From Promethearchaeia archaeon (GTDB lineage Archaea; Asgardarchaeota; Lokiarchaeia; Sigyniarchaeales; SOKP01): 64,000 nucleotides of DNA. The position numbers were made by a program, and so were the translations under genes. The DNA is taken from NCBI GenBank assembly GCA_029856125.1, contig JAHQWJ010000143.1, positions 1-64,000 on the forward strand, written 5' to 3'. The notes below the pieces were generated by a model. It saw only the letters and a list, made by a program, of their open reading frames with translations. It did no database searches and was not told where the DNA came from. Each line of letters begins with the position of its first letter. Position 1 is the stretch's first letter. Shown here piece by piece: positions 1 to 64,000 of this stretch.

Positions 1-2
1 GT

Positions 3-248
3 TTTAACACAATTCAAGAAAATGTAGTTAAAAGGTTAGAATCTATAGATGGAATAGAAAATGTCTTAGAAAATAAAGCAGGAACAGAGTATTCAATATT
101 CACTAATCTAAGTGTCGAGTTTCTTATTGTTAAAATTGAAAACGAAATAAGTAAGGATGCAATCCAAGATTTAAAACAAATTGATTCAAAAATGGAGCAA
201 TTTTTTAGATATAAATTAATTGAGGTGCCCAAAATTGAAGAATTCTAG
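3..248 (+). CDS. 5'-truncated CDS; C-terminal tail resembling the ABC-ATPase C-terminal accessory domain of the downstream gene
   Basis: Frame +3 is open from the window edge to TAG 246-248 (FNTIQENVVKRLESIDGIENVLENKAGTEYSIFTN...MEQFFRYKLIEVPKIEEF*). Pattern resembles the last ~80 aa of 220..1941. Not in the ORF track. Confidence 0.7.
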   Translation, partial: FNTIQENVVKRLESIDGIENVLENKAGTEYSIFTNLSVEFLIVKIENEISKDAIQDLKQIDSKMEQFFRYKLIEVPKIEEF

Positions 249-1941
249 AGAAATCGAGTTGGAACGATTGAGATTAAAAATTTTAGATGCTGTTCGTTTC
301 TCTAAACGTTTCTGGATGACATACAGAGAAAACACATTTGGAATTGCGTCTATTATTAATTTAATCTACAAAAAATCGTTTATTGAAGTTTTGTTCTTTA
401 CTAATAGAGATGTTATTGAAAAGGGAGTGCCTCTATTAAAGATATATACTCCTCTTGAAGATGAAATTGATTTTAGTGAAATTTTATTTGAACCAGATTT
501 TGATGAAGACGGATTGATAAATCCCGTAAAAATTATCCACCATATGAGGAGGCTTATTAGTTCGGAATTCCAAAAGCATCTAAGAATCTTAAATGCTGAA
601 ATTAAGCTAATTGACGAAAAATTTGAGAATTATCAAATTAAAGCTAACCCTTACGATCGAGAGATAAAAATCTCTTACCCTAATTTTACACTGGAACTTA
701 AGATTAATTTAGAAAAATATCCCTTTTTACCAACCTTTTCTTTTTCAAGATCATTATCTAAGATTATCACTGAGAGAGAATTTATCGAGGATGAGATAAT
801 TAAAAATTGGGATAAAGAAAATCCCCCTCACATTTATGAAGTTGTAGAAAAAGTTTGTGATATAGTCTCTGCACGAGTAAAAATAAAAGTGTTAAAAGAA
901 AATTCTCAATATTTAGTTTTAAATCGTCTTACCTTAGGGGATATGATTGATAAATTATCATTCAAAATACACAGAGGAAAATCGATAGGAATAATATTTG
1001 ACGAAAAAAGGTTAACAAAAACTGATCCCAGGCGGGATTTGATGATTTTATTTGACACCATAGCAGGTTCACAATATGATTATTCTGGTTCAATCGAAAT
1101 TTTTGGAAAACCTACTCAGTTGTTAAGTCAATCAGAAAAAGAAAAAATCTTTATTCTCCCTCAGGCATATGATTCAACGATAACAAAAATGAAGATCAAG
1201 AAAGCAATTCGATATCAAATTGATCTACGCGCAATTTACAAGAGAAAAAAAGGGATATTTAATCTAATGCTAAAGAAAGCTGGCTTGGCTCAAAGTTTAG
1301 ATGAAATAATGGAAGAATTCTTAAAGACGGGGTCACATAGAATCAATCGCAAGAATAAATATATAAAAAGAGTTTTAGAATCAACTGGACTACTTAATAA
1401 GAAAAATAAGAGATTCTCAAGGCTGACTCCATTAGAATTTCTTCTTTTTTCAATTACAAGAGCATTAATCCAAACACCTACAATTATCATGTTTTCTATA
1501 CCATTCGGGATTTTAGGTAAACTCGAATATGAAAAGTTTAATTCATATATGGATAAAATCAAAGAAAATTTTCATGTAGTACTAATTTTTCATGGTCCAG
1601 AAGAAATAATATCAAATTGCGACCAAATTTTAACAATTACACAAAACGCTTCTAAAATAGGAACTATTAAAGACTATATTGAAGAATTACCTCAATATGG
1701 TGAAATTTTAAGTATAGAATTGAACAATCCAGATGATTTCTCACTTCATAAACTTAAAGAAATGAAGGAAATTGATGTATTAATTGAAGAAAGAAAAAAT
1801 GAGAAATTTAAAATCTTCATAAAAAATAGTATTACTGACGTAATAATCCAAATCACAGAACTAATGGGGCCAAGCCTTTATAGTTTTAAAAGGACAACCG
1901 CCTCCATCGGTGATTATTTGGAGTTTGTTGAAAATAGATGA
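220..1941 (+). CDS. RWD/UEV(UBC-fold)-like N-terminus fused to a degenerate ABC-type ATPase domain
   Basis: LKINLEKYPFLPTFSF...NWDKENPPHIYEVV resembles RWD/UEV. ABC scaffold LSFKIHRGKSIGII, SGSIEIFG, ITRALIQTPTIIM, CDQILTI is present, but Walker A, signature and Walker B are degenerate. Start uncertain (TTG 220, 235 or 259). Confidence 0.6.
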   Translation: MRCPKLKNSREIELERLRLKILDAVRFSKRFWMTYRENTFGIASIINLIYKKSFIEVLFFTNRDVIEKGVPLLKIYTPLEDEIDFSEILFEPDFDEDGLINPVKIIHHMRRLISSEFQKHLRILNAEIKLIDEKFENYQIKANPYDREIKISYPNFTLELKINLEKYPFLPTFSFSRSLSKIITEREFIEDEIIKNWDKENPPHIYEVVEKVCDIVSARVKIKVLKENSQYLVLNRLTLGDMIDKLSFKIHRGKSIGIIFDEKRLTKTDPRRDLMILFDTIAGSQYDYSGSIEIFGKPTQLLSQSEKEKIFILPQAYDSTITKMKIKKAIRYQIDLRAIYKRKKGIFNLMLKKAGLAQSLDEIMEEFLKTGSHRINRKNKYIKRVLESTGLLNKKNKRFSRLTPLEFLLFSITRALIQTPTIIMFSIPFGILGKLEYEKFNSYMDKIKENFHVVLIFHGPEEIISNCDQILTITQNASKIGTIKDYIEELPQYGEILSIELNNPDDFSLHKLKEMKEIDVLIEERKNEKFKIFIKNSITDVIIQITELMGPSLYSFKRTTASIGDYLEFVENR

Positions 1942-1978
1942 AGTTATTAATTAGATTATAGAAGAGGATATAAAAAAA

Positions 1979-2785
1979 ATGTTAAAAAGTTTATATATCT
2001 TGGATGAACACGGAATTTTATTATATTCCAAAGAGTTCATTAGTGAACAGCAATACGACGACAATATTTTAATAGGATTTTTTACTTCAATAGCTAACTT
2101 TAGCCGGGAAGCTTTAGGAACTGCAGTAAAAAATGTTAACCTCGGAGAAAACAATAAACTTATTCTCACGCCAATTGAGGATGAAGGTCTACTTGGAGCT
2201 GCAATTGTAGGTTCAAATGATAATAACGATTTAGTAACAAAAATAATTAGAGACATCATGCAAGAATTTATTGACTCCTACTCACCAGATTACGATCAAG
2301 AAAAAATCATTAATGAAGAGATGGAGAAAATTATTCAAGATGTTTTAAGAACTAAAATGATTCATTCACCAATAATAAGGATAATGCTTTCTTGGCTAAT
2401 TAACGCTCCTCTTATGATACTCTTAATTTTTGCTAGCATTAATTTAACACTTTTCATCTATATGGCTTTCAATCTCAACCAATATATCACACCCGATCAG
2501 TTGTTTTCGAGATTTTTCCCTGCGTTAATTCTTGTATCTACTGGAAACATTATAATATTATTTCTGTTTCCAAATTTAGTATTCGGCTTTTTATCTCCTA
2601 ATAGAAATATTGCTGTTGTGAATTCTATTATCCACTTAGTTATTACAATTATTTTATTTGCTTACTCATCTGAACCTGCTTTTGGTTATATTATCTTAGG
2701 CCATTTACCTTTAACATTGATATTCTCGCTGTTTTTCTTATTCGTCGGAACAAGATCGTCGTCAAAGAGATTTTTGAAAAAATAG
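1979..2785 (+). CDS. Longin-like domain protein with four C-terminal transmembrane helices
   Basis: N-terminal LYILDEHGILLYSK...ILIGFFTSIANFSREA longin pattern; hydrophobic C-terminal half. Confidence 0.7.
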   Translation: MLKSLYILDEHGILLYSKEFISEQQYDDNILIGFFTSIANFSREALGTAVKNVNLGENNKLILTPIEDEGLLGAAIVGSNDNNDLVTKIIRDIMQEFIDSYSPDYDQEKIINEEMEKIIQDVLRTKMIHSPIIRIMLSWLINAPLMILLIFASINLTLFIYMAFNLNQYITPDQLFSRFFPALILVSTGNIIILFLFPNLVFGFLSPNRNIAVVNSIIHLVITIILFAYSSEPAFGYIILGHLPLTLIFSLFFLFVGTRSSSKRFLKK

Positions 2786-2933
2786 AAGAATTACTCATTT
2801 CTTTTTTCTATTATGGCATACAAAATTGTAAGCATAGGGTTAAATAAATTTGGTTTTTTGTATTATACGGATATTTCTCTATAAAAAGAATTTATCTTTT
2901 TCTCTCAAAGCTCGTTTTTTAGGTGATTAATGT

Positions 2934-4466
2934 TTGAAAGAGGATAATACACAAAAAAAGGGATACAAACCAATTTTAAAAAAATACGAAAAAGAAAAGA
3001 CACTCGTTCTGGAGAGTATTTCAGAACATATCGTCTTTCAAGATAAAAAGCATACTATCTTATGGATAAATAAAGCAGCAGCAGATTCCGTTGAAAAGAC
3101 ACGAGAAGAATTGATAGGAAAGAAATGTTACTCTGTTTGGCAAAAGTCTAATAAATCCTGCATTGATTGCCCAATAGATGCCTCGCTAGAAATAGGTGGC
3201 GCTACATCTGGTGAAATTTCGACTCCAGATGGGAGAGTTTTTATCGTAAGAGGTTTTCCCGTAAGGGATAAAAAAGGAAAAATAATAGGAGCAGTTGAAC
3301 TTACCCAGAATATAACCAAACTCAAACAAACTGAAAAAGATTTAATTTTATCTGAAGAAAGGTATCGGAATCTATTTGAAAGTTCGCCTTATTCTATCGG
3401 CATATTTGATTTAGACGGAACTTTAATTGATTGTAATAAAGCTACGGAAAAGTTTTTGTCCATTCATAATTTAGAAAGGGATTTTATTGGAAAACATTTT
3501 AGAGAATTTTTGGGATATCTTGAGAGAAATAAACCACTTATCCCATTATTCGAAAATACCCTTAATAAGTTAAAGAAAGACGGAGAAACACTAGAATTTC
3601 AATTTCCTGTGAATCGATCAGCGGGAAGTGTGTTGTGGGTTCGCGTTATAGCTTCATTAATAAAAATAGGAAGCGAAGAAAGAATTCAATTCATTGTACA
3701 AGACATTACAGAAAGAAAACAGGCCGAACAAGAATTGAAAACATCGGAAATAAAATATCGAGAAGCGTATAATCGTGTTGATTTTTATAAAGACATTTTT
3801 TCTCACGATATTAACAATATCTTTCAAAATATCCATTCCTCAGTAGAACTAATTGATTTAAATACGGAACAATCGATTAATTTAGAAAAAAACGATGAAT
3901 TGTTGGATATTATTAGAGAACAGATCAAGAGAGGAACTAACCTAGTCTCAAACGTAAGAAGATTATCGGAAATTGAAGGTAAAGACTTAACCTTGCAAAA
4001 GAGTGAAATTATTATAGTTTTAAAAGATGTCATAGACGCTCTTATTAGGGTATATAAAAAAAGAGAGATCAATGTTCAGATTCAGAATGAACCAAAAGAA
4101 GCATATGTCAAGGCAAATGAACTTTTACCAGATATATTTGAAAACATATTAATCAACGCTGTAAGACACAATCGTAATTCTCTTGTTGAGATTCTTATCA
4201 AGTTTTCAAGGGTAGTGAAGGAAGAAGGCAACTTTATCAAACTCGAATTTATTGACAACGGAATCGGTATTTTCCCGGAAATGAAAAAAAAAATCTTTCA
4301 GAGAGGACAAGTTGAGAAAAAGGATAAGATTGGGTTAGGACTTGGTTTAACACTTGTTAAAAAGATAGTCGGAACCTATAATGGCCAAATTTGGGTAGAG
4401 GATAAGTTCGCAGGAGATTATAAAAAGGGAAGCAATTTTATCGTCATTTTACCGGAGGAGGTTTAA
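2934..4466 (+). CDS. PAS-PAS sensor histidine kinase
   Basis: Two PAS/PAC units, H-box FSHDINN, N-box ENILINAVRH, G boxes DNGIGI and GLGLGL; SD-like AGGTGA upstream of the TTG. Confidence 0.93.
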   Translation: MKEDNTQKKGYKPILKKYEKEKTLVLESISEHIVFQDKKHTILWINKAAADSVEKTREELIGKKCYSVWQKSNKSCIDCPIDASLEIGGATSGEISTPDGRVFIVRGFPVRDKKGKIIGAVELTQNITKLKQTEKDLILSEERYRNLFESSPYSIGIFDLDGTLIDCNKATEKFLSIHNLERDFIGKHFREFLGYLERNKPLIPLFENTLNKLKKDGETLEFQFPVNRSAGSVLWVRVIASLIKIGSEERIQFIVQDITERKQAEQELKTSEIKYREAYNRVDFYKDIFSHDINNIFQNIHSSVELIDLNTEQSINLEKNDELLDIIREQIKRGTNLVSNVRRLSEIEGKDLTLQKSEIIIVLKDVIDALIRVYKKREINVQIQNEPKEAYVKANELLPDIFENILINAVRHNRNSLVEILIKFSRVVKEEGNFIKLEFIDNGIGIFPEMKKKIFQRGQVEKKDKIGLGLGLTLVKKIVGTYNGQIWVEDKFAGDYKKGSNFIVILPEEV

Positions 4467-4832
4467 CTGGTTTCAATTTTCATCGTGGAAGACGATTTGT
4501 CCCTGCAAAAGTTGTATGAGATGATGATTTCCACATTTGGGTTCAGAGTTGTTGGAAAAGCGAACAACGGAAAGGAAGCAATTGAAATTTATAACGCATT
4601 AAATAAAAAGCCAAATGTGATTTTAATGGATCACCGTATGCCCGTTCAGAATGGGTTAGACACAGCGCTAATTTTGTTAAAACTTAAAAAACCTCCAAAA
4701 ATCATCTTCACGAGTGCAGATATATCAATTAAAAGCCGAGCCTTAGCAATAGGAGGTTTAACATTTTTAGAAAAACCATTTAGTGTAAAGGCCTTACATG
4801 ATGAGATTATGAAAGCATTAGCAAAAAGTTAA
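4467..4832 (+). CDS. Stand-alone response regulator receiver (CheY-like), probable CTG start
   Basis: VSIFIVEDD, ILMDHRMP, FTSA, LEKPF motifs. The first beta strand lies upstream of the tracked GTG (4485); CTG at 4467 follows GGAGGAGG. Confidence 0.88.
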   Translation: MVSIFIVEDDLSLQKLYEMMISTFGFRVVGKANNGKEAIEIYNALNKKPNVILMDHRMPVQNGLDTALILLKLKKPPKIIFTSADISIKSRALAIGGLTFLEKPFSVKALHDEIMKALAKS

Positions 4833-5031
4833 TTTTTTCACCTACTCAAACCGAGTAAGATTCTTCCTCCTCTGCAAGTTGATTTAAAAGAGTTCAACAA
4901 TATAAATATAAGAAAATTACCTCTTTTTATGAAAGCCTTTTATGGCAAATTTAAAATTAAGCAAATAATTTTCGAACGTATAAAAAATAATTAATCAAAA
5001 TTAAAAAAAAGAGATAAAAAGGTATTAAAAT

Positions 5032-6519
5032 ATGAGCTATAAATTACCAGATGAGAAAGATCTTGAGGCTATGATTGGTATTGTAGGCAAGGAGTACGCC
5101 ACCAATAACAAGGCAATTACAGCGTCTTATCTTTCCAAATCTGTAATGGGATTAGAGGCACAAATTCCTGATATCGTCGTACGCCCCAAATACATCGAAG
5201 AGATTCGTAAGATTCTACTTTACTGCTCAGCAGAAAAAATAGCAGTCTCACCGATTTCAGCCGGACTATCTGGCGGCTTTGCGTGTCCAACTATTAAGCC
5301 TGCCGGAGTTATGCTTGATTTAGGTAGAATGAATAGAATTATCGAAGTTGATACCGAGAATCGATATGTCGTAGTCGAACCGGGAGTCACTATTGGAGAG
5401 CTTTGGGCTTACATGCACAAAAATTACCCAGAATGGGCGCCTCCTGTACCGGATGGTGCTCCACCAGCTTCTACCGTAATGGGTGACGCTATTGATAGAG
5501 GATTTTCCCTTTATACTAGTTCTGTTGGTCCACAAGGTGATAACTTTATGTGCGGTGAGATAGTATTTCCAAACGGAGATATTGTACGAACTGGTTCTTG
5601 GGCTCTTCCATTTGCGAAACCGTTCTATAAATACGGATTAGGTCCAGATATTTGGTCCTTTTTAATGGGTTCACAAGGAGCTTTAGGCGTAATGACTAAA
5701 GTCGCAGTTAAAATATATCCACATCCAAAATTTAAGACCGTAGTTGTGTGGGGTATGTCCAATCCTGAGGATATGCAGGATCTAACACTAGAAATTGGAA
5801 AACAAGAATTTGGAATTGCTCACAACACCGTTATGGTTCAAGGTGGGAATTATCCTTTAGTAATGACGCGTTGGCCAAAAGATAAAGTTCCTCACGATTA
5901 TGAATTCTACGAACAGTTAGGAATTAGTAAGTGGTGGATGAATTGGGAGTGCTGGGCACAAACTCAAGAAGAGCTAGATTATGTGGTTAATAGAATCAAT
6001 AAAATGGCTGAAGATTTCAAGAAAAATAGAGCTAAAGACCCTGATAGTATAAAACCTCAGGAACTACATCCCAAACAAATCGCAAGCAGATTGAAAAAAC
6101 CCAATAAGATTGCGGTTCCTTATTCGTTCTGGGAGGCAGGATTTTTATTCATTACATTCTATACCCCATGGAACGAATGCGCCCATTTTGCTGAAATGTA
6201 TACTGCTGCTATGGAGAAATATGGTTTTCCACCAGTTATGTGGATTGCTAGTATTGAGCGTTGTAGGCAAGCAATTTGTATGCCCATCATTTGTTTTGAT
6301 AGCACAAAACAATCAGATATCGAAAAGGTTCAGGATATGAATAGAGAAACAACAGAATACGCGCTTAAACAAGGGTGGCTTAATTACAGACCGGATCCGT
6401 ACATCCATGCCCCTCTTACATATAGTCAAGCAGGGATGTATTGGAAATATTTGAGAATGATGAAAAAGATGTTTGATCCTAATATGATAATGCATCCTGG
6501 GAGGCTTGCTCTTCCATAA
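5032..6519 (+). CDS. FAD-binding oxidoreductase, VAO/PCMH/GlcD superfamily
   Basis: PDIVVRP, LDLGRMNRIIEVD, VEPGVT, GSQGALGVMTK and C-terminal KKMFDPNMIMHPG motifs. Confidence 0.9.
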   Translation: MSYKLPDEKDLEAMIGIVGKEYATNNKAITASYLSKSVMGLEAQIPDIVVRPKYIEEIRKILLYCSAEKIAVSPISAGLSGGFACPTIKPAGVMLDLGRMNRIIEVDTENRYVVVEPGVTIGELWAYMHKNYPEWAPPVPDGAPPASTVMGDAIDRGFSLYTSSVGPQGDNFMCGEIVFPNGDIVRTGSWALPFAKPFYKYGLGPDIWSFLMGSQGALGVMTKVAVKIYPHPKFKTVVVWGMSNPEDMQDLTLEIGKQEFGIAHNTVMVQGGNYPLVMTRWPKDKVPHDYEFYEQLGISKWWMNWECWAQTQEELDYVVNRINKMAEDFKKNRAKDPDSIKPQELHPKQIASRLKKPNKIAVPYSFWEAGFLFITFYTPWNECAHFAEMYTAAMEKYGFPPVMWIASIERCRQAICMPIICFDSTKQSDIEKVQDMNRETTEYALKQGWLNYRPDPYIHAPLTYSQAGMYWKYLRMMKKMFDPNMIMHPGRLALP

Positions 6520-6540
6520 CTAAGTAAAGAGGTAAAAAAA

Positions 6541-7899
6541 ATGGCTAAAACTGGAATGGAAAGATTAAAAGAATTGGAGAAGGAAATCTATAAGTGTATC
6601 CACTGTAAAGCATGTAGGTTTGCTTATTCAGGAGAACCTAGTAGAGAAGGAATAGGGGAATTCACTGGAAAACAAGGTACAGTTCTTTACGAAGGAATGG
6701 TTGACGCATGTCCAGCTGGAATAGAATACGGTTGGGAAGCGTTTTGGAACGCCGGTAAAATTTGGATCGCTCGTTCGATTTTAAGTGGAGATTTAGAATT
6801 TACTGATGAGGTTAGGGATGTTATTATGCCGTGCATTACATGCGGACAATGTTCAGCCCAATGTGAGAATAAAATACCCACAGTAGACATCATCGAATCT
6901 TTAAGAGCAGCACTCGTAGAATCAGGCGTCCCTATGATAGAAAAGCACCAATTAGTTGATCGTATAGTAAAGGAATTAAACAATCCTTACGGAGGAAAGG
7001 CAGATGAACGATTTAAATGGGCAAAGGATGCTGGTTTAGGGAAATATATAAACAACAAAAACGCAAAAGTTGGATATTACGTCGGTTGTACTGCGAGTTA
7101 TCGACAAGTAGAAGTTGCTATCGCTACAGCAAAGATTTTCGAACAATTAGGCATAGACTTTACATTAATCGAAGAGGAAGTGTGTTGTGGAAGTCCCTTC
7201 TTTAGAATCGGCGCCGTAGATACTGCCCAAATGTTAATGAGGAAAAATCTCGAGGCTTTTAAGAATTTAGATACGGTTTATTTCTCTTGTGCAGGTTGTT
7301 ATCGAACAATAACGATTGATTATCCAAAGTGGATGGCAGAAGACGAGAAACTCCCTTTTAAAACTATGCACGCTTTTGAGTTAGTTTCAAAATTAATCAC
7401 TGAAGGAAAGATCAAATTCAAACCTAATAAAGAACTCAAGGGAAAAATTGTAACCTATCACGATCCTTGCCACACAGGCAGACATTTCGCTCTCGAGATG
7501 GAACAATCCATGATCAAGGAATCTACAAATTTAATGTTTGATATGCGCGAGGTAAACAAAGCGATCGACGAATGGTTTGAGATTCCTCGAGTAATTTTGA
7601 GGAAACTTGAAGAAGACGTCGGGATTAAGTTTACTGAGATGTATCGTATAAAGAACAATTCGATGTGTTGTGGGGCTGGTGGGGGAGTAAGAGCAGGTTA
7701 CCCTGAGTTCTCATTACGAACTGCAAGTCTACGATGCGACGAAGCTAATGCAGTAAAGGCAGATATTCTAACAACTGAATGCCCCTTTTGCTGGAGAAAT
7801 TTAAGCGATGCAAATGAGCAATACAATCATGGCATGCAAGTAATGGGCGTTCTTGAAATGATATCCAAATACAATTTATTAGATATTACATCAAAATAA
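6541..7899 (+). CDS. Fe-S oxidoreductase, HdrD/GlpC/GlcF-like (CCG domains)
   Basis: CIHCKAC...CP and CITCGQCSAQC ferredoxin motifs; GC...CCG...CAGC and HDPCH...CCGAGGG...ECPFC. Confidence 0.9.
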   Translation: MAKTGMERLKELEKEIYKCIHCKACRFAYSGEPSREGIGEFTGKQGTVLYEGMVDACPAGIEYGWEAFWNAGKIWIARSILSGDLEFTDEVRDVIMPCITCGQCSAQCENKIPTVDIIESLRAALVESGVPMIEKHQLVDRIVKELNNPYGGKADERFKWAKDAGLGKYINNKNAKVGYYVGCTASYRQVEVAIATAKIFEQLGIDFTLIEEEVCCGSPFFRIGAVDTAQMLMRKNLEAFKNLDTVYFSCAGCYRTITIDYPKWMAEDEKLPFKTMHAFELVSKLITEGKIKFKPNKELKGKIVTYHDPCHTGRHFALEMEQSMIKESTNLMFDMREVNKAIDEWFEIPRVILRKLEEDVGIKFTEMYRIKNNSMCCGAGGGVRAGYPEFSLRTASLRCDEANAVKADILTTECPFCWRNLSDANEQYNHGMQVMGVLEMISKYNLLDITSK

Positions 7900-7915
7900 G
7901 TGAGTAGAATTACTC

Positions 7916-7934
7916 CTTTTTTTTTATCTTTTTT
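7916..7934 (+). terminator. Oligo-T tract, putative archaeal intrinsic terminator
   Basis: Long T runs just after the stop of the 5032-7899 operon. Confidence 0.5.
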
Positions 7935-8153
7935 AATTTATATTTTGAGTTATTTTACATATAATTACTAAAATCAGTAATTAGAAAGCATTTCTAAAAA
8001 CGCTTCGAGTCGAGTCATTATTTGTCTTGGTGCGAAGTTTCGTTGGTATCATATTGATAATTTCAAATGCATCAAACAAAATAATACTAAAAAAATAAAT
8101 TCGAAAATTTTTATTATTGTTATACTATTAAAAAGAAGTTTGGGGTTTTTTAG

Positions 8154-11100
8154 TTGACAAATGTAGAGAACAAGACAGCATATCCGTACATTACGGAATT
8201 CAAAAAAGAGCCTTTTAAATCTTTTGTTTTAACAAATAGAAAGGATATTGGCAACTTTTACTTAAGTAATTACAACAAAGTCTTAGAATTATATCAAAAT
8301 TATAATGTAAACTTAATTAAAGAATCGTCTTTAAATTTAGAGGATCTTTTTTGGTTTCTCCTTCTGAGAAAGTATATCAAACAAAAAGTGGATGAACACA
8401 GTGAAATTTTCTTAGAATTTGTAAAAAATTGTGAAGTTGAGATAATTGAAAAAGATCAATTGGGGTTTAAAGCATCGCCTTATTCAGTAAAAGCACCTGA
8501 TATTTGGTCAACATACTATGCTCTAGCAAGTTTAGAATTATTAGGGGTACTCCAACAATATTTAGCTTCTAAAGGAAAAGATATAATTGTTGAAAAAATT
8601 AAGAACTTTATTTACGATCATAAAAGAAATAATGGATTCTTACATTGTCTTGACAAACAATGCGAAATATGTAATCAAGGACCTTTGGGCGAGAATTTTT
8701 ACTATGTAGTTGAAAGTCTAACGGTTATCGGTGTCGATGTAAGGGTTTTCAAAGAGCAATTCCGACAATATTTAAGAGAAAGAAAAAAAGATACATCATC
8801 AATTTTTAAACTCCTCAGTCTAAAATTCTTTGATTTGGATTTAGACGTAAAAGATAAGGAAATTCAGCATTTTTATCAATTTCAACAACCAAATGGAGGT
8901 TTTGTCATAAATTCAATTGGAGGAGATATTGAATCTACATTCTGGTGCGTAAATCTTCTCGATATATACTCGTGGCTTATAGATTACAACCCAGCAAGAA
9001 TTTATTCTTTTATCGCAGAAAAATTAGACTCATTATTGAAAGATAAAGAAGACTGGAACTTAATCGCGTTAATAAATGTCACTAAACTGGTAATTTTGTT
9101 ATCTATTATTTGGAATCGTTTTATCGAAGAAATCGAGAGAGTTGTGTTTAAGCGGTTAGAAACATATAATTTTATCGATTTAAACCAGATAAAAACTACC
9201 TTTGGCTTAAGCTATGGAGTAGAAGAGATTGTACTGTATATTAACCTCAATTATATGTTTATTTTGAAGAATATCGATATTTCATCTGAATTTAATGATT
9301 ACCTGCTAAATTTAAGTCAGGACAAAAAGAAAATTATCCAAGAAGTCTACGACCAGCTAAGTAATAATAGCATAATTTCACTTTCAGATATTTACAAAAA
9401 ATATAAAAGGTCCTCCAAACAGGAACCCGTGAAACTAAAAGAAGATATCTTTCCGATCATCTATGACTTAATAAGCAACCATTTTTTTGAAGGAGAGATT
9501 AGATCAAAAAAGGCTTATTTATTCAAAACAAAATTTTACTTTTGTTTAGATGTACTGTACAAAAATATAATTATTTCCGATAAGGAAATTAACAGCGAAA
9601 GACTTTTTGAAGAAAAAGCTAAACTGAAGGAAGTTAAAAATGATATTTACAATATGACTTTGAAGCTTAAGAACACTATTCCTCAAATTAAAGAAGAAAT
9701 AGAATCTTATATTATGATAGACGAAGTCGATTTCGCTAAAGAAAGGTTGAAGTTTGTATTGCGAGATTCATTAATGGAAGCAGATTTTCTTAATAAAAAC
9801 ATTGAAACATCTTTTAATCAAGAGCTTATATATATCAATCTACAAGCTGCTTTAGGTTCAGAAATATCTCAATGGAATAAGTCTTATTCTTTATTGCAAA
9901 AGCGTTTAGGTGAATTAAATAATTATCTCCTAGAAAAGATCCAAGAGATGGAAAGTTTAAAAAGATTTAGCATTATTTTAGACGACTTAGATAATAAAAT
10001 ATACGATATTCAGGATCAGGTAAATCGCGAGATAGATTCTTTTAAAAATTACATTATGGAAGTTCTTGAAAAGGGTTATGACGAAGAAAAATTAAATCTT
10101 ATCATAAATGCGTTTAATAAAATAGCTCAGGTCGTAAGCAAATACGATTCAGTTATTTACAAAGTTTCACATCAGATTACAACAAAAGAGAAAAAGATCG
10201 CAAGGAACCATAAGAAAATAATACATAAATGGGTTAATTTTAAAGAAAACTTTGATTTGATTTTTGCTGATTACACTAATGGTTTTCAGTTTTTCAACGA
10301 TTTAAATAAACAGATAGGAAATGTTAGGGATAATATTCAAGAAGGAATTCTTCAAATTAAAGAGGAAGTTAAAAATATAGCAACTCAAAATCAATACCAA
10401 GACGCATTTAAGATTATTAAGAAGGAAGCGGATAATTTACTAAAAGAAAAAACAAATGAAATTCAAAGCTTAAAAGCTATGGTTAAAAAGAACACTTCTT
10501 TTAAACAAAAACTATTTCCGCTTTATAAATATATAAATGAAAAGCTCGACAGTTTGGAAGAAAATATCATTGAGTTCATAGCCGAACAGGAGCAATTTTT
10601 AAAAGAAAAGGTTATAGAAGAAAGAAACAGGGCAGGTGTGGAGGATTTTGATAGTTTCGTTTCTGATACTATCCAAAATTTTAAGGTTAAGTTAGAATAT
10701 TACAGGATAAACATTGATCAAACCAAAGTAAATAAAATCCCAAATGTTATTAGTGGTTTTGATAAAATTTTAATTGATTTTAACGAAAATAGCAAGATTT
10801 TTTCTAATAAGATAACAAATCTAAAAGCTATTATCCCAGATCTTAATGAAAGTTCGATAAAAATTATACAATGGGAGAAATTTAAAGTAACTTTCACGGA
10901 GGAAGTTGATAAACTAAAGGAAGAATATGTTAATGACATAATTTCTCAAGAGATTATATTAATGAGTGAGGAGGAGCATACAGACACAATTAATATTAAA
11001 AAACTGGCCGATAAGCTTAAACTCAAATGTAGAGTGATAATTCCTAGAATTAAAGACATGATAGAGGTGTCTAAATTGCAAGGCGATTTATTTGAAGATA

Positions 11101-12557
11101 AAAAAGAATTAATAGTGCACACTGAAGCTTATCATAAGAATAGAGAATTGACAAATTTCACAGAAAATAGAATCATCAAACAAACCCAGGAGACAGTAGG
11201 AAAATTACTAGCCCTTTACGATTCGTGCATTAAAAACAAAACTCTTGGAGTAAACTTGTTAGAAATTCAAAATAGAATTAATGATTTAAACGATTATAAG
11301 GAGTCTATTACCAACCAATACAACAAAAAAACAAGAGAGTTAAATGTTGACGAGAAAAGATTAGAGAACATGGAATTAATTAAAAATCTAAAAGCGGTGA
11401 TAAGTAACAATGAGAAAGCGATTTTAAACATAAAAGAAAATTTGGTTCTGTTTAAAGACTTACAAATATTCATAATTGATTTACTAGATACAGTAAAAAT
11501 CGAATTTGAGAATCAATTAACTAAAACTTTCGATGATATAGTGAGAGCTGACTCTCATATTAAGATGAATGAAATTCTTGAAAGCAGAAAGGAGATTGTT
11601 AGAATTGGACTAAGGCAAGTTGATGAAAAACTCGAAAATAAATTGAAAGCGACTATTAGTTTGTCTTATGAAACAAGGAAGTTTGAGATTGAAATGAGAG
11701 AATTTTATGTCTCTCATAAGAATGAAATTAAAGCAATGGTAGAAGAGAAAGTTCAAGCAATAAATGATAAAATAAAATCTATAAGGTTTGAGACAGATCG
11801 AGGTAAATTAGTACTAACGATTACCAATAATAATATCCATTTAAGCCAATTATTAGGAACTTTACAAGCTAGGGTTGAAGATTATATTGAAACAGAGCAA
11901 TTTAAGAGAGCTTATCTAAAAGTAAATAAAAAGCATAAGTATATCGAGCAAGAGATTAAGAATACAAATAGAAGAATTAAAGATATGTATAAGGAATTTA
12001 ATAGAAACTCTAATGATTTTGAAACTAAAAATAAGCATATCATTGACGATTTTGACCGAATCGTATTAGAGTTTAATGAAATTCTAAGAGAGAAAGTTAA
12101 GACATTAGAGGAATTAATTGTGAAATCATACGTGGAATTTGCAATCAAAGCTGTGGCAAACGAGTTCCTTACCTTAAGTTTTTTGCAGAATGAATTAAAG
12201 ATAAAGAAACCCCTAATTCAAAAACACCTGATTTCTCTGATTAGTTCTGGGAAATTGAAAGGAAAATACGATCCTCAAATTGGTTTATATTACGAAAATC
12301 CAGAAGTTCTGAGTATGCTTGATGATAAAGAATTAGAAGTTATTAAGAAAATGAATTTCCGCGTGTATATGTTTATGAGGCGTTTAAAGAATTTTACAAG
12401 CCAATATGGCTCAATAATTGCGTTCTTTGCATCACTAATCACGATCTCATATTACATTTTCCAAATTAGTCCGGTTACTATAATAATCCCTATTATATTG
12501 ACCTTAGTAGTTCTAGGATACCTTCTTTTCAAAAAAAAGCAAGACGAAAAGTTTTGA
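8154..12557 (+). CDS. 1467-aa protein: prenyltransferase/squalene-cyclase-type repeats, winged-helix/PCI-like domains, long coiled coils, C-terminal TM anchor
   Basis: DIWSTYYALASLELLG, QQPNGGF, DIESTFWCV repeats; PCI-like LQNELKIKKPLIQKHLISLISSGKLKGKYD; heptad-rich middle; two hydrophobic helices at the C-terminus. Confidence 0.6.
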   Translation: MTNVENKTAYPYITEFKKEPFKSFVLTNRKDIGNFYLSNYNKVLELYQNYNVNLIKESSLNLEDLFWFLLLRKYIKQKVDEHSEIFLEFVKNCEVEIIEKDQLGFKASPYSVKAPDIWSTYYALASLELLGVLQQYLASKGKDIIVEKIKNFIYDHKRNNGFLHCLDKQCEICNQGPLGENFYYVVESLTVIGVDVRVFKEQFRQYLRERKKDTSSIFKLLSLKFFDLDLDVKDKEIQHFYQFQQPNGGFVINSIGGDIESTFWCVNLLDIYSWLIDYNPARIYSFIAEKLDSLLKDKEDWNLIALINVTKLVILLSIIWNRFIEEIERVVFKRLETYNFIDLNQIKTTFGLSYGVEEIVLYINLNYMFILKNIDISSEFNDYLLNLSQDKKKIIQEVYDQLSNNSIISLSDIYKKYKRSSKQEPVKLKEDIFPIIYDLISNHFFEGEIRSKKAYLFKTKFYFCLDVLYKNIIISDKEINSERLFEEKAKLKEVKNDIYNMTLKLKNTIPQIKEEIESYIMIDEVDFAKERLKFVLRDSLMEADFLNKNIETSFNQELIYINLQAALGSEISQWNKSYSLLQKRLGELNNYLLEKIQEMESLKRFSIILDDLDNKIYDIQDQVNREIDSFKNYIMEVLEKGYDEEKLNLIINAFNKIAQVVSKYDSVIYKVSHQITTKEKKIARNHKKIIHKWVNFKENFDLIFADYTNGFQFFNDLNKQIGNVRDNIQEGILQIKEEVKNIATQNQYQDAFKIIKKEADNLLKEKTNEIQSLKAMVKKNTSFKQKLFPLYKYINEKLDSLEENIIEFIAEQEQFLKEKVIEERNRAGVEDFDSFVSDTIQNFKVKLEYYRINIDQTKVNKIPNVISGFDKILIDFNENSKIFSNKITNLKAIIPDLNESSIKIIQWEKFKVTFTEEVDKLKEEYVNDIISQEIILMSEEEHTDTINIKKLADKLKLKCRVIIPRIKDMIEVSKLQGDLFEDKKELIVHTEAYHKNRELTNFTENRIIKQTQETVGKLLALYDSCIKNKTLGVNLLEIQNRINDLNDYKESITNQYNKKTRELNVDEKRLENMELIKNLKAVISNNEKAILNIKENLVLFKDLQIFIIDLLDTVKIEFENQLTKTFDDIVRADSHIKMNEILESRKEIVRIGLRQVDEKLENKLKATISLSYETRKFEIEMREFYVSHKNEIKAMVEEKVQAINDKIKSIRFETDRGKLVLTITNNNIHLSQLLGTLQARVEDYIETEQFKRAYLKVNKKHKYIEQEIKNTNRRIKDMYKEFNRNSNDFETKNKHIIDDFDRIVLEFNEILREKVKTLEELIVKSYVEFAIKAVANEFLTLSFLQNELKIKKPLIQKHLISLISSGKLKGKYDPQIGLYYENPEVLSMLDDKELEVIKKMNFRVYMFMRRLKNFTSQYGSIIAFFASLITISYYIFQISPVTIIIPIILTLVVLGYLLFKKKQDEKF

Positions 12558-12601
12558 TTTGATTAATCTCTCTTTTTTTTAATTTATGGCATAACTACGA
12601 T

Positions 12602-14755
12602 TTAATCGTAGTCTTTTACGAATTGTACTTCTTTGGCTGTTCTTTTAAGGTAGCCTAAATAGCAGGCTTGATTAAAATGGGCATAAAATTTCTTTTCTAT
12701 TATATCCTCTTCTTCAGCAAATTCTTTAAAATCCGAAAGAGACATTTTTCCATCGACACTATAAGTTTTGGCAATTCTAATGAGCGTTTTTACATTATGG
12801 TTTAAATAAATTTTTCTTTCTGGCATTTTCTTATTTTTTTCCTTATGATTTCTTTTTAAATTTAATATTGAAGTTTTCAATTTCAATTTATCCAACCTTA
12901 TTACATCGGAATAAAAAGTTACACCGGCATTTTTAAACCTTTTAAACTCTTCACTGTGGGCAAAATTATCAAGTTCTGTGATAATTTCTTCGATTGAACG
13001 ATTAGCAAGAAGTTCCTTTTCTCTTTTGCGCCGTTCTTTATAGTTTTTAATTAAATCAAATTCTGAAATTTTATTAGGTGTTGTTTTAAAGTTTATCTGT
13101 TCTCGGTTAACTACATCACATAAATTCAACTGTTTTGAATCTAAAAGTACGGAATTCATAGTCGATTCCTTTTTTTCTGCGGCTTTATAAAAAGGAACAT
13201 CGATAGACTCTCTGGCTATTAATAAATAACACCTACCCGGTCCATATCTTCCTGTTCTACCGCGTCTTTGGATTAATCTAATCTCTGAGGGAACGGGTTC
13301 GTAAAAAATAATTGCGTCCACATTAGGTATGTCGAGACCTTCTTCTGCAACGCTGGTAGCTACAAGTATATCTAGCGTCCCTTCTTTAAATTTTTTAATT
13401 ATTTTAATTTGTTTATCTTGTGAGAATCCAAAATCATCTGGTTTGGTTGATTGACCGATAAATTTCTCAACTTTCAAGCGAGAATCAAAATGATCTTCTA
13501 TTAAATTTTTTAGTAATTCAGCCATGGCTCTATATTGAGTGAACACTATAATCTTATTATTCCGATAATCCTCAATTTCTTCAGTAATTATTGAAAATAA
13601 CTTTTTTATTTTAGGATGTGAATAGTCGTTAATGTTATTTTGTACGAGATTGTTCTTGATGAATTTGAAGTGTTCTGAGTTGACGATTCTTTTAGCCGAG
13701 AGAATATCTTGTCCAGACTTATATTCTAGCTTTTCTAAAAATTTTAAGAAGAGTGTAATGTTTTGAGACTCTAATAAATCTTTTGCGTGAAGTAAAGATA
13801 TAAAACTTGAACAATAAGAGAAAATCGATTGAATGTTTAACGAGTTTTCTTTAACTTTATCTATTATTCGATCAGTCTTGAAAAAGAGCGCTTCGAAGTA
13901 ATCTTCTTCTGATAGTTCCGGTAAATAACCATTCTCGTACTTAAGAGATAGTGTTAGATCGGAAGATATCCCTAAAAAATCTAATTTTGAATAGTATCTT
14001 TTGTTAGGAGGTAATAATTTCTTGTCAATAAAGAATTTCAGAAATTTTTCGAATAAATTATACCAAACTGCACTTAATTCGATGACTTTAATGGGTAAAT
14101 CAACAAATTCTAAATAGGTATCAATATCGTAAATATACTTTTTTACATCTTTATCTTCGTAGGTTTTGAATATAACATTCTCAATGAATAAACTATCACA
14201 CAATTCTTGTATCCGAAGGTAGCTTTTTCCTGGTGAAGCAGTTAATCCTAGTATAAACGGGTCTTGGCATGTATTAATATATTCAGTTGATATAAAACAA
14301 TATGCATAATTACCTCTTGTTCTGTGAGCCTCGTCGAAGATAATCAGAGAGACATGCTTTAAATCGTATCGACCTCTTTCTACATCGTTTTTTATTACTT
14401 GAGGTGTCGATACGATAATTTTAGAATTATTGAAAAGAAAAATTCTCTTTTCAGGCGAAATCTTGCCCGTAAACGAAATAATCTCATCCAATTCAACATT
14501 AAGGAAATCCTTACATGATGCTTCATGTTGTGAAACTAAAGGTCTAGTAGGAGCAAGAATAATGATCTTAGATTCTGGATATTTTTCCAAAGTTTCACTT
14601 ATGAGTAAAATCCCAACAATCGTTTTTCCTAAACCAGTTGGCAATACTATTAAAGAGTTTCTTCCTTTACACCTTTTTGTGATATTATTTTGATACTGTC
14701 GATAAAATACACGATCTTTTTTTAGAAAAGGATGATTAAAATACGCGGTTTGCAT
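12602..14755 (-). CDS. hef: Hef/FANCM(Mph1)-family SF2 helicase, no evident ERCC4 nuclease domain
   Basis: RQYQ, LPTGLGKT, APTRPLV, DEAH, LTASPG, ATSVAEEGLDIP, IQRRGRTGR. Confidence 0.88.
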   Translation of the reverse strand: MQTAYFNHPFLKKDRVFYRQYQNNITKRCKGRNSLIVLPTGLGKTIVGILLISETLEKYPESKIIILAPTRPLVSQHEASCKDFLNVELDEIISFTGKISPEKRIFLFNNSKIIVSTPQVIKNDVERGRYDLKHVSLIIFDEAHRTRGNYAYCFISTEYINTCQDPFILGLTASPGKSYLRIQELCDSLFIENVIFKTYEDKDVKKYIYDIDTYLEFVDLPIKVIELSAVWYNLFEKFLKFFIDKKLLPPNKRYYSKLDFLGISSDLTLSLKYENGYLPELSEEDYFEALFFKTDRIIDKVKENSLNIQSIFSYCSSFISLLHAKDLLESQNITLFLKFLEKLEYKSGQDILSAKRIVNSEHFKFIKNNLVQNNINDYSHPKIKKLFSIITEEIEDYRNNKIIVFTQYRAMAELLKNLIEDHFDSRLKVEKFIGQSTKPDDFGFSQDKQIKIIKKFKEGTLDILVATSVAEEGLDIPNVDAIIFYEPVPSEIRLIQRRGRTGRYGPGRCYLLIARESIDVPFYKAAEKKESTMNSVLLDSKQLNLCDVVNREQINFKTTPNKISEFDLIKNYKERRKREKELLANRSIEEIITELDNFAHSEEFKRFKNAGVTFYSDVIRLDKLKLKTSILNLKRNHKEKNKKMPERKIYLNHNVKTLIRIAKTYSVDGKMSLSDFKEFAEEEDIIEKKFYAHFNQACYLGYLKRTAKEVQFVKDYD

Positions 14756-14879
14756 TAAAGAAAGGTTGAAGTTAGTTCTTTTTAATACGGAGAGGGATAA
14801 AGTTTAATAATATCAAAAAAAAGAATGTGAATCAAATTATATTTTAAAATAACTTAGTTTTAATTATTACTTTCTTTTA

Positions 14880-14930
14880 ACATAGTGTTTATCAGCAAAT
14901 ATTGCTATATCGATTTAACAAATACTATGT
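14880..14930. promoter_or_regulatory. Inverted repeat with nested palindrome in divergent promoter region
   Basis: ACATAGTGTTT (14880-14890) / AAATACTATGT (14920-14930) enclosing AGCAA-ATA-TTGCT (14894-14906). Confidence 0.35.
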
Positions 14931-14989
14931 AGAATCAACAAGTTTAAATGTGATATATTGTTAATGAATAATAATTAACTGAATTACAA

Positions 14990-15067
14990 CTTAACCTCTT
15001 CTCCCAAGTTAGTTTATCCACTCCGTGGTTCACTTTGGATAAGGTTAAGCTTGATAATTGGGAAAAG
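14990..15067 (+). promoter_or_regulatory. Putative structured 5' leader of radical SAM gene
   Basis: Three complementary pairings: 14990-97/15042-49, 15002-07/15058-63, 15014-20/15036-42. Confidence 0.35.
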
Positions 15068-15080
15068 TATGTGAATTAAA

Positions 15081-16682
15081 ATGAAAATTTTATATATTAA
15101 TCCGGCTCGTCTGGAATCGGGGATGGACGCCATTATTACTGGAGCACCTTTAAGTTTAATTACTATAGCTGGGATGGTCCCAGAACATGATGCAAAATTG
15201 TTTGATTTCAAGGTTGATAAATATCGCGAGAAAAAATTTCGTAGTGAGTTAAATCGATACGACACAGTAGCGATCACAAGCATGACACCACAAGTATATT
15301 CAGCCTTAGAAGTCGCTAAAATGGCAAAAGAACAAGGTTGTAACACGATTATAGGAGGATACCATCCTACATTGGTACCCGAATTTGTAGCTGACCACGA
15401 TTATGTAGATTTTACGGTGAGAGGGGAAGGAGAACATACTTTTAAAGAAATTATCGATTACCTTGATGGGAACAAAAACAAAATTTCTATTAAAGATATT
15501 GATGGAATTTCATATAAAAATAAGGAAGGTAAAATAATCCATAATTCTGAAAGAGCGTTAGAACACAACTTAGATAATTTTCCAATGCCGAGGCGAGATT
15601 TACTGAAAGGAAAGCGTTACACATACTTGGGTACCACAACTCGCCAAGTAGAGACATCAAGAGGTTGTCCGCATAATTGCAAGTTTTGCTGTATTATAAA
15701 AATGTGGAGAAATTCAAATGGTGGTTCTACATACAGAACCAAATCAATTTCAAGAATAATGAGAGAAGTGTACGATGTTGACTGGAAAAACGATTTTATA
15801 TTTTTCTGTGAAGATAATTTCACAATTAATGTGAAAAGAACAAACAAAATATTGGATACTCTAATTAAATCAGGAGTCAACTCTAAAATGCGCTTTTCTT
15901 GCCAATCAAGAGTGGATACTTTATATAATAACCCACAATTAATCGATAAATTGCATAAAGCCAATTTTAGACAAGTTTTTCTTGGAATTGAATCCGTTCA
16001 TCAACAGAGTTTAGACGCGATGAATAAGAAGAACACTACGCCTGCAATGGTTAAAATAGTAGTAAAAAGTTTACGGGACAAAGGAATATCCATCTTCGGT
16101 GGGGTTATAATTGGTTTTCCTGGCGAAACCAAACGAATGGTTAGGCAAAATATTCAAACTACAATAGACCTAGATTTAGACTGTGTCCAGTTTACTCCCA
16201 TTACTGCTTTTCCGGGGACGCCATTTTATGATGAGATGAAAGAGAAAGGAATGATAACCGCAAGCAATTACAAATTTTACGACTTGTTTCATCCAATGAT
16301 GAAAACTGAAGAATTAACCTCCAAAGATTTTCTTCAATTAGTAGCGGAAGCTTATGCCGCTTTTTATCTGAAGGGATGGATAATTAGAAGGGCCAAAGAA
16401 TATCTCAACCCTTTTGGGAAATTTAATTGGATGCTGGGAAGTTTGGGAAGGTTAGTTAAGCAGGGAATATTGGGCGGGCTAGGAATGCTCTATTCTCAAG
16501 GTATCACAACAAAAATAATTTCAGACGAATTAAAAAATACGGCTGAATTAATGAAAGACATCAATCCAACAATTGAAATATCTACGGCAAAAAAAAACAA
16601 AGAACCATTGAAGCATGATTCGTTAACTCTTGAAATAGCTAGGGCAAAAAAAACCGAAGTACCATTAAAGCATGATTCGTAA
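15081..16682 (+). CDS. Cobalamin-binding radical SAM protein (class B methyltransferase-like)
   Basis: N-terminal B12-binding domain (IIGGYHPT, VRGEGE), SRGCPHNCKFC, FLGIES, PGTPFY. Confidence 0.92.
   Translation: MKILYINPARLESGMDAIITGAPLSLITIAGMVPEHDAKLFDFKVDKYREKKFRSELNRYDTVAITSMTPQVYSALEVAKMAKEQGCNTIIGGYHPTLVPEFVADHDYVDFTVRGEGEHTFKEIIDYLDGNKNKISIKDIDGISYKNKEGKIIHNSERALEHNLDNFPMPRRDLLKGKRYTYLGTTTRQVETSRGCPHNCKFCCIIKMWRNSNGGSTYRTKSISRIMREVYDVDWKNDFIFFCEDNFTINVKRTNKILDTLIKSGVNSKMRFSCQSRVDTLYNNPQLIDKLHKANFRQVFLGIESVHQQSLDAMNKKNTTPAMVKIVVKSLRDKGISIFGGVIIGFPGETKRMVRQNIQTTIDLDLDCVQFTPITAFPGTPFYDEMKEKGMITASNYKFYDLFHPMMKTEELTSKDFLQLVAEAYAAFYLKGWIIRRAKEYLNPFGKFNWMLGSLGRLVKQGILGGLGMLYSQGITTKIISDELKNTAELMKDINPTIEISTAKKNKEPLKHDSLTLEIARAKKTEVPLKHDS
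16573..16682 (+). repeat. Imperfect 57-bp tandem duplication at the 3' end of the radical SAM gene
   Basis: EISTAKKNKEPLKHDS / EIARAKKTEVPLKHDS; DNA units start at 16573 and 16630. Confidence 0.85.
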
Positions 16683-16713
16683 ATAATTCTTTTATAGATG
16701 CATACAAAGTTGA

Positions 16714-16839
16714 TTCATTTTAGGTAGTTTCGCCTTAGATCCTAATACAGCTAGCGTTTGTTCTCCTAAGGAAGTTAAAGACATGGTTGACGAAAAGTTT
16801 GAAGCTGAAAAGCAATGGCTTCCACAATTTAACCAATAA
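16714..16839 (+). pseudogene. C-terminal remnant of a family 4 glycoside hydrolase (MelA-like alpha-galactosidase)
   Basis: Start-less frame FILGSFALDPNTASVCSPKEVKDMVDEKFEAEKQWLPQFNQ* matches the GH4 C-terminal pattern LDPxTAA...EI..M.DE.FEA...WLPQF; in-frame TGA at 16711. Confidence 0.7.
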
Positions 16840-17113
16840 TTTATAAATCTAATTAAAAAACACATTACGAATAGTAAGCCAAAGATTTAAATTGTTAGTT
16901 CTGCATTTGTCTAATGGGTTGTTTTAAACACCATATATCTTTTTTTTTTAACTGTGGTAAATCTATTACCATTAAAGATTTATCACAGTTTTTTTTATTA
17001 GAATGCGTAATTTGAATAAAATTTGCTTTTTTCTTTAACCTCAATATAATTGGGTGTATAAAAAAAAAAAAAGAAAAAAAGAGTATTAATTGTAAAACTA
17101 TTTAAATGTCTTT

Positions 17114-17323
17114 TTAGAAGTATTTAATAGCGAGTAAAATGTCGTCTCGAGTGATTTTCTTTCTTTTGCCATGCTTTGTGAGTACTAACGCAGATTTTGT
17201 AATTGTAACTGCGGATGCACTCATCCAATCTACTAATTCATTGACAGCATCTCGAGCAACGATTACGGCGCCATTGTGTTTCATTAATCTTCTAATTGGA
17301 CTCCAACTAATATATTCAGCCAT
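17114..17323 (-). CDS. Archaeal histone (HMf-like, tail-less)
   Basis: SPIRRLMKHNGA..VARDAV...A..LTKHGKRKKITRDDILLA histone-fold motif. Confidence 0.93.
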   Translation of the reverse strand: MAEYISWSPIRRLMKHNGAVIVARDAVNELVDWMSASAVTITKSALVLTKHGKRKKITRDDILLAIKYF

Positions 17324-17764
17324 TTTTTATTCAATCCTCCACTTTTTAATTATTTGAGTTAATTTCCTTAAATGTTACTTTTTTGATCAAATTTAATTAA
17401 TCAAATAATTATTGTTCTTTTATATATTTAAAGATTTTGATTAAAGCTTCATTTTCTAAAGAAAAAAAAGAAAAAAATTTTACGACAAAATTCAAATCAT
17501 ATTAATTGAATAATCTCGTGCAATATAGGTTTCTTTTACCAGTTTTTCGAATCTATCAATATTTGCTATAAAATGATGTATAAAATAGGAATATTTTAGC
17601 TGATATAGAAATGTGGAAATACATTTAAAAGATTTCAAAAAATAAGTTAAAATGTGAATCGTTGTATAATGAATTTTTCCGTCATAGAAAACTTAAAAAA
17701 ATCAAATTTATGCTTGTTCTTTTCTGTTGAGAGGAAGAATTTTTTATGAAGCTCGATGAGTTAA

Positions 17765-18787
17765 TTAATTCCAAACAATTTGTTCATAATTGCATTTATT
17801 GCACTCAATTGATTCACCTTTTAGTGGAAAATAGGTCAATGTATTCCCACAATACCGACATTCCAGAGTGTAAATTTGTTCTTTAGACGCTATATGACCA
17901 CGTACTATCAGTTCTCTTTCAAACACGGTGATAAACTTCGTTAAAAGAGATATGAGTAAGTGAGGATTTGACGATGCTGCTAACCACTCTATTTTGCGAC
18001 CCGATACTTGACATATAATCAAAACATCGTTCCCTGAGACTAAATCAGTTCCAAAAAACCAACTTATTTTCTTGCTTTGAATATTCATAATTAGTTGGAA
18101 GTTATGGGTTTCAAGAATTTCATTTATAAGCTCAAAATAATATTTTTCATCAAGTTGGCTGTCAATTCCAATTCCGATGCTTTTAATTGCTTTTTTTATC
18201 CATGGCTTTTCTAGAAATTGTTTAATTTCTGACGAGGGTATTATTTTTCTTTCAATATTGAAGGGATCAAACTGAATTGGGATGGCATCAGTATCAATTG
18301 CCCTTATGAAATCAACATTGTTAACAAAAGTAATAAAGGATCTAATTGTACCTTTTTCTTCGAGGAAAAGGGGACATAAATATAGGTTTATCTGTTTATT
18401 AGAATTTTTTTCTAGGCTTTCAAATTCCATAACGACTTGTTGTTGTTCAATTTCTTTTTGATCGCTGTTACTTTCATCTACCCCTAATTCTAATGACTCT
18501 AGAGTTAAAGTTGGGGGGGTGCTCCTACATAATTTAAAAAATCCCGGAAAATTAATTCTTATTTTAACCTTTGTAATAGGATCGGTGCTTTGATTCGTTA
18601 TTAGTAAAGAATAAAGGTAATTTCCCCCGAATGGGACTAGCTTATAGACCATGTTTATCTTGTCTTCTTGATCTATATATTCTAATGGTTCAGGTTCAAA
18701 CAGTTTTGATTTTGTTTCAGTATCTTCATTAAATAGTAATAATTCATGGGTTTCTTTTTGACTTTTATCCTTATTTCTCCTTTCCAT
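17765..18787 (-). CDS. Hypothetical protein: Ig-like sandwich + platform (adaptin/COP appendage-like) + C-terminal zinc ribbon
   Basis: YSLLITNQSTDPITKVKIRINFP sandwich start, alpha/beta platform-like segment, CRYCG...CNKC. Confidence 0.5.
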   Translation of the reverse strand: MERRNKDKSQKETHELLLFNEDTETKSKLFEPEPLEYIDQEDKINMVYKLVPFGGNYLYSLLITNQSTDPITKVKIRINFPGFFKLCRSTPPTLTLESLELGVDESNSDQKEIEQQQVVMEFESLEKNSNKQINLYLCPLFLEEKGTIRSFITFVNNVDFIRAIDTDAIPIQFDPFNIERKIIPSSEIKQFLEKPWIKKAIKSIGIGIDSQLDEKYYFELINEILETHNFQLIMNIQSKKISWFFGTDLVSGNDVLIICQVSGRKIEWLAASSNPHLLISLLTKFITVFERELIVRGHIASKEQIYTLECRYCGNTLTYFPLKGESIECNKCNYEQIVWN

Positions 18788-18916
18788 GAATCCTTCGCCA
18801 GTTTTTCAATTAAAAAATTACAATTGATTGTATAAGAAGTATTAAATTATTTTAATTTATATTTTTTTTTGACCTACTGTTTTTTTTACATATGATTCTT
18901 ATTATATATCAACAGT

Positions 18917-19615
18917 ATGAATGTATTGAGCGAATTAGATCCATTATTTGAAAGCCCCACTATTAAACCAACATTCGACTATGTGCATGTAATATTGTCA
19001 CTATTTCTATTTGGTGAGAACATAGAAGGGATTGGTAGGTATCGACTTCAAAAAGAATTACAAATCGGGGCTGGAACTGTAAAGTCATTATTTAATAAAT
19101 TAAAAAATGTTACCAAATTTATAATTGTTCCAAGCGAAGGAGAATTGAAAGCTGGTGAATTGCAAAGGAGGGGACATGTTTTAACTCAAATTGGTTTTGA
19201 ATTTTTAGCAAAAGTAAAAAAGAAGATTCTTTTATTAAAGAGAGCAGATTTGGAGTATTTAAAGGATATTATTATCAGACAAGAATATGTGAATTCGTAT
19301 TTCTGTTTAGTTAAAAAAGCCTCTACGAAATTAAGTGATGGAGTAGAGCAAAGAGACGCAGCTATAAAAGTTAACGGCTCTGGTGCTACTTGTTTAGTTT
19401 ACGATGGCATTAATCTGTTTTTTCCAACAAAAACAAAATCCAAAGATGATAAAGATAGTACGAAAATTAATCCTAAAACATTGAATTATTTTAAGGCGGA
19501 AATTGAAGCTGCGAAGGTTAAAATTGAAAAAAATGACGTAATTATTATAGGTTCAGGAGATAACGATCAAAAGGCACGGTTAGCCACTTTAAATGCTGCT
19601 TTAACTTTATTCTGA
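18917..19615 (+). CDS. DUF4443-family protein with N-terminal winged helix
   Basis: IGRYRLQKELQIGAGTVKSL and EQRDAAIKVNGSGATCL motifs. Confidence 0.75.
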   Translation: MNVLSELDPLFESPTIKPTFDYVHVILSLFLFGENIEGIGRYRLQKELQIGAGTVKSLFNKLKNVTKFIIVPSEGELKAGELQRRGHVLTQIGFEFLAKVKKKILLLKRADLEYLKDIIIRQEYVNSYFCLVKKASTKLSDGVEQRDAAIKVNGSGATCLVYDGINLFFPTKTKSKDDKDSTKINPKTLNYFKAEIEAAKVKIEKNDVIIIGSGDNDQKARLATLNAALTLF

Positions 19616-19623
19616 TTTTTTTT

Positions 19624-20124
19624 ATGGAGTTAAATATGAGATATGAGAAAGATATCGTTTTTTATATTAGTAATACCATAATTGAAAAAATCGATACATG
19701 TATTAAATTAGCGTCTCCTAACGAAGCTAGCGGGTTTATCCTAGGGAATATTCAAGAAATTAACAATAATAATGGTGATTTTAGTTATAACTACTATAGC
19801 GTTTCTTTTCATTGTATAAAATCTAGTACAGGAAGCACTGTATCATTTTTATTAGATAACGATCAGAAAATTTTAGAGCTTTCAGACCATTTAATGAAAA
19901 ATGAAAACCTGAAATTAATAGCAATACTTCACTCTCATCCTTCTGGAACAACTCCTAGTAGCACAGATAAACTTAACATGAAATATTACCATAATAGTGG
20001 TTTAAAGAAATTCACACACTTAATTTGGATAATTGTAGACTCCCGGAACAACGAGATGAATGGGTTTATTTATCTAAGCAATAAACTCACACAAATCAAT
20101 CTTATTTTGAGCGCCTATGAATAA
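19624..20124 (+). CDS. JAMM/MPN+ metalloprotease
   Basis: PNEASGFILG glutamate and HSHPSGTTPSSTD (HxH...SxxD) motif. Confidence 0.9.
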   Translation: MELNMRYEKDIVFYISNTIIEKIDTCIKLASPNEASGFILGNIQEINNNNGDFSYNYYSVSFHCIKSSTGSTVSFLLDNDQKILELSDHLMKNENLKLIAILHSHPSGTTPSSTDKLNMKYYHNSGLKKFTHLIWIIVDSRNNEMNGFIYLSNKLTQINLILSAYE

Positions 20125-20283
20125 TTTATTATAATGCTACCCATTTGTAATTTCAAGTTTAAAACTGTTAAAAACTAACTTAATTACGTACTATTGGTAT
20201 GTTTTGTTTAGATAAAGCTAGATTTATATTATTGTTCTTTGATAGTCTTTTTAATATTATTTATCAAGAATTGATTTACAAAT

Positions 20284-21018
20284 ATGTCGTTAACACCATT
20301 AGAAATTTTTTATGGAAGTTTTACACTCGCTTCATTCATAATTTCTACAATTTTGGGATTACTTATTGCTTTAAAGTATAAAAGGTACGGAAAAGTAGAA
20401 TATCTCGCTGTTGGAATTACATGGATATTATTAGCAAGCCCATACTGGTCTGATGCAATACAATTCATTACTACTATGATTTTTGGAGTTCAAATTCCCA
20501 CTAATCTATATTATTTCTTAGCAAATGCGTTTATTGCTCCAATGTATGTCACTTGGATAATTGCATTGACGAGGATTCTATTTACAAAACAAAAAAAGAT
20601 CCTTCGAGCCATTTTTTTTCCAATTGCTCTGACTTTTGAAATAATCTTTTTAGTCGCATTCTTCATCGATGCGAACTTAATCGGAGATCAAAAAAGCGCT
20701 TTTGTGGTCGAATGGGCTTTATGGATTCAAATATACCTCCTTATATCCATTGTCGTTCTTTTAATAACCGGATTCATACTTGCTAGAGCGAGTCTTAAAG
20801 CAGGTGGAGATGAATTAAGAATGAAAGGAATATTTTTGTTAACAGCGTTTATAAGCTTCACCATTGCTACTGTAATTGATGTCATTGGAGCTGAAAGTCC
20901 ATCTGAAATCACAATATTACTCGCAAGAATATTTTTGATTGTTAGCTCGCTATGTTTCTATATAGGTTTTATATTACCTAAATTTGTAAGAAATCTGTTT
21001 ATTAAACAACAAGACTAA
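20284..21018 (+). CDS. Seven-transmembrane protein of unknown function
   Basis: Seven hydrophobic segments; no retinal-binding Lys in helix 7. Confidence 0.7.
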   Translation: MSLTPLEIFYGSFTLASFIISTILGLLIALKYKRYGKVEYLAVGITWILLASPYWSDAIQFITTMIFGVQIPTNLYYFLANAFIAPMYVTWIIALTRILFTKQKKILRAIFFPIALTFEIIFLVAFFIDANLIGDQKSAFVVEWALWIQIYLLISIVVLLITGFILARASLKAGGDELRMKGIFLLTAFISFTIATVIDVIGAESPSEITILLARIFLIVSSLCFYIGFILPKFVRNLFIKQQD

Positions 21019-21120
21019 ATTTGTTTATTTTTTTTTTTTGGATTTTTAAAAAAAGAGATGATTTAAGAAAGAAGATATGAGGTTGACATTTTAATAAAGA
21101 ATAAATTTTAGGATAACATC

Positions 21121-21762
21121 TTATTGAACTTGTTTAAAACCAGTTTTATCAATCGTGCATATTTGAAGGTTGAATCCCGAAGCAGAATCTCTTTCTCTAG
21201 AGCTTGATATCGCTGTTTCTATTAACTTTATCCCGGCTGGTTTAGTCAAATTTGGTTTCCAATCAGCTTCTAAAACGCCTAGTGAAAATGGGGAACCTGA
21301 CCCAAACGAAATGAATTTTTCTTCTTCATATAGAGTTCCTAATAAATCAACGCCATAGAGAATTCCGTTATTAGCTTTTTGTGAGAAACCTCCTATGATC
21401 ATCATACACAAGAAGTATGATCTTCCGCTAAACAAAACATTCCTTGTCATGCTTGCAATGTACTGTGGATCGGGTACTTTATCGTCCTCTACTTGTTTTA
21501 GTCTTGATAGCGCTTGTAGTTGATTAACAACATATTGGCAATCTGCAACTCCACCACTAATTGTGGCCGCCGTATAGTCATTTATTTTAAATAATTTTTG
21601 AGCTTCTTTGGTGGCTACAGTGTATCCTGCAGTAGCTTGAGATTCAGTACCGATTACAACGCCATCCTTTACAATTATACCTACTGTGGTTGTACCCGAT
21701 TTAATTATATTTTTTATAGAATCTTCATCTAAGTTTGGATAATTAGATTTGTTCTCCATCAT
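21121..21762 (-). CDS. psmB: Proteasome beta subunit
   Basis: Propeptide followed by G|TTTVG; SGGVAD; GSGS; RDSASG. Confidence 0.95.
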   Translation of the reverse strand: MMENKSNYPNLDEDSIKNIIKSGTTTVGIIVKDGVVIGTESQATAGYTVATKEAQKLFKINDYTAATISGGVADCQYVVNQLQALSRLKQVEDDKVPDPQYIASMTRNVLFSGRSYFLCMMIIGGFSQKANNGILYGVDLLGTLYEEEKFISFGSGSPFSLGVLEADWKPNLTKPAGIKLIETAISSSRERDSASGFNLQICTIDKTGFKQVQ

Positions 21763-21948
21763 TTTTAACCAATCTACAAATGTTTTAAAATTAATATACG
21801 ATTTTTATTATTATATTAAATAAATTAATTTTACCTATTTCTATTTTACTTTTAAAAATTATAAACTCCTAAACCTAAACACAAAAATTTTAAAGATATA
21901 GATAATTATCGATTATATCATATTCGATTCTATGAGTGTCCTTTAATC

Positions 21949-22332
21949 ATGGCAAGAAGTCAAGCAAGAAGCAAAAGAAAGTATACCGGAAAAAAATACA
22001 AGAAATTTCATAAAAAACGAAAAAGAGAATTAGAACGACCGCCCATAAATACTCAGATTGGGATAGAAAAGAAAAAGAAACAGCGTACTATTGGGGGAAA
22101 TTACAAACTTAAGTTATTCTCATCGAATTTTATAAATCTTACCGATCCTGCGACTAATAAAACCACAAAAGTTAAGATTCTAAAATTCGAAAGTAATGCG
22201 GCTTCTAAAGATATAAATCGGCGCCATATTCTTACTAAGGGTGCAATAGTGGAAACGGAAAAGGGTTTAGCAAGAATATCAAGTCGTCCAGGTCAACACG
22301 GAATTTTAAATGGTATCTTAATTAGTGAATAA
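21949..22332 (+). CDS. rps8e: 30S ribosomal protein S8e
   Basis: RSKRKYTG, KKRKRELER, TKGAIVET, SRPGQHGILNG. Confidence 0.96.
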   Translation: MARSQARSKRKYTGKKYKKFHKKRKRELERPPINTQIGIEKKKKQRTIGGNYKLKLFSSNFINLTDPATNKTTKVKILKFESNAASKDINRRHILTKGAIVETEKGLARISSRPGQHGILNGILISE

Positions 22333-22412
22333 TCTTTTTTTATTACTATATACCAATCTGAAGAATCAGTATTAACTACGATTTCAGATGTTTTTAATTG
22401 CTATCAAGCAAC

Positions 22413-22784
22413 TTATTCTTGTATTTTGATATTCTTTATGTTGGCTTTCTTACCGTCTATTATTTCAGTATTCTTACTTTGACAGTGTTTGCACTGAAAT
22501 AATTGTAAACCGGTTAAGTGTGCTTCTTCGCTTAAGGTGACAGATGAGCTTTTTCCACAATCTCGGCATTTTATTGTACCAGGAAGCTGTTCGATGATTA
22601 ATTCTGCACCTTCTGCGATAGAACCACTGGTAGCCATTTCAAACGAACGTTTGAGAAGTTCTGGCACTATTAGTGTCAATTCACCAATCTCGAGGTGGAC
22701 TTCTGTTATCTTCTTAGCGTTATGTTTTATGGCTGTAGCTTCTGCAACTTTAAATATATTGTAAGCAAACGAGAACTCATGCAA
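22413..22784 (-). CDS. hypA: Hydrogenase maturation nickel chaperone HypA
   Basis: MHE N-terminus, IGELT, CRDC...CKHC. Confidence 0.93.
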   Translation of the reverse strand: MHEFSFAYNIFKVAEATAIKHNAKKITEVHLEIGELTLIVPELLKRSFEMATSGSIAEGAELIIEQLPGTIKCRDCGKSSSVTLSEEAHLTGLQLFQCKHCQSKNTEIIDGKKANIKNIKIQE

Positions 22785-22805
22785 GTTTTTCTCTCACTCT
22801 CTCTC

Positions 22806-23099
22806 TTACTTCGGTTGATTTCTTTTTATTTCTTTAGCAACTTCTATTAAGACTTTAGATTTCTTCTTCCCCTTCGTGTCTATCGATACTCTACCAGGAT
22901 CGTCCCACCAGGTTCTAGGATAGTGATAACCTTTCTCGAAATGAGCGTCATAGCCTAAGCGTTTTGCAGCTTTTAAAATATGAGTTGTTGTTATTTTTTC
23001 TATTGCAAACTTCTTCGGTATGCGCCTTCCCTTTGATCTACTCCTTTTTGCATCGAAATATTGAGGCCAAAAAATGATAAAAGGTTTTCTGGAGCGCAT
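22806..23099 (-). CDS. srp19: Signal recognition particle 19 kDa protein
   Basis: WPQYFDAKRSRSKGRRIPK, YPRTWW..GRV. Confidence 0.93.
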   Translation of the reverse strand: MRSRKPFIIFWPQYFDAKRSRSKGRRIPKKFAIEKITTTHILKAAKRLGYDAHFEKGYHYPRTWWDDPGRVSIDTKGKKKSKVLIEVAKEIKRNQPK

Positions 23100-23291
23100 A
23101 ATTTAGCAATAGAATGTTTTAATTTAATAAAATTATAAGAATAAAAAACCTCTAAAGAATTTAAAAATTATTGCTTTAGAAAAAAGGGATAATTAAACAT
23201 AAATACAATTTGAAATTTTTAATAATACTAAATTCATACAGACCTATTCATCAATAGATGTATGATTTTTATAACGAAAGAGGATACCAAA

Positions 23292-24818
23292 ATGAATCTA
23301 AGAGAATTAGTCAATAATCAAGCAAAAAAATATAAAGACAAAACCTTTATGTATTGGGAAGATATTACTGTTTCCTACTCCCAAATAGATGAATTAACTA
23401 ATAAAGTAGCGAATTTTCTTTACGATCTCGGAATAAGAAAGGGAGATAAAGTTAGCGTTTACCTACCAAACATGCCCGAGTATGTCTATCTCTACTTAGG
23501 AATTCCTAAAATAGGTGCGGTTACTGGGCCTGTAAATGCATTGTTTAAGGCTCGGGAAGTCAAATTTGTAGTGGATCATTCTGAAGCAAGGATAATAGTT
23601 ACAATTCCGAAATTTATGGAAGTAATTAAAGAAATTAGGGAAGAACTCCCAAAAGTGGAACATGTAATTGTCATTGGAGAATCTATTGAAGGATCTTTAA
23701 ATTATTGGGAATTAATGGAAAAAGCATCTAAGAGTGCGCCCCCATTAGTTGCAATTGATGAAAAAAAGGATCCTGCTGCTATTCTTTATACGTCAGGGAC
23801 AACAGGTTTTCCTAAAGGTGTTTTACAAACTCATTACAACATAAGAAGAAATGCTGAAATGTTAAAAGATTTTCTGAGAGCTGAAGAAAACTACAAATTT
23901 ATGTTAATTTTGCCATTATTCCATGTCAACGCTCAAATAGTTACCGTAATGGCACCTTTTACAATTGGAGCGAGTTGCATTTTGACTCCAGGATTTTCGG
24001 CCCAAACACACTGGGAAACAGTAGCGAAATATAAAGCTTCCACATTCAGTGCGGTTCCAACTATACTCTCAATCCTTCTTAAAATGCCTCACGAAAATTT
24101 GGATCTTTCTTCCTTAGAATTTGTAATTTGTGGAGCGGCACCGTTACCAGTCGAAGTATTCAGAGAATTTGAAGAAACATTCAAATGTAAGGTTGTTGAG
24201 GGGTATGGCCTTACAGAAGGCACATGCGCATCTTCAGTTAATCCAATACCTACAGATACAGAAGATAGACGAAAAATTGGAAGTATAGGTATACCATTAC
24301 CAGGTAATGAAATGAAAATTGTAGATAGTGACGGCAATGATCTTCCCCCAAACTCAAAAGGTGAAATTCTTGTTAAAGGTGATAATGTAATGAAAGAGTA
24401 CTTCAAAAATCCAGAAGCGAACGCACAAACTCTTAAAGACGGCTGGTTGTATACAGGCGATATCGGGCATATAGACGAAGATGGATTTTTCTACATAACA
24501 GATCGTAAAAAAGATATGATTATTCGAGGTGGAGAAAACATCTATCCGAGAGAAATCGAAGAAGTACTTTATTCACACCCAGCAGTCTCGTTGGCGACAG
24601 TTATAGGGGTACGAGACAAAATTTATGGAGAACTTCCCAAAGCTTTCATCGTCTTAAAAGAAGGAAAATCTGTGACTACCGAAGAAATATTAAAGTTTTG
24701 TAAAGAAAATCTAGCAGATTTTAAAGTCCCAAAATATGTCGAATTTCGAGATAATTTACTTATGACCCCTACTGGTAAAATAATGAAGCAAGTACTTCGC
24801 GATGAAGAAAATACTTAA
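23292..24818 (+). CDS. Long-chain fatty-acid--CoA ligase (AMP-forming)
   Basis: YTSGTTGFPKG, EGYGLTE, TGDIG, DRKKDMIIRGGENIYP, TPTGK. ATG 23292 follows GAGGA; the track start is 23262. Confidence 0.92.
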   Translation: MNLRELVNNQAKKYKDKTFMYWEDITVSYSQIDELTNKVANFLYDLGIRKGDKVSVYLPNMPEYVYLYLGIPKIGAVTGPVNALFKAREVKFVVDHSEARIIVTIPKFMEVIKEIREELPKVEHVIVIGESIEGSLNYWELMEKASKSAPPLVAIDEKKDPAAILYTSGTTGFPKGVLQTHYNIRRNAEMLKDFLRAEENYKFMLILPLFHVNAQIVTVMAPFTIGASCILTPGFSAQTHWETVAKYKASTFSAVPTILSILLKMPHENLDLSSLEFVICGAAPLPVEVFREFEETFKCKVVEGYGLTEGTCASSVNPIPTDTEDRRKIGSIGIPLPGNEMKIVDSDGNDLPPNSKGEILVKGDNVMKEYFKNPEANAQTLKDGWLYTGDIGHIDEDGFFYITDRKKDMIIRGGENIYPREIEEVLYSHPAVSLATVIGVRDKIYGELPKAFIVLKEGKSVTTEEILKFCKENLADFKVPKYVEFRDNLLMTPTGKIMKQVLRDEENT

Positions 24819-24997
24819 TGATATTATAAATATTATTTTTTTCTATTTTTATATTTAAAATAACTCTAATAATATGGTTACCTTTATGAACTTCGGAGAT
24901 CATTAAAAATAAATAGAATTTATGATTTTAATTTATACAAATCTAAGTTGGACTAGTTTTTCTGTGTAAATTATAAGAAGAACATACTTTTTTAGAA

Positions 24998-25101
24998 GGG
25001 AGGGTGGTCTAGCTTGGTATGATACCTTAGTTTGGACATCTCAAACTTTATCTAATCGGCTGGGGGCCGAGTGGCCGGGGGTTCGAATCCCCCCTCTCCC
25101 A
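24998..25101 (+). tRNA. tRNA-Pro(GGG) with ~30-nt intron (25026-25055) near position 27/28
   Basis: Acceptor GGGAGGG/CTCTCCC, D-arm GGTCTAGCTTGGTATGAT, anticodon arm C|TCGG-CTGGGGG-CCGAG after splicing, T-arm GGGGG-TTCGAAT-CCCCC. Confidence 0.88.
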
Positions 25102-25276
25102 TTTTAGTTTTAAGCGAAGGTTTACAGATATTAAGACCTCCGCTGTTGTTTTTTTACTACATTTAAATTCAATATATCTAAAAAATATTAAATGTTTAAG
25201 AGGAATAGGCTATAAATATTTAAGGAGAAGTAGTCTATTTTTTATTTAATTAGCATTTAAATTATGGTGTTATAAC

Positions 25277-25576
25277 ATGAGTGAAGTTCAAGAAACCGAT
25301 GTAGTAATGCGTATAGCGGCAATCGCGAGTGGAATTATAGTTTTAATAGAAGCGGTTTTAAAAATAGCAGGTGTTTCATTAGCAATATGGGGGTGGGGAG
25401 CAATTGGAGGTGCAGTTGCTCTTCTCTTAGCCATCCTTGTGATATTGCTAGGTATTAGACCAATCCATTACACTCCCGTTTTTTTGGGAATTCTTGGTAT
25501 AGGCGTCATCTTCTTTGGAGTACTGATTGGCGGTATCATAGTTATTGTAGCTACTCTACTTGGAACAATAACCTAA
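25277..25576 (+). CDS. Small Gly-rich membrane protein
   Basis: 99 aa, almost entirely hydrophobic helices; SD-like GGTG. Confidence 0.7.
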   Translation: MSEVQETDVVMRIAAIASGIIVLIEAVLKIAGVSLAIWGWGAIGGAVALLLAILVILLGIRPIHYTPVFLGILGIGVIFFGVLIGGIIVIVATLLGTIT

Positions 25577-25687
25577 ATTTTTTTTTTTTTATATTTACTA
25601 GAGAAATACTTACTTAGTTCACTATTTCACACACTAATCGTACAGGTAATTCAATATTTAAATTGCCAATTTCTTAGTGGAATTAGA

Positions 25688-26554
25688 TTAATAACGAGAA
25701 CTTAGACTATGAGCTAAAACAAGGGCTCCTTTGATTTCAGAGATATCTCCTACCCGGGAAGTATCGACAATTGCACGATCAATATCCATGTAAATCGCGC
25801 CATATGCTTTACCTCCTCCCAAGTGAACCAAAGTTCGATATATTAAGTTTCCTGTAATCCCATCAGGAGCGATGATTAAATTAGTTTTTTTAGCGATGGC
25901 ATTTTCAATTAAAATCTCTGAATGTTCAATCATTAGGGACGAAAATTTATCTCTAAAATAATTTACAACTTTTTGAGCTTCTTCGATACTACTATCTACC
26001 TTAGGGTTTCTTCCCATATCACCGATTCTTCCACCGCTTAATATACTTACTTTTGGTTCTAAATTTAACGCTTTTATTTCCTTGATTGCTTTATTAAGGA
26101 ATACTATTTTGCTATCAAAATTATTACATTCGTCTATACCTACTGGTCCGAAAAAAAACTGATACCCCGTGAAAGTTTCTAACAGCGCTAACCGATTTAT
26201 TTCTAATATTTTTAGAATGGATTGAAGTCCTTGTAAGAATTTGGTTGAACCTAAATTTCCTCTCACAACACTTGAAATTTTATTAGTTTTAAGATAATTG
26301 AGAATTTCAGATGTGGGGTCATCTGATTCAACCAAAGTAATAATTTTTTTATTTTTGCTAAAGAGTTTATTATTAGCGATATAATCTATTGATTTTCTGC
26401 TTCCAAAGAAAAAAAATGAACTATACCTTGGTTCTAAAGCGGATATTGCCGCTTTTAAGATTTTATCATTATGAACTCCTGAATCTCCTAGTCCAATACC
26501 AATTTTAGCTTCGGTACCTTTGGTTCTTTGATAAAATTTTTCTAATATACTCAT
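25688..26554 (-). CDS. mtxX: Methanogenesis marker protein Mmp4/MtxX family (phosphate acyltransferase fold)
   Basis: PVGIDE, LSGGRIGDMGR, APDGITGNLIYRTL, VDTSR. Confidence 0.85.
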   Translation of the reverse strand: MSILEKFYQRTKGTEAKIGIGLGDSGVHNDKILKAAISALEPRYSSFFFFGSRKSIDYIANNKLFSKNKKIITLVESDDPTSEILNYLKTNKISSVVRGNLGSTKFLQGLQSILKILEINRLALLETFTGYQFFFGPVGIDECNNFDSKIVFLNKAIKEIKALNLEPKVSILSGGRIGDMGRNPKVDSSIEEAQKVVNYFRDKFSSLMIEHSEILIENAIAKKTNLIIAPDGITGNLIYRTLVHLGGGKAYGAIYMDIDRAIVDTSRVGDISEIKGALVLAHSLSSRY

Positions 26555-26572
26555 CGAATTTCTTGTTTTTTG

Positions 26573-27676
26573 TTAAAAAGAAGTAAATACTAAAAATGCA
26601 ATGATGATAGTTAACGCATTATAAACGCCGTGCGTTATCATAACTGCAATTAAATTTTCTTTCCTCCAGTTATATAGCAATCCAAGCAATAAAGAAATCG
26701 CGAAAAATGGAAAGAAGGTGAGGAGCAATGAGACTAAGAAGGTAGTCAATGATTCTGGAAATACGAATATTCCTATTAAGTGAATTGAAGAAAATATTAA
26801 TGCTGTAATTAATATTCCCCAATTTTTACCTAGACTGCGTATTAGTCCCTTTTGTAAAAAACCTCTGAAAAGCACCTCTTCGGATGGTCCTATTATTAAT
26901 ATCATTATAATAACTAACCAAAAGATAGTGAGTACATCAGAAGATGTAATGAGAACATCAACTTCACCAGAAGTCCCAAGAATATCATGTACTATTTCGT
27001 ACCCAAAAATAACTGTTAGTATAACCTCCATTAGAAAAGACACGCAAAACACTAAAAATACTCCAAGAATCGCAAAACCGATTCCTATAAGAATTTCTTT
27101 CAAAATTCTTTTATTGTTAAAACCCTTAACAGTAAACCCTAAGAGGATCAATCGATTATTTAAATTTGGTTTTTTTAGGTACTTACCAATATATAACATT
27201 GGAACAATAAACAAGATTAACTCGATAAAGGAACTAAAAATAATAAGATACGGATTGGCTAAGATGTCATATATAGTATCTAAGTTAAATGAAAAAAAAA
27301 CAAATACGACAACTGCAAAAATTGCTGCAGAGTTCATTAAGATAAAAGCTGCCGCAGTCATGCCAATAGAAGCGAAACTACCCCATAATTTCTCTTCTTT
27401 CAGATTCGAGAGATCCTCTTGTGAGAGTCTCTTTCTTGGAGGTCGATGCGGTCTGAAACTGTAAGGTTGGTAGGTAGTCGAAGTCCGAGGACCTAAAGAT
27501 ATTGTATTTTTACGAGGAGGCATCCTCATATGGGTATTGATGTAGATTAAATCCACACCACATTTGGTGCAAAATTTAATATTCTTCACTTCCGGGATTT
27601 TAGTTCCACATATAGGACAATACGACCATCTTAGCTTAATTTCGTTCGAATTGTCTATTTTATCGTTCTCATTCAT
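26573..27676 (-). CDS. Zinc-ribbon + CPBP (Abi/type II CAAX protease) intramembrane metalloprotease
   Basis: CPICG...CTKCG; EEVLFRG, FSSIH, HGVYN. Confidence 0.9.
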   Translation of the reverse strand: MNENDKIDNSNEIKLRWSYCPICGTKIPEVKNIKFCTKCGVDLIYINTHMRMPPRKNTISLGPRTSTTYQPYSFRPHRPPRKRLSQEDLSNLKEEKLWGSFASIGMTAAAFILMNSAAIFAVVVFVFFSFNLDTIYDILANPYLIIFSSFIELILFIVPMLYIGKYLKKPNLNNRLILLGFTVKGFNNKRILKEILIGIGFAILGVFLVFCVSFLMEVILTVIFGYEIVHDILGTSGEVDVLITSSDVLTIFWLVIIMILIIGPSEEVLFRGFLQKGLIRSLGKNWGILITALIFSSIHLIGIFVFPESLTTFLVSLLLTFFPFFAISLLLGLLYNWRKENLIAVMITHGVYNALTIIIAFLVFTSF

Positions 27677-27770
27677 TCTTACAACAAATTAAGGTTTCAA
27701 GATATACTTGTTATAGTTTATTATTATTTCTGGTTTAAAAGGATAATGCGTAAAAAATAATTTTGTCAAT

Positions 27771-29549
27771 TTAATGTGTAAAGTAGCAAATCAGTATCTG
27801 ATTTTCCCACTTAATGGGATTTACAAATCCATATCTTTCGAACTGGATGGGCTTATTCAACGGTATATTTTGAAGACTTTTTTCTCCGTTTCCCATAGAC
27901 ACTGTTCCATCGGGTTTTATGATCGAAACTTTTACATTTTCTTTTTTGGGTACCCAATGTATTATACTATAATCCCGATTTAAATCGGAGCTGTGGAAAC
28001 GAGCTTGAATTTTACCATCGTTTACCCTTATAGAAGTTATTTGAATGTTTATAAGATCTTTTAGGCGTATTATTTGATCGACATTGAGTTTAACCATATC
28101 TGCTCGAGATATTAGAATCAACAATTTATTGTTTATAGCATCAACTTTAATTTTTCTCCTTCCTTTTTGTGGGTTGGTAGGTTGTAACAAAGGCTCAGCT
28201 ATGAAGTCTGAAAATGGAACATCGCTAATTTCAATTATTGTTGGTTCTTCTACGAAGAAATATCTATTTGAAAGTTCATCAATAATATCTTTATTCTTTG
28301 AATACAACCAGTTTACCGAAAAATTAATAGCATTAATTGATAATCCTAAGTCTAATAGAGAATCTCTTAAAGCTTTTGGTTCAATACCTCTCATTTTTAA
28401 CGATTGAAGGCTCCACGTACGAGGGTCGTCCCAGCCGCTATAGGTGCCATTAGCTATATTATTTCGAGCTTTTGTTTTACTTAATAGATTTTCTTCACTT
28501 TTACTCAAACCCGAAAAGTTTAAGCGCCCATAGTGGATGAACTCTGCCTTTTTCCATCCGAAATGGGCCCATATAAAATCTTCTATTACATCCTCTTTAA
28601 CTAAATCGGACCCTCTAAGTATGTGAGAAACACCAATAAGATAATCATCAATTGCCCAAGAAAACTCCAACATCGGCCAAACCAAATATTTAGTGCCTAC
28701 TCGTGGGTGTTCAGCTTCGGATATTCTCATAATAATTTGATCTCTTATTGCGGGATCTTTATACTTCATCCCAGTTTTCAACCTTACAACAACTTCAGTT
28801 TCATGATATTTCCCATTTAACATATTCTCCCATTCTTTTAAGTTAAAAGATAAGGTGTGATTTCTATGTGGACAATCTAATTTTCGATCTTTGTACTTAT
28901 TTTTAAATTCTGCCGCGGTACAAAAACAGACATATGCAAGATTATCTTTAATAAGTTTTTCGCAGTACTCATAATAAATTTCAAGTCGTTTACTTTTGTA
29001 ATAAACTTTTGAATAAGTAATACCTAACCACTTTAGGCCATCCTCTATTAACTTATAAGCTTCTGGGAGCACATATTTAGCTTTAGAAGTATTTCTCAAT
29101 GATTTTGGACTTCCGATCGTGTCATCAAAGAAAAGTATTAAGTCTCCGTTGTATTTTTTGATATATTCGCTGTTCAAGACTACCATCCTTGCGTTTCCAA
29201 TGTGTAAAGCTCCACTTGGGTATGGTGCTAAGCGCATCACTATTTTATCGTAATTCTGAGCATTAGGCAACTCTGGTAGTGTTTTCTTTTCTTTCTTTGA
29301 TACTTTTTTCTCTAAAGCATCGGGCTTTAACTCTAGTAACTTTGCTTCTTGTTCTTGAAGAGTTAATTTGGAGATTTCTAAGACAATCTCATCTTGAATA
29401 AGTTTTATTTCTTTTATTTGAGATTTGAGCTCTGGGTTTTGCCCTATAAGTTTTCCTAGAATGGCTTTTACATTTGGTTTACCTCCAAATTTTACTGAAT
29501 TTTCAAGGCTATAAATCCATAATAATCGCTTTATTTCTGAATTTTCCAC
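27771..29549 (-). CDS. gltX: Glutamate--tRNA ligase (archaeal type)
   Basis: RLAPYPSGALHIGN, AYVCFC, SHILRG, LSKT, WDDPR, QFERYGF. Confidence 0.95.
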   Translation of the reverse strand: MENSEIKRLLWIYSLENSVKFGGKPNVKAILGKLIGQNPELKSQIKEIKLIQDEIVLEISKLTLQEQEAKLLELKPDALEKKVSKKEKKTLPELPNAQNYDKIVMRLAPYPSGALHIGNARMVVLNSEYIKKYNGDLILFFDDTIGSPKSLRNTSKAKYVLPEAYKLIEDGLKWLGITYSKVYYKSKRLEIYYEYCEKLIKDNLAYVCFCTAAEFKNKYKDRKLDCPHRNHTLSFNLKEWENMLNGKYHETEVVVRLKTGMKYKDPAIRDQIIMRISEAEHPRVGTKYLVWPMLEFSWAIDDYLIGVSHILRGSDLVKEDVIEDFIWAHFGWKKAEFIHYGRLNFSGLSKSEENLLSKTKARNNIANGTYSGWDDPRTWSLQSLKMRGIEPKALRDSLLDLGLSINAINFSVNWLYSKNKDIIDELSNRYFFVEEPTIIEISDVPFSDFIAEPLLQPTNPQKGRRKIKVDAINNKLLILISRADMVKLNVDQIIRLKDLINIQITSIRVNDGKIQARFHSSDLNRDYSIIHWVPKKENVKVSIIKPDGTVSMGNGEKSLQNIPLNKPIQFERYGFVNPIKWENQILICYFTH

Positions 29550-29710
29550 TATTTAAACCTCTCTAAAGATCATCAATATGATTGTATAAAATTTTATTTT
29601 ATAGCTATTTGAGTATTAATAATAAACCTTATCAGAAAAAATATATCATTATTAAGGTGAATATCAGCATTAATACATTGTAGCGTTTGTAATTAATTAA
29701 AAAGGAAAAT

Positions 29711-30007
29711 TTGGTGGTTAAGATCTATTATCGTGGTTACATACTTATTAGACTAAAAGTAATTGGAACTGAATGGGAAGTTGTAAAAAGATTAACAAAT
29801 TTAAGATCGAATAATCCAGAGGAAGATTGGGCAGTGACTTACACAACTCCTGTTTACGGCGGATGGGACTTAGTAGCAGAATGCAAATTTACTAAACTTC
29901 AAGAACTGGATAAAATCGTAGCTTATATTCGCGTTGACGATGATTTATCTAACTGGGTCGAGGAAACCACTACATTAGTATCTAGTAAGCCTGATTATCC
30001 TAAGTAA
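29711..30007 (+). CDS. Stand-alone Lrp/AsnC ligand-binding (RAM)-like domain
   Basis: YILI...VYGGWDLVAE...VEETTTLV pattern; no HTH. Confidence 0.65.
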   Translation: MVVKIYYRGYILIRLKVIGTEWEVVKRLTNLRSNNPEEDWAVTYTTPVYGGWDLVAECKFTKLQELDKIVAYIRVDDDLSNWVEETTTLVSSKPDYPK

Positions 30008-30157
30008 ATAAGATAATTAGATCTATTCTTCTATTACAAAATTCAATGAATTATTAGAAATATAATCTTGGATAATTCTAACTCATCTTTCTAATACTTA
30101 ATAGAGAAATAAAGTATTTTAGCTTTAAAGTATTTAAACAATTATTAATAAAATATT

Positions 30158-30260
30158 AGCCCAGTAGTCGAGTGGATAAGACGCTTGCCTGCGAAGCAAG
30201 TGATCAGGGGTTCAATCTTCTTAAAACTTCTTATAGAAGGAATAATTCCCCTCTGGGCTA
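30158..30260 (+). tRNA. tRNA-Arg(GCG) with 30-nt intron (30216-30245) at position 58/59
   Basis: Acceptor AGCCCAG/CTGGGCT, anticodon arm CTTGC-CTGCGAA-GCAAG, T-arm AGGGG-TTCAA|TT-CCCCT. BHB: helix GTTC/GAAT with two AAT bulges. Confidence 0.92.
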
Positions 30261-30268
30261 CTATATCT

Positions 30269-31066
30269 CTAATCTATGTATTGTAAAACTTCTTCTATTG
30301 ATTTAATTCTTGTTAAATTAGGAATATTAATTTCTTTTTCATAAGGGAACTCATAATCTCTCTCTTTTAAGATAATTTGCATACCTACTCTATTGGCACC
30401 GACTATATCAGCAGCCTCATCACCTACCATTATACAATATTCTGCATCGTTTTTCGTTAATCCCATTCTCTTTAGAGTATGAAAAAAAATGTCAGAATTT
30501 GGCTTTCTTTTGCCAAACTTAGCAGAAGTCACACTAACATCAAAATAATCATTCATTTCATTATCTCTAAGTAAATTTTTAATAGTTTTATGATTTGGAT
30601 GATTGGATATAAGCCCAATTTTTAAGTTTGATATTTTAGATAAAGTTTCTAAAGTAAATTTTGTTTTTTCATCGGGTTTCCATTCTTCTTCTTCACAGGA
30701 ATGATACAACTCCGCAAGTTTTTCCAAAAAATTGTTTTTTATTTTCTCTTCTTGAATTTCATAGCCTTTTTCTTTTAACAGGTCCAATGTCGTCTTAAAC
30801 AATAAAGTAGTGGGGAATTCATCTTTTGTTTTCATTGCTTGTTTAAAATAGGTAGCTCTCTTTTTGTTGAAAATTTTCATGAAATCTTCCGTCATTTGGC
30901 CCTTGTCTTCTATTATTTTCTCTTGCTTGAGAACATTAATAGATTTTGACATTCCCCTCCTAAAACAATCAAAGTATTTTTTCATTGAGACGTTTTTAAA
31001 ATGAAATAGTGTAAAACCAAAGTCAAATATGATTGCCCTTACTTTCATTCTAGATATATAAATCAC
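30269..31066 (-). CDS. HAD-superfamily hydrolase
   Basis: IIFDFGFTL, ISN, KRKP, MVGD...DIVGA. Confidence 0.9.
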   Translation of the reverse strand: MIYISRMKVRAIIFDFGFTLFHFKNVSMKKYFDCFRRGMSKSINVLKQEKIIEDKGQMTEDFMKIFNKKRATYFKQAMKTKDEFPTTLLFKTTLDLLKEKGYEIQEEKIKNNFLEKLAELYHSCEEEEWKPDEKTKFTLETLSKISNLKIGLISNHPNHKTIKNLLRDNEMNDYFDVSVTSAKFGKRKPNSDIFFHTLKRMGLTKNDAEYCIMVGDEAADIVGANRVGMQIILKERDYEFPYEKEINIPNLTRIKSIEEVLQYID

Positions 31067-31178
31067 TTGAAGGAATATTAAGCTATCTCTCTAAGATTTT
31101 TAATGAGAATTTTACCTTATATTAATAATTTAATAGATATATAAAAGATTGAACTAAATAATTATTTTTATTAAGATT

Positions 31179-31709
31179 ATGTCAATGGATAAGTGGCTGG
31201 ATGACGAAGAAACCAAAGAAAAGAAAAAAAAAAGAAATGAAATTTATAGCAGCTTATCAAATGAAGAAAAAAATGATCTAAGTAAACAAAAAATCCGCGA
31301 ATTAGTAAAAAAAGACGAAATTACTAGTAGTTTTGACGAGAGTAGAAAGGGCTTTTTAACCAAAGTTTTAGAGTTTAAAGATTGGTTGGATAATCGAGCA
31401 TATATAAAAGGAGACATTGAAAGAATTCAAACTTGGGTAGAGAATCTATACTCTATGGTTGATATAAGCATAAATTTCCAGAACAAAGCAAGTGTTAATA
31501 ATGGAAAAGTGCCCTTGATTAATAGCTATAAATCTATCCCTGTCAAATTTTTAGATGAAAAGACGCGGATTGCATTGAATAAAAAGCTGAGAGGTATGAA
31601 GCGAACTAACTCAGATAATTATTATTTACGAAAGCTAAAAATTATCGTTAAAGAAAAATTAAAAGACGCAGAATATTACAATATCTTAAGAGACATATTA
31701 GAGAGTTGA
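31179..31709 (+). CDS. Hypothetical helical protein
   Basis: 176-aa ORF, 7 bp upstream of the nucleotidyltransferase gene. Confidence 0.7.
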   Translation: MSMDKWLDDEETKEKKKKRNEIYSSLSNEEKNDLSKQKIRELVKKDEITSSFDESRKGFLTKVLEFKDWLDNRAYIKGDIERIQTWVENLYSMVDISINFQNKASVNNGKVPLINSYKSIPVKFLDEKTRIALNKKLRGMKRTNSDNYYLRKLKIIVKEKLKDAEYYNILRDILES

Positions 31710-31716
31710 TTTTAAT

Positions 31717-32805
31717 TTGAAATTAGTTTGTCCAATCGCAGGCGTAGGAAAAAGACTTCAACCATTTACCTATTCAAAACCTAAAGCTTTCCTTAAAATT
31801 GCAGGAAACAGGCTCATCGACCACATATTGATTAAGCTAAAAAGAACGTTCCCAAAAAATACGGAAATTGCCTTCATTGTGGGCTATAAAAAACGACAAA
31901 TAACTGAATATATTACTGAACATTTTTCTGATTACTTTAATCTTGAATTTATCGAACAGAAACCACTTGGCTATTTAGCAGATACTCCATTTTTTAGCGG
32001 CCTTGGAGATGCTATTTTACTAGCCAAGAATTTTGTTAATAATGATGACTGTTTCATTTTTCTAAGCGATAGGCTTCCAATGGAAGATTATTCTTCAATT
32101 GTATTAACCTATCACCAAGGCGAATGTGACGGAGTGATAAATATTAAAAAAGTTGATAATCCTAAGTTTTATGGAGTTACGGTAATAGATGATAATGCTA
32201 AAATAAAAAGAATAGTGGAAAAACCAGAAGAGTTTATTTCTGATTATGCTGTTTCTGGAGCTTATCTTTTTGGAAAAAAAATAGTGAATAGATTATTTGA
32301 GCTTTTAGATGAACAAAGCAAGGTTGAACTCGAAAACGGGAAAGAGCATCTTTTTACTCCTATAATAGAACAGCTTATTAATGAAGGGATCATGATTAAA
32401 GGGAATATAATGCAGAATGAAATATTGGACTTCGGAAGACCAGAAACATTACTTGAAGGAAATCGATATTTATTATCGGAAACCAAAATAAAGGACCCAT
32501 TATTTGAATCAAAATTCCAAACGGGAAACATTTTAGACTCTAAAATTGTTCCTCCGGTTTTTATAGGAAAAAATGTGAGCATTAAGAATTCAGTAATAGG
32601 TCCAAATGTTTCTATAGGAGATGATTTATCTATCGAAAAATGCATCCTCTCCGAATCTGTAATCGGAGATGGGGTATTCTTAAGAAAAATCATATCGTCT
32701 AACAGTATTATTGGAGACTACTCCATTTTAGAAGACCTAATTAAGAAAAATATCACTATTGGCGACTCTTCTTATATTACAACTTCAAAAATAAAATCTT
32801 TTTAA
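31717..32805 (+). CDS. Sugar-1-phosphate nucleotidyltransferase (long form with left-handed beta-helix)
   Basis: PIAGVGKRLQPFTYSKPK, GLGDAI, VEKP, DFGRPE, IGPNVSIG. Confidence 0.9.
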   Translation: MKLVCPIAGVGKRLQPFTYSKPKAFLKIAGNRLIDHILIKLKRTFPKNTEIAFIVGYKKRQITEYITEHFSDYFNLEFIEQKPLGYLADTPFFSGLGDAILLAKNFVNNDDCFIFLSDRLPMEDYSSIVLTYHQGECDGVINIKKVDNPKFYGVTVIDDNAKIKRIVEKPEEFISDYAVSGAYLFGKKIVNRLFELLDEQSKVELENGKEHLFTPIIEQLINEGIMIKGNIMQNEILDFGRPETLLEGNRYLLSETKIKDPLFESKFQTGNILDSKIVPPVFIGKNVSIKNSVIGPNVSIGDDLSIEKCILSESVIGDGVFLRKIISSNSIIGDYSILEDLIKKNITIGDSSYITTSKIKSF

Positions 32806-32822
32806 TAAATAAAAAAAAAGAA

Positions 32823-34253
32823 TTAGTTTAATTTTGGACGCTTTTCTTGCCATGGGGAAACTTCTTCAAATGCTTTTGAGACTTGAAGAACTGTTCTTTC
32901 ATCATAACGCTTTCCAACAATTTGCATTCCAATTGGTAACCCAGAATTAGACCAACCAGACGGAATTGACGCAGCAGGGAGACCTGTCATGTTAAAAGGA
33001 TACGTATATGTCATCCAACTCATAATACTCAATGTTTTTTTCCCTATTGATGGAAACGTAGTCCCCGTTTCTAACCAACCTGGTTTAATAGCAGGACAAG
33101 GTAATGTTGGTGTTATCAATATGTCATAATCCTTAAAATACTGGTACATAACTTCGTAAACATGTTTTCTTTGTTCTCTAGCTTTTCCAATATTCATAGC
33201 ACTATTATCTAAACCTAATCTTATGGAGCCTTTTAAATCTGGACTAAGGTCTTCAGGTCTATTATTAAAATCTTTTTGCAAATCATAGGCATAACCAATG
33301 GAGACCTCTGTTTTATATGCTGATTCTGGTTTTCTTATTTTTAAATTTGCTTCTTCTATATCCCAATCAAATCGCTCAAACTTTTGAATACCATCAAGAA
33401 CATTTTCTTTAACCTCATCATCTAGAATTTTTCCATAACCTAAAGTCATAGAATACCCTATTTTTAATTTTTTAGGTTTTTCATCGAGTACCTTAGCATA
33501 ATCAATGTCATCGTCGGGAAAAGAATTATGATCCCCCGGATGGTGACCTTTCATAGCATTTAACATAAGAGCGGCGTCCTTTACATGGCGTACAATTGGA
33601 CCGTAATGATCCATTGAGTAAAACGCTATTCCAATACGGGGATAACTAGGAATACGCCCAAAAGTAGGTTTTAATCCATAGACTCCGCAACAGCTACAAG
33701 GTACTCTAATTGAGCCCCCTCCATCTGATCCTAAAGCTAATGGCCCTATCCCCCCTGCAACGGCTGAAGCAGCTCCTCCGCTAGAACCTCCTGAATTCCG
33801 TTCAATATCCCATGGATTTTTTGTTTCTCCAAAGATTTTGTTGTTTGTAAGAGCGATAGCACCAAATTCTGGCGTATTTGTTTTGCCTAGTATGACGCAA
33901 CCAGACGCAATTAATCTTTGAACCGCAACATCATCTTGTTCGGGAATAAAATCTTCATACAATTTAGAACCAAAAGTAGTTCTTATTCCTTTAGTCTGCA
34001 TTAAATCCTTAATTGATGTTGGAATTCCATGTAATAATCCTAATGTTTCACTTCTTTTAACTGCTTCATCTGCTTTTTTGGCAGTTTCTCTTGCTAATTC
34101 AAAAGTAGGAGTACAATAAGCATTTATTATAGGATTGATTTTTTCTATTCGTTCAATTATGGTTTCAGTAATTTCAATTGATGATAATTCTTGAGATTTG
34201 ATTTTTTCTCGCATCTCGAAAGCCGACATAAAACAGATATCCTCTTTATTCAT
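32823..34253 (-). CDS. Amidase signature family enzyme
   Basis: IKDL, GKTNTPEF, GGSSGGAA, GSDGGGSIR. Confidence 0.92.
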   Translation of the reverse strand: MNKEDICFMSAFEMREKIKSQELSSIEITETIIERIEKINPIINAYCTPTFELARETAKKADEAVKRSETLGLLHGIPTSIKDLMQTKGIRTTFGSKLYEDFIPEQDDVAVQRLIASGCVILGKTNTPEFGAIALTNNKIFGETKNPWDIERNSGGSSGGAASAVAGGIGPLALGSDGGGSIRVPCSCCGVYGLKPTFGRIPSYPRIGIAFYSMDHYGPIVRHVKDAALMLNAMKGHHPGDHNSFPDDDIDYAKVLDEKPKKLKIGYSMTLGYGKILDDEVKENVLDGIQKFERFDWDIEEANLKIRKPESAYKTEVSIGYAYDLQKDFNNRPEDLSPDLKGSIRLGLDNSAMNIGKAREQRKHVYEVMYQYFKDYDILITPTLPCPAIKPGWLETGTTFPSIGKKTLSIMSWMTYTYPFNMTGLPAASIPSGWSNSGLPIGMQIVGKRYDERTVLQVSKAFEEVSPWQEKRPKLN

Positions 34254-34463
34254 AGTATTTTACCTCAGTAGAATTAATTTTGATATATTAATGATTATTT
34301 GAAGTATCTAATATAAATTACTTTCTTTAATTAAGGTAAAATAATTGTCGATTTCCAAAATCAAATTTTTAAGTTTAAAAAAATTATTATGCTGTAATTT
34401 ACTAAAGAAAATATTCTATTAAAGAAACTTTCGCAGAACCTAAAAACGAATATTGATGTAAAA

Positions 34464-35144
34464 GTGAATCAAAAATTAAAAATAATTTTTATAGTAGGAA
34501 TTTTAAATTTCGTTATATTCAGTTCCTGTTTTAATGTAATTGGTAAAGCAGAGATAGAGCATGAAATTGGTTTTACTGAAGGAACCGAATTAATTTGGGA
34601 GATTACAGTACTAGACCTAGAAAGTTTTAGAGAGATTTTCGGATCTGATCCCAATTTTGAATTAGGAGATCAAATTAGAATGATTATAAGAGAAATCAAT
34701 GAACTTACATTTTATTGGAATATATATATAGAATTTTGGGATTATAAGACTGATTGGGGATTGAGTGGTGAAACTATCGAAATCCTTATCGCAAAATCTC
34801 CAGATGCTTATGACGATTACCTATTCAGTCTTACACCTGTAGAAGATTATTTAGAACAAGCGATAGCGGCTCTACCTTCTGAGTATTCTAGAAGTGGTTT
34901 AACAATATTTAAACAAGGTAAAAGCGACTCTGGAATGGATTATTTATGGGAAAAGCAATTTGATTCAAGAGGGATTCTTGTAATAGAAACTTATTACGAT
35001 GAGTCTGATGAGATAATAATAAAAAGTGAAGGGAAATTTCAGATTATTCCTTTTGGTATAACTTTTATTGGTTTTACAATATTTGCTATTATTGCCATAA
35101 TAGTTGTTTCTATAAAAAAGAAAAATCTCAGAATTAAAATTTAA
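34464..35144 (+). CDS. Acidic exported protein with signal peptide and C-terminal TM anchor
   Basis: Hydrophobic N-terminus, acidic body, C-terminal IPFG + TM + KKK. Confidence 0.7.
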   Translation: MNQKLKIIFIVGILNFVIFSSCFNVIGKAEIEHEIGFTEGTELIWEITVLDLESFREIFGSDPNFELGDQIRMIIREINELTFYWNIYIEFWDYKTDWGLSGETIEILIAKSPDAYDDYLFSLTPVEDYLEQAIAALPSEYSRSGLTIFKQGKSDSGMDYLWEKQFDSRGILVIETYYDESDEIIIKSEGKFQIIPFGITFIGFTIFAIIAIIVVSIKKKNLRIKI

Positions 35145-35541
35145 AATCTTTTTGCCAGTGCTTATACCCAATTTGCCAAAGTTTTAATCTAGGTTTATTT
35201 ACTTTACTATCCAGTTCAATTCCAGGTAGAGGATGGTCCATAATATTATGATAACGCTCATAATATTCTTCAGCATTAGAAGTCCCTTCAATCATATTTA
35301 AAATAGCTTTTTCTGTAAAATACAGGATTAAATCTGGTTTAATATTAGGCTTAGTTTTTGTCATCTCTAGCAATTTTTCATTCTTTTTGAATAAAAAGAA
35401 GTTAAGTTTGATATTTGTATCATCGGTGGATTGCTCAGTGATACTATATTCCCAACATGCTTTTACATGTAAATGCCTCATTAAATCTAATTGATTTGGA
35501 AAAAATTCTTTTAATTTTGTATATAATTTATCAGGATCCAT
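35134..35541 (-). CDS. Hypothetical SCP2 (sterol carrier)-like protein, paralogue of 37105..37584
   Basis: KPDLILYFTEKAILNMIEG SCP2-like segment; collinear similarity with 37105..37584. Confidence 0.5.
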   Translation of the reverse strand: MDPDKLYTKLKEFFPNQLDLMRHLHVKACWEYSITEQSTDDTNIKLNFFLFKKNEKLLEMTKTKPNIKPDLILYFTEKAILNMIEGTSNAEEYYERYHNIMDHPLPGIELDSKVNKPRLKLWQIGYKHWQKDFKF

Positions 35542-35553
35542 TGTGTATGAAAA

Positions 35554-37047
35554 TTATTTAATTTTTTCTAAATTCAGCGAAGTCCCATCATATATAAATT
35601 TTCCATAAACTAACTCTTGAGGATAATATTTACAACCTGCTGGATAAGCAGAATCTTTAATTCCTCCTAATGAAACCGTAATATCTACAAGCATAGGTCT
35701 AGCATTAATATAAATATTTGCAGCTTCTAATTGGTTCTTAAAAACCTCAATATTATTCAAATTAGAAGTGTAAACTACCGCTCTCATACCATAATTACTC
35801 GCATTTGCTAATCTAATTGCATCTTTCATATCTTTGGCTTTAGTAATAGAACGGACAGGTCCAAAAGCCTCTTCTCTCCATAAAAACGGAGCCCTAGATA
35901 AATCTTCACACAATTCTGGTTTGATTTCCACCAGAGTCGGCGTATAAAATAATCCATAGTCTTCTCCTGTATCAATTTTTTCACCACCAGTATATATTTT
36001 TACCCCATATTCTTTAGCATCAGCCACCATGACATCCATCATCGTTAGTATACGTCGACTCCCTAATGGTCCAATATCAACAGCGGGATCTGTGGGGTCT
36101 CCATATTTTAATTTCTCAATTTCTTTTATCAGACATTCTGTATATTCATCATATATATCTTGGTGGACTATAATTCGCTTCATAGAGAAACATTGTTGAC
36201 CTGAATTGGTGTAACTTGCCATAGCATTCCATTTTGCTACATTTTCTAAATTAATATCATCCATTACGATTCCCGCATCATTTCCTGCGCACTCAAAGAA
36301 GAATTGTTTAAAAGGTTGAGTATACATTGTGACTCCCATTGATTTATCTGCAGTTTTTTTAAGCATCCTTCCATATCTCACAAGAATATCTTTTGCAGTA
36401 TGCGAAGAAGTAACCGTCATAATAATCTTGATTAATTGAGATTTAAGAAATTCATCTACAGCCCATTCTCCGGGAGCTATAACCAAATCTAATGCATCTA
36501 ACCCAGGAAAATCCATATCCTCCATGGTGGAATAGGCTTCTAACATAGTTAAGGGGCATGCAGTAGATGGTTTAACAACCGCACCATTTCCTACTAAATA
36601 ATTAGCGCCCATCTGATAAAGGGGAAGGCTAATTGGTGTGTTACGAGGCGAAATACAAGCAGATAATCCATGTGGAATATATTTTATAATTACATTTTTC
36701 TCTCCTTCAATACCAGTTAATGGTTTGTCTTCTATAAATTGATAATACCAATCGCAAAATCGGAAGCCCGTAAGCACAATGTTCAGTTCCCAATCCGAAT
36801 ATTTGATCGGTAAACCTCCTTCTGCTACAACTAAATCTTTTAGTTTTTTCTTTTTAAATCGCATTTTACTTGCATATTTAGAGAGAATTTGAGCGCGTTC
36901 AAAGAAGTCCATTTCTTTTAATAAATGTTGATTTTTATGTACTTTTTTTATTTTATCTCTTAGAGACTCAGGTGTATCTGCTTGTATGGTATCAATAACT
37001 TCTCCAGTATATTTATTTTTTATTTCTAATTCTTGAACTGTTGTCAT
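35554..37047 (-). CDS. Aldehyde dehydrogenase family protein (divergent)
   Basis: PRNTP, VVKPS, FECAGND, catalytic NSGQQC, EEAFGP, ANASNYGM. Confidence 0.9.
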   Translation of the reverse strand: MTTVQELEIKNKYTGEVIDTIQADTPESLRDKIKKVHKNQHLLKEMDFFERAQILSKYASKMRFKKKKLKDLVVAEGGLPIKYSDWELNIVLTGFRFCDWYYQFIEDKPLTGIEGEKNVIIKYIPHGLSACISPRNTPISLPLYQMGANYLVGNGAVVKPSTACPLTMLEAYSTMEDMDFPGLDALDLVIAPGEWAVDEFLKSQLIKIIMTVTSSHTAKDILVRYGRMLKKTADKSMGVTMYTQPFKQFFFECAGNDAGIVMDDINLENVAKWNAMASYTNSGQQCFSMKRIIVHQDIYDEYTECLIKEIEKLKYGDPTDPAVDIGPLGSRRILTMMDVMVADAKEYGVKIYTGGEKIDTGEDYGLFYTPTLVEIKPELCEDLSRAPFLWREEAFGPVRSITKAKDMKDAIRLANASNYGMRAVVYTSNLNNIEVFKNQLEAANIYINARPMLVDITVSLGGIKDSAYPAGCKYYPQELVYGKFIYDGTSLNLEKIK

Positions 37048-37104
37048 ATTTTTAATTACCTTTCTAATTTTACTGATGTTTCTAATATTTATTTAAGAAG
37101 ATTT

Positions 37105-37584
37105 TTAAATACTATTAATATCGTCATAATCATTGAGAATCCCAGAAGTCTGGGCAAATTTTCCATAGCCCATATCGATTATAGTTTGTGTTCTTTTATG
37201 TAATACAAAATCAACCCATCCTTTCTCATCATCTGGATCATTATAAAATGATCCGCAAAGTTCAGCATATTCTACTTTTGATTTCGTTTGAATTAATTTT
37301 TTAACAGCACTTACCGAGAGCGCTAATTCTAAATCAGAATCAACTGCTCCTCCGGATTTTATTTCAATTCCGTTTCCATTTCTCAGCACATTAAAGATAT
37401 CTACAGGAGATTCTTTATAATATGTTTCAGCTGAATCATAAAGGGCGAAGTCAAAGATCGAGCCTGATATTAGATCAGAAAAAATTTCGGGATATTGTGC
37501 AAGAAATGTGGTGTATTTTTTAGCTATTTCTGTTTTATAAGCTTCTTTATCAATAATTTGACTTGTTAATTCATCTTCTAACAT
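37105..37584 (-). CDS. Hypothetical SCP2-like protein, paralogue of 35134..35541
   Basis: GIEIKSGGAVDSDLELALSVSAVKKLI SCP2-like segment. Confidence 0.5.
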   Translation of the reverse strand: MLEDELTSQIIDKEAYKTEIAKKYTTFLAQYPEIFSDLISGSIFDFALYDSAETYYKESPVDIFNVLRNGNGIEIKSGGAVDSDLELALSVSAVKKLIQTKSKVEYAELCGSFYNDPDDEKGWVDFVLHKRTQTIIDMGYGKFAQTSGILNDYDDINSI

Positions 37585-37602
37585 GATTTTGTAAAATTTT
37601 TA

Positions 37603-38601
37603 TTATTTTTTTCCTTCTTCAATATACTCCTTATACCAATTGATTGTCTCTTCTAAACCTTCTTTTAATGGAGTAATTTTATAACCCAATTTATTAATGG
37701 CTTTTTTTGAGGAATACGATCTATGATATTTTATTGCTCTTAGTGTAGGTCGAGTTAAATAAGGGCTTTTCTTATTAAACTTAGCTTTAACTTCCAATAA
37801 CCAAGCATATGCCATCGCAAATATGAAAGGAAGCTTTATTGCTTTTTTATCTCTTCCTATTTTGGCGATTAAATCAAGATATTCTTTAAATCTAACATTT
37901 TCTCCCCCAAGAATAAAATCTTCCCCAAAAAGATCTTCTCTATTTATTACGTCCGCTAAAACATTTGATGCATCATATACATAAGATAGACAAGTCATAG
38001 CTTCTCCCTTTCCGGGACAAATGCCCAAGGGAAACATTTTTCCCCTCATAACATCAAATAGCATTCTACCGAATATATTAAAATCTCCTGGACCGTATAC
38101 GATTCCGGGATAAAACATCATCACTTTCAAACCTTTTGGTATATAACTCTTCACGAGTTTTTTCGCCTGGAATTTAGATTTCTCATATTCCATAAAAAAA
38201 TCCTCTTTTTCATGAGTCTCATCAACCGGTTCTTGAGGTGTAGGACCTAAAGCAGTAAAGGAACTAACATAAAATAATTTTAGATTGTTTTCAAGAGCAA
38301 CATTAACGACGTTTTCTGTACCCTTTACATTAACATCATAATAAATCGATTTATCCTTCGCCCATATGCCTGTATAAGCGGCAAGATGATATATAGCATC
38401 TACTTTATTCACAGCTTTTTCCAAACTGCTAATATCTTGGACGTCGCCAATAACATAATCAATATCATTAAGTTCCTTAAATGGTGTTGTATTACTACTC
38501 TCTCTTATCAGTAATTTTAATTTATGTCCTAATTCGTGTAATTTTTTGACTAAAGGAATCCCAATAAATCCCGTTCCTCCAGTTATAAGTATATTGGCCA
38601 T
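37603..38601 (-). CDS. Extended SDR, NAD-dependent epimerase/dehydratase (HpnA/DFR/3beta-HSD-like)
   Basis: ITGGTGFIG, HLAA, NVKGT, YEKSK, PGIVYGPGD; ATG 38601 preferred over the track TTG 38628. Confidence 0.9.
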   Translation of the reverse strand: MANILITGGTGFIGIPLVKKLHELGHKLKLLIRESSNTTPFKELNDIDYVIGDVQDISSLEKAVNKVDAIYHLAAYTGIWAKDKSIYYDVNVKGTENVVNVALENNLKLFYVSSFTALGPTPQEPVDETHEKEDFFMEYEKSKFQAKKLVKSYIPKGLKVMMFYPGIVYGPGDFNIFGRMLFDVMRGKMFPLGICPGKGEAMTCLSYVYDASNVLADVINREDLFGEDFILGGENVRFKEYLDLIAKIGRDKKAIKLPFIFAMAYAWLLEVKAKFNKKSPYLTRPTLRAIKYHRSYSSKKAINKLGYKITPLKEGLEETINWYKEYIEEGKK

Positions 38602-38747
38602 TATAAAAATAAGTAATTGTATTTTCAAGTCTTAAATAAAAGAGAATCATTAAATCTTGTTTTTAAAACTTTTAAAACAATTAATATTATTAAAATAAGA
38701 GAAGTTTAGGAAGTTTGACAAACATGTAATCAATTTAAAAAGAAGTC

Positions 38748-39614
38748 TTATTGACCAATCCAAGATATGATATATTTTAATTCCTTGGGTTGTTCGAGTT
38801 TTGGCTCTAAAAACTCCCATCTTCCGTCCACTCCAACTTCTTTAGCAGTTAGATCAAAGTGACAAATCGCAATCCCTATATCGATATTAACGAATGTATT
38901 GTAACCTTTCATTTTTGAGTCTTTTGAGAATTTAACATAGAAATGAAAATTATCACAATCTTCTTCTTTTAATACTCTCCATGGTTGTTTGTTGCCGGCA
39001 GATGGAGCAAGTCTAATCATTTCCAGCAAAGTTTCAAATCTACCTGTTGTCTCTCGAGGAAGGGCTGTAGAGAAGGTTTTTTCAAAAAATACCTTACTCC
39101 AAGGAAATCGAGAATCAGCTTTAACGATCGTCCGCATAACTTTCTCTTTTCTGCGTCTAATTTCAGGAGTGTATCCAATAGGCGTAATTGCTGGAACTAA
39201 CTCGTTTTTTTGGCAATTTATTTTAGTAGAAAAAAGACTTCTGTTAAATGTTCCTCCGAGCCAACATGTACCTAAATTCAAATCAGTAGCTGCTAAAATT
39301 ATAGCTTCCAAGATGTATCCATAATTTTCTTTATAATAATCGGATTTTTCAATCGCTCCCACTATAAACTCTTGAGCACCCTTGATTAGCCCATAAGTTC
39401 CTAATTTTTTTCTTTCATCGGGAGCAAATTCAGGGACTCCAATTAATTCAAATCGAGTTTTTCCCGCGAGCTCACTAAAAGGACTTTTAAAATCTTCAAA
39501 TGTTAAAATTTGATTAATCTTCTTCTTCGTATCATCTTCAAGTAATTGATTAGAAAAAGTTCTCCAAGATGTCCGTTCCGTTATAATGTCAATTATAGAT
39601 TTAGAAAATACCAT
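38748..39614 (-). CDS. Nitroreductase family protein (tandem-domain type)
   Basis: RTSWRTF, LGTCWLGG, LAPSAGNKQPW, DIGIAICHF. Confidence 0.88.
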   Translation of the reverse strand: MVFSKSIIDIITERTSWRTFSNQLLEDDTKKKINQILTFEDFKSPFSELAGKTRFELIGVPEFAPDERKKLGTYGLIKGAQEFIVGAIEKSDYYKENYGYILEAIILAATDLNLGTCWLGGTFNRSLFSTKINCQKNELVPAITPIGYTPEIRRRKEKVMRTIVKADSRFPWSKVFFEKTFSTALPRETTGRFETLLEMIRLAPSAGNKQPWRVLKEEDCDNFHFYVKFSKDSKMKGYNTFVNIDIGIAICHFDLTAKEVGVDGRWEFLEPKLEQPKELKYIISWIGQ

Positions 39615-39685
39615 AACATTTCATAATTAACGGCACTATATATATAATTTTGCGCCTAATAAGACATTAATCTGGGGTTTAACAA

Positions 39686-40021
39686 TTAATCGGGCAAAAT
39701 TCTACTTATTTTTATCATAGTATGCTTTAGATATTGTTTCATGTAATGTCTTTCGCTATTACAATAATTTAACTTTTCAAAGTTAGATAATTCTTCGCGA
39801 TTGCTTAAGATAGCATGGATATCTTCCACCATGGTTAAATATTCTTTTTTAGCAACATCGCATTCCTGAATGAGTAAATCAATAGGATTGCTTATGTTAT
39901 AAGAAGTTTTTCCGGCATTAATCTCTTCCTTACTTAGATTAAGATTAGGCTCATTTATGTTAATTGTTTCGAATGTATTTTCAACATCTTTGTTGTTAAT
40001 GAAACCCTTAGAAATAAGTAT
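39686..40021 (-). pseudogene. Unannotated 111-codon open frame without a canonical start (gene remnant, or ATA/ATT-initiated gene)
   Basis: Stop-to-stop frame ILISKGFINNKDVENTFETINI...NPIDLLIQECDVAKKEYLTMVEDIH...ILPD* between TGA 40024-40022 and TAA 39688-39686. Confidence 0.4.
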
Positions 40022-40149
40022 TCATCCCGGAGAATTTTCGATTTAAAAAAAATAATCCAAGACAGCTATTTAAAATAAAAGCCTCAGTTAATTTATCATG
40101 AAATTAAGAAGTGCATTATTTAAAAAAAAAAAGATTTAATTATAGATAC

Positions 40150-40716
40150 CTAGATTTTTGAACCGCAATTTTCACAAAAATTGCCTTCTGAAGGTAATTC
40201 ATGACCGCAATACACACAATATCCTTTTCCTTTCGTTTCTAATGGCTCTGCTAACTGTTTTGGAGGAACTACAAATTCCTCTGATTTAACATAAGCAACT
40301 TTTTCACCAAGGATTATCTCTCCCGTTTCCGAGTTAAAGCGGTAGCTAATAGCTCCTTTTTGACGCAAGTCGATAAGCACTTTAAGCACATCCCTAGGTT
40401 TAATTCCGACTTCGAGAGCTATGTCTTCTAATTTATGAGTTCCTTGATTACTGCGATCCAAAATTGCAACTCTCACAGATTTTTGGAATTTTTCATTAGT
40501 ATAATACTGCTGGACGCCCCCAAGAATTATAAAGAATGCAGGAATGAAAAGCCAGTATCCCCAAGAGTTAAGGCCAATAAAGTTAACATTGAAAGCTATA
40601 AAAAACAAGGATAAAATTGCTACAAATAAGAATACAAATCCACATCCAAGCGTTTCAATTGCGGCTTCGTATTTTTTTTTGGAATAGTATCGATTTCTAT
40701 AATTGTCACTTGACAT
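40150..40716 (-). CDS. Two-TM protein with PCI/winged-helix-like domain and C-terminal zinc ribbon
   Basis: Two TM helices; LEDIALEVGIKPRDVLKVLIDLRQKGAISYRFNSETG; CVYCG...CENCG. Confidence 0.7.
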   Translation of the reverse strand: MSSDNYRNRYYSKKKYEAAIETLGCGFVFLFVAILSLFFIAFNVNFIGLNSWGYWLFIPAFFIILGGVQQYYTNEKFQKSVRVAILDRSNQGTHKLEDIALEVGIKPRDVLKVLIDLRQKGAISYRFNSETGEIILGEKVAYVKSEEFVVPPKQLAEPLETKGKGYCVYCGHELPSEGNFCENCGSKI

Positions 40717-40820
40717 GATTTCTAACCTTTTTTCAATAGTAGAAATTCTAAATAACGAGATGATTTAATAATTAAAAAAGATTTGGAGTCCAATTTATAA
40801 AAATATTTTAAAAATAATTT

Positions 40821-42461
40821 TTAGAATATGTTAAAAGCCTTTCCCATCCAGTATACGACCAAATAACTATTAGGTATTACCTGTTTTAATCCAATATTAT
40901 CAGATTCATTATTACCGCCAGTTCCAAAAAATTTACTATGTTCCCAGAGAAAGTGGTGAACGCCCATTTCGGATACTGTTAAAGGAAGTTTGTATTGAGT
41001 ATCTCTTGGATCGTCGAGATCGATTGTTTCTCCAACCCACGAGAAGAGAGTTCCATATATGTTATTTTCGAAGAATTCAGACCATTTTGCTCTACTAGGA
41101 TCAATATCCATCTTAGCTATGTCTGGATTTAAACTAGTGGCTCTCGTAGAATTAGGTCTTAATGTTAAATTATAATCTCTTATCCCATTTCCCCAACCAG
41201 AAGTGTTAAAGCGCCACAATTGATCCAAAACATCCCATTTTAAGGTTTCATCGTTATAATTAGGGTCTTCAAATAAAGCCGAATCTTTAATCATTTTCAT
41301 AAAAACCAAATGTATAATATTAAAAAAAGCATTACGGTGGTATCTCAAGAAACTATAAAATCCTTCCTCGAATCTTTTTATATAATGGTGTTGAAGTAGA
41401 GGGTTATCTTCTAAAATTATTAGCGCAAACTCTACATCCATGCTAAAAGCTAGAGCATAGGTGTCGTAAGCAGTATTGCTAGCTGATCCCATGTGACCAT
41501 GGTGCATAGACATGATTTTTGTTGCAGCATAATGATAAAGCGAATCATATCTATCTGGATAGGCTGTAGCTCCTATGCGAAGCAAAGCTAATTGCCACAT
41601 GCTTTCACCTAATATCGGATTTAAATCTGATCCAACAGGTTCTCCTTCTCCACCCAATACAAGCCAATTTGTTTTGCGAAAGCCTTCTATCATTTGAGCT
41701 GTTAATAATTTGATCCTTTCAACGCACCATCTGCTTTCTTCATTGGCTTCAGGATCGATGAATTTTAACACGCTAGCGAATCCCAGATAGTATCCCGCTA
41801 GCTCGTCACGAGATGTGTGCAACCTTACTCTCCAATTTTTGTAAATTCCTGTTCCATTAAAATGACGGGGGTGAGGATTAGGTGAATCTTGATCAAATAA
41901 CCACTCGTGATATTTCCGATTTTCTGGAGCAGATACAAATCTTGCAGGCATTCCAGGGTAATCGGGGCCTATGCCTCCGTTAGGAGCAGCAAGCATATTG
42001 CTGAATCCTGTAACACATTTTTTAACCATACGCGTTGCATTATTTAGCTCGTCCAAATCGTCGTTTTCCAATGCATATTTATAGCGTAAGCTTTGAGATG
42101 CAAGTGTATAACCTAAATGCAAATTTCCATTATCGGTACTATGATAGCTCTGAACTTCGTTATACGAGTAATTTGTGAATGTAATATCTATACTAATGTT
42201 AGTAGGAATGTGCCATTTTTCTAACTGATAATCGTATTTTTCAGCCATTTGGTCTAGATAAGTTTGATTTCCTACTATTTGATCTAAGGGGGTAAAAAAA
42301 TTGGTGTTTGGAGGTTCAAGGTGTAGAGTGAGTGATGCGAGATCGTCGAGAATGCCTAGACCAAAACCAATAAAACTAAAAAAACTTATTACAGGGATCA
42401 AAAGCAGAAATGTTACCACGATATTTTTCTTTAAAAGATTTTTTCTCGTTCTTATTCGCAT
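40821..42461 (-). CDS. Exported/membrane-anchored helical protein, possibly alpha/alpha-toroid enzyme
   Basis: N-terminal signal anchor; aromatic-rich helical body with DNGN and TSRDELAGYY motifs; function not recognised. Confidence 0.55.
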   Translation of the reverse strand: MRIRTRKNLLKKNIVVTFLLLIPVISFFSFIGFGLGILDDLASLTLHLEPPNTNFFTPLDQIVGNQTYLDQMAEKYDYQLEKWHIPTNISIDITFTNYSYNEVQSYHSTDNGNLHLGYTLASQSLRYKYALENDDLDELNNATRMVKKCVTGFSNMLAAPNGGIGPDYPGMPARFVSAPENRKYHEWLFDQDSPNPHPRHFNGTGIYKNWRVRLHTSRDELAGYYLGFASVLKFIDPEANEESRWCVERIKLLTAQMIEGFRKTNWLVLGGEGEPVGSDLNPILGESMWQLALLRIGATAYPDRYDSLYHYAATKIMSMHHGHMGSASNTAYDTYALAFSMDVEFALIILEDNPLLQHHYIKRFEEGFYSFLRYHRNAFFNIIHLVFMKMIKDSALFEDPNYNDETLKWDVLDQLWRFNTSGWGNGIRDYNLTLRPNSTRATSLNPDIAKMDIDPSRAKWSEFFENNIYGTLFSWVGETIDLDDPRDTQYKLPLTVSEMGVHHFLWEHSKFFGTGGNNESDNIGLKQVIPNSYLVVYWMGKAFNIF

Positions 42462-42539
42462 TTAGACCACTACTCTTTCACAATTGATATAAAATATCTC
42501 AAGTGTTTTATTATGTATTTATGTTCACTCTTTTATTAT

Positions 42540-43283
42540 TTAAATCTTTAAAAATTGAAGCCATGATGGATCGTCTCTTAAGTGTTCATATATTTGCTTA
42601 ACGCCTAAGTCAACTCTGAATTGATTTTTTCCCATTTCTACAACTCTTACCTCCCAATTTTGTTCTTTTATCCCTTTTAGAAGAGCTTTAGGAACTTCTA
42701 TTTCACCACTTTTGGAAGGTGAGAGATTTCTCAAAACATTAAAAATGGTTTTAGAAAAAACGAATACGCCACAATTATTCAAGTTAGTCTTCGAGGTTCC
42801 GAGTTGAGGTTTTTCGATTATATTGATACAAATCTCGCCATCGCTATAAATTGCAGCGCCTAAGTAAGGATCTTCTGTGTAATTAGCAACTAAAATATAA
42901 TCATACTTTTCTTTTTGATGTATCTTAACCACATCTTTATAAATCTTATAAGGCACTAAAATATCTCCCCATGTTAAAAAAAAGTGGTTATTAATAATAG
43001 AATTCTCACAAAGCAATAAGGCTCCTCCAGTCCCATTTAACTTATCTTGCTTAATATATTCAATATTTACATTCCAATTCTTACCACTTTGGAAATAGCT
43101 AATAATTTGTTCTTTTCTATAACCAACCACAAAAATGAATTCTCGAAAGCCTGCGGATATCAATCCTTCTAAAATATATTCTAAAAAAGGTTTATCATGA
43201 AGTTTCAGCATCGTTTTTTGATATTTGTTAGTATAAGGTTGTAACCTCGTTCCTTGACCCGCGCAGAGTATTATTGCTTTCAA
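42540..43283 (-). CDS. Sugar-phosphate nucleotidyltransferase
   Basis: ILCAGQGTRLQP, GTGGAL, WGD, IEKP; 4-bp overlap with the upstream kinase. Confidence 0.9.
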   Translation of the reverse strand: MKAIILCAGQGTRLQPYTNKYQKTMLKLHDKPFLEYILEGLISAGFREFIFVVGYRKEQIISYFQSGKNWNVNIEYIKQDKLNGTGGALLLCENSIINNHFFLTWGDILVPYKIYKDVVKIHQKEKYDYILVANYTEDPYLGAAIYSDGEICINIIEKPQLGTSKTNLNNCGVFVFSKTIFNVLRNLSPSKSGEIEVPKALLKGIKEQNWEVRVVEMGKNQFRVDLGVKQIYEHLRDDPSWLQFLKI

Positions 43284-44383
43284 TAAGTCTCAACTCCATA
43301 ACTTGTTTTTATATCGTACGCCTTTCCTCCCGCTTTTCGAATAGTTTCCTTAAGAATCTGTTCATTATTAGGAAATAGCGCGAATATCGTCCCACCAAAG
43401 CCCGAACCGTTAATCTTACTACCAAAAGCTCCGGTTTCTAGACAATCTTCAATAATTTTATTAATTTTACTTGTTGATACCCCAATATTGTCCCTCAATT
43501 GCTCTTGATGCTGATTTAAGAGAGTTCCAAGCTTTTGATAGAAATCAAGATCAACACTTGGGCTAATTCCTTGTTTAACTGAAATAATATAATTTTCAAT
43601 TAAATTTTTAGCTTTATTGGTGATGTCCCGATTTATTATGTTTCCAATTATCTTCCTTTTATATTCTTCCTTTATACTGGACAAATAAGGCTCAATATCT
43701 TCTAATTTTGTGTAGAAGCGATCGAATTTTGGAAAAATCGAATTTAATATCTCGAATGCTTTTAAAGATGAAAATTTGGTTCTAATTAAGTCGTCAACGG
43801 TTGCTTTTTTCTCCATAGAATTTCCTAAAACAAATCCTTTAAGAGTTAGATCATATGTTTTTAATTGAGGTTTAGATCCATCTGGTTTTAAAAAGATTAA
43901 ATTACCAAATACCGATGTGAAGTGGTCCATCATACCACCTCCTTCTTGAAATTCTTTTACTTCCGTATTGTATCCTTCTAATGCCATTTGAAAAGGTTCC
44001 ATTTTTCTTTCAGTTATGAAATTTAAAAAATATAACCAGCATATAACTAATGCAGAAGAACTCGCAACACCTGCATTAATTGGGATGTCCCCAGTGATTT
44101 TTATTTTATATCCTTCAGTAAACCTGAATTTTTTCCGAATGAACTGATTATAACCACTTATTAAATAATCCCTCTTTGATGTATAATCCAGTTCCTTGTT
44201 ATTAAGCGGAATTTCCATGAATTGATTTAAGTTTGGTAAACTTATTTCGAATTTCTTCTCAGGAATTCTCTTTGCTTCTAAATAAATGTATTTAGATATA
44301 GCCATTGAAATAATGGGGTAATGTAAATAATCTTGATGTTCACCAAAAAGACATATTCTTCCTGGAGATTTTATCCTTATCAT
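43280..44383 (-). CDS. GHMP kinase (galactokinase-like sugar kinase)
   Basis: SPGRICLFGEHQDY, PINAGVASSSA, GMMDH, GSKINGSGFGG. Confidence 0.9.
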   Translation of the reverse strand: MIRIKSPGRICLFGEHQDYLHYPIISMAISKYIYLEAKRIPEKKFEISLPNLNQFMEIPLNNKELDYTSKRDYLISGYNQFIRKKFRFTEGYKIKITGDIPINAGVASSSALVICWLYFLNFITERKMEPFQMALEGYNTEVKEFQEGGGMMDHFTSVFGNLIFLKPDGSKPQLKTYDLTLKGFVLGNSMEKKATVDDLIRTKFSSLKAFEILNSIFPKFDRFYTKLEDIEPYLSSIKEEYKRKIIGNIINRDITNKAKNLIENYIISVKQGISPSVDLDFYQKLGTLLNQHQEQLRDNIGVSTSKINKIIEDCLETGAFGSKINGSGFGGTIFALFPNNEQILKETIRKAGGKAYDIKTSYGVETY

Positions 44384-44598
44384 ATTACTTTTTCAATGAA
44401 AGTTAAGAAATTGAAAATAATATTCAAATTCCAAATAATTATATTTCCTTATCGTTTAAAGATTTCAATATTTTTTTTATATTACTAGGATATTACTTTT
44501 TTTTTTCTTCTTTGGATATTAGATTTTATTGATACTTAGGTTGATGATTTTATTTGAGTTTTTATTAATAACTGAATAAAGTAAGACGAGTTTAATTC

Positions 44599-45345
44599 AT
44601 GATACATGATTTCTTAATTATTAAAGATGGCTTACCGCTATTGTTTAAGAATTTTTCTATTCTTAAAAATATTTTCTCAGAAACAGATTCATTACTTATG
44701 GTATCTGGGTTTTTTTCAGCACTGAACTCGTTTTCTGACTCTTTTGAGGATTTAGGAACAATTAGCGAATTGAAATTATCTAATAATGACTTAAAATTAT
44801 CGTTTTTAAAGGACTCAAGCATTCCAAATTTAATTTACATTGCCACATACGATGAAAAATCTAAACCCGTAAATGTTTTAAGAATTTTAAGGAAGCTATC
44901 TCGAACATTTTTACAAAAATTCAGTATCGATGCAATATTAAATTGGAGAGGTAATACTAATGCATTCAAATCTTTTGAGAATATCTTAGAGGGTTTTGTA
45001 GACGAAGAGTTGAATGAAAGCGATACTGGCTTTAAGGAAAGAGTTGTTGAGCTATTTAGAAACGTTGAAGAGAGATTAAATGAAGAATCCAACTTACAAG
45101 CTTTAAGAAATAAATTAGATCCTCCACCTAACTTACCTTCTTATTGTAATCAAATCCCCCGATTCACGACAACAAAAAAGATTAATCCTAAATATTACTT
45201 GTCAGGAGTAACTTCGCAAAAAATATATTATCAAATCGATGGGAAAAAATCTATAAGACAGATAACGGAAGGCTTGAATTTAAAGCACGCGCAAGTCTAC
45301 AATATATGTAAAAACCTAATAAAAATGGGCTTCATAAAATTCTGA
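44599..45345 (+). CDS. Longin + winged-helix protein, NPRL2 (GATOR1)-like
   Basis: FLIIKDGLPLL...VSGFFSALNSFS longin; C-terminal QKIYYQIDGKKSIRQITEGLNL...ICKNLIKMGFI. Confidence 0.65.
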   Translation: MIHDFLIIKDGLPLLFKNFSILKNIFSETDSLLMVSGFFSALNSFSDSFEDLGTISELKLSNNDLKLSFLKDSSIPNLIYIATYDEKSKPVNVLRILRKLSRTFLQKFSIDAILNWRGNTNAFKSFENILEGFVDEELNESDTGFKERVVELFRNVEERLNEESNLQALRNKLDPPPNLPSYCNQIPRFTTTKKINPKYYLSGVTSQKIYYQIDGKKSIRQITEGLNLKHAQVYNICKNLIKMGFIKF

Positions 45346-45417
45346 TTATGAGGGATTGATCAAAGATTTATAAAATGAGAAATTAAATATTATCTTAAAT
45401 TTTTTATTCAATAGAAA

Positions 45418-45714
45418 TTAGCCTTGAACTCTTTTTTGGTGCTGTTTTTTCCTTTTTTTCTCTCGATCTTTAATTTCAGCTTCCAATTCAGCATCGCTTT
45501 TTCCTTCAAATTTGAAGGTTCCAACAATTTTGCTTTCTTCTTTATCTCCTTTTTTACTTATTTTTTCGAAAGATATTGAAACCGGTTTATCTTGATCTAA
45601 AGCTAAATTAATGAAGTTTATAAAACCTAAATGTTTGCTTGGAGCTATGCTAAATTTAAGGTATACATCTTTGTCTTTTTTGGTTGTAGTTCTCAGTACT
45701 AGTCTTAATTTCAA
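45418..45714 (-). CDS. Hypothetical basic protein
   Basis: 98-aa ORF, TTG start after GTGA; fills the gap between genes. Confidence 0.65.
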   Translation of the reverse strand: MKLRLVLRTTTKKDKDVYLKFSIAPSKHLGFINFINLALDQDKPVSISFEKISKKGDKEESKIVGTFKFEGKSDAELEAEIKDREKKRKKQHQKRVQG

Positions 45715-45849
45715 AGTGTATCACATAAAATTTTTCTTTAATCTTTTTATTAAGCTAATTAAAATTATTATTTTAAAAAAATTTTATTATTATTTTATTA
45801 TTATTAAATTTATTAAAAAGAGTCATAAAACAAAGTGAATACATAGGAT

Positions 45850-46473
45850 ATGGCATCAAAATTTAGACTTCGCAGAATTTTCAAACCATTAGTGAAAAGA
45901 GTTGCACATCTCCTAAGTAGAGTGGGTTTAAGTCCAAATTTAGCTACGATTTCTATGCTTAGTTTTTCTATTATAAGTTTCATTCTTCTCGTTTTCTTAT
46001 CGAATTTGCTTTTATTTTCAATATTTGTCTTCGCAACTGGCTTTTTTGATGGGGTTGATGGAGCTATCGCACGGGAACAGGAAAGGGTAACGAAATTTGG
46101 AGGATTTTTTGATTCTTTAATGGATAGAGTAAGTGAATTCGTAATATTTTTAGCGCTTTTGATTTACAGCTGGAATAGCATTTTATGGGGTATTTTTGAA
46201 ATGAAAATTATTATCCTAATATCATTTTTTAGCTCCGTTATGATAAGTTATTTAAGAGCGAGGGCAGAGGTGTTTTTTAAAGGTGATTTTGATTTTGGTC
46301 TGATGGCAAGATCCGAGAGGTTATTTTATTTAGTTGTTACGATGTTGATTGCGAATTTTATCGGTTATGTAAACGAATTTTTATTCGTTTTCATGCTTTT
46401 AGTATTAGCCACTGCTTTTTTCAGATATTTTAAAATTAAGATTCTTATAAAAGAATACGAGAATAAGATGTAA
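45850..46473 (+). CDS. CDP-alcohol phosphatidyltransferase (archaetidylinositol-phosphate synthase-like)
   Basis: SPN; DGVDGAIAR...GGFFDSLMDRVSE; SYLRARAE; RSER. Confidence 0.92.
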   Translation: MASKFRLRRIFKPLVKRVAHLLSRVGLSPNLATISMLSFSIISFILLVFLSNLLLFSIFVFATGFFDGVDGAIAREQERVTKFGGFFDSLMDRVSEFVIFLALLIYSWNSILWGIFEMKIIILISFFSSVMISYLRARAEVFFKGDFDFGLMARSERLFYLVVTMLIANFIGYVNEFLFVFMLLVLATAFFRYFKIKILIKEYENKM

Positions 46474-46516
46474 AGTTAATTAACTCTCATCACTCTTTCC
46501 CAAGCTAAACCTGTTC

Positions 46517-47266
46517 TTAGTTACTAAAATTTAGTTCAATTATTAATTTATCACCATCTTTGAGGTTAAAAAAATCTCTCAAATAAGGTTTAGCCAAGAT
46601 TTCAATTGTATTTTCTTCGTGATGAGTTCTTTGGATATCAAGTATTGCAGCTTTAATTTTATTCTCATGATTATCTAAGCGTGAGATAAAACAATCATAA
46701 CAATGGACGCTCCCATAAGTCCGCTCTGAGTTATCGTCTTCAAATCCTGAGATAATCACTGGCTTAATATATTTTATCTTTTCTCTTAATAAATCGATAT
46801 TCGTATCATTTAGTTCTAAATTCAATGTGCCTTTATATGGTAAAAACCCTAATTTATCTTGAAATTGATCAAAGTATCCTTTAATTGCAACATAGTAAGC
46901 ACCTTCCTTTATTCCACTCTGAACAGAACCTAGGATAACAATGCTTGCAAGAATTTCCTTTAAATTTTTATACATCAAGAGCATTATATTATTTCCTTCT
47001 CTCGTAACGACAATTTTTTGGGTTTTTTTCTCAGTTTTTCTTTTAATCCACCCGAGGTTCTCCAAATCGCTAATTCTTCTCGAAGCAGTTTGTTGACTCA
47101 AGTTCAGAAGTTTCCCAAACTCTACACTGCTAATATTAATTGTTTGTCGATATTCTATATGCTTACAAAGTTGATAGAGAGCAAACCAATTAGCATAGTT
47201 TTCAGGTGATATCTCTCCTCTATCTGACATAACATCACTCAAAATATTAATTCTTATATTGTTCAA
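46517..47266 (-). CDS. ribK: HTH-fused CTP-dependent riboflavin kinase (RbkR type)
   Basis: SQQTASR HTH; VQSGIKEGAYY; PYKGTLN; IEILAKPYLR...LKDGD. Confidence 0.92.
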   Translation of the reverse strand: MNNIRINILSDVMSDRGEISPENYANWFALYQLCKHIEYRQTINISSVEFGKLLNLSQQTASRRISDLENLGWIKRKTEKKTQKIVVTREGNNIMLLMYKNLKEILASIVILGSVQSGIKEGAYYVAIKGYFDQFQDKLGFLPYKGTLNLELNDTNIDLLREKIKYIKPVIISGFEDDNSERTYGSVHCYDCFISRLDNHENKIKAAILDIQRTHHEENTIEILAKPYLRDFFNLKDGDKLIIELNFSN

Positions 47267-47684
47267 ATATTTTTTTTTTAATTAAGCTAGAAGAGTGAAG
47301 AGCGTATTTCTCAAAGTATGTATCCAACCTTTTTACTAAAATATTTCTTAACCCTCTTTTTCTTAATTTTCGTTTCAACATTTCAAGGTTATATTTTTGG
47401 TCTGGACCTAAAAGGATAATATCAGGGTTAATCTCTTCAACAGTTTTGAGGGTATCGTTGTCAGATCGTCCCAATCTTGCTTCTTTTACGTTTTTTATGC
47501 TCTGGATAACTTCTAATCTTTGTTCTTCTGTAATTATAGGTGTTTCTCCGGAATAAATTTTTCTATTCATATCAGTAGCAACAATTACATATACATCACC
47601 CATTTTTGCAGCTTCATTGATTAGATATAAGTGTCCAGGGTGAATTATATCAAATGTACCAGCAACTAAGACTTTCTTCGCTAT
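47247..47684 (-). CDS. ribL: FAD synthase (cytidylyltransferase family), probable ATA start
   Basis: Frame extends past the tracked ATG (47603) through (I/M)AKKVLVAGTFDIIHPGH; PDIILLGPDQ, SSSLIK; adjacent to ribK. Confidence 0.88.
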   Translation of the reverse strand: MAKKVLVAGTFDIIHPGHLYLINEAAKMGDVYVIVATDMNRKIYSGETPIITEEQRLEVIQSIKNVKEARLGRSDNDTLKTVEEINPDIILLGPDQKYNLEMLKRKLRKRGLRNILVKRLDTYFEKYALHSSSLIKKKIFEQYKN

Positions 47685-47774
47685 TTTTTTTCAGCTCATT
47701 TACATTTTATAATATACCAAAAAATAATTACCAAATATATGGAAAATTGATTTTTATTATGGAATTGAAGAATT

Positions 47775-48395
47775 TTAGAGATTTTTTTCACTGTTTTCTA
47801 GACACTGTTTTAGTTCATTCATTTGAAGCGAAATCGATACATCTCCTCTAGTTTTTTCAATGATATTTCTCGCTTGATCTATTTTGTGTCTTAAATCTTT
47901 TGTCAAACCGGCAGGAAAGTCGATCGAAAATAATTGAGTGTATATATCATCCATGCATTCTAATATGTAGTTCAGATCATCTACGATTGAATTCCTTATA
48001 TTGTCCAATGCATATCTTCTTAATTCCCCAATTACATCAGCAAGACCTAAAGCATAATTTATCGGATCGATATTCAAATCACTTGGTAATGGAAGAGGTT
48101 CTTTTGATATGACGGCATAAAACGCTAGAGCTTCCGTATACTCTTGTTCCGGAGTTTTTAAATACTTTAAGAATACACCAGGATTATTGCTTACCAAAAG
48201 TAGCATATCTTTGTGGATTTTCTGAATATTTAAGATTTTCTGGTGATATTGACTAAATTCCTTTCTATGAATATTTTTTATTGCAATACTACAATTACGG
48301 ATTATAATACGAGATAATTTTAGTAAACTTTCTCTATCTTTGTCTAGCTTCTCTAAACTTTCATTTAATTCCGTAAAAATCTTATTAAGCTTCAT
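47775..48395 (-). CDS. Translin/TRAX (C3PO)-family protein
   Basis: RESLLKLSRIIIRNC, QEYTEA, YALGLADVIGELRR, LRHKID. Confidence 0.9.
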   Translation of the reverse strand: MKLNKIFTELNESLEKLDKDRESLLKLSRIIIRNCSIAIKNIHRKEFSQYHQKILNIQKIHKDMLLLVSNNPGVFLKYLKTPEQEYTEALAFYAVISKEPLPLPSDLNIDPINYALGLADVIGELRRYALDNIRNSIVDDLNYILECMDDIYTQLFSIDFPAGLTKDLRHKIDQARNIIEKTRGDVSISLQMNELKQCLENSEKNL

Positions 48396-48489
48396 ACTTA
48401 TGATTAAATATTTTAGTAATAATTAATTTCAATTTTAAATATATTAATTATCAAAAGGAAGAAAAATATTTAGGATTTTTGATATAATC

Positions 48490-50550
48490 ATGAAAATTTT
48501 ATTAATCCACTCTGATGGGGTAGAAGTTACTAAAAAAAAAGTAGCCACAAGCAATCCACAAGACTTTCCCGAAGATATAATTAAAATGGAGGGCTTAATT
48601 TTAGTAGCTTATGTATCTGTAGAAGATCAAGATACATACGATACGGATTTGATTTCAAAACAAGGTGCTCAAGTAATAGAAGACGCAATAATCCAAATAA
48701 CGAATTTTCCCGAAACTATTAAACGGAAAAACGAAGAAATAAGAGAATATAATAAAAAGATTGAAAGTAGCCAAATCAAAGGAAAACCAAGAAAAATTCT
48801 TGAGTTAATAAAGGAAAGGGGTACTTATAGGGTTGATCAAGTATTAGTTTACCCTTGGGCGCATTTAAGCAAATTTCTTAGTAATGAAGCAAACGCTATG
48901 GATGTTTGTCCAAAAATAGCTCAATTACTAAAAGATAAAGGCATAGAAGCAAAATTTTCTCCATTTGGTTGGTACAAATCTTTTAAAATAAACTGTATTG
49001 GTCACGAAGTAGCTGAAATGTATCGAGATGTAAAGCTATACATTCAACCAGAAGAACATATAGAAAACGCAGTATTTAAAGTAATTACTCCTAAAGGAAT
49101 TGAATTAGATTTAAAATTTGATGATGATAAGAATGTATTGCCTTTAGAAGAGATTAAAGACGAAGATTTCCAACTTTTCTTAGAATCTGAATTAGGAACA
49201 AAAAGAATAGATGAAGGTATCGAACCAGCTCATATCAAAGTAATGAAAGAATTTGAGCTTGTAGACTTCGATCCAAATACAGATGCGGGAAATCTCCGTT
49301 GGTATAGTAAAGGAGTGATCATGAAAAACCTGATTAAAAGTTTTGTGGAAGATAGGATAATTGATTATGGTGCTATTCTTATTGACACACCTCTTATGTA
49401 TACCACCAAAAACAAAAAATTAACAGCACAAACTGCACGTTTTCCAGCAAGGAGTTACTGGGTTGAATCGGGAAATGATAGATATATATTAAGATATGCT
49501 TCTGATTTCTTACTTTTTGATTTATTAAGCTCTATGAATTTAAAACTTCAATATTTCCCATTAAGAATATATGAATGGGAACAGTATTCCTTTAGACGAG
49601 AAATGAAAGGGGAACTTACAGGTTTGAGAAGGTTAAGAAGTTTTGTAATGCCTGATATGCACACATTATGCAAAGATGTAAAGTCTTCAGTAGAAGAATT
49701 TAAAAGTCAATATTTCTTAATAAAAAACCTTTTAGACGACCTGGGAATAAAGTCTTACATCATTTTCAGAGCAACTCAAGATTTTTATAAAGAAAACAAG
49801 GAATGGATTAAAGATTTAGTAAAGAAAGAAGAACAACCAGCTTTATTAGAATTATGGGAAGAAAGATACTTTTACTTCGTATTAAAGTTCGAAAGACCCG
49901 TTCTCTCAGCTCAAAATAGAAGCGCTACACTCTCAACTAACCAAATTGACATAGAAAGTTCGCTTGAATATATGGTAGATAACGAAGGAAAAAAGAGACA
50001 GAAATACGACATTCATTTTACAGATATTGATGGTATACAGAAATATCCCGTAATTCTTCACAATTCTCCAACAGGAGGATTAGAGAGAATCTTGTGGGGA
50101 TTGATCGAGACGGCAATTAGAGATAAAGATAAAATTGTTCCTGGATTTAGAACGTGGTTATCTCCTATCCAAGTAAGAATTTTAACTATAAGTAATGAAC
50201 AACACGATTATGCGGAGAAAATACTTGAAATTCTCAGTAAAGAATCCTACAGAGTAGATTTTGACGATAGAAATGAAAAATTAGGTAAAAAAATTAGACA
50301 ATCCGAAATTGATTGGATTCCCTATACAATAATACTCGGTAAAAAAGAGCAGGAAGATCAAACTATATCAGTAAGAAAAAGGCTAATTGGTCTTCCAATA
50401 GGCCCGAAAAAGGAAACATCAAAAAATGTTAACAATATAAAACTAAGCGAGCTTATTGAAATGCTAAATGAAGACACAAAAGGATTTCCAAAACATAAAT
50501 TACCTAAACCATTTAGAAAATTCTCAACTAAGATTTCTTTCAGAAAGTAA
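48490..50550 (+). CDS. thrS: Threonine--tRNA ligase, archaeal type with N-terminal editing domain
   Basis: MKILLIHSD, YPWAHLS, PFGWYKSF..C.GH, SFRRE..GEL.GLRRLRSF.MPDMH, GGLER, WLSPIQVR. Confidence 0.95.
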   Translation: MKILLIHSDGVEVTKKKVATSNPQDFPEDIIKMEGLILVAYVSVEDQDTYDTDLISKQGAQVIEDAIIQITNFPETIKRKNEEIREYNKKIESSQIKGKPRKILELIKERGTYRVDQVLVYPWAHLSKFLSNEANAMDVCPKIAQLLKDKGIEAKFSPFGWYKSFKINCIGHEVAEMYRDVKLYIQPEEHIENAVFKVITPKGIELDLKFDDDKNVLPLEEIKDEDFQLFLESELGTKRIDEGIEPAHIKVMKEFELVDFDPNTDAGNLRWYSKGVIMKNLIKSFVEDRIIDYGAILIDTPLMYTTKNKKLTAQTARFPARSYWVESGNDRYILRYASDFLLFDLLSSMNLKLQYFPLRIYEWEQYSFRREMKGELTGLRRLRSFVMPDMHTLCKDVKSSVEEFKSQYFLIKNLLDDLGIKSYIIFRATQDFYKENKEWIKDLVKKEEQPALLELWEERYFYFVLKFERPVLSAQNRSATLSTNQIDIESSLEYMVDNEGKKRQKYDIHFTDIDGIQKYPVILHNSPTGGLERILWGLIETAIRDKDKIVPGFRTWLSPIQVRILTISNEQHDYAEKILEILSKESYRVDFDDRNEKLGKKIRQSEIDWIPYTIILGKKEQEDQTISVRKRLIGLPIGPKKETSKNVNNIKLSELIEMLNEDTKGFPKHKLPKPFRKFSTKISFRK

Positions 50551-50584
50551 AGTTTTATACAGAACAAAATTGTGGATGATAAGA

Positions 50585-51208
50585 ATGACGATTAAATGTA
50601 TAATAATTGATTTAGGAGATGTTGTAATTGATTTGGATTTTAGTAGATTTTTCAATGATGTTATTACACCATCTCCGTTGAATAAACCTCAAACTCCAAT
50701 AATGCTAGAATTTTTTCGCCAATCAGACATATATCATCAAGGTAAAATAACCGATGAAGAATTTTATAAACAATCTTGCGAAATACTAGGAGCTTGTGCT
50801 CTTAACCAAGATCAATTTTTCGATTCTTTTAACAGTATTATTGATAAGCTTAATCTAGAAATGGTAGATTTGATAAAAAAGATTAAGACTTTAAACAGCT
50901 TCAAACTTATCTGTATGTCAAATATCAATTCAAGTCATTGGAACTACTTAAAGAAACAAAAGTGGGATATCTGGGAACTTTTTGATGAATTTATACTTTC
51001 TCATGAAATTCATCTCACAAAACCAGATCCGAAAGTTTATGAACTAGCCATAAAAATAGCCGGATGCAAACCAAAAGAAATTTTATTTATCGACGACGGC
51101 TTAAACAACGTTAGATCAGCTAGTGAGATGGGTATAAATTCGATAAGATATATGGGATTAGATATACTGATCGAGGAACTTATAAAATACGGAATAAAAA
51201 TAATGTAA
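50585..51208 (+). CDS. HAD-superfamily phosphatase
   Basis: IIIDLGDV, MSN, KPDP, FIDD. The track start 50468 overlaps thrS; ATG 50585 is more plausible. Confidence 0.88.
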   Translation: MTIKCIIIDLGDVVIDLDFSRFFNDVITPSPLNKPQTPIMLEFFRQSDIYHQGKITDEEFYKQSCEILGACALNQDQFFDSFNSIIDKLNLEMVDLIKKIKTLNSFKLICMSNINSSHWNYLKKQKWDIWELFDEFILSHEIHLTKPDPKVYELAIKIAGCKPKEILFIDDGLNNVRSASEMGINSIRYMGLDILIEELIKYGIKIM

Positions 51209-51241
51209 TTATTTATCAAAGGGGATATTTCATATAAAAAA

Positions 51242-51760
51242 TTATTCTCCAATTGAGTTCATGCAAGCTCGAGCAATACTTTCAAATGCAAACTCAACTT
51301 TTTCTCCAGTTTTAGCAGAAGTTTCTAAATATTCACAATTTAATCTTTTTGCTAGATCTTCTGCCTCTTGTCTTCCAACTTGGCGCTCTAGATCGATCTT
51401 ATTCCCAACAATAATCATAGGTATAGATTTTTTCACGGTCTTTTTTATACTACTGACCCAACCTGGAAGTTTTAAAAGAGATTGCGGATCAGATACGTCA
51501 AATACGCCAAAGGCTGCATTACTTCCCTTAAAATAAATCGTCCGCAGTTTTGCAAACTGCTCTTGCCCACCTATATCCCATAACAAGAGTCTGACATCTA
51601 CTTCGTCTATCACTACATCTTTAATCAAGAAACTCGAGCCGATAGTTTTTTTCAAATCAGAGTTGAAGAAATCTTTAATATATCTAATAAGTAATGAGGT
51701 TTTACCCACATTTCCAGGACCAAACAAGCATACTTTAAATTTATAAGATGATTTATCCAA
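51242..51760 (-). CDS. Rab-like small GTPase
   Basis: GPGNVGKTS, TIG, WDIGGQEQF...YFKG, GNKID, ETSAKTG; no C-terminal prenylation motif. Confidence 0.93.
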   Translation of the reverse strand: MDKSSYKFKVCLFGPGNVGKTSLLIRYIKDFFNSDLKKTIGSSFLIKDVVIDEVDVRLLLWDIGGQEQFAKLRTIYFKGSNAAFGVFDVSDPQSLLKLPGWVSSIKKTVKKSIPMIIVGNKIDLERQVGRQEAEDLAKRLNCEYLETSAKTGEKVEFAFESIARACMNSIGE

Positions 51761-51788
51761 AATAGTTCACCAATGTGCTGGATGTTTC

Positions 51789-51833
51789 TCTCTTTGGTTA
51801 CAGAACGATTTAGAACGCTTCTAACCAAGGAGA
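51789..51833 (-). promoter_or_regulatory. 12-bp hairpin upstream of the small GTPase gene
   Basis: TCTCTTTGGTTA (51789-51800) / TAACCAAGGAGA (51822-51833), 11 of 12 positions Watson-Crick. Confidence 0.45.
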
Positions 51834-51995
51834 ATATATACAATTAATATTTTAATACTTATACTTTCTTTACTATTTATATTATTATCTTATTATTATT
51901 TATATAATTACCTTAAAGGTAAATTAAATAGTTATAACCACATTTAAAGAGCAGAATAAAATCTGTCTAGTTAAATTTTACTTAATAAAGGTTTT

Positions 51996-53264
51996 CTATT
52001 TTCGCTTTTTTTTCCCCAGTTTTCCAATTGCCGCCATGAACCATTCGGGGCTTCCAACTCCATTAGCAAATTCCATCCAAATGTACATTAAAAATCCACA
52101 TAAGCCAATATATGTAATATCCATGATAAGAAAGAGTACAATGCCAAATTGTCTACTGTATAAACCGAGGAATAGTTGATGAAATAAAAATAAACTTAAA
52201 GATACTTTGCCGTAGTATACTAGCGTTTTAATAAAATTACCATATTTTTTCTTGATATCAATGAAGTAAAAGCTAATGGAAATTATTAATAAAGCAACGC
52301 CTAAATTATATATCAAATTTTGGCCTCTTCCTCTGATTAAAAATTCTGGTATCCCCGGTATTTCAAATAAAGCTTGACTATTAATGGTGATTAATAATCC
52401 AAGACTAGGATATTCTTGGACACCCCCTAAGATTGTATAGCGAGTAAACAATTTACATCCGAGACCAATACCAACCAAGATGAAGATTATGCTCCAAACC
52501 ATTAATATACGAAACAATCCCACATAAGCGTCGTGTGTTCCTTTATTCATCGCTTCGTGCAGATATTCTCCAAAAATAGTAGAGATAAAACAGATAGCGA
52601 GTCCTGGAAGAAGAGGTATCATAGGAATTGGTCCAACTACGATGTAATTAATTGTAATTATTACCAAATTACCAGCTTCCACTCCAGGAAAAAAAATTAA
52701 ATCTCTAATTGGGTTAGAAATAAGAACGATTAAAATGCCAATAATTCCTCGATATAATTTTGGAATTTTTAACGCGTAATAAGAAAATATCTGGGAGAAG
52801 CCAATGAACATTAAAATATTCCAACCCCATAAATTGAAAGGAAAACGAATCTCGGGGGCTTCTATGCTTACAGATGCTAAGTTATAAAACGTAGCTATCA
52901 GAATAATAATGATTCCTCTCGAGAAAATTCTCATACGAATTACTTTAGCGGGGAGGATATTTTGCTTATTTCTTATACTGAATATCACGCTTAAAGAGGA
53001 CAAAAAAACAAATAGGGAGGGACCTAGAAAATCTAAAACTGTAAATAACAATCCGTAAAGATAGCGGTTTTCGCTATCTAGCCAAATACCGGAAGAATGG
53101 GCTAAAATTATAAAGACTATGGCAAAGCCTTTTACAAAATCGATGCTTCCAATTCGTTTTGAAGATGCAAAATCCCGGACATCCTCTAATGGGATTAATT
53201 CTTGCATATAGTTTATGAGAGGAGGGGATTCGGTTGCTGTTCCATCTTCTTTTTCAACTGACAT
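51996..53264 (-). CDS. HGSNAT/DUF1624-like membrane acyltransferase, paralogue 1
   Basis: RIGSIDFVKGFAIVFIILAH, PSLFVFLS, WNILMFIG, GKVSLSLFLFH; multiple TM helices. Confidence 0.8.
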   Translation of the reverse strand: MSVEKEDGTATESPPLINYMQELIPLEDVRDFASSKRIGSIDFVKGFAIVFIILAHSSGIWLDSENRYLYGLLFTVLDFLGPSLFVFLSSLSVIFSIRNKQNILPAKVIRMRIFSRGIIIILIATFYNLASVSIEAPEIRFPFNLWGWNILMFIGFSQIFSYYALKIPKLYRGIIGILIVLISNPIRDLIFFPGVEAGNLVIITINYIVVGPIPMIPLLPGLAICFISTIFGEYLHEAMNKGTHDAYVGLFRILMVWSIIFILVGIGLGCKLFTRYTILGGVQEYPSLGLLITINSQALFEIPGIPEFLIRGRGQNLIYNLGVALLIISISFYFIDIKKKYGNFIKTLVYYGKVSLSLFLFHQLFLGLYSRQFGIVLFLIMDITYIGLCGFLMYIWMEFANGVGSPEWFMAAIGKLGKKKRK

Positions 53265-53376
53265 TTTTCACCAAATAAAATTTTAAAATTATAGAATATT
53301 CTAATCTTGTGAAAATTTAAACTTTATCACAAAAGGGAAAAATTGAGATAAGAAATTAGAAATTATTTGTATCGAC

Positions 53377-54780
53377 TTATCTTTCTGAACCTTTAGTACG
53401 ATCGCGTTTTATTTTGTGAACTGTTTCTTTTATTTCTTCTTCGATGACGAGAATTTCTTTTTTTACCGTTTTGCTCGTCTTTTGCCCAATTCGCCCAACT
53501 TGAACCATAAGCCATTCCGGCGACCCCACACCGTTATAAAATTCGTTCCAAATATACATTAAAAATCCCCAGAAGCCAACATAACTGAATAATAAGACGA
53601 AATAAAGAACAATATCTAGGGCGTTCAAAAATAGCGTTACAAAAACAAAATGTAACAAAAACAAGCTTAACGATACTTTTCCATAATAATTTATCATTGA
53701 AATAAAATTATTCATTTTCCTTTTAATATCTAGGATGTAGAAACATACTGCAATAAGAATAAGGGCCGCTCCTAAATTATATACCATGTTAGGAGCTCTT
53801 CCCCTTATTAGAAACTCCCACATACCGGGATAAGTCATCCCAGGTATAAACGTTTGTGTCCTCATATGAAGTAAAAGAATGATATGGGGGTATTCATTTG
53901 AAGGTAGGGTTCCTATCGTAATATCCGTAGCTAAAATAAACTCATCTCCAGGTATATAAGAATTTCTTCCTAGAAAAATACCTATGAGGACGAAAAATAT
54001 ACCATAATATAAGAAGGTTCGAAAGAGCTTTCGATAGTCTTTTTTAGTTCCACCAATCATTGCCTCGTATAAATATTCTCCAAAAATCGAAGAAATAAAG
54101 CAAATTGAAATCCACGGCAATAAAGGTGTCATAGGAGAGGGGGATGTTATTATGTAATGCAGAACAGTACTTATTAAATCTCCCGCTTCCCTTCCTTGAA
54201 AAAGGAATTGCCGAATTGGGTCAGATGCAAAGATAATAAAAAAACCAATGATAGCCCGAGCAAGTTTACTAAGTTTCAATGCGTAATAAGAAAATACCTG
54301 CGATAAACCAATAAACATCAATATGTTCCAACCCCAAAGAGTTGCGGGAAAAGAATAACCTTCGATAGTAAATTCAATAGATATTAAATTAAAAATAACC
54401 GCTATTACTATAATCATAATACCCCGAGAAAAAATTCTATTCCTTATAACTTTCTCTTTCATGTCTACCTTTCTGCGGCTGATACTGAAAACAACGCTTA
54501 AGGCGGATAGAAAGACAAATAAAGAGGGGCCAAATATATCCAGAAAGGCAAATAAAATCCCGTAAAAGAACATCCAGGAAGGAACAAGCCACGCACCAGC
54601 TGTATGCGCCCCCATTATAAAAACTATTGCTATTCCCTTGACGAAATCTATGCTTCCAATTCTTCTCGAGGAGGAAAAATCTCTAAGTTCCTCGACGGGT
54701 ATTGCTTGTTTCAAATAGTCAAAAAGGGGAATTGAATCTAAGTCTACCTCGTTATTTTCTTCGGATGACATGTTAATCAA
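53377..54780 (-). CDS. HGSNAT/DUF1624-like membrane acyltransferase, paralogue 2
   Basis: RIGSIDFVKGIAIVFIMGAH, PSLFVFLS, PLLPW, GKVSLSLFLLH; tandem copy. Confidence 0.8.
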   Translation of the reverse strand: MINMSSEENNEVDLDSIPLFDYLKQAIPVEELRDFSSSRRIGSIDFVKGIAIVFIMGAHTAGAWLVPSWMFFYGILFAFLDIFGPSLFVFLSALSVVFSISRRKVDMKEKVIRNRIFSRGIMIIVIAVIFNLISIEFTIEGYSFPATLWGWNILMFIGLSQVFSYYALKLSKLARAIIGFFIIFASDPIRQFLFQGREAGDLISTVLHYIITSPSPMTPLLPWISICFISSIFGEYLYEAMIGGTKKDYRKLFRTFLYYGIFFVLIGIFLGRNSYIPGDEFILATDITIGTLPSNEYPHIILLLHMRTQTFIPGMTYPGMWEFLIRGRAPNMVYNLGAALILIAVCFYILDIKRKMNNFISMINYYGKVSLSLFLLHFVFVTLFLNALDIVLYFVLLFSYVGFWGFLMYIWNEFYNGVGSPEWLMVQVGRIGQKTSKTVKKEILVIEEEIKETVHKIKRDRTKGSER

Positions 54781-54890
54781 TAAATTATTATTTTTAATGA
54801 GATGTATTTTAAGACTTAAATTAATATTAGTATTTTAGTTTATAGTATTTGAACATTTATTTAATAAATAATTCAAAAATATGATATACT

Positions 54891-55298
54891 ATGAATATCA
54901 AAAGATATTTAGATTTTCGGTTATTAGGATTAACTGGTTCGATATTATTGATACTGTCTCAATTTTTACCTTGGTTCTCTAACCAATCTTTATTATATAT
55001 ATATATGATTTCAACGAGTGTAGCTATTGAAGATTCTTTTTTATATTTATTTCCCCTAATTTGCGGGATAATATGTTTGGTTGGAACTATAGTAATTATT
55101 TATAATTTGGATTACAAGATTAATTCTGTAATCATTAATTTTATAGGACTTGGGTTTTTTTTGATGTTTATTATTGAGATCATTCCGAAAGAACTCCTTT
55201 ATATTCCCTATGCAGAAATTGGATTTTACTTTTCAGTTATTGGATCAATTCTAATATTTTTCGATATTTTAAACATACTCTTAATCAAACATGAATAA
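54891..55298 (+). CDS. Small four-TM membrane protein
   Basis: FLPWF and IGFY motifs; four hydrophobic helices. Confidence 0.7.
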   Translation: MNIKRYLDFRLLGLTGSILLILSQFLPWFSNQSLLYIYMISTSVAIEDSFLYLFPLICGIICLVGTIVIIYNLDYKINSVIINFIGLGFFLMFIIEIIPKELLYIPYAEIGFYFSVIGSILIFFDILNILLIKHE

Positions 55299-55316
55299 TT
55301 AGGAAGGGATCTAGAA

Positions 55317-56210
55317 ATTACGGAAAAAGAAGAAATAGATAAAAAAAAAGCTTCTACTGACGCCGAGGCTAATTATTACTATGCTTTAAGTCACAAATTA
55401 AGAAGAAAGATAATCAAAATTATAGGAGAAAATAAATTTTCTTCATTTACTTACCTTAAAAAAGAGTTAAATGTGAGTACAGGCACTATTTACCATCATT
55501 TAGATACCCTTTCTAGTTTGATTGAACAGCAAGATGACAAAAAGTATTATTTGTCGGAATTAGGACTCCATGCTTATAATTCGCTGATTGATAATAAAGA
55601 TAACATTATCACACCTGAGTTCAGCAAAAAAGAATTTAATTCCCCTATATTAAAAGGATTAATGTTTCTTACTCCAAAAACCTATATAAACTACGAGAAC
55701 AAGAGAACATATAGGGTAATAATATTTTCAATTCTGATTGCTTTAATTGGCTCCCTTTTTTGCGGTTTGAACGGTTTATTCCCCTTTTTCCTATTTTTCA
55801 GTGAATCCTTGATGGTATTTCCTACCACTGAAACAATTTTTCAATTTCTACTCGCTCTTTTTTTTATAGGAAACATCTTTCTTTATTTTCTAATAAATGA
55901 AGGATTATCTCGAATCATTTATAAGAAAAGAGAGAATACTTTGAAGTTTTTAGCGACATTTGTGATAATTTTTTTTCCTTTAGATATTTACTTAGCGTTG
56001 CGGTTTATTTTAACCTCAACTGGTTCGCTAGATTTTTCATATATTAGAGTGTTAGACAATGTACTTATGATTTTGTTTCAAGTGTGGTCTCTGTGGTTAT
56101 TAACCTATAATTTAAGCATTAATAAAAAATTGAAAATTGAAAATTCGTTAATAGTTTCTTTTCTAGTACATTATGGTGGATTCTCAATAATCCTCTTAAT
56201 TTCTATTTAA
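55317..56210 (+). CDS. ArsR-type winged-helix regulator fused to membrane domain, probable ATT start
   Basis: Frame is open upstream of the tracked GTG (55473) through ALSHKLRRKIIKIIG...FTYLKKELNVSTGTIYHHLDTL; about five TM helices follow. Confidence 0.78.
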   Translation: MTEKEEIDKKKASTDAEANYYYALSHKLRRKIIKIIGENKFSSFTYLKKELNVSTGTIYHHLDTLSSLIEQQDDKKYYLSELGLHAYNSLIDNKDNIITPEFSKKEFNSPILKGLMFLTPKTYINYENKRTYRVIIFSILIALIGSLFCGLNGLFPFFLFFSESLMVFPTTETIFQFLLALFFIGNIFLYFLINEGLSRIIYKKRENTLKFLATFVIIFFPLDIYLALRFILTSTGSLDFSYIRVLDNVLMILFQVWSLWLLTYNLSINKKLKIENSLIVSFLVHYGGFSIILLISI

Positions 56211-57519
56211 TTATTCGAAAGTCGAATTTGCCAAAAATCTGAGTAATCTGAGACATACGATGCCTCGAGGATTGGATGTCATTTGATTTTGTCGCGATAA
56301 AACAAGAATAAGAAGTTTCTTGGTTCTTATCTACTCCTTTCATAATAATTGGTGGGGTTATTATTTCAGGAATCAGATTTATCAATTGAGGCAATATTAA
56401 CTTATTTATCTCCCCTGATGTATACTCCCCGTCATATTTCAATTTTATTTGAGTAAATTCTGAAAACTTATGAGGGATCATTTTGAAATTTTGTAACTTC
56501 TTTTTTTGAGTGAGAAGTAAATCCATAGGATTGAATTCTAATACATTCCTAATTCCTACATAGGACGTAGTTAATCTTGGATTAATTTCGATAAAAGAGA
56601 GAGAATTGTCAACTTTCTTCACAAAATCTATTCCAAAATAACCTTTGAATGTTGATAAATCTACACCCTTTAATATATTTTCTATTTGAGCTTTTAACTG
56701 TTCAAACTGATCTACGGGAGTAAATCCCCCAAGGTACGCAGAATCCATAGTAGGGTCCGTTATTTGTAAATTCTGAGCGTTGATGCTTAATATTTTAGGA
56801 CCATTTTCGACCAGTTTTCCAAGAGGTTGATCATTGATGATTGAAACACTCATAGGATCGCCTTCAATATATTCTTGAAGGATATATTTTCTATTTGTAT
56901 TTGTTATTTTGTTAGAACTTTCAAAAAAATGCAATATCTCGTCTTTTTTCTCGAAATAAAAAATTAATTCTGATCCTACTCCATCATCAGGTTTGATGAC
57001 GATTGAACTATTTATTTGATCAAATTTTTGAAGGATAAAATCTAAATCCAAAATATTTCCATTAAAGGGGATACTATATGATTTTGGAGTATTTATTTCA
57101 TTCTCAATAAAGAACCTATAAGTTTCTAGCTTAGACGCTCCGAGCTTTATACCGTTTAAATCTATACTTAATAATTTCTTATTATTCTTTTTTACAATTT
57201 TTGTAAGATTATAGAGAACATTTGAAAATTCGGGTGCAATTACAAAACAATAATCAGAATTCCTTACGCAGGTGGTATATTTTTGCAAATAATCTTCTTC
57301 CAACTCAACAGATTTTATTATGTCTGCTTTCATATAAAGGGATAAAAATTTAATCCTAGAATCCAATAGAGTAGTAATATGAAAACCTAAATTCTTAAAA
57401 TCTTCTATAATTGTCCGCAACATGGCATACCCTTCGCAGAATAAAGACGAAGGGATTTCAACTTGATTAAAGCCTCCTCCTGAGACGAATTCAAAGATAA
57501 AGATTTTTTGACTGAACAT
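56203..57519 (-). CDS. ATP-grasp ligase, MfnD (tyramine-glutamate ligase)-like
   Basis: FEFVSGGG, EGYAM, IAPE, KPDDGVG, QEYIEG, GYFGID, IEINPRLTTSYVG. Confidence 0.85.
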   Translation of the reverse strand: MFSQKIFIFEFVSGGGFNQVEIPSSLFCEGYAMLRTIIEDFKNLGFHITTLLDSRIKFLSLYMKADIIKSVELEEDYLQKYTTCVRNSDYCFVIAPEFSNVLYNLTKIVKKNNKKLLSIDLNGIKLGASKLETYRFFIENEINTPKSYSIPFNGNILDLDFILQKFDQINSSIVIKPDDGVGSELIFYFEKKDEILHFFESSNKITNTNRKYILQEYIEGDPMSVSIINDQPLGKLVENGPKILSINAQNLQITDPTMDSAYLGGFTPVDQFEQLKAQIENILKGVDLSTFKGYFGIDFVKKVDNSLSFIEINPRLTTSYVGIRNVLEFNPMDLLLTQKKKLQNFKMIPHKFSEFTQIKLKYDGEYTSGEINKLILPQLINLIPEIITPPIIMKGVDKNQETSYSCFIATKSNDIQSSRHRMSQITQIFGKFDFRIIK

Positions 57520-57616
57520 TTTTAATATGAAGTACTAATTTTCATAATTTTAAAATGGTTTTAAAATAAGAATAAATTATTACTCTTAACTGAATTTAAA
57601 TAAAAAACTGTGAATT

Positions 57617-58861
57617 ATGACTTTTTTTACAGAAGAAGTAATGCAAAGAATTCGATATCTGCATTATAAAATTAAAAAAATTGAAGAAGCGTTAGATAAA
57701 GAGGAAGAAGGTTTTTCTTTAGACGACCTAAATCTTGTCTTAGAATATACTAAAATTTTAAACATTAACTATCAGAATGAAGATCAAATTAAACTCTTAA
57801 AAGCTTTAGACATTACTCCAATTTTCTTAGAACCACAAGAGAACAATAGAGAAATCCATATTAACGACTTAATGTTTGAGTGTGCGCGAACTTTATGGGT
57901 TATGGCACGAGCTTATTCTCATCTCTCAGAAAAGTTTGAAAGCAATGAAGAATGGGAAGATGCTATAATAGCTATGGTTGAAAGTAGTAAAATATTTAAA
58001 ACAGGTGCGTATTTTAGTGCAGCATCTATTAAACAACATGATTTAGGGGTAACTCTTTCATCTGAGAACCTAGAATTAAATTCTGAAGAAGCGAGAATAC
58101 TTGCGCAGGGTGTGGCGGCTTTGAAGGAAGAAAATTCTAATAACACATACTTTGCCTCTAAACTCTACTCGGGGTTAAGTTCACTGTCAAAAAGATTATT
58201 CTATTTAAAGAAACATGAGGAGAAAAAAAAACAACAATTAAGAGCTCAATTTCATTTCGATATGGGTAAAGCATGTCAATTAAAAGCTCAAGCTTCGTTA
58301 GAATCTTCTATTACTAATATCAATACAGATAAAGTTACGAAACTCCAACAGAAGGCAAATTTTTACTTTTTAAAATCGGAAGAAATATGGAGTGAGATGA
58401 TCAGTAGTCTGTCTGAATTATCTAGCGAGGAAAAAAGTAGTATTGAGCAAAACATATCCATCGTTAAAGATGTGTTAAAAGAAAAGAACTTAGATCTATT
58501 GGATTACGAAGAGATCAAAAGAATTCAAGACCCGGAGCCAATTATTATTATTCCAGAAAATTTAGCCCCATTTGTTCCAAAAAGCACGATATACTTAACT
58601 AAGTTCGTGCCAAAGGATTTGAATATTAAGAGATTTAAATCGTTCCAAAAGAAAAAATTGGAACAAAAAATCCCATATAGCAAACGAGAAAGACTAATGG
58701 ATAAGAAAGCTGGAATCGTGAGAACTATTAATGAATTGAAATTACTAAAAGAGAATAAAGAAATTGATATTGATAAATTCGCTGAACTACTAGAGAAATA
58801 TGCCGTAAAATTGAATATGATAGATACTGCTATAGAAAAATTAGCTCATGCAACCAAGTAA
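57617..58861 (+). CDS. BRO1/ALIX-like domain protein with C-terminal steadiness-box-like helical hairpin
   Basis: Manual alignment: LMFECARTLWVMARAYSHL; TLSSENLELNSEEARILAQGVAALK...ASKL; C-terminal RTINELKLLKENKEIDIDKF. Confidence 0.55.
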   Translation: MTFFTEEVMQRIRYLHYKIKKIEEALDKEEEGFSLDDLNLVLEYTKILNINYQNEDQIKLLKALDITPIFLEPQENNREIHINDLMFECARTLWVMARAYSHLSEKFESNEEWEDAIIAMVESSKIFKTGAYFSAASIKQHDLGVTLSSENLELNSEEARILAQGVAALKEENSNNTYFASKLYSGLSSLSKRLFYLKKHEEKKKQQLRAQFHFDMGKACQLKAQASLESSITNINTDKVTKLQQKANFYFLKSEEIWSEMISSLSELSSEEKSSIEQNISIVKDVLKEKNLDLLDYEEIKRIQDPEPIIIIPENLAPFVPKSTIYLTKFVPKDLNIKRFKSFQKKKLEQKIPYSKRERLMDKKAGIVRTINELKLLKENKEIDIDKFAELLEKYAVKLNMIDTAIEKLAHATK

Positions 58862-58894
58862 TAATTAAAACTTTCAAAAATGCTTTATTTTAAT

Positions 58895-59371
58895 TTACTT
58901 CTTTTCAAAATATAATTTTCTATTTTGTTCCAATTCAAATTTTCTTTCAGCCTCCTCTTTAAAGAGAATATCGTAAATTTCTTTAAAAACAATTCCGAGT
59001 AAAAGTGTTTCTATAATTAGGTTTAACGTTACCATCATCAGTTGAAGATCATGCAAATCAATAAACAATAACGATATAAAAACAAATAGATGAGGCGTAT
59101 ATATTAACGATACCACTCCAATTCTCTTTCCAAATTTGGAAATATGCTCTTCTTCTAGGCAAAATACACGGTCCAACTTTAGAGCTTCTATTAAATAGTA
59201 AAAGCTAAAAACAAGATTTACTAAGGCTAAGATAATTATAAAATCTCTTTCGTCTGGCTCCAAGGCAATATAAGGCTTTAAAATTATAGATCCAAGTAAT
59301 AAAGTTGATGAGAAAACAAATTGAACAACTGATAATGATAGCAAACCATCATGAAAGTATTTATAATCCAT
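58895..59371 (-). CDS. Four-TM hypothetical membrane protein
   Basis: Hydrophobic helices, charged C-terminal tail. Confidence 0.7.
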   Translation of the reverse strand: MDYKYFHDGLLSLSVVQFVFSSTLLLGSIILKPYIALEPDERDFIIILALVNLVFSFYYLIEALKLDRVFCLEEEHISKFGKRIGVVSLIYTPHLFVFISLLFIDLHDLQLMMVTLNLIIETLLLGIVFKEIYDILFKEEAERKFELEQNRKLYFEKK

Positions 59372-59478
59372 TTTTCGTCTAATTCTTTTTTTCTGTAAAT
59401 AGGATTCTGGTCTAATTTTAAAATTGAACTTTTATTAAAGATAAAAACAAAAATGTATTATTAATTAATAAAAATTGC

Positions 59479-61182
59479 GTGCTTTCAATGACATATTTAA
59501 CCGACGAAGAAATAGAGAGTTTAAAATTAATACATCCCAAAAAACGATATCTGCGTTATTTTTTTCTAGCAATTGGTATACTAATTATTTTTTTAGGGTG
59601 TCTGTTTACATTTATAGGTTTTGATTATGGAATAACTCTTAACGGATTTAATCTCTCTCTCATCGTAAGTATCTTAATTATTATATTTGGTGGTATTATT
59701 ACTTCAAAATATTATATAACGCCCTACTACATACGGGAAAATTCTCTAACCTTTAAAAAAATGCGAGATTTAAGAGAACCGGTTGAAGATTATGTGAAAT
59801 TTAATTCGTTTGCTCTTACAAGACTCATAGCCTCTATTCTCTTAATAATTAATGGGCTTATTTCGTATACTATATTTGGAGGTGATGTTGGTCACGAGGT
59901 AGAATTTGGGAGTGCGATAGTTCTTGGGGGACCCTCTTGGTTTTATGTTACTGGTTTTCCAATGTTAATGACAGGTCTTGGTTTATTAATTTATTTTATT
60001 CTGAGTCCTTTTCGAGGTATATTTTCCAAATCGAAGAACTTTCTTTTCTTTTCCGAAATTAGACCTGGGTTTGCATGGTTAACCGAAATTCCGAAAAAAG
60101 ATATCGAATTTGTACGATTCCAAAATAATCACACCGGACCCAAATTGGCTTGGATTATTCTAATGATCCCTTTCATCGTCTTACAACTCATGACGGCTAT
60201 CCCCTTACTTGCGGTCGAAAATGCAGGGCCAGACTTCGTATTGTCATGGACATTTATCATATTATCTTTTATTGACATCGTAGTTTTAGTTGTTTTGGTG
60301 ATATTTCAACAAAAATATTTCGAAATTGCTACACAAGAAAAATTATATGAAATGTGGTTTTCACCGATAAAATTGAAGAACCAATCACATTTTAAAGAAA
60401 AATTTGCCAATTTTTTAGAGTGTAATCCAAATCTACGAGATGCTGAAACAAACAGCGATGATAAGGTATTCTCAAGTATTAATTCGACTAATTTTCAATT
60501 ATTCAAGCTCATCTTTGGATTATTTTTAATAACAATTGCTCTTATAATGCTCACGCAAATGGTATTATTTGGTCCTCAAGTATGGTGGTTCGCTTTAATG
60601 TATGGTTTAATGTTGTTGGTAAAAGCTGTTTTTTACGATTTCAGTAAAAAGAATGGAGATTCATTTAAATTTAACGAAGAATCAAGAGAATTTAGGTTCA
60701 AGCGAGAATTCCTACATAAGTTCCACTATATTGGCGCTAATAAGGTAGAATCAATAAGCGTAAAAAAATGGTACAGAAAAATAGATTTTTTTGATGTTTT
60801 TGGAATATGTGGACTTTTAGTATTTCTCACTCTTCAACAATTGGAAGGATGGATAGTAGCGGATACTTTAACGCTAAGAATAGATAATTTAATTAGTACC
60901 TTGCTATGGATATTGATAATCGCATTTATTACGTTTTATTTATGCTTTCCGATAGATTTCATTGAAGTTAAATCGCCATCTATAACTTATAGAGTTCAAA
61001 TCACTTTAAAATTAAAAGAAACTAACAGTATTAAGCAATGCATAAAAAATTTGAAAAATTTTCCGAAGGAAATTATGCAACCTGAAATGAAAAAGACTTT
61101 TCTAATAAGAATGGTGATAATTTTTGCTCTTATTTTCGGGAGCTTATTCTATATGATGTTTTATTTTTTAATGTTATTTTAA
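59479..61182 (+). CDS. Polytopic membrane protein with internal duplication
   Basis: About ten TM helices; two similar TM-beta-TM-beta modules. Confidence 0.7.
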   Translation: MLSMTYLTDEEIESLKLIHPKKRYLRYFFLAIGILIIFLGCLFTFIGFDYGITLNGFNLSLIVSILIIIFGGIITSKYYITPYYIRENSLTFKKMRDLREPVEDYVKFNSFALTRLIASILLIINGLISYTIFGGDVGHEVEFGSAIVLGGPSWFYVTGFPMLMTGLGLLIYFILSPFRGIFSKSKNFLFFSEIRPGFAWLTEIPKKDIEFVRFQNNHTGPKLAWIILMIPFIVLQLMTAIPLLAVENAGPDFVLSWTFIILSFIDIVVLVVLVIFQQKYFEIATQEKLYEMWFSPIKLKNQSHFKEKFANFLECNPNLRDAETNSDDKVFSSINSTNFQLFKLIFGLFLITIALIMLTQMVLFGPQVWWFALMYGLMLLVKAVFYDFSKKNGDSFKFNEESREFRFKREFLHKFHYIGANKVESISVKKWYRKIDFFDVFGICGLLVFLTLQQLEGWIVADTLTLRIDNLISTLLWILIIAFITFYLCFPIDFIEVKSPSITYRVQITLKLKETNSIKQCIKNLKNFPKEIMQPEMKKTFLIRMVIIFALIFGSLFYMMFYFLMLF

Positions 61183-61241
61183 ATATTCGCCTTTGACTCT
61201 TAAATAATAATGAATTAATTTCTAGAAATCTTTTATTGCAT

Positions 61242-61529
61242 ATGTCAGCTGACCAAACAAAATTAGTATTATACATGAAAAATATGTTTTCTGATCTGAT
61301 TTATATAAATAGCGTAATTGCAACTGAATTAGTTAAAATTACGGAAAATTTAACCGCTTTAAGGCACGGAGAAGATTTTTTAAAGAAGAGCGGTTGTCTA
61401 CAAGAACATAACAATTTGAATAAAGATATAATTGATATTTTAAATAAATACGGCAAGCTTAATGACGAAATTGACAGAAAAATTCGATTAGAAAAACATG
61501 TGCTCAGTCATCTAGAGGATTCTAAATAA
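61242..61529 (+). CDS. Hypothetical protein
   Basis: 95-aa ORF, first gene of a tight operon (1 bp gap to the next gene). Confidence 0.65.
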   Translation: MSADQTKLVLYMKNMFSDLIYINSVIATELVKITENLTALRHGEDFLKKSGCLQEHNNLNKDIIDILNKYGKLNDEIDRKIRLEKHVLSHLEDSK

Positions 61530-61530
61530 G

Positions 61531-61971
61531 ATGTCTCAAAATAAGGAAAATTTTGACAGATTTGTTGACAAACTTCAAAAGGAAATCATTGATAAAGAAA
61601 TACACGATTTTAACGAACATATTGTGAAGTTGTTTCACAACCCTAAAAATTGGGGAAAACCGGCTAATTTCACAATTTCTCATTCATGCAAAGGAGAAAA
61701 AAAAGATACGATGGAATTTTATTTAACGATTCAGGACGATGTGATTAAAAATGCTAATTTCTTCACTGATGGATGTGGAGCAACTGTCGCAACTGGAAGT
61801 CAAACAACTATATTAATTGAAGGGAAATCTTTAGAGTATGCTGAAAGCCTAAAAACCGAAGATATAGACCTTGCGTTAAATGAATTACCAGACGATCATA
61901 AGCATAGTTTAGAACTGGCAGTAAATACTTTAAGGAATCTTATTGCGAAATATAGAAGCAAAATAAATTAA
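61531..61971 (+). CDS. IscU/NifU-N-like scaffold protein with degenerate Cys ligands
   Basis: NPKNWG, DTMEFYL, FFTDGCGATVATGS, LPDDHKHS. Confidence 0.85.
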   Translation: MSQNKENFDRFVDKLQKEIIDKEIHDFNEHIVKLFHNPKNWGKPANFTISHSCKGEKKDTMEFYLTIQDDVIKNANFFTDGCGATVATGSQTTILIEGKSLEYAESLKTEDIDLALNELPDDHKHSLELAVNTLRNLIAKYRSKIN

Positions 61972-61982
61972 TTCGTTGTAAA

Positions 61983-62702
61983 ATGAATAGCGTAGAATTT
62001 GAAAATATAGATATTCCAATCAAGGGTGAAGATTTATTTCTAAAGGGAACTATTTATTATAGCACTAACACACCCAATAAAGCTCCTTTTGTAATTAATC
62101 TAGCAGGATTATTGGATTATCGCGAGAGTTATTTTGTTAAGTATTTTACAGAAAAATTCGTTGACGCTGGATTTTACGTGTTGTCTTACGATTACCGTGC
62201 GCATGGAGAAACCAAAAAACAAACGGGATCTAGGTGGGATAGAATGGTTGTTCAAATATTTTCCGACATCCAAATTGTAATTGATTGGGTGCAAACCCAT
62301 CAGTCTTACAGACTCTTGGAAGAAAAAATAATTCTATTTGGAAGGAGTATGGGAGGTGCAATTATATTAACACAAGGTTTCCTTAATAAAAAAGTAAAGG
62401 CTTTAATTGCTCTATGTGCAAGATATGATTACCATACGACTACTATAAAATTTCAAGAGGAAATTATTCAAAAAATTAGCCCTAAATATTTTCTAAAAAA
62501 CGACCCATCAAACAATAAAAGAATTCTGATAGCCCATTGTAAAGATGACAATAGAATCCCATTCTCTAATCTCTCACAGATAAAAAAACAACTCGGTTTA
62601 AATGCGGAGAATGTGATTCAATTTGAAGGTGGATCTCATTCTTTTAAAAATCATAGAGAGGAAATTTTTGATATTACTCTTAAATTTTTAAAAAAAATAT
62701 AA
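61983..62702 (+). CDS. Alpha/beta hydrolase
   Basis: YDYRAHGET, GRSMGG nucleophile, KDD acid, GSHSF His. Confidence 0.9.
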   Translation: MNSVEFENIDIPIKGEDLFLKGTIYYSTNTPNKAPFVINLAGLLDYRESYFVKYFTEKFVDAGFYVLSYDYRAHGETKKQTGSRWDRMVVQIFSDIQIVIDWVQTHQSYRLLEEKIILFGRSMGGAIILTQGFLNKKVKALIALCARYDYHTTTIKFQEEIIQKISPKYFLKNDPSNNKRILIAHCKDDNRIPFSNLSQIKKQLGLNAENVIQFEGGSHSFKNHREEIFDITLKFLKKI

Positions 62703-62756
62703 GAAATGGAATCATATGTTAAAATGTAAAAAGTTAATATAAAAAAGTGAAACCGT

Positions 62757-63659
62757 ATGAAAAAGATATTAATTGTGGGCCCAGCAAGTCAAATACTTGG
62801 GATAAGAATTGCTAAGGGTTTAGACATTAATTACTATAACACCGAAACAAAAACCTTTCCTGACGGAGAAAACTACCTTAGAATAAACGTAGATAATGAT
62901 TCTTTAATAGATGGAACTGAAGTTATAATTGTTCAATCAACAGGGCCGAGTTCAAGCGAAAACCAAAATGGAAGGTTAATCGAGCTTTTAATGATGATCG
63001 AAGCTGTTAAAAGAATGGGTGCCGCTAAAATTGTTGTTGTTGTTCCATATTTAGCTTATGCTCGACAAGATAGTGTTTTTAGACCAGGAGAATGTAAATT
63101 TGCTCAATTAGTTCTAAGACTTATAGATTCGATGAGAATTGACGAGCTCTATGTTGTTGATATTCACTCCCAAAAAACTTTAGAAGAAATCCAATGTAAG
63201 TGTGTGAATATAGATTCGATGAAACTTTTGGCGGATTATATTAAATCGTTAAAGATTAACAACATTGTAGTGGTCGCTCCTGATAAAGGTGCTGTAGAAA
63301 GATCTAGAGCCTTTGCAAAACATTTCGGAGATAACGTACCAGTGGATTATTTTGAAAAAGTACGAGATGTTAAATCGGGAGAGATAACAATGTCAGGAAA
63401 ACTAAGCTTAAAAAATAGAGATGTCATCATTTCAGACGATATCATTGCCACGGGCGGAACGATGGCTAAAGCCATAAAAATTTTAAAGGGGGAAGGGGCT
63501 AATAGAGTATTTGCTGTAGCAACCCACGCTCTTTTATTACAAAATGCAAGATATAGGATATTTAATGCAGGAGCAGATGATATAATCGGTACTGATTCTA
63601 TTGATAATGAAGTAAGTAAAGTTTCATTGTCAAAAGCTATTGTAGATTATTTGAGATGA
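62757..63659 (+). CDS. prs: Ribose-phosphate pyrophosphokinase
   Basis: FPDGE, PYLAYARQD, DIHS, APDKGA, DDIIATGGT. Confidence 0.95.
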   Translation: MKKILIVGPASQILGIRIAKGLDINYYNTETKTFPDGENYLRINVDNDSLIDGTEVIIVQSTGPSSSENQNGRLIELLMMIEAVKRMGAAKIVVVVPYLAYARQDSVFRPGECKFAQLVLRLIDSMRIDELYVVDIHSQKTLEEIQCKCVNIDSMKLLADYIKSLKINNIVVVAPDKGAVERSRAFAKHFGDNVPVDYFEKVRDVKSGEITMSGKLSLKNRDVIISDDIIATGGTMAKAIKILKGEGANRVFAVATHALLLQNARYRIFNAGADDIIGTDSIDNEVSKVSLSKAIVDYLR

Positions 63660-63663
63660 ATTT

Positions 63664-63999
63664 TTAATAATTTTCTATAATTTTAAAAATCAAAGAGCGC
63701 GTTTCTTGCTGAACATCTACTTCTGATAAATTATTATTTATTTTATAGTTCGCGTTTTCTAAAACTTCGTTTAAGCCGAATCTAATTTCTCGTTCATCTC
63801 TATCTCGTATTTCGCTTAAAGAATTTGGATCATCAGGTCTTTTTCTGTTAGAAAGTCTTTCATACCTAATTTTTTCATCTACAACAGTGGCAATTAATGG
63901 AAATTTCCAGTATTTTCTAAAAACCGCAACTTCGGCCATAGATCTCAACCCATCTATGAAACACACTTCACATTCTAACTTTTTAATTAAATTTACGCA
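63664..63999 (-). CDS. 5'-truncated P-loop kinase (UPF0200/dephospho-CoA kinase-like)
   Basis: IDGLRS..EV, RYERL..R.R.DD, RDEREI.FG; frame open to the window edge. Confidence 0.75.
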   Translation of the reverse strand, partial: CVNLIKKLECEVCFIDGLRSMAEVAVFRKYWKFPLIATVVDEKIRYERLSNRKRPDDPNSLSEIRDRDEREIRFGLNEVLENANYKINNNLSEVDVQQETRSLIFKIIENY

Positions 64000-64000
64000 T

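Follow-up and report, generated by a model that had tools for sequence, protein, structure and literature searches.

The operon and its last three genes

The first 2785 nucleotides of the window, the 64,000-nt stretch of Promethearchaeia archaeon DNA analysed here, hold the distal half (genes 4, 5 and 6) of a six-gene ABC-2 (type V) exporter operon with the order permease, permease, intact ATPase, ~1060-aa protein, 568-aa protein and 268-aa protein (Table 1). A preliminary description of this DNA listed three linked plus-strand ORFs at 3-2785 as a module; all three are present, but the unit proves to be genes 4-6 of six. Genes 1 and 2 are permeases (Pfam ABC2_membrane_3, E 5e-20 and 4e-24) and share one operon with a cognate ATPase, the arrangement that defines an ABC-2 exporter operon. 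The start of the window overlaps contig C142 by 127 nt, and the truncated upstream ORF continues there.

Table 1. Genes, domains and motifs of the distal operon half in the window.
Feature	Position (nt)	Strand	Remarks
Gene 4, 3' end: C-terminal regulatory domain	1-248	+	remainder on contig C142 (L003, ~8930 to end)
Gene 5: 568-aa soluble protein	235-1941	+	two putative UBC-like domains, pseudo-NBD, C-terminal domain
Putative UBC-like domain 1, residues 1-96	235-522	+	most conserved part; invariant W27, G36, E51
Long helix and putative UBC-like domain 2, residues 97-218	523-888	+	
YPFLP, residues 162-166	718-732	+	domain 2
NW..PPHI, residues 191-200	805-834	+	domain 2
Pseudo-NBD, residues 219-485	889-1689	+	
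Degenerate Walker A	988-1017	+	GIIFDEKRLT, residues 252-261
Degenerate signature	1423-1437	+	LTPLE, residues 397-401, replacing LSGGQ
Degenerate Walker B	1483-1503	+	IIMFSIP, residues 417-423, replacing hhhhDE
H-loop FHGP	1588-1599	+	retained in close relatives only
C-terminal regulatory-type domain, residues 486-568	1690-1938	+	invariant E518, E523 in IEERKNEK motif
Gene 6: 268-aa protein	1979-2785	+	ATG at 1979, GAGG upstream
Longin domain, residues 1-127	1979-2359	+	gene 6

The frame of gene 5 is open from 220 to 1941. Its homologues begin at MKNSRE, corresponding to the TTG at 235, which is preceded 8 nt upstream by GAGGTG; the product is accordingly 568 aa long and not 573 aa as first given. 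This start overlaps the TAG of gene 4 (246-248) by 14 nt, gene overlaps in the operon loci being 4-14 nt, while the TGA of gene 5 (1939-1941) and the ATG of gene 6 lie 37 nt apart. In a sequence scan four terminator-like sites were called, all within gene 5 (809-825, two at ~1024-1039, and 1866-1878, the last ~60 nt ahead of the stop), which is not clearly in excess of the 2.1 expected from shuffles; the scan called none at the gene 4/5 overlap and none in the 37-nt gap.

Retrieval of the full upstream gene with inspection of its Walker motifs, as the preliminary description had recommended, revealed a ~1060-aa product composed of a signal anchor, a prenyltransferase-like alpha/alpha toroid (Pfam Prenyltrans, E 2.8e-32), a TM helix (one hydrophobic segment at 631-661) and an ABC ATPase (ABC_tran, E 3.7e-25) with intact motifs (GESGAGKST, LSGGQKRR, LILDEPTSGLD). 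That this gene is a paralogue with a similar C-terminal domain was rightly recognized: this domain is collinear with its counterpart in gene 5, and the gene 4 NBD is the closest paralogue of gene 5 (BLAST, 23% identity over 240 aa, E 9e-9). The other operon ATPase, gene 3, matches gene 5 at E 2.6 only, and the NBDs of genes 3 and 4 are 34% identical.

The gene 5 protein

The gene 5 protein has no hydrophobic segment, and its AF2 model reaches a mean pLDDT of 85. Fold searches with the whole 568-residue model (Foldseek against PDB, VIA against 48,161 chains and Foldseek against viral models) returned ABC ATPases, and the protein has the NBD fold of a RecA-like and a helical subdomain. Nevertheless, none of Walker A, signature, Walker B and D-loop is retained, as was claimed for the first three at the outset. 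A GxxGxGK[ST] P-loop is absent in 26/26 divergent members, and the loss of LSGGQ and Walker B is likewise family-wide, although the distant member P0274 still reads AAGEKRR...IVEPE. The Pfam ABC_tran score of the protein is 13.2 bits, below the cut-off of 25. The positions of signature and Walker B were read off the BLAST alignment to the gene 4 ATPase (LSGGQ, LILDEP), whereas Walker A was placed by the fold matches from Foldseek and VIA, which span residues 223-568, and by a short match with the other ATPase that stops immediately short of the latter's P-loop. The C-terminal domain is collinear with those of gene 4, TM_1403 and NosF. Close known systems are those ABC-2 (type V) exporter ATPases whose C-terminal domain is regulatory (TM_1403/4yer, NosF of NosDFY and the NBD-R modules of ABCA). 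Compared to these, gene 5 has lost Walker A, signature, Walker B and D-loop, bears a 218-residue N-terminal extension and is the third NBD-like protein beside two intact ones in its operon.

Residues 1-218 probably constitute two non-catalytic domains of the UBC superfamily (UEV/RWD type), based on profile-profile homology and the predicted order of secondary-structure elements. Direct sequence searches with this region (Pfam on 30 members and PDB profiles) gave nothing significant. The homology runs through a family of four-UBC-domain proteins (P0310), in which domain I passes Pfam UQ_con and domain IV passes RWD in 10/10 members, and domain I matches an Asgard E2 profile at 95.5%. In hhalign comparisons domain 2 of gene 5 matches domains II (99.2%, E 8e-20), III (97.3%) and I (93.5%, E 2.3e-7) of this family as well as a JAMM-fusion family (97.4%, E 1.3e-11); against the Asgard E2 profile P is 0.0056, and 0/343 column shuffles reach the score. 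The link for domain 1 is weaker (66.8%, E 5.3e-5 with P0310 domain I, in a shared FW..G..E register). The tandem UEV/RWD assignment made earlier for the N-terminal ~210 aa, which the absence of any UBC-type homology would have overturned, is thereby supported at the profile level, for domain 1 less strongly. An internal duplication of the two domains is not supported (hhalign between them, P 0.035).

The AF2 secondary-structure order is compatible with a UBC fold in both domains (for domain 1 a helix at 4-23 and strands at 27-31, 34-42, 47-54 and 68-71); the whole-protein fold lists are filled by NBD matches. YPFLP falls between predicted strands 3 and 4 of domain 2, and in distant members a YPxxP follows strand 3 of domain 1. 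Besides the three invariant residues of domain 1 (Table 1), P163 and W192 are invariant. The region lacks the HPN motif and the conserved Cys of catalytic E2 enzymes. Single members give weak Pfam matches to RWD and FANCL_d1, and 5/7 weak PDB matches of the N-terminus are UEV or BRE; UBC-type families are enriched among these weak matches. Language-model neighbours of two members, each ~25% identical to the gene 5 protein, are BRE and UFC1. Pfam RWD, UFC1 and UEV find no match in the own genome, which carries little weight as control genomes are silent too. Two rows for giant-virus E2 proteins among the viral fold matches are disregarded as too weak (E 4e-3 and 7.5e-3, probability 0.33-0.57, rmsd >24 A). 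Elsewhere in the same lineage, JAMM/MPN isopeptidase domains and a RING-like finger likewise occur in fusion with domains of the domain 2 type.

Similar to BRE/BRCC45 (of BRISC and BRCA1-A) and the ELF-DRWD region of FANCL, gene 5 would thus carry two consecutive non-catalytic UBC-like domains, and BRE is the top named language-model neighbour for two distant members. Unlike BRE and FANCL, it has no RING and no MPN partner in its operon and its UEV/RWD module is fused to an ABC fold; a significant direct sequence match to either protein is also lacking. In the literature searched, with most subscription papers outside its scope, we found neither a UEV/RWD protein fused to an ABC fold nor a description of an operon with a dead ATPase carrying UBC-like domains beside a longin protein. 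We conclude that the gene 5 protein arose by duplication of the neighbouring ATPase, kept the NBD fold and the C-terminal domain and lost all nucleotide-handling motifs; by sequence homology, it appears to have gained two non-catalytic UEV/RWD-type domains at its N-terminus.

Gene 6 and the distribution of the operon

In the gene 6 product a cytosolic longin domain is anchored in the membrane by four helices, in agreement with the initial description of a longin domain fused to four TM helices. The fold order beta-beta-alpha-beta-beta-beta-alpha-alpha is that of a longin domain, and four hydrophobic segments follow (131-166, 175-207, 209-231 and 234-258), with a basic C-terminal tail behind them and no extracytoplasmic domain. 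By sequence it belongs to none of the Pfam families Sybindin, Sedlin, Longin and Clat_adaptor_s (best match Sybindin, E 0.087, with 13.3 bits where the cut-off is 25). In the longin proteins compared (AP sigma, mu N-terminus, zeta-COP, TRAPP Bet5/Trs23, VAMP7, Sec22 and the SRX domain of SR-alpha) no such architecture occurs: in gene 6 the longin domain is directly followed by four TM helices with no SNARE motif, and there is neither a sequence-family match nor a GTPase partner gene nearby.

Genes 4, 5 and 6 are inherited together. Among 301 Asgard genomes, the gene 5 N-terminus has full-length matches in 37, the ectodomain of gene 4 occurs in 37 (36 common with gene 5) and gene 6 has strong matches in 37, of which 35 are shared with gene 5 on the same contigs, ~1.74 kb downstream. 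All three are present and adjacent in about 35 of the 301 genomes, nearly all from one family. The same six genes occur in loci L004-L007 and L065, the last at only 23% identity, and the arrangement of permeases and ATPases is conserved in L004, L005 and L065; a lack of conserved gene order, named beforehand as an outcome that would speak against a functional unit, was therefore not observed even at this distance. Wherever a full locus was seen, genes 4-6 are accompanied by the permeases and gene 3. The operon hardly occurs outside one family-level, Lokiarchaeia-type Asgard lineage. Within the same genus, several near-complete genomes lack it, and it is accessory and dispensable there; its role may be niche-specific.

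Proposed role and alternative readings

With a probability of about 0.55, we read genes 4-6 as the distal half of an exporter operon in which the pseudo-ATPase serves as a regulatory or scaffold subunit and the longin-4TM protein as an adaptor. The pseudo-ATPase would be non-catalytic and would dock, by means of its NBD and its C-terminal domain, to the active ATPase from which it descends; there it would be either a bridge or a non-productive partner keeping the motor switched off. The tandem UEV/RWD module would offer a cytosolic protein-binding platform, and the longin-4TM protein would be the membrane-side adaptor of the pseudo-ATPase module. The exported substrate, a guess from the domain type, is probably a hydrophobic isoprenoid-type molecule that is passed to the extracellular toroid. 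Similar to UEV/E2 (Mms2-Ubc13), MPN-/MPN+ and the degenerate NBDs of heterodimeric ABC exporters, a dead duplicate is here retained under selection beside an active paralogue. In known degenerate ABC pairs, however, motifs are lost at one composite site only, whereas the gene 5 NBD has lost them all and both sites would be defective. A simple role as 'second NBD' is hence unlikely, since the gene 4 NBD and a partner devoid of Walker A and signature would not form a complete ATP site. A further point against the proposed role is the distant member P0274, which lies outside the six-gene operon and adjoins a prenyltransferase-like fragment and an ABC ATPase gene transcribed divergently; the absence of the operon from several genomes of the genus is another.

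The disappearance of every catalytic motif might alternatively reflect a functionless, decaying ATPase duplicate, an outcome the preliminary description had itself foreseen. We give this reading virtually no credence: it is contradicted by ORFs that are intact at about 520-600 aa in 60/301 genomes, by invariant residues and by dN/dS. Among 187 homologues (E <= 0.001), which form 69 clusters at 50% identity, the best 120 are 54-88% identical and mostly 565-581 aa long. On two usable pairs, most pairs being saturated at synonymous sites, dN/dS is 0.17-0.18 for the whole protein, 0.16-0.19 for the dead NBD and 0.06-0.10 for domain 1, and the N-terminal module represents a gain rather than a loss. 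Purifying selection acts on gene 5, most strongly on the first UBC-like domain, and the motif loss is conserved in the family. A rather unlikely alternative, with more in its favour, divides the operon into two ABC modules: the permeases and a homodimer of the plain ATPase would form the exporter, and genes 4-6 an asymmetric 'pseudo-transporter' relaying ATP binding or a signal from the cytosol to the extracellular toroid by MacB/FtsEX-like mechanotransduction. Co-inheritance of the trio, the descent of gene 5 from the gene 4 NBD and not from gene 3, the overlaps of genes 4/5 and 5/6 (in the window itself genes 5 and 6 are separated by the gap given above) and a sum of 2 + 4 TM helices that equals the six of an ABC-2 membrane domain all fit this division, as does a gene 4 homologue present without gene 5 in one distant family (G087). 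Yet a pair of gene 4 NBD and pseudo-NBD would leave both composite ATP sites incomplete, the trio is always found with the permeases and gene 3 in the full loci, the NBDs of genes 3 and 4, at 34% identity, could pair normally, and gene 6 has no extracytoplasmic domain.

The initial proposal placed genes 4-6 in a ubiquitin-linked membrane complex and not in an ordinary transporter. Spelled out, such a complex would act in trafficking or signalling, with the UEV/RWD module binding a ubiquitin-like protein and the longin domain recruiting a small GTPase. The homology of both N-terminal domains to the UBC superfamily, the JAMM/MPN and RING-like fusions of domain 2 relatives and the two E2 enzymes and the ubiquitin-like proteins of the host genome, the latter encoded at G000 C56:9370-9561 and C65:17406-17582, would suit it, and small GTPases are the usual partners of the longin fold. 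However, the conserved neighbourhood contains no ubiquitin, E1, E2, E3, JAMM or small GTPase gene, it is strictly with permeases and ATPases that linkage and co-inheritance are seen, and RWD/UEV domains also serve as plain protein-protein modules independent of ubiquitin, e.g., in kinetochore RWD proteins. The ubiquitin link thus comes down to domain homology, and we regard this proposal as improbable. The two intact ATPases and the pair of ABC-2 permeases encoded immediately upstream, within this operon, argue for a decorated transporter instead. A predicted complex of residues 1-218 with the longin domain scored 0.01, which counts neither for nor against any of the readings. A long shot is the following: the pseudo-ATPase and the longin-4TM protein would form a switch that answers to ubiquitin-like proteins or small GTPases and gates an exporter of isoprenoid lipids or glycolipids. 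If true, a membrane transporter would here, in an archaeon, be under the control of ubiquitin and trafficking domains of eukaryote type, and the system would serve as a working model of the way in which domains of this kind first became connected to membranes, ahead of eukaryogenesis.

Asgard genomes are rich in eukaryote-signature domains such as longin, roadblock, UEV, RWD and E2. The cellular roles of these domains are mostly obscure because they rarely occur in informative gene contexts. Here, two eukaryote-type domains, one of them assigned by profile homology, have a fixed place beside a well-understood prokaryotic machine, in an operon that is translationally coupled and strictly conserved. 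An ABC NBD fully devoid of its motifs and kept under selection represents a new class of pseudo-enzyme, and one putative UBC-like domain type is re-used within the lineage with ABC, JAMM/MPN and RING-like partners.

Gene order around gene 5 and its conservation

The preliminary description had read positions 3-2785 as a unit of three linked + strand genes. An ORF scan recovers these three ORFs (see table), but the unit is not limited to them: the window opens contig C143, and a 127-nt overlap ties it to the end of contig C142; the joined contigs hold four more genes upstream of gene 5, including the full gene 4. Genes 1 and 2 are ABC-2 permeases, in each of which a loop of ~150 residues separates the first TM helix from the five others. 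They are followed by gene 3 and by gene 4, previously seen only as a truncated ORF, whose ATPase proves intact upon inspection of its motifs (GESGAGKST, LSGGQKRR, LILDEPTSGLD) and shares 34% identity with that of gene 3. The gene 4 frame stays open for 64 codons ahead of its first ATG, GTG or TTG. A signal anchor (KKRLKTLIILLILAG...) is encoded there, and in front of it a strong GGAGGTGA stands 5 nt ahead of an ATA codon sharing nucleotides with the gene 3 stop. The extended frame would give gene 4 the length of its homologues (1063-1075 aa), and the sequence thus points to a non-canonical start.

Gene 5 was assigned its start from database homologues beginning MKNSRE, with GAGGTG located 8 nt upstream; because of this start its product counts 568 aa, instead of the 573 aa first reported, and its ORF overlaps gene 4 by 14 nt. 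Gene 6 begins 37 nt past the gene 5 stop and is preceded by GAGG. A terminator scan called no site at the gene 4/5 and gene 5/6 junctions; its four calls (2.1 expected after shuffling, hence no clear excess) all fall within gene 5, the nearest ~60 nt before its stop.

Features of the operon, its surroundings and related genes
Feature	Position	Strand	Description
Gene 1			ABC-2 permease, 383 aa; Pfam ABC2_membrane_3, E 5e-20
Gene 2			ABC-2 permease, 391 aa; Pfam ABC2_membrane_3, E 4e-24
Gene 3			intact ABC ATPase, 344 aa
Gene 4			at least 999 aa; Prenyltrans alpha/alpha-toroid region (E 2.8e-32), one TM helix, intact ATPase
Gene 4, frame ahead of first usual start	L003:8916-9121 (contig C142)		64 codons
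Gene 4, 3' end	stop TAG 246-248	+	ORF with open 5' end
Gene 5	start TTG 235, stop TGA 1939-1941	+	pseudo-ATPase
Gene 6	1979-2785	+	268-codon ORF
Histidine kinase	2934-4466		cytosolic, PAS-PAS
Receiver domain	4485-4832		stand-alone
FAD_binding_4	5032-6519		downstream of operon
Fer4/CCG	6541-7899		downstream of operon
Prenyltransferase-like protein	8154-12557		1467 aa, downstream of operon
JAMM-fusion member, 220 aa	L040:1105-1770 (host genome G000, contig C18)	-	relatives L041-L063
P0310	L067:7338-9101	-	relatives L069-L098
P0274	L064:2614-4227		outside operon

The six genes occur in the same order, with overlaps of 4-14 nt, around gene 5 homologues of 54-59% identity (loci L004-L007) and again around a homologue of 23% identity (L065), where a 269-aa neighbour is the gene 6 homologue (hhalign 99.9%). 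Gene order is kept down to this low identity. Co-occurrence searches across 301 genomes of the phylum gave agreeing results for three queries: full-length matches to the gene 5 N-terminal profile in 37 genomes, strong matches to gene 6 in 37 (35 shared with gene 5, on the same contig and ~1.74 kb downstream) and the gene 4 ectodomain in 37 (36 shared with gene 5). Nearly all of these genomes fall in the family of the window itself. Since several near-complete genomes of the window's genus lack the operon, it is accessory.

The FAD_binding_4, Fer4/CCG and prenyltransferase-like genes downstream are also neighbours of the operon in L004-L007, and the functional neighbourhood may extend beyond the six genes. 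Directly past the operon lie the histidine kinase and the receiver gene, which may form a regulatory link to it; L006 and L007, but not L004, have a receiver gene at this position.

Domain composition of genes 5 and 6

In the AF2 model of gene 5 (mean pLDDT 85), domain 1 (residues 1-96) consists of a helix (4-23) and strands 27-31, 34-42, 47-54 and 68-71, while domain 2 (97-218) opens with a long helix (97-129), followed by strands 131-135, 138-147, 152-158 and 167-170, the last preceded by YPFLP, and by helices up to residue 215. Helix, four strands and helices is the order of the UBC/RWD fold, an order that the modeled N-terminus shares. Fold searches with the whole 568-residue model listed only matches to its NBD. 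Profile homology to the P0310 family, with four UBC-like domains (I-IV) of which domain I matches the Asgard E2 profile (hhalign 95.5%, E 1.4e-8), supports the tandem RWD/UEV domains first suspected in the N-terminus. Domain 2 matches P0310 domains II (99.2%, E 8e-20), III (97.3%, E 1.9e-11), I (93.5%, E 2.3e-7) and IV (69%, E 4.4e-5), and domain 1 matches domain I (66.8%, E 5.3e-5) in a register that aligns the invariant W27, G36 and E51. Signals that are weaker but independent point the same way: domain 2 scores P 0.0056 against the E2 profile, a score reached by 0 of 343 column shuffles; five of seven weak PDB matches of the N-terminus are UEV or BRE; and for two family members, both only ~25% identical to gene 5 of the window, the closest named clusters are BRE and UFC1. 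By these comparisons, confidence in placing a domain in the UBC superfamily is high for domain 2 and moderate for domain 1. Neither carries an HPN motif or a conserved Cys, and both are non-catalytic.

Residues 223-568 match ABC ATPases with a C-terminal regulatory domain (Foldseek, 4yer, E 6.5e-13). Sequence models match only the distal half, far below cut-offs (Pfam ABC_tran 13.2 bits; best NCBIfam match E 8e-7). Its nearest active paralogue is the gene 4 ATPase (23% over 240 aa, E 9e-9), with the C-terminal domain included, in line with the resemblance noted earlier; the gene 3 ATPase reaches only E 2.6. Aligned to gene 4, LTPLE stands opposite LSGGQ and IIMFSIP opposite LILDEP, and GIIFDEKRLT occupies the expected P-loop position, as placed by a short gene 3 ATPase match ending just before its P-loop and by the fold matches. 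The reported loss of Walker A, signature and Walker B thus holds, and all three losses are common to 26 family members, down to 20% identity. Simple decay of gene 5 is excluded by its dN/dS, which in the two pairs unsaturated at synonymous sites is 0.17-0.18 across the protein, 0.16-0.19 within the dead NBD and 0.06-0.10 within domain 1. P0274, encoded outside the operon, still has a signature and a Walker B that are only half degenerate (AAGEKRR...IVEPE), and resembles an intermediate.

Among the pseudo-ATPase variants, P0262 bears a 200-residue Lys/Pro-rich repeat tail at its N-terminus and P0245 an insert of ~80 residues within domain 2. P0290 (628 aa) is an intact ABC ATPase with the C-terminal ERKNEKF motif of gene 5 and ~300 N-terminal residues whose repeats resemble winged helix, and hence another N-terminally decorated member of the gene 5 ATPase subfamily.

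Gene 6 had been described as a longin domain fused to four TM helices, and its AF2 model (pLDDT 80) agrees: residues 1-127 adopt a longin fold (Foldseek matches to AP sigma, zeta-COP and TRAPP, E ~1e-4), followed by four hydrophobic segments and a basic tail, a topology that leaves the longin domain in the cytosol. A family-profile search returned no sequence-family match. ORFs of ~260-310 aa in five genomes of other Asgard families (G029, G034, G050, G064, G073) match the longin and first TM region (E 1e-13 to 1e-18) and lack an accompanying gene 5 homologue, so that longin proteins with a membrane anchor may be more widespread than the operon.

Possible role of gene 5 and its partners

Together, the two permeases and both intact ATPases would already make up a complete type V exporter, to which the gene 4 toroid may add an extracytoplasmic partner domain. 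As a partner NBD without Walker A and signature completes neither ATP site, gene 5 would not be a motor subunit. More likely, it is a regulatory or scaffolding paralogue docked on the ATPase of its origin, just as other pseudo-enzymes dock on their parent enzyme. This would leave its UEV/RWD module, which is under strong constraint, free to take a cytosolic ligand, and gene 6 could serve as membrane adaptor. Two alternatives remain. Genes 4, 5 and 6 might form a separate pseudo-transporter, or genes 5 and 6 might constitute a ubiquitin-linked complex outside the transporter, as the preliminary description proposed. Among the host's genes are those for ubiquitin-like proteins and two E2 enzymes, yet these, and any GTPase, are absent from the conserved neighbourhood.

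No description of the gene 5/6 architecture was found in the papers searched, and the two accessory subunits of this ABC-2 exporter are without precedent in them. The architecture fits the pattern reported in the preprint of Liu et al., where lineage-specific architectures are noted for the majority of multidomain Asgard signature proteins.

Other families carrying domain 2

Searching the gene 5 N-terminal profile against the genomes revealed two more families with domain 2. The first, of 220 aa and present in the host's own genome, joins a domain-2-like N-terminus (hhalign 97.4%, E 1.3e-11) to a JAMM/MPN domain (Pfam Prok-JAB in 13 of 21 members). Its relatives include two paralogues, one with an intact HSHPSGxxxPSxxD and one degenerate (FISRPSG), reminiscent of the MPN+/MPN- pairs of eukaryotic deubiquitinase complexes; the host's sole copy is the degenerate paralogue, between hypE and hypD.

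Members of the second protein family, that of P0310, turned up in 36 of the 61 genomes in the taxonomic family, with none in the host genome. These proteins (~550-590 aa) carry four UBC-like domains followed by a Cys-rich RING/PHD-like finger at the C-terminus, as in the similar layout of FANCL. In all ten members tested, domain I lies above the Pfam UQ_con cut-off and domain IV above that of RWD, and one member passes BRE. P0310 itself adjoins sugar-nucleotide and glycosyltransferase genes.
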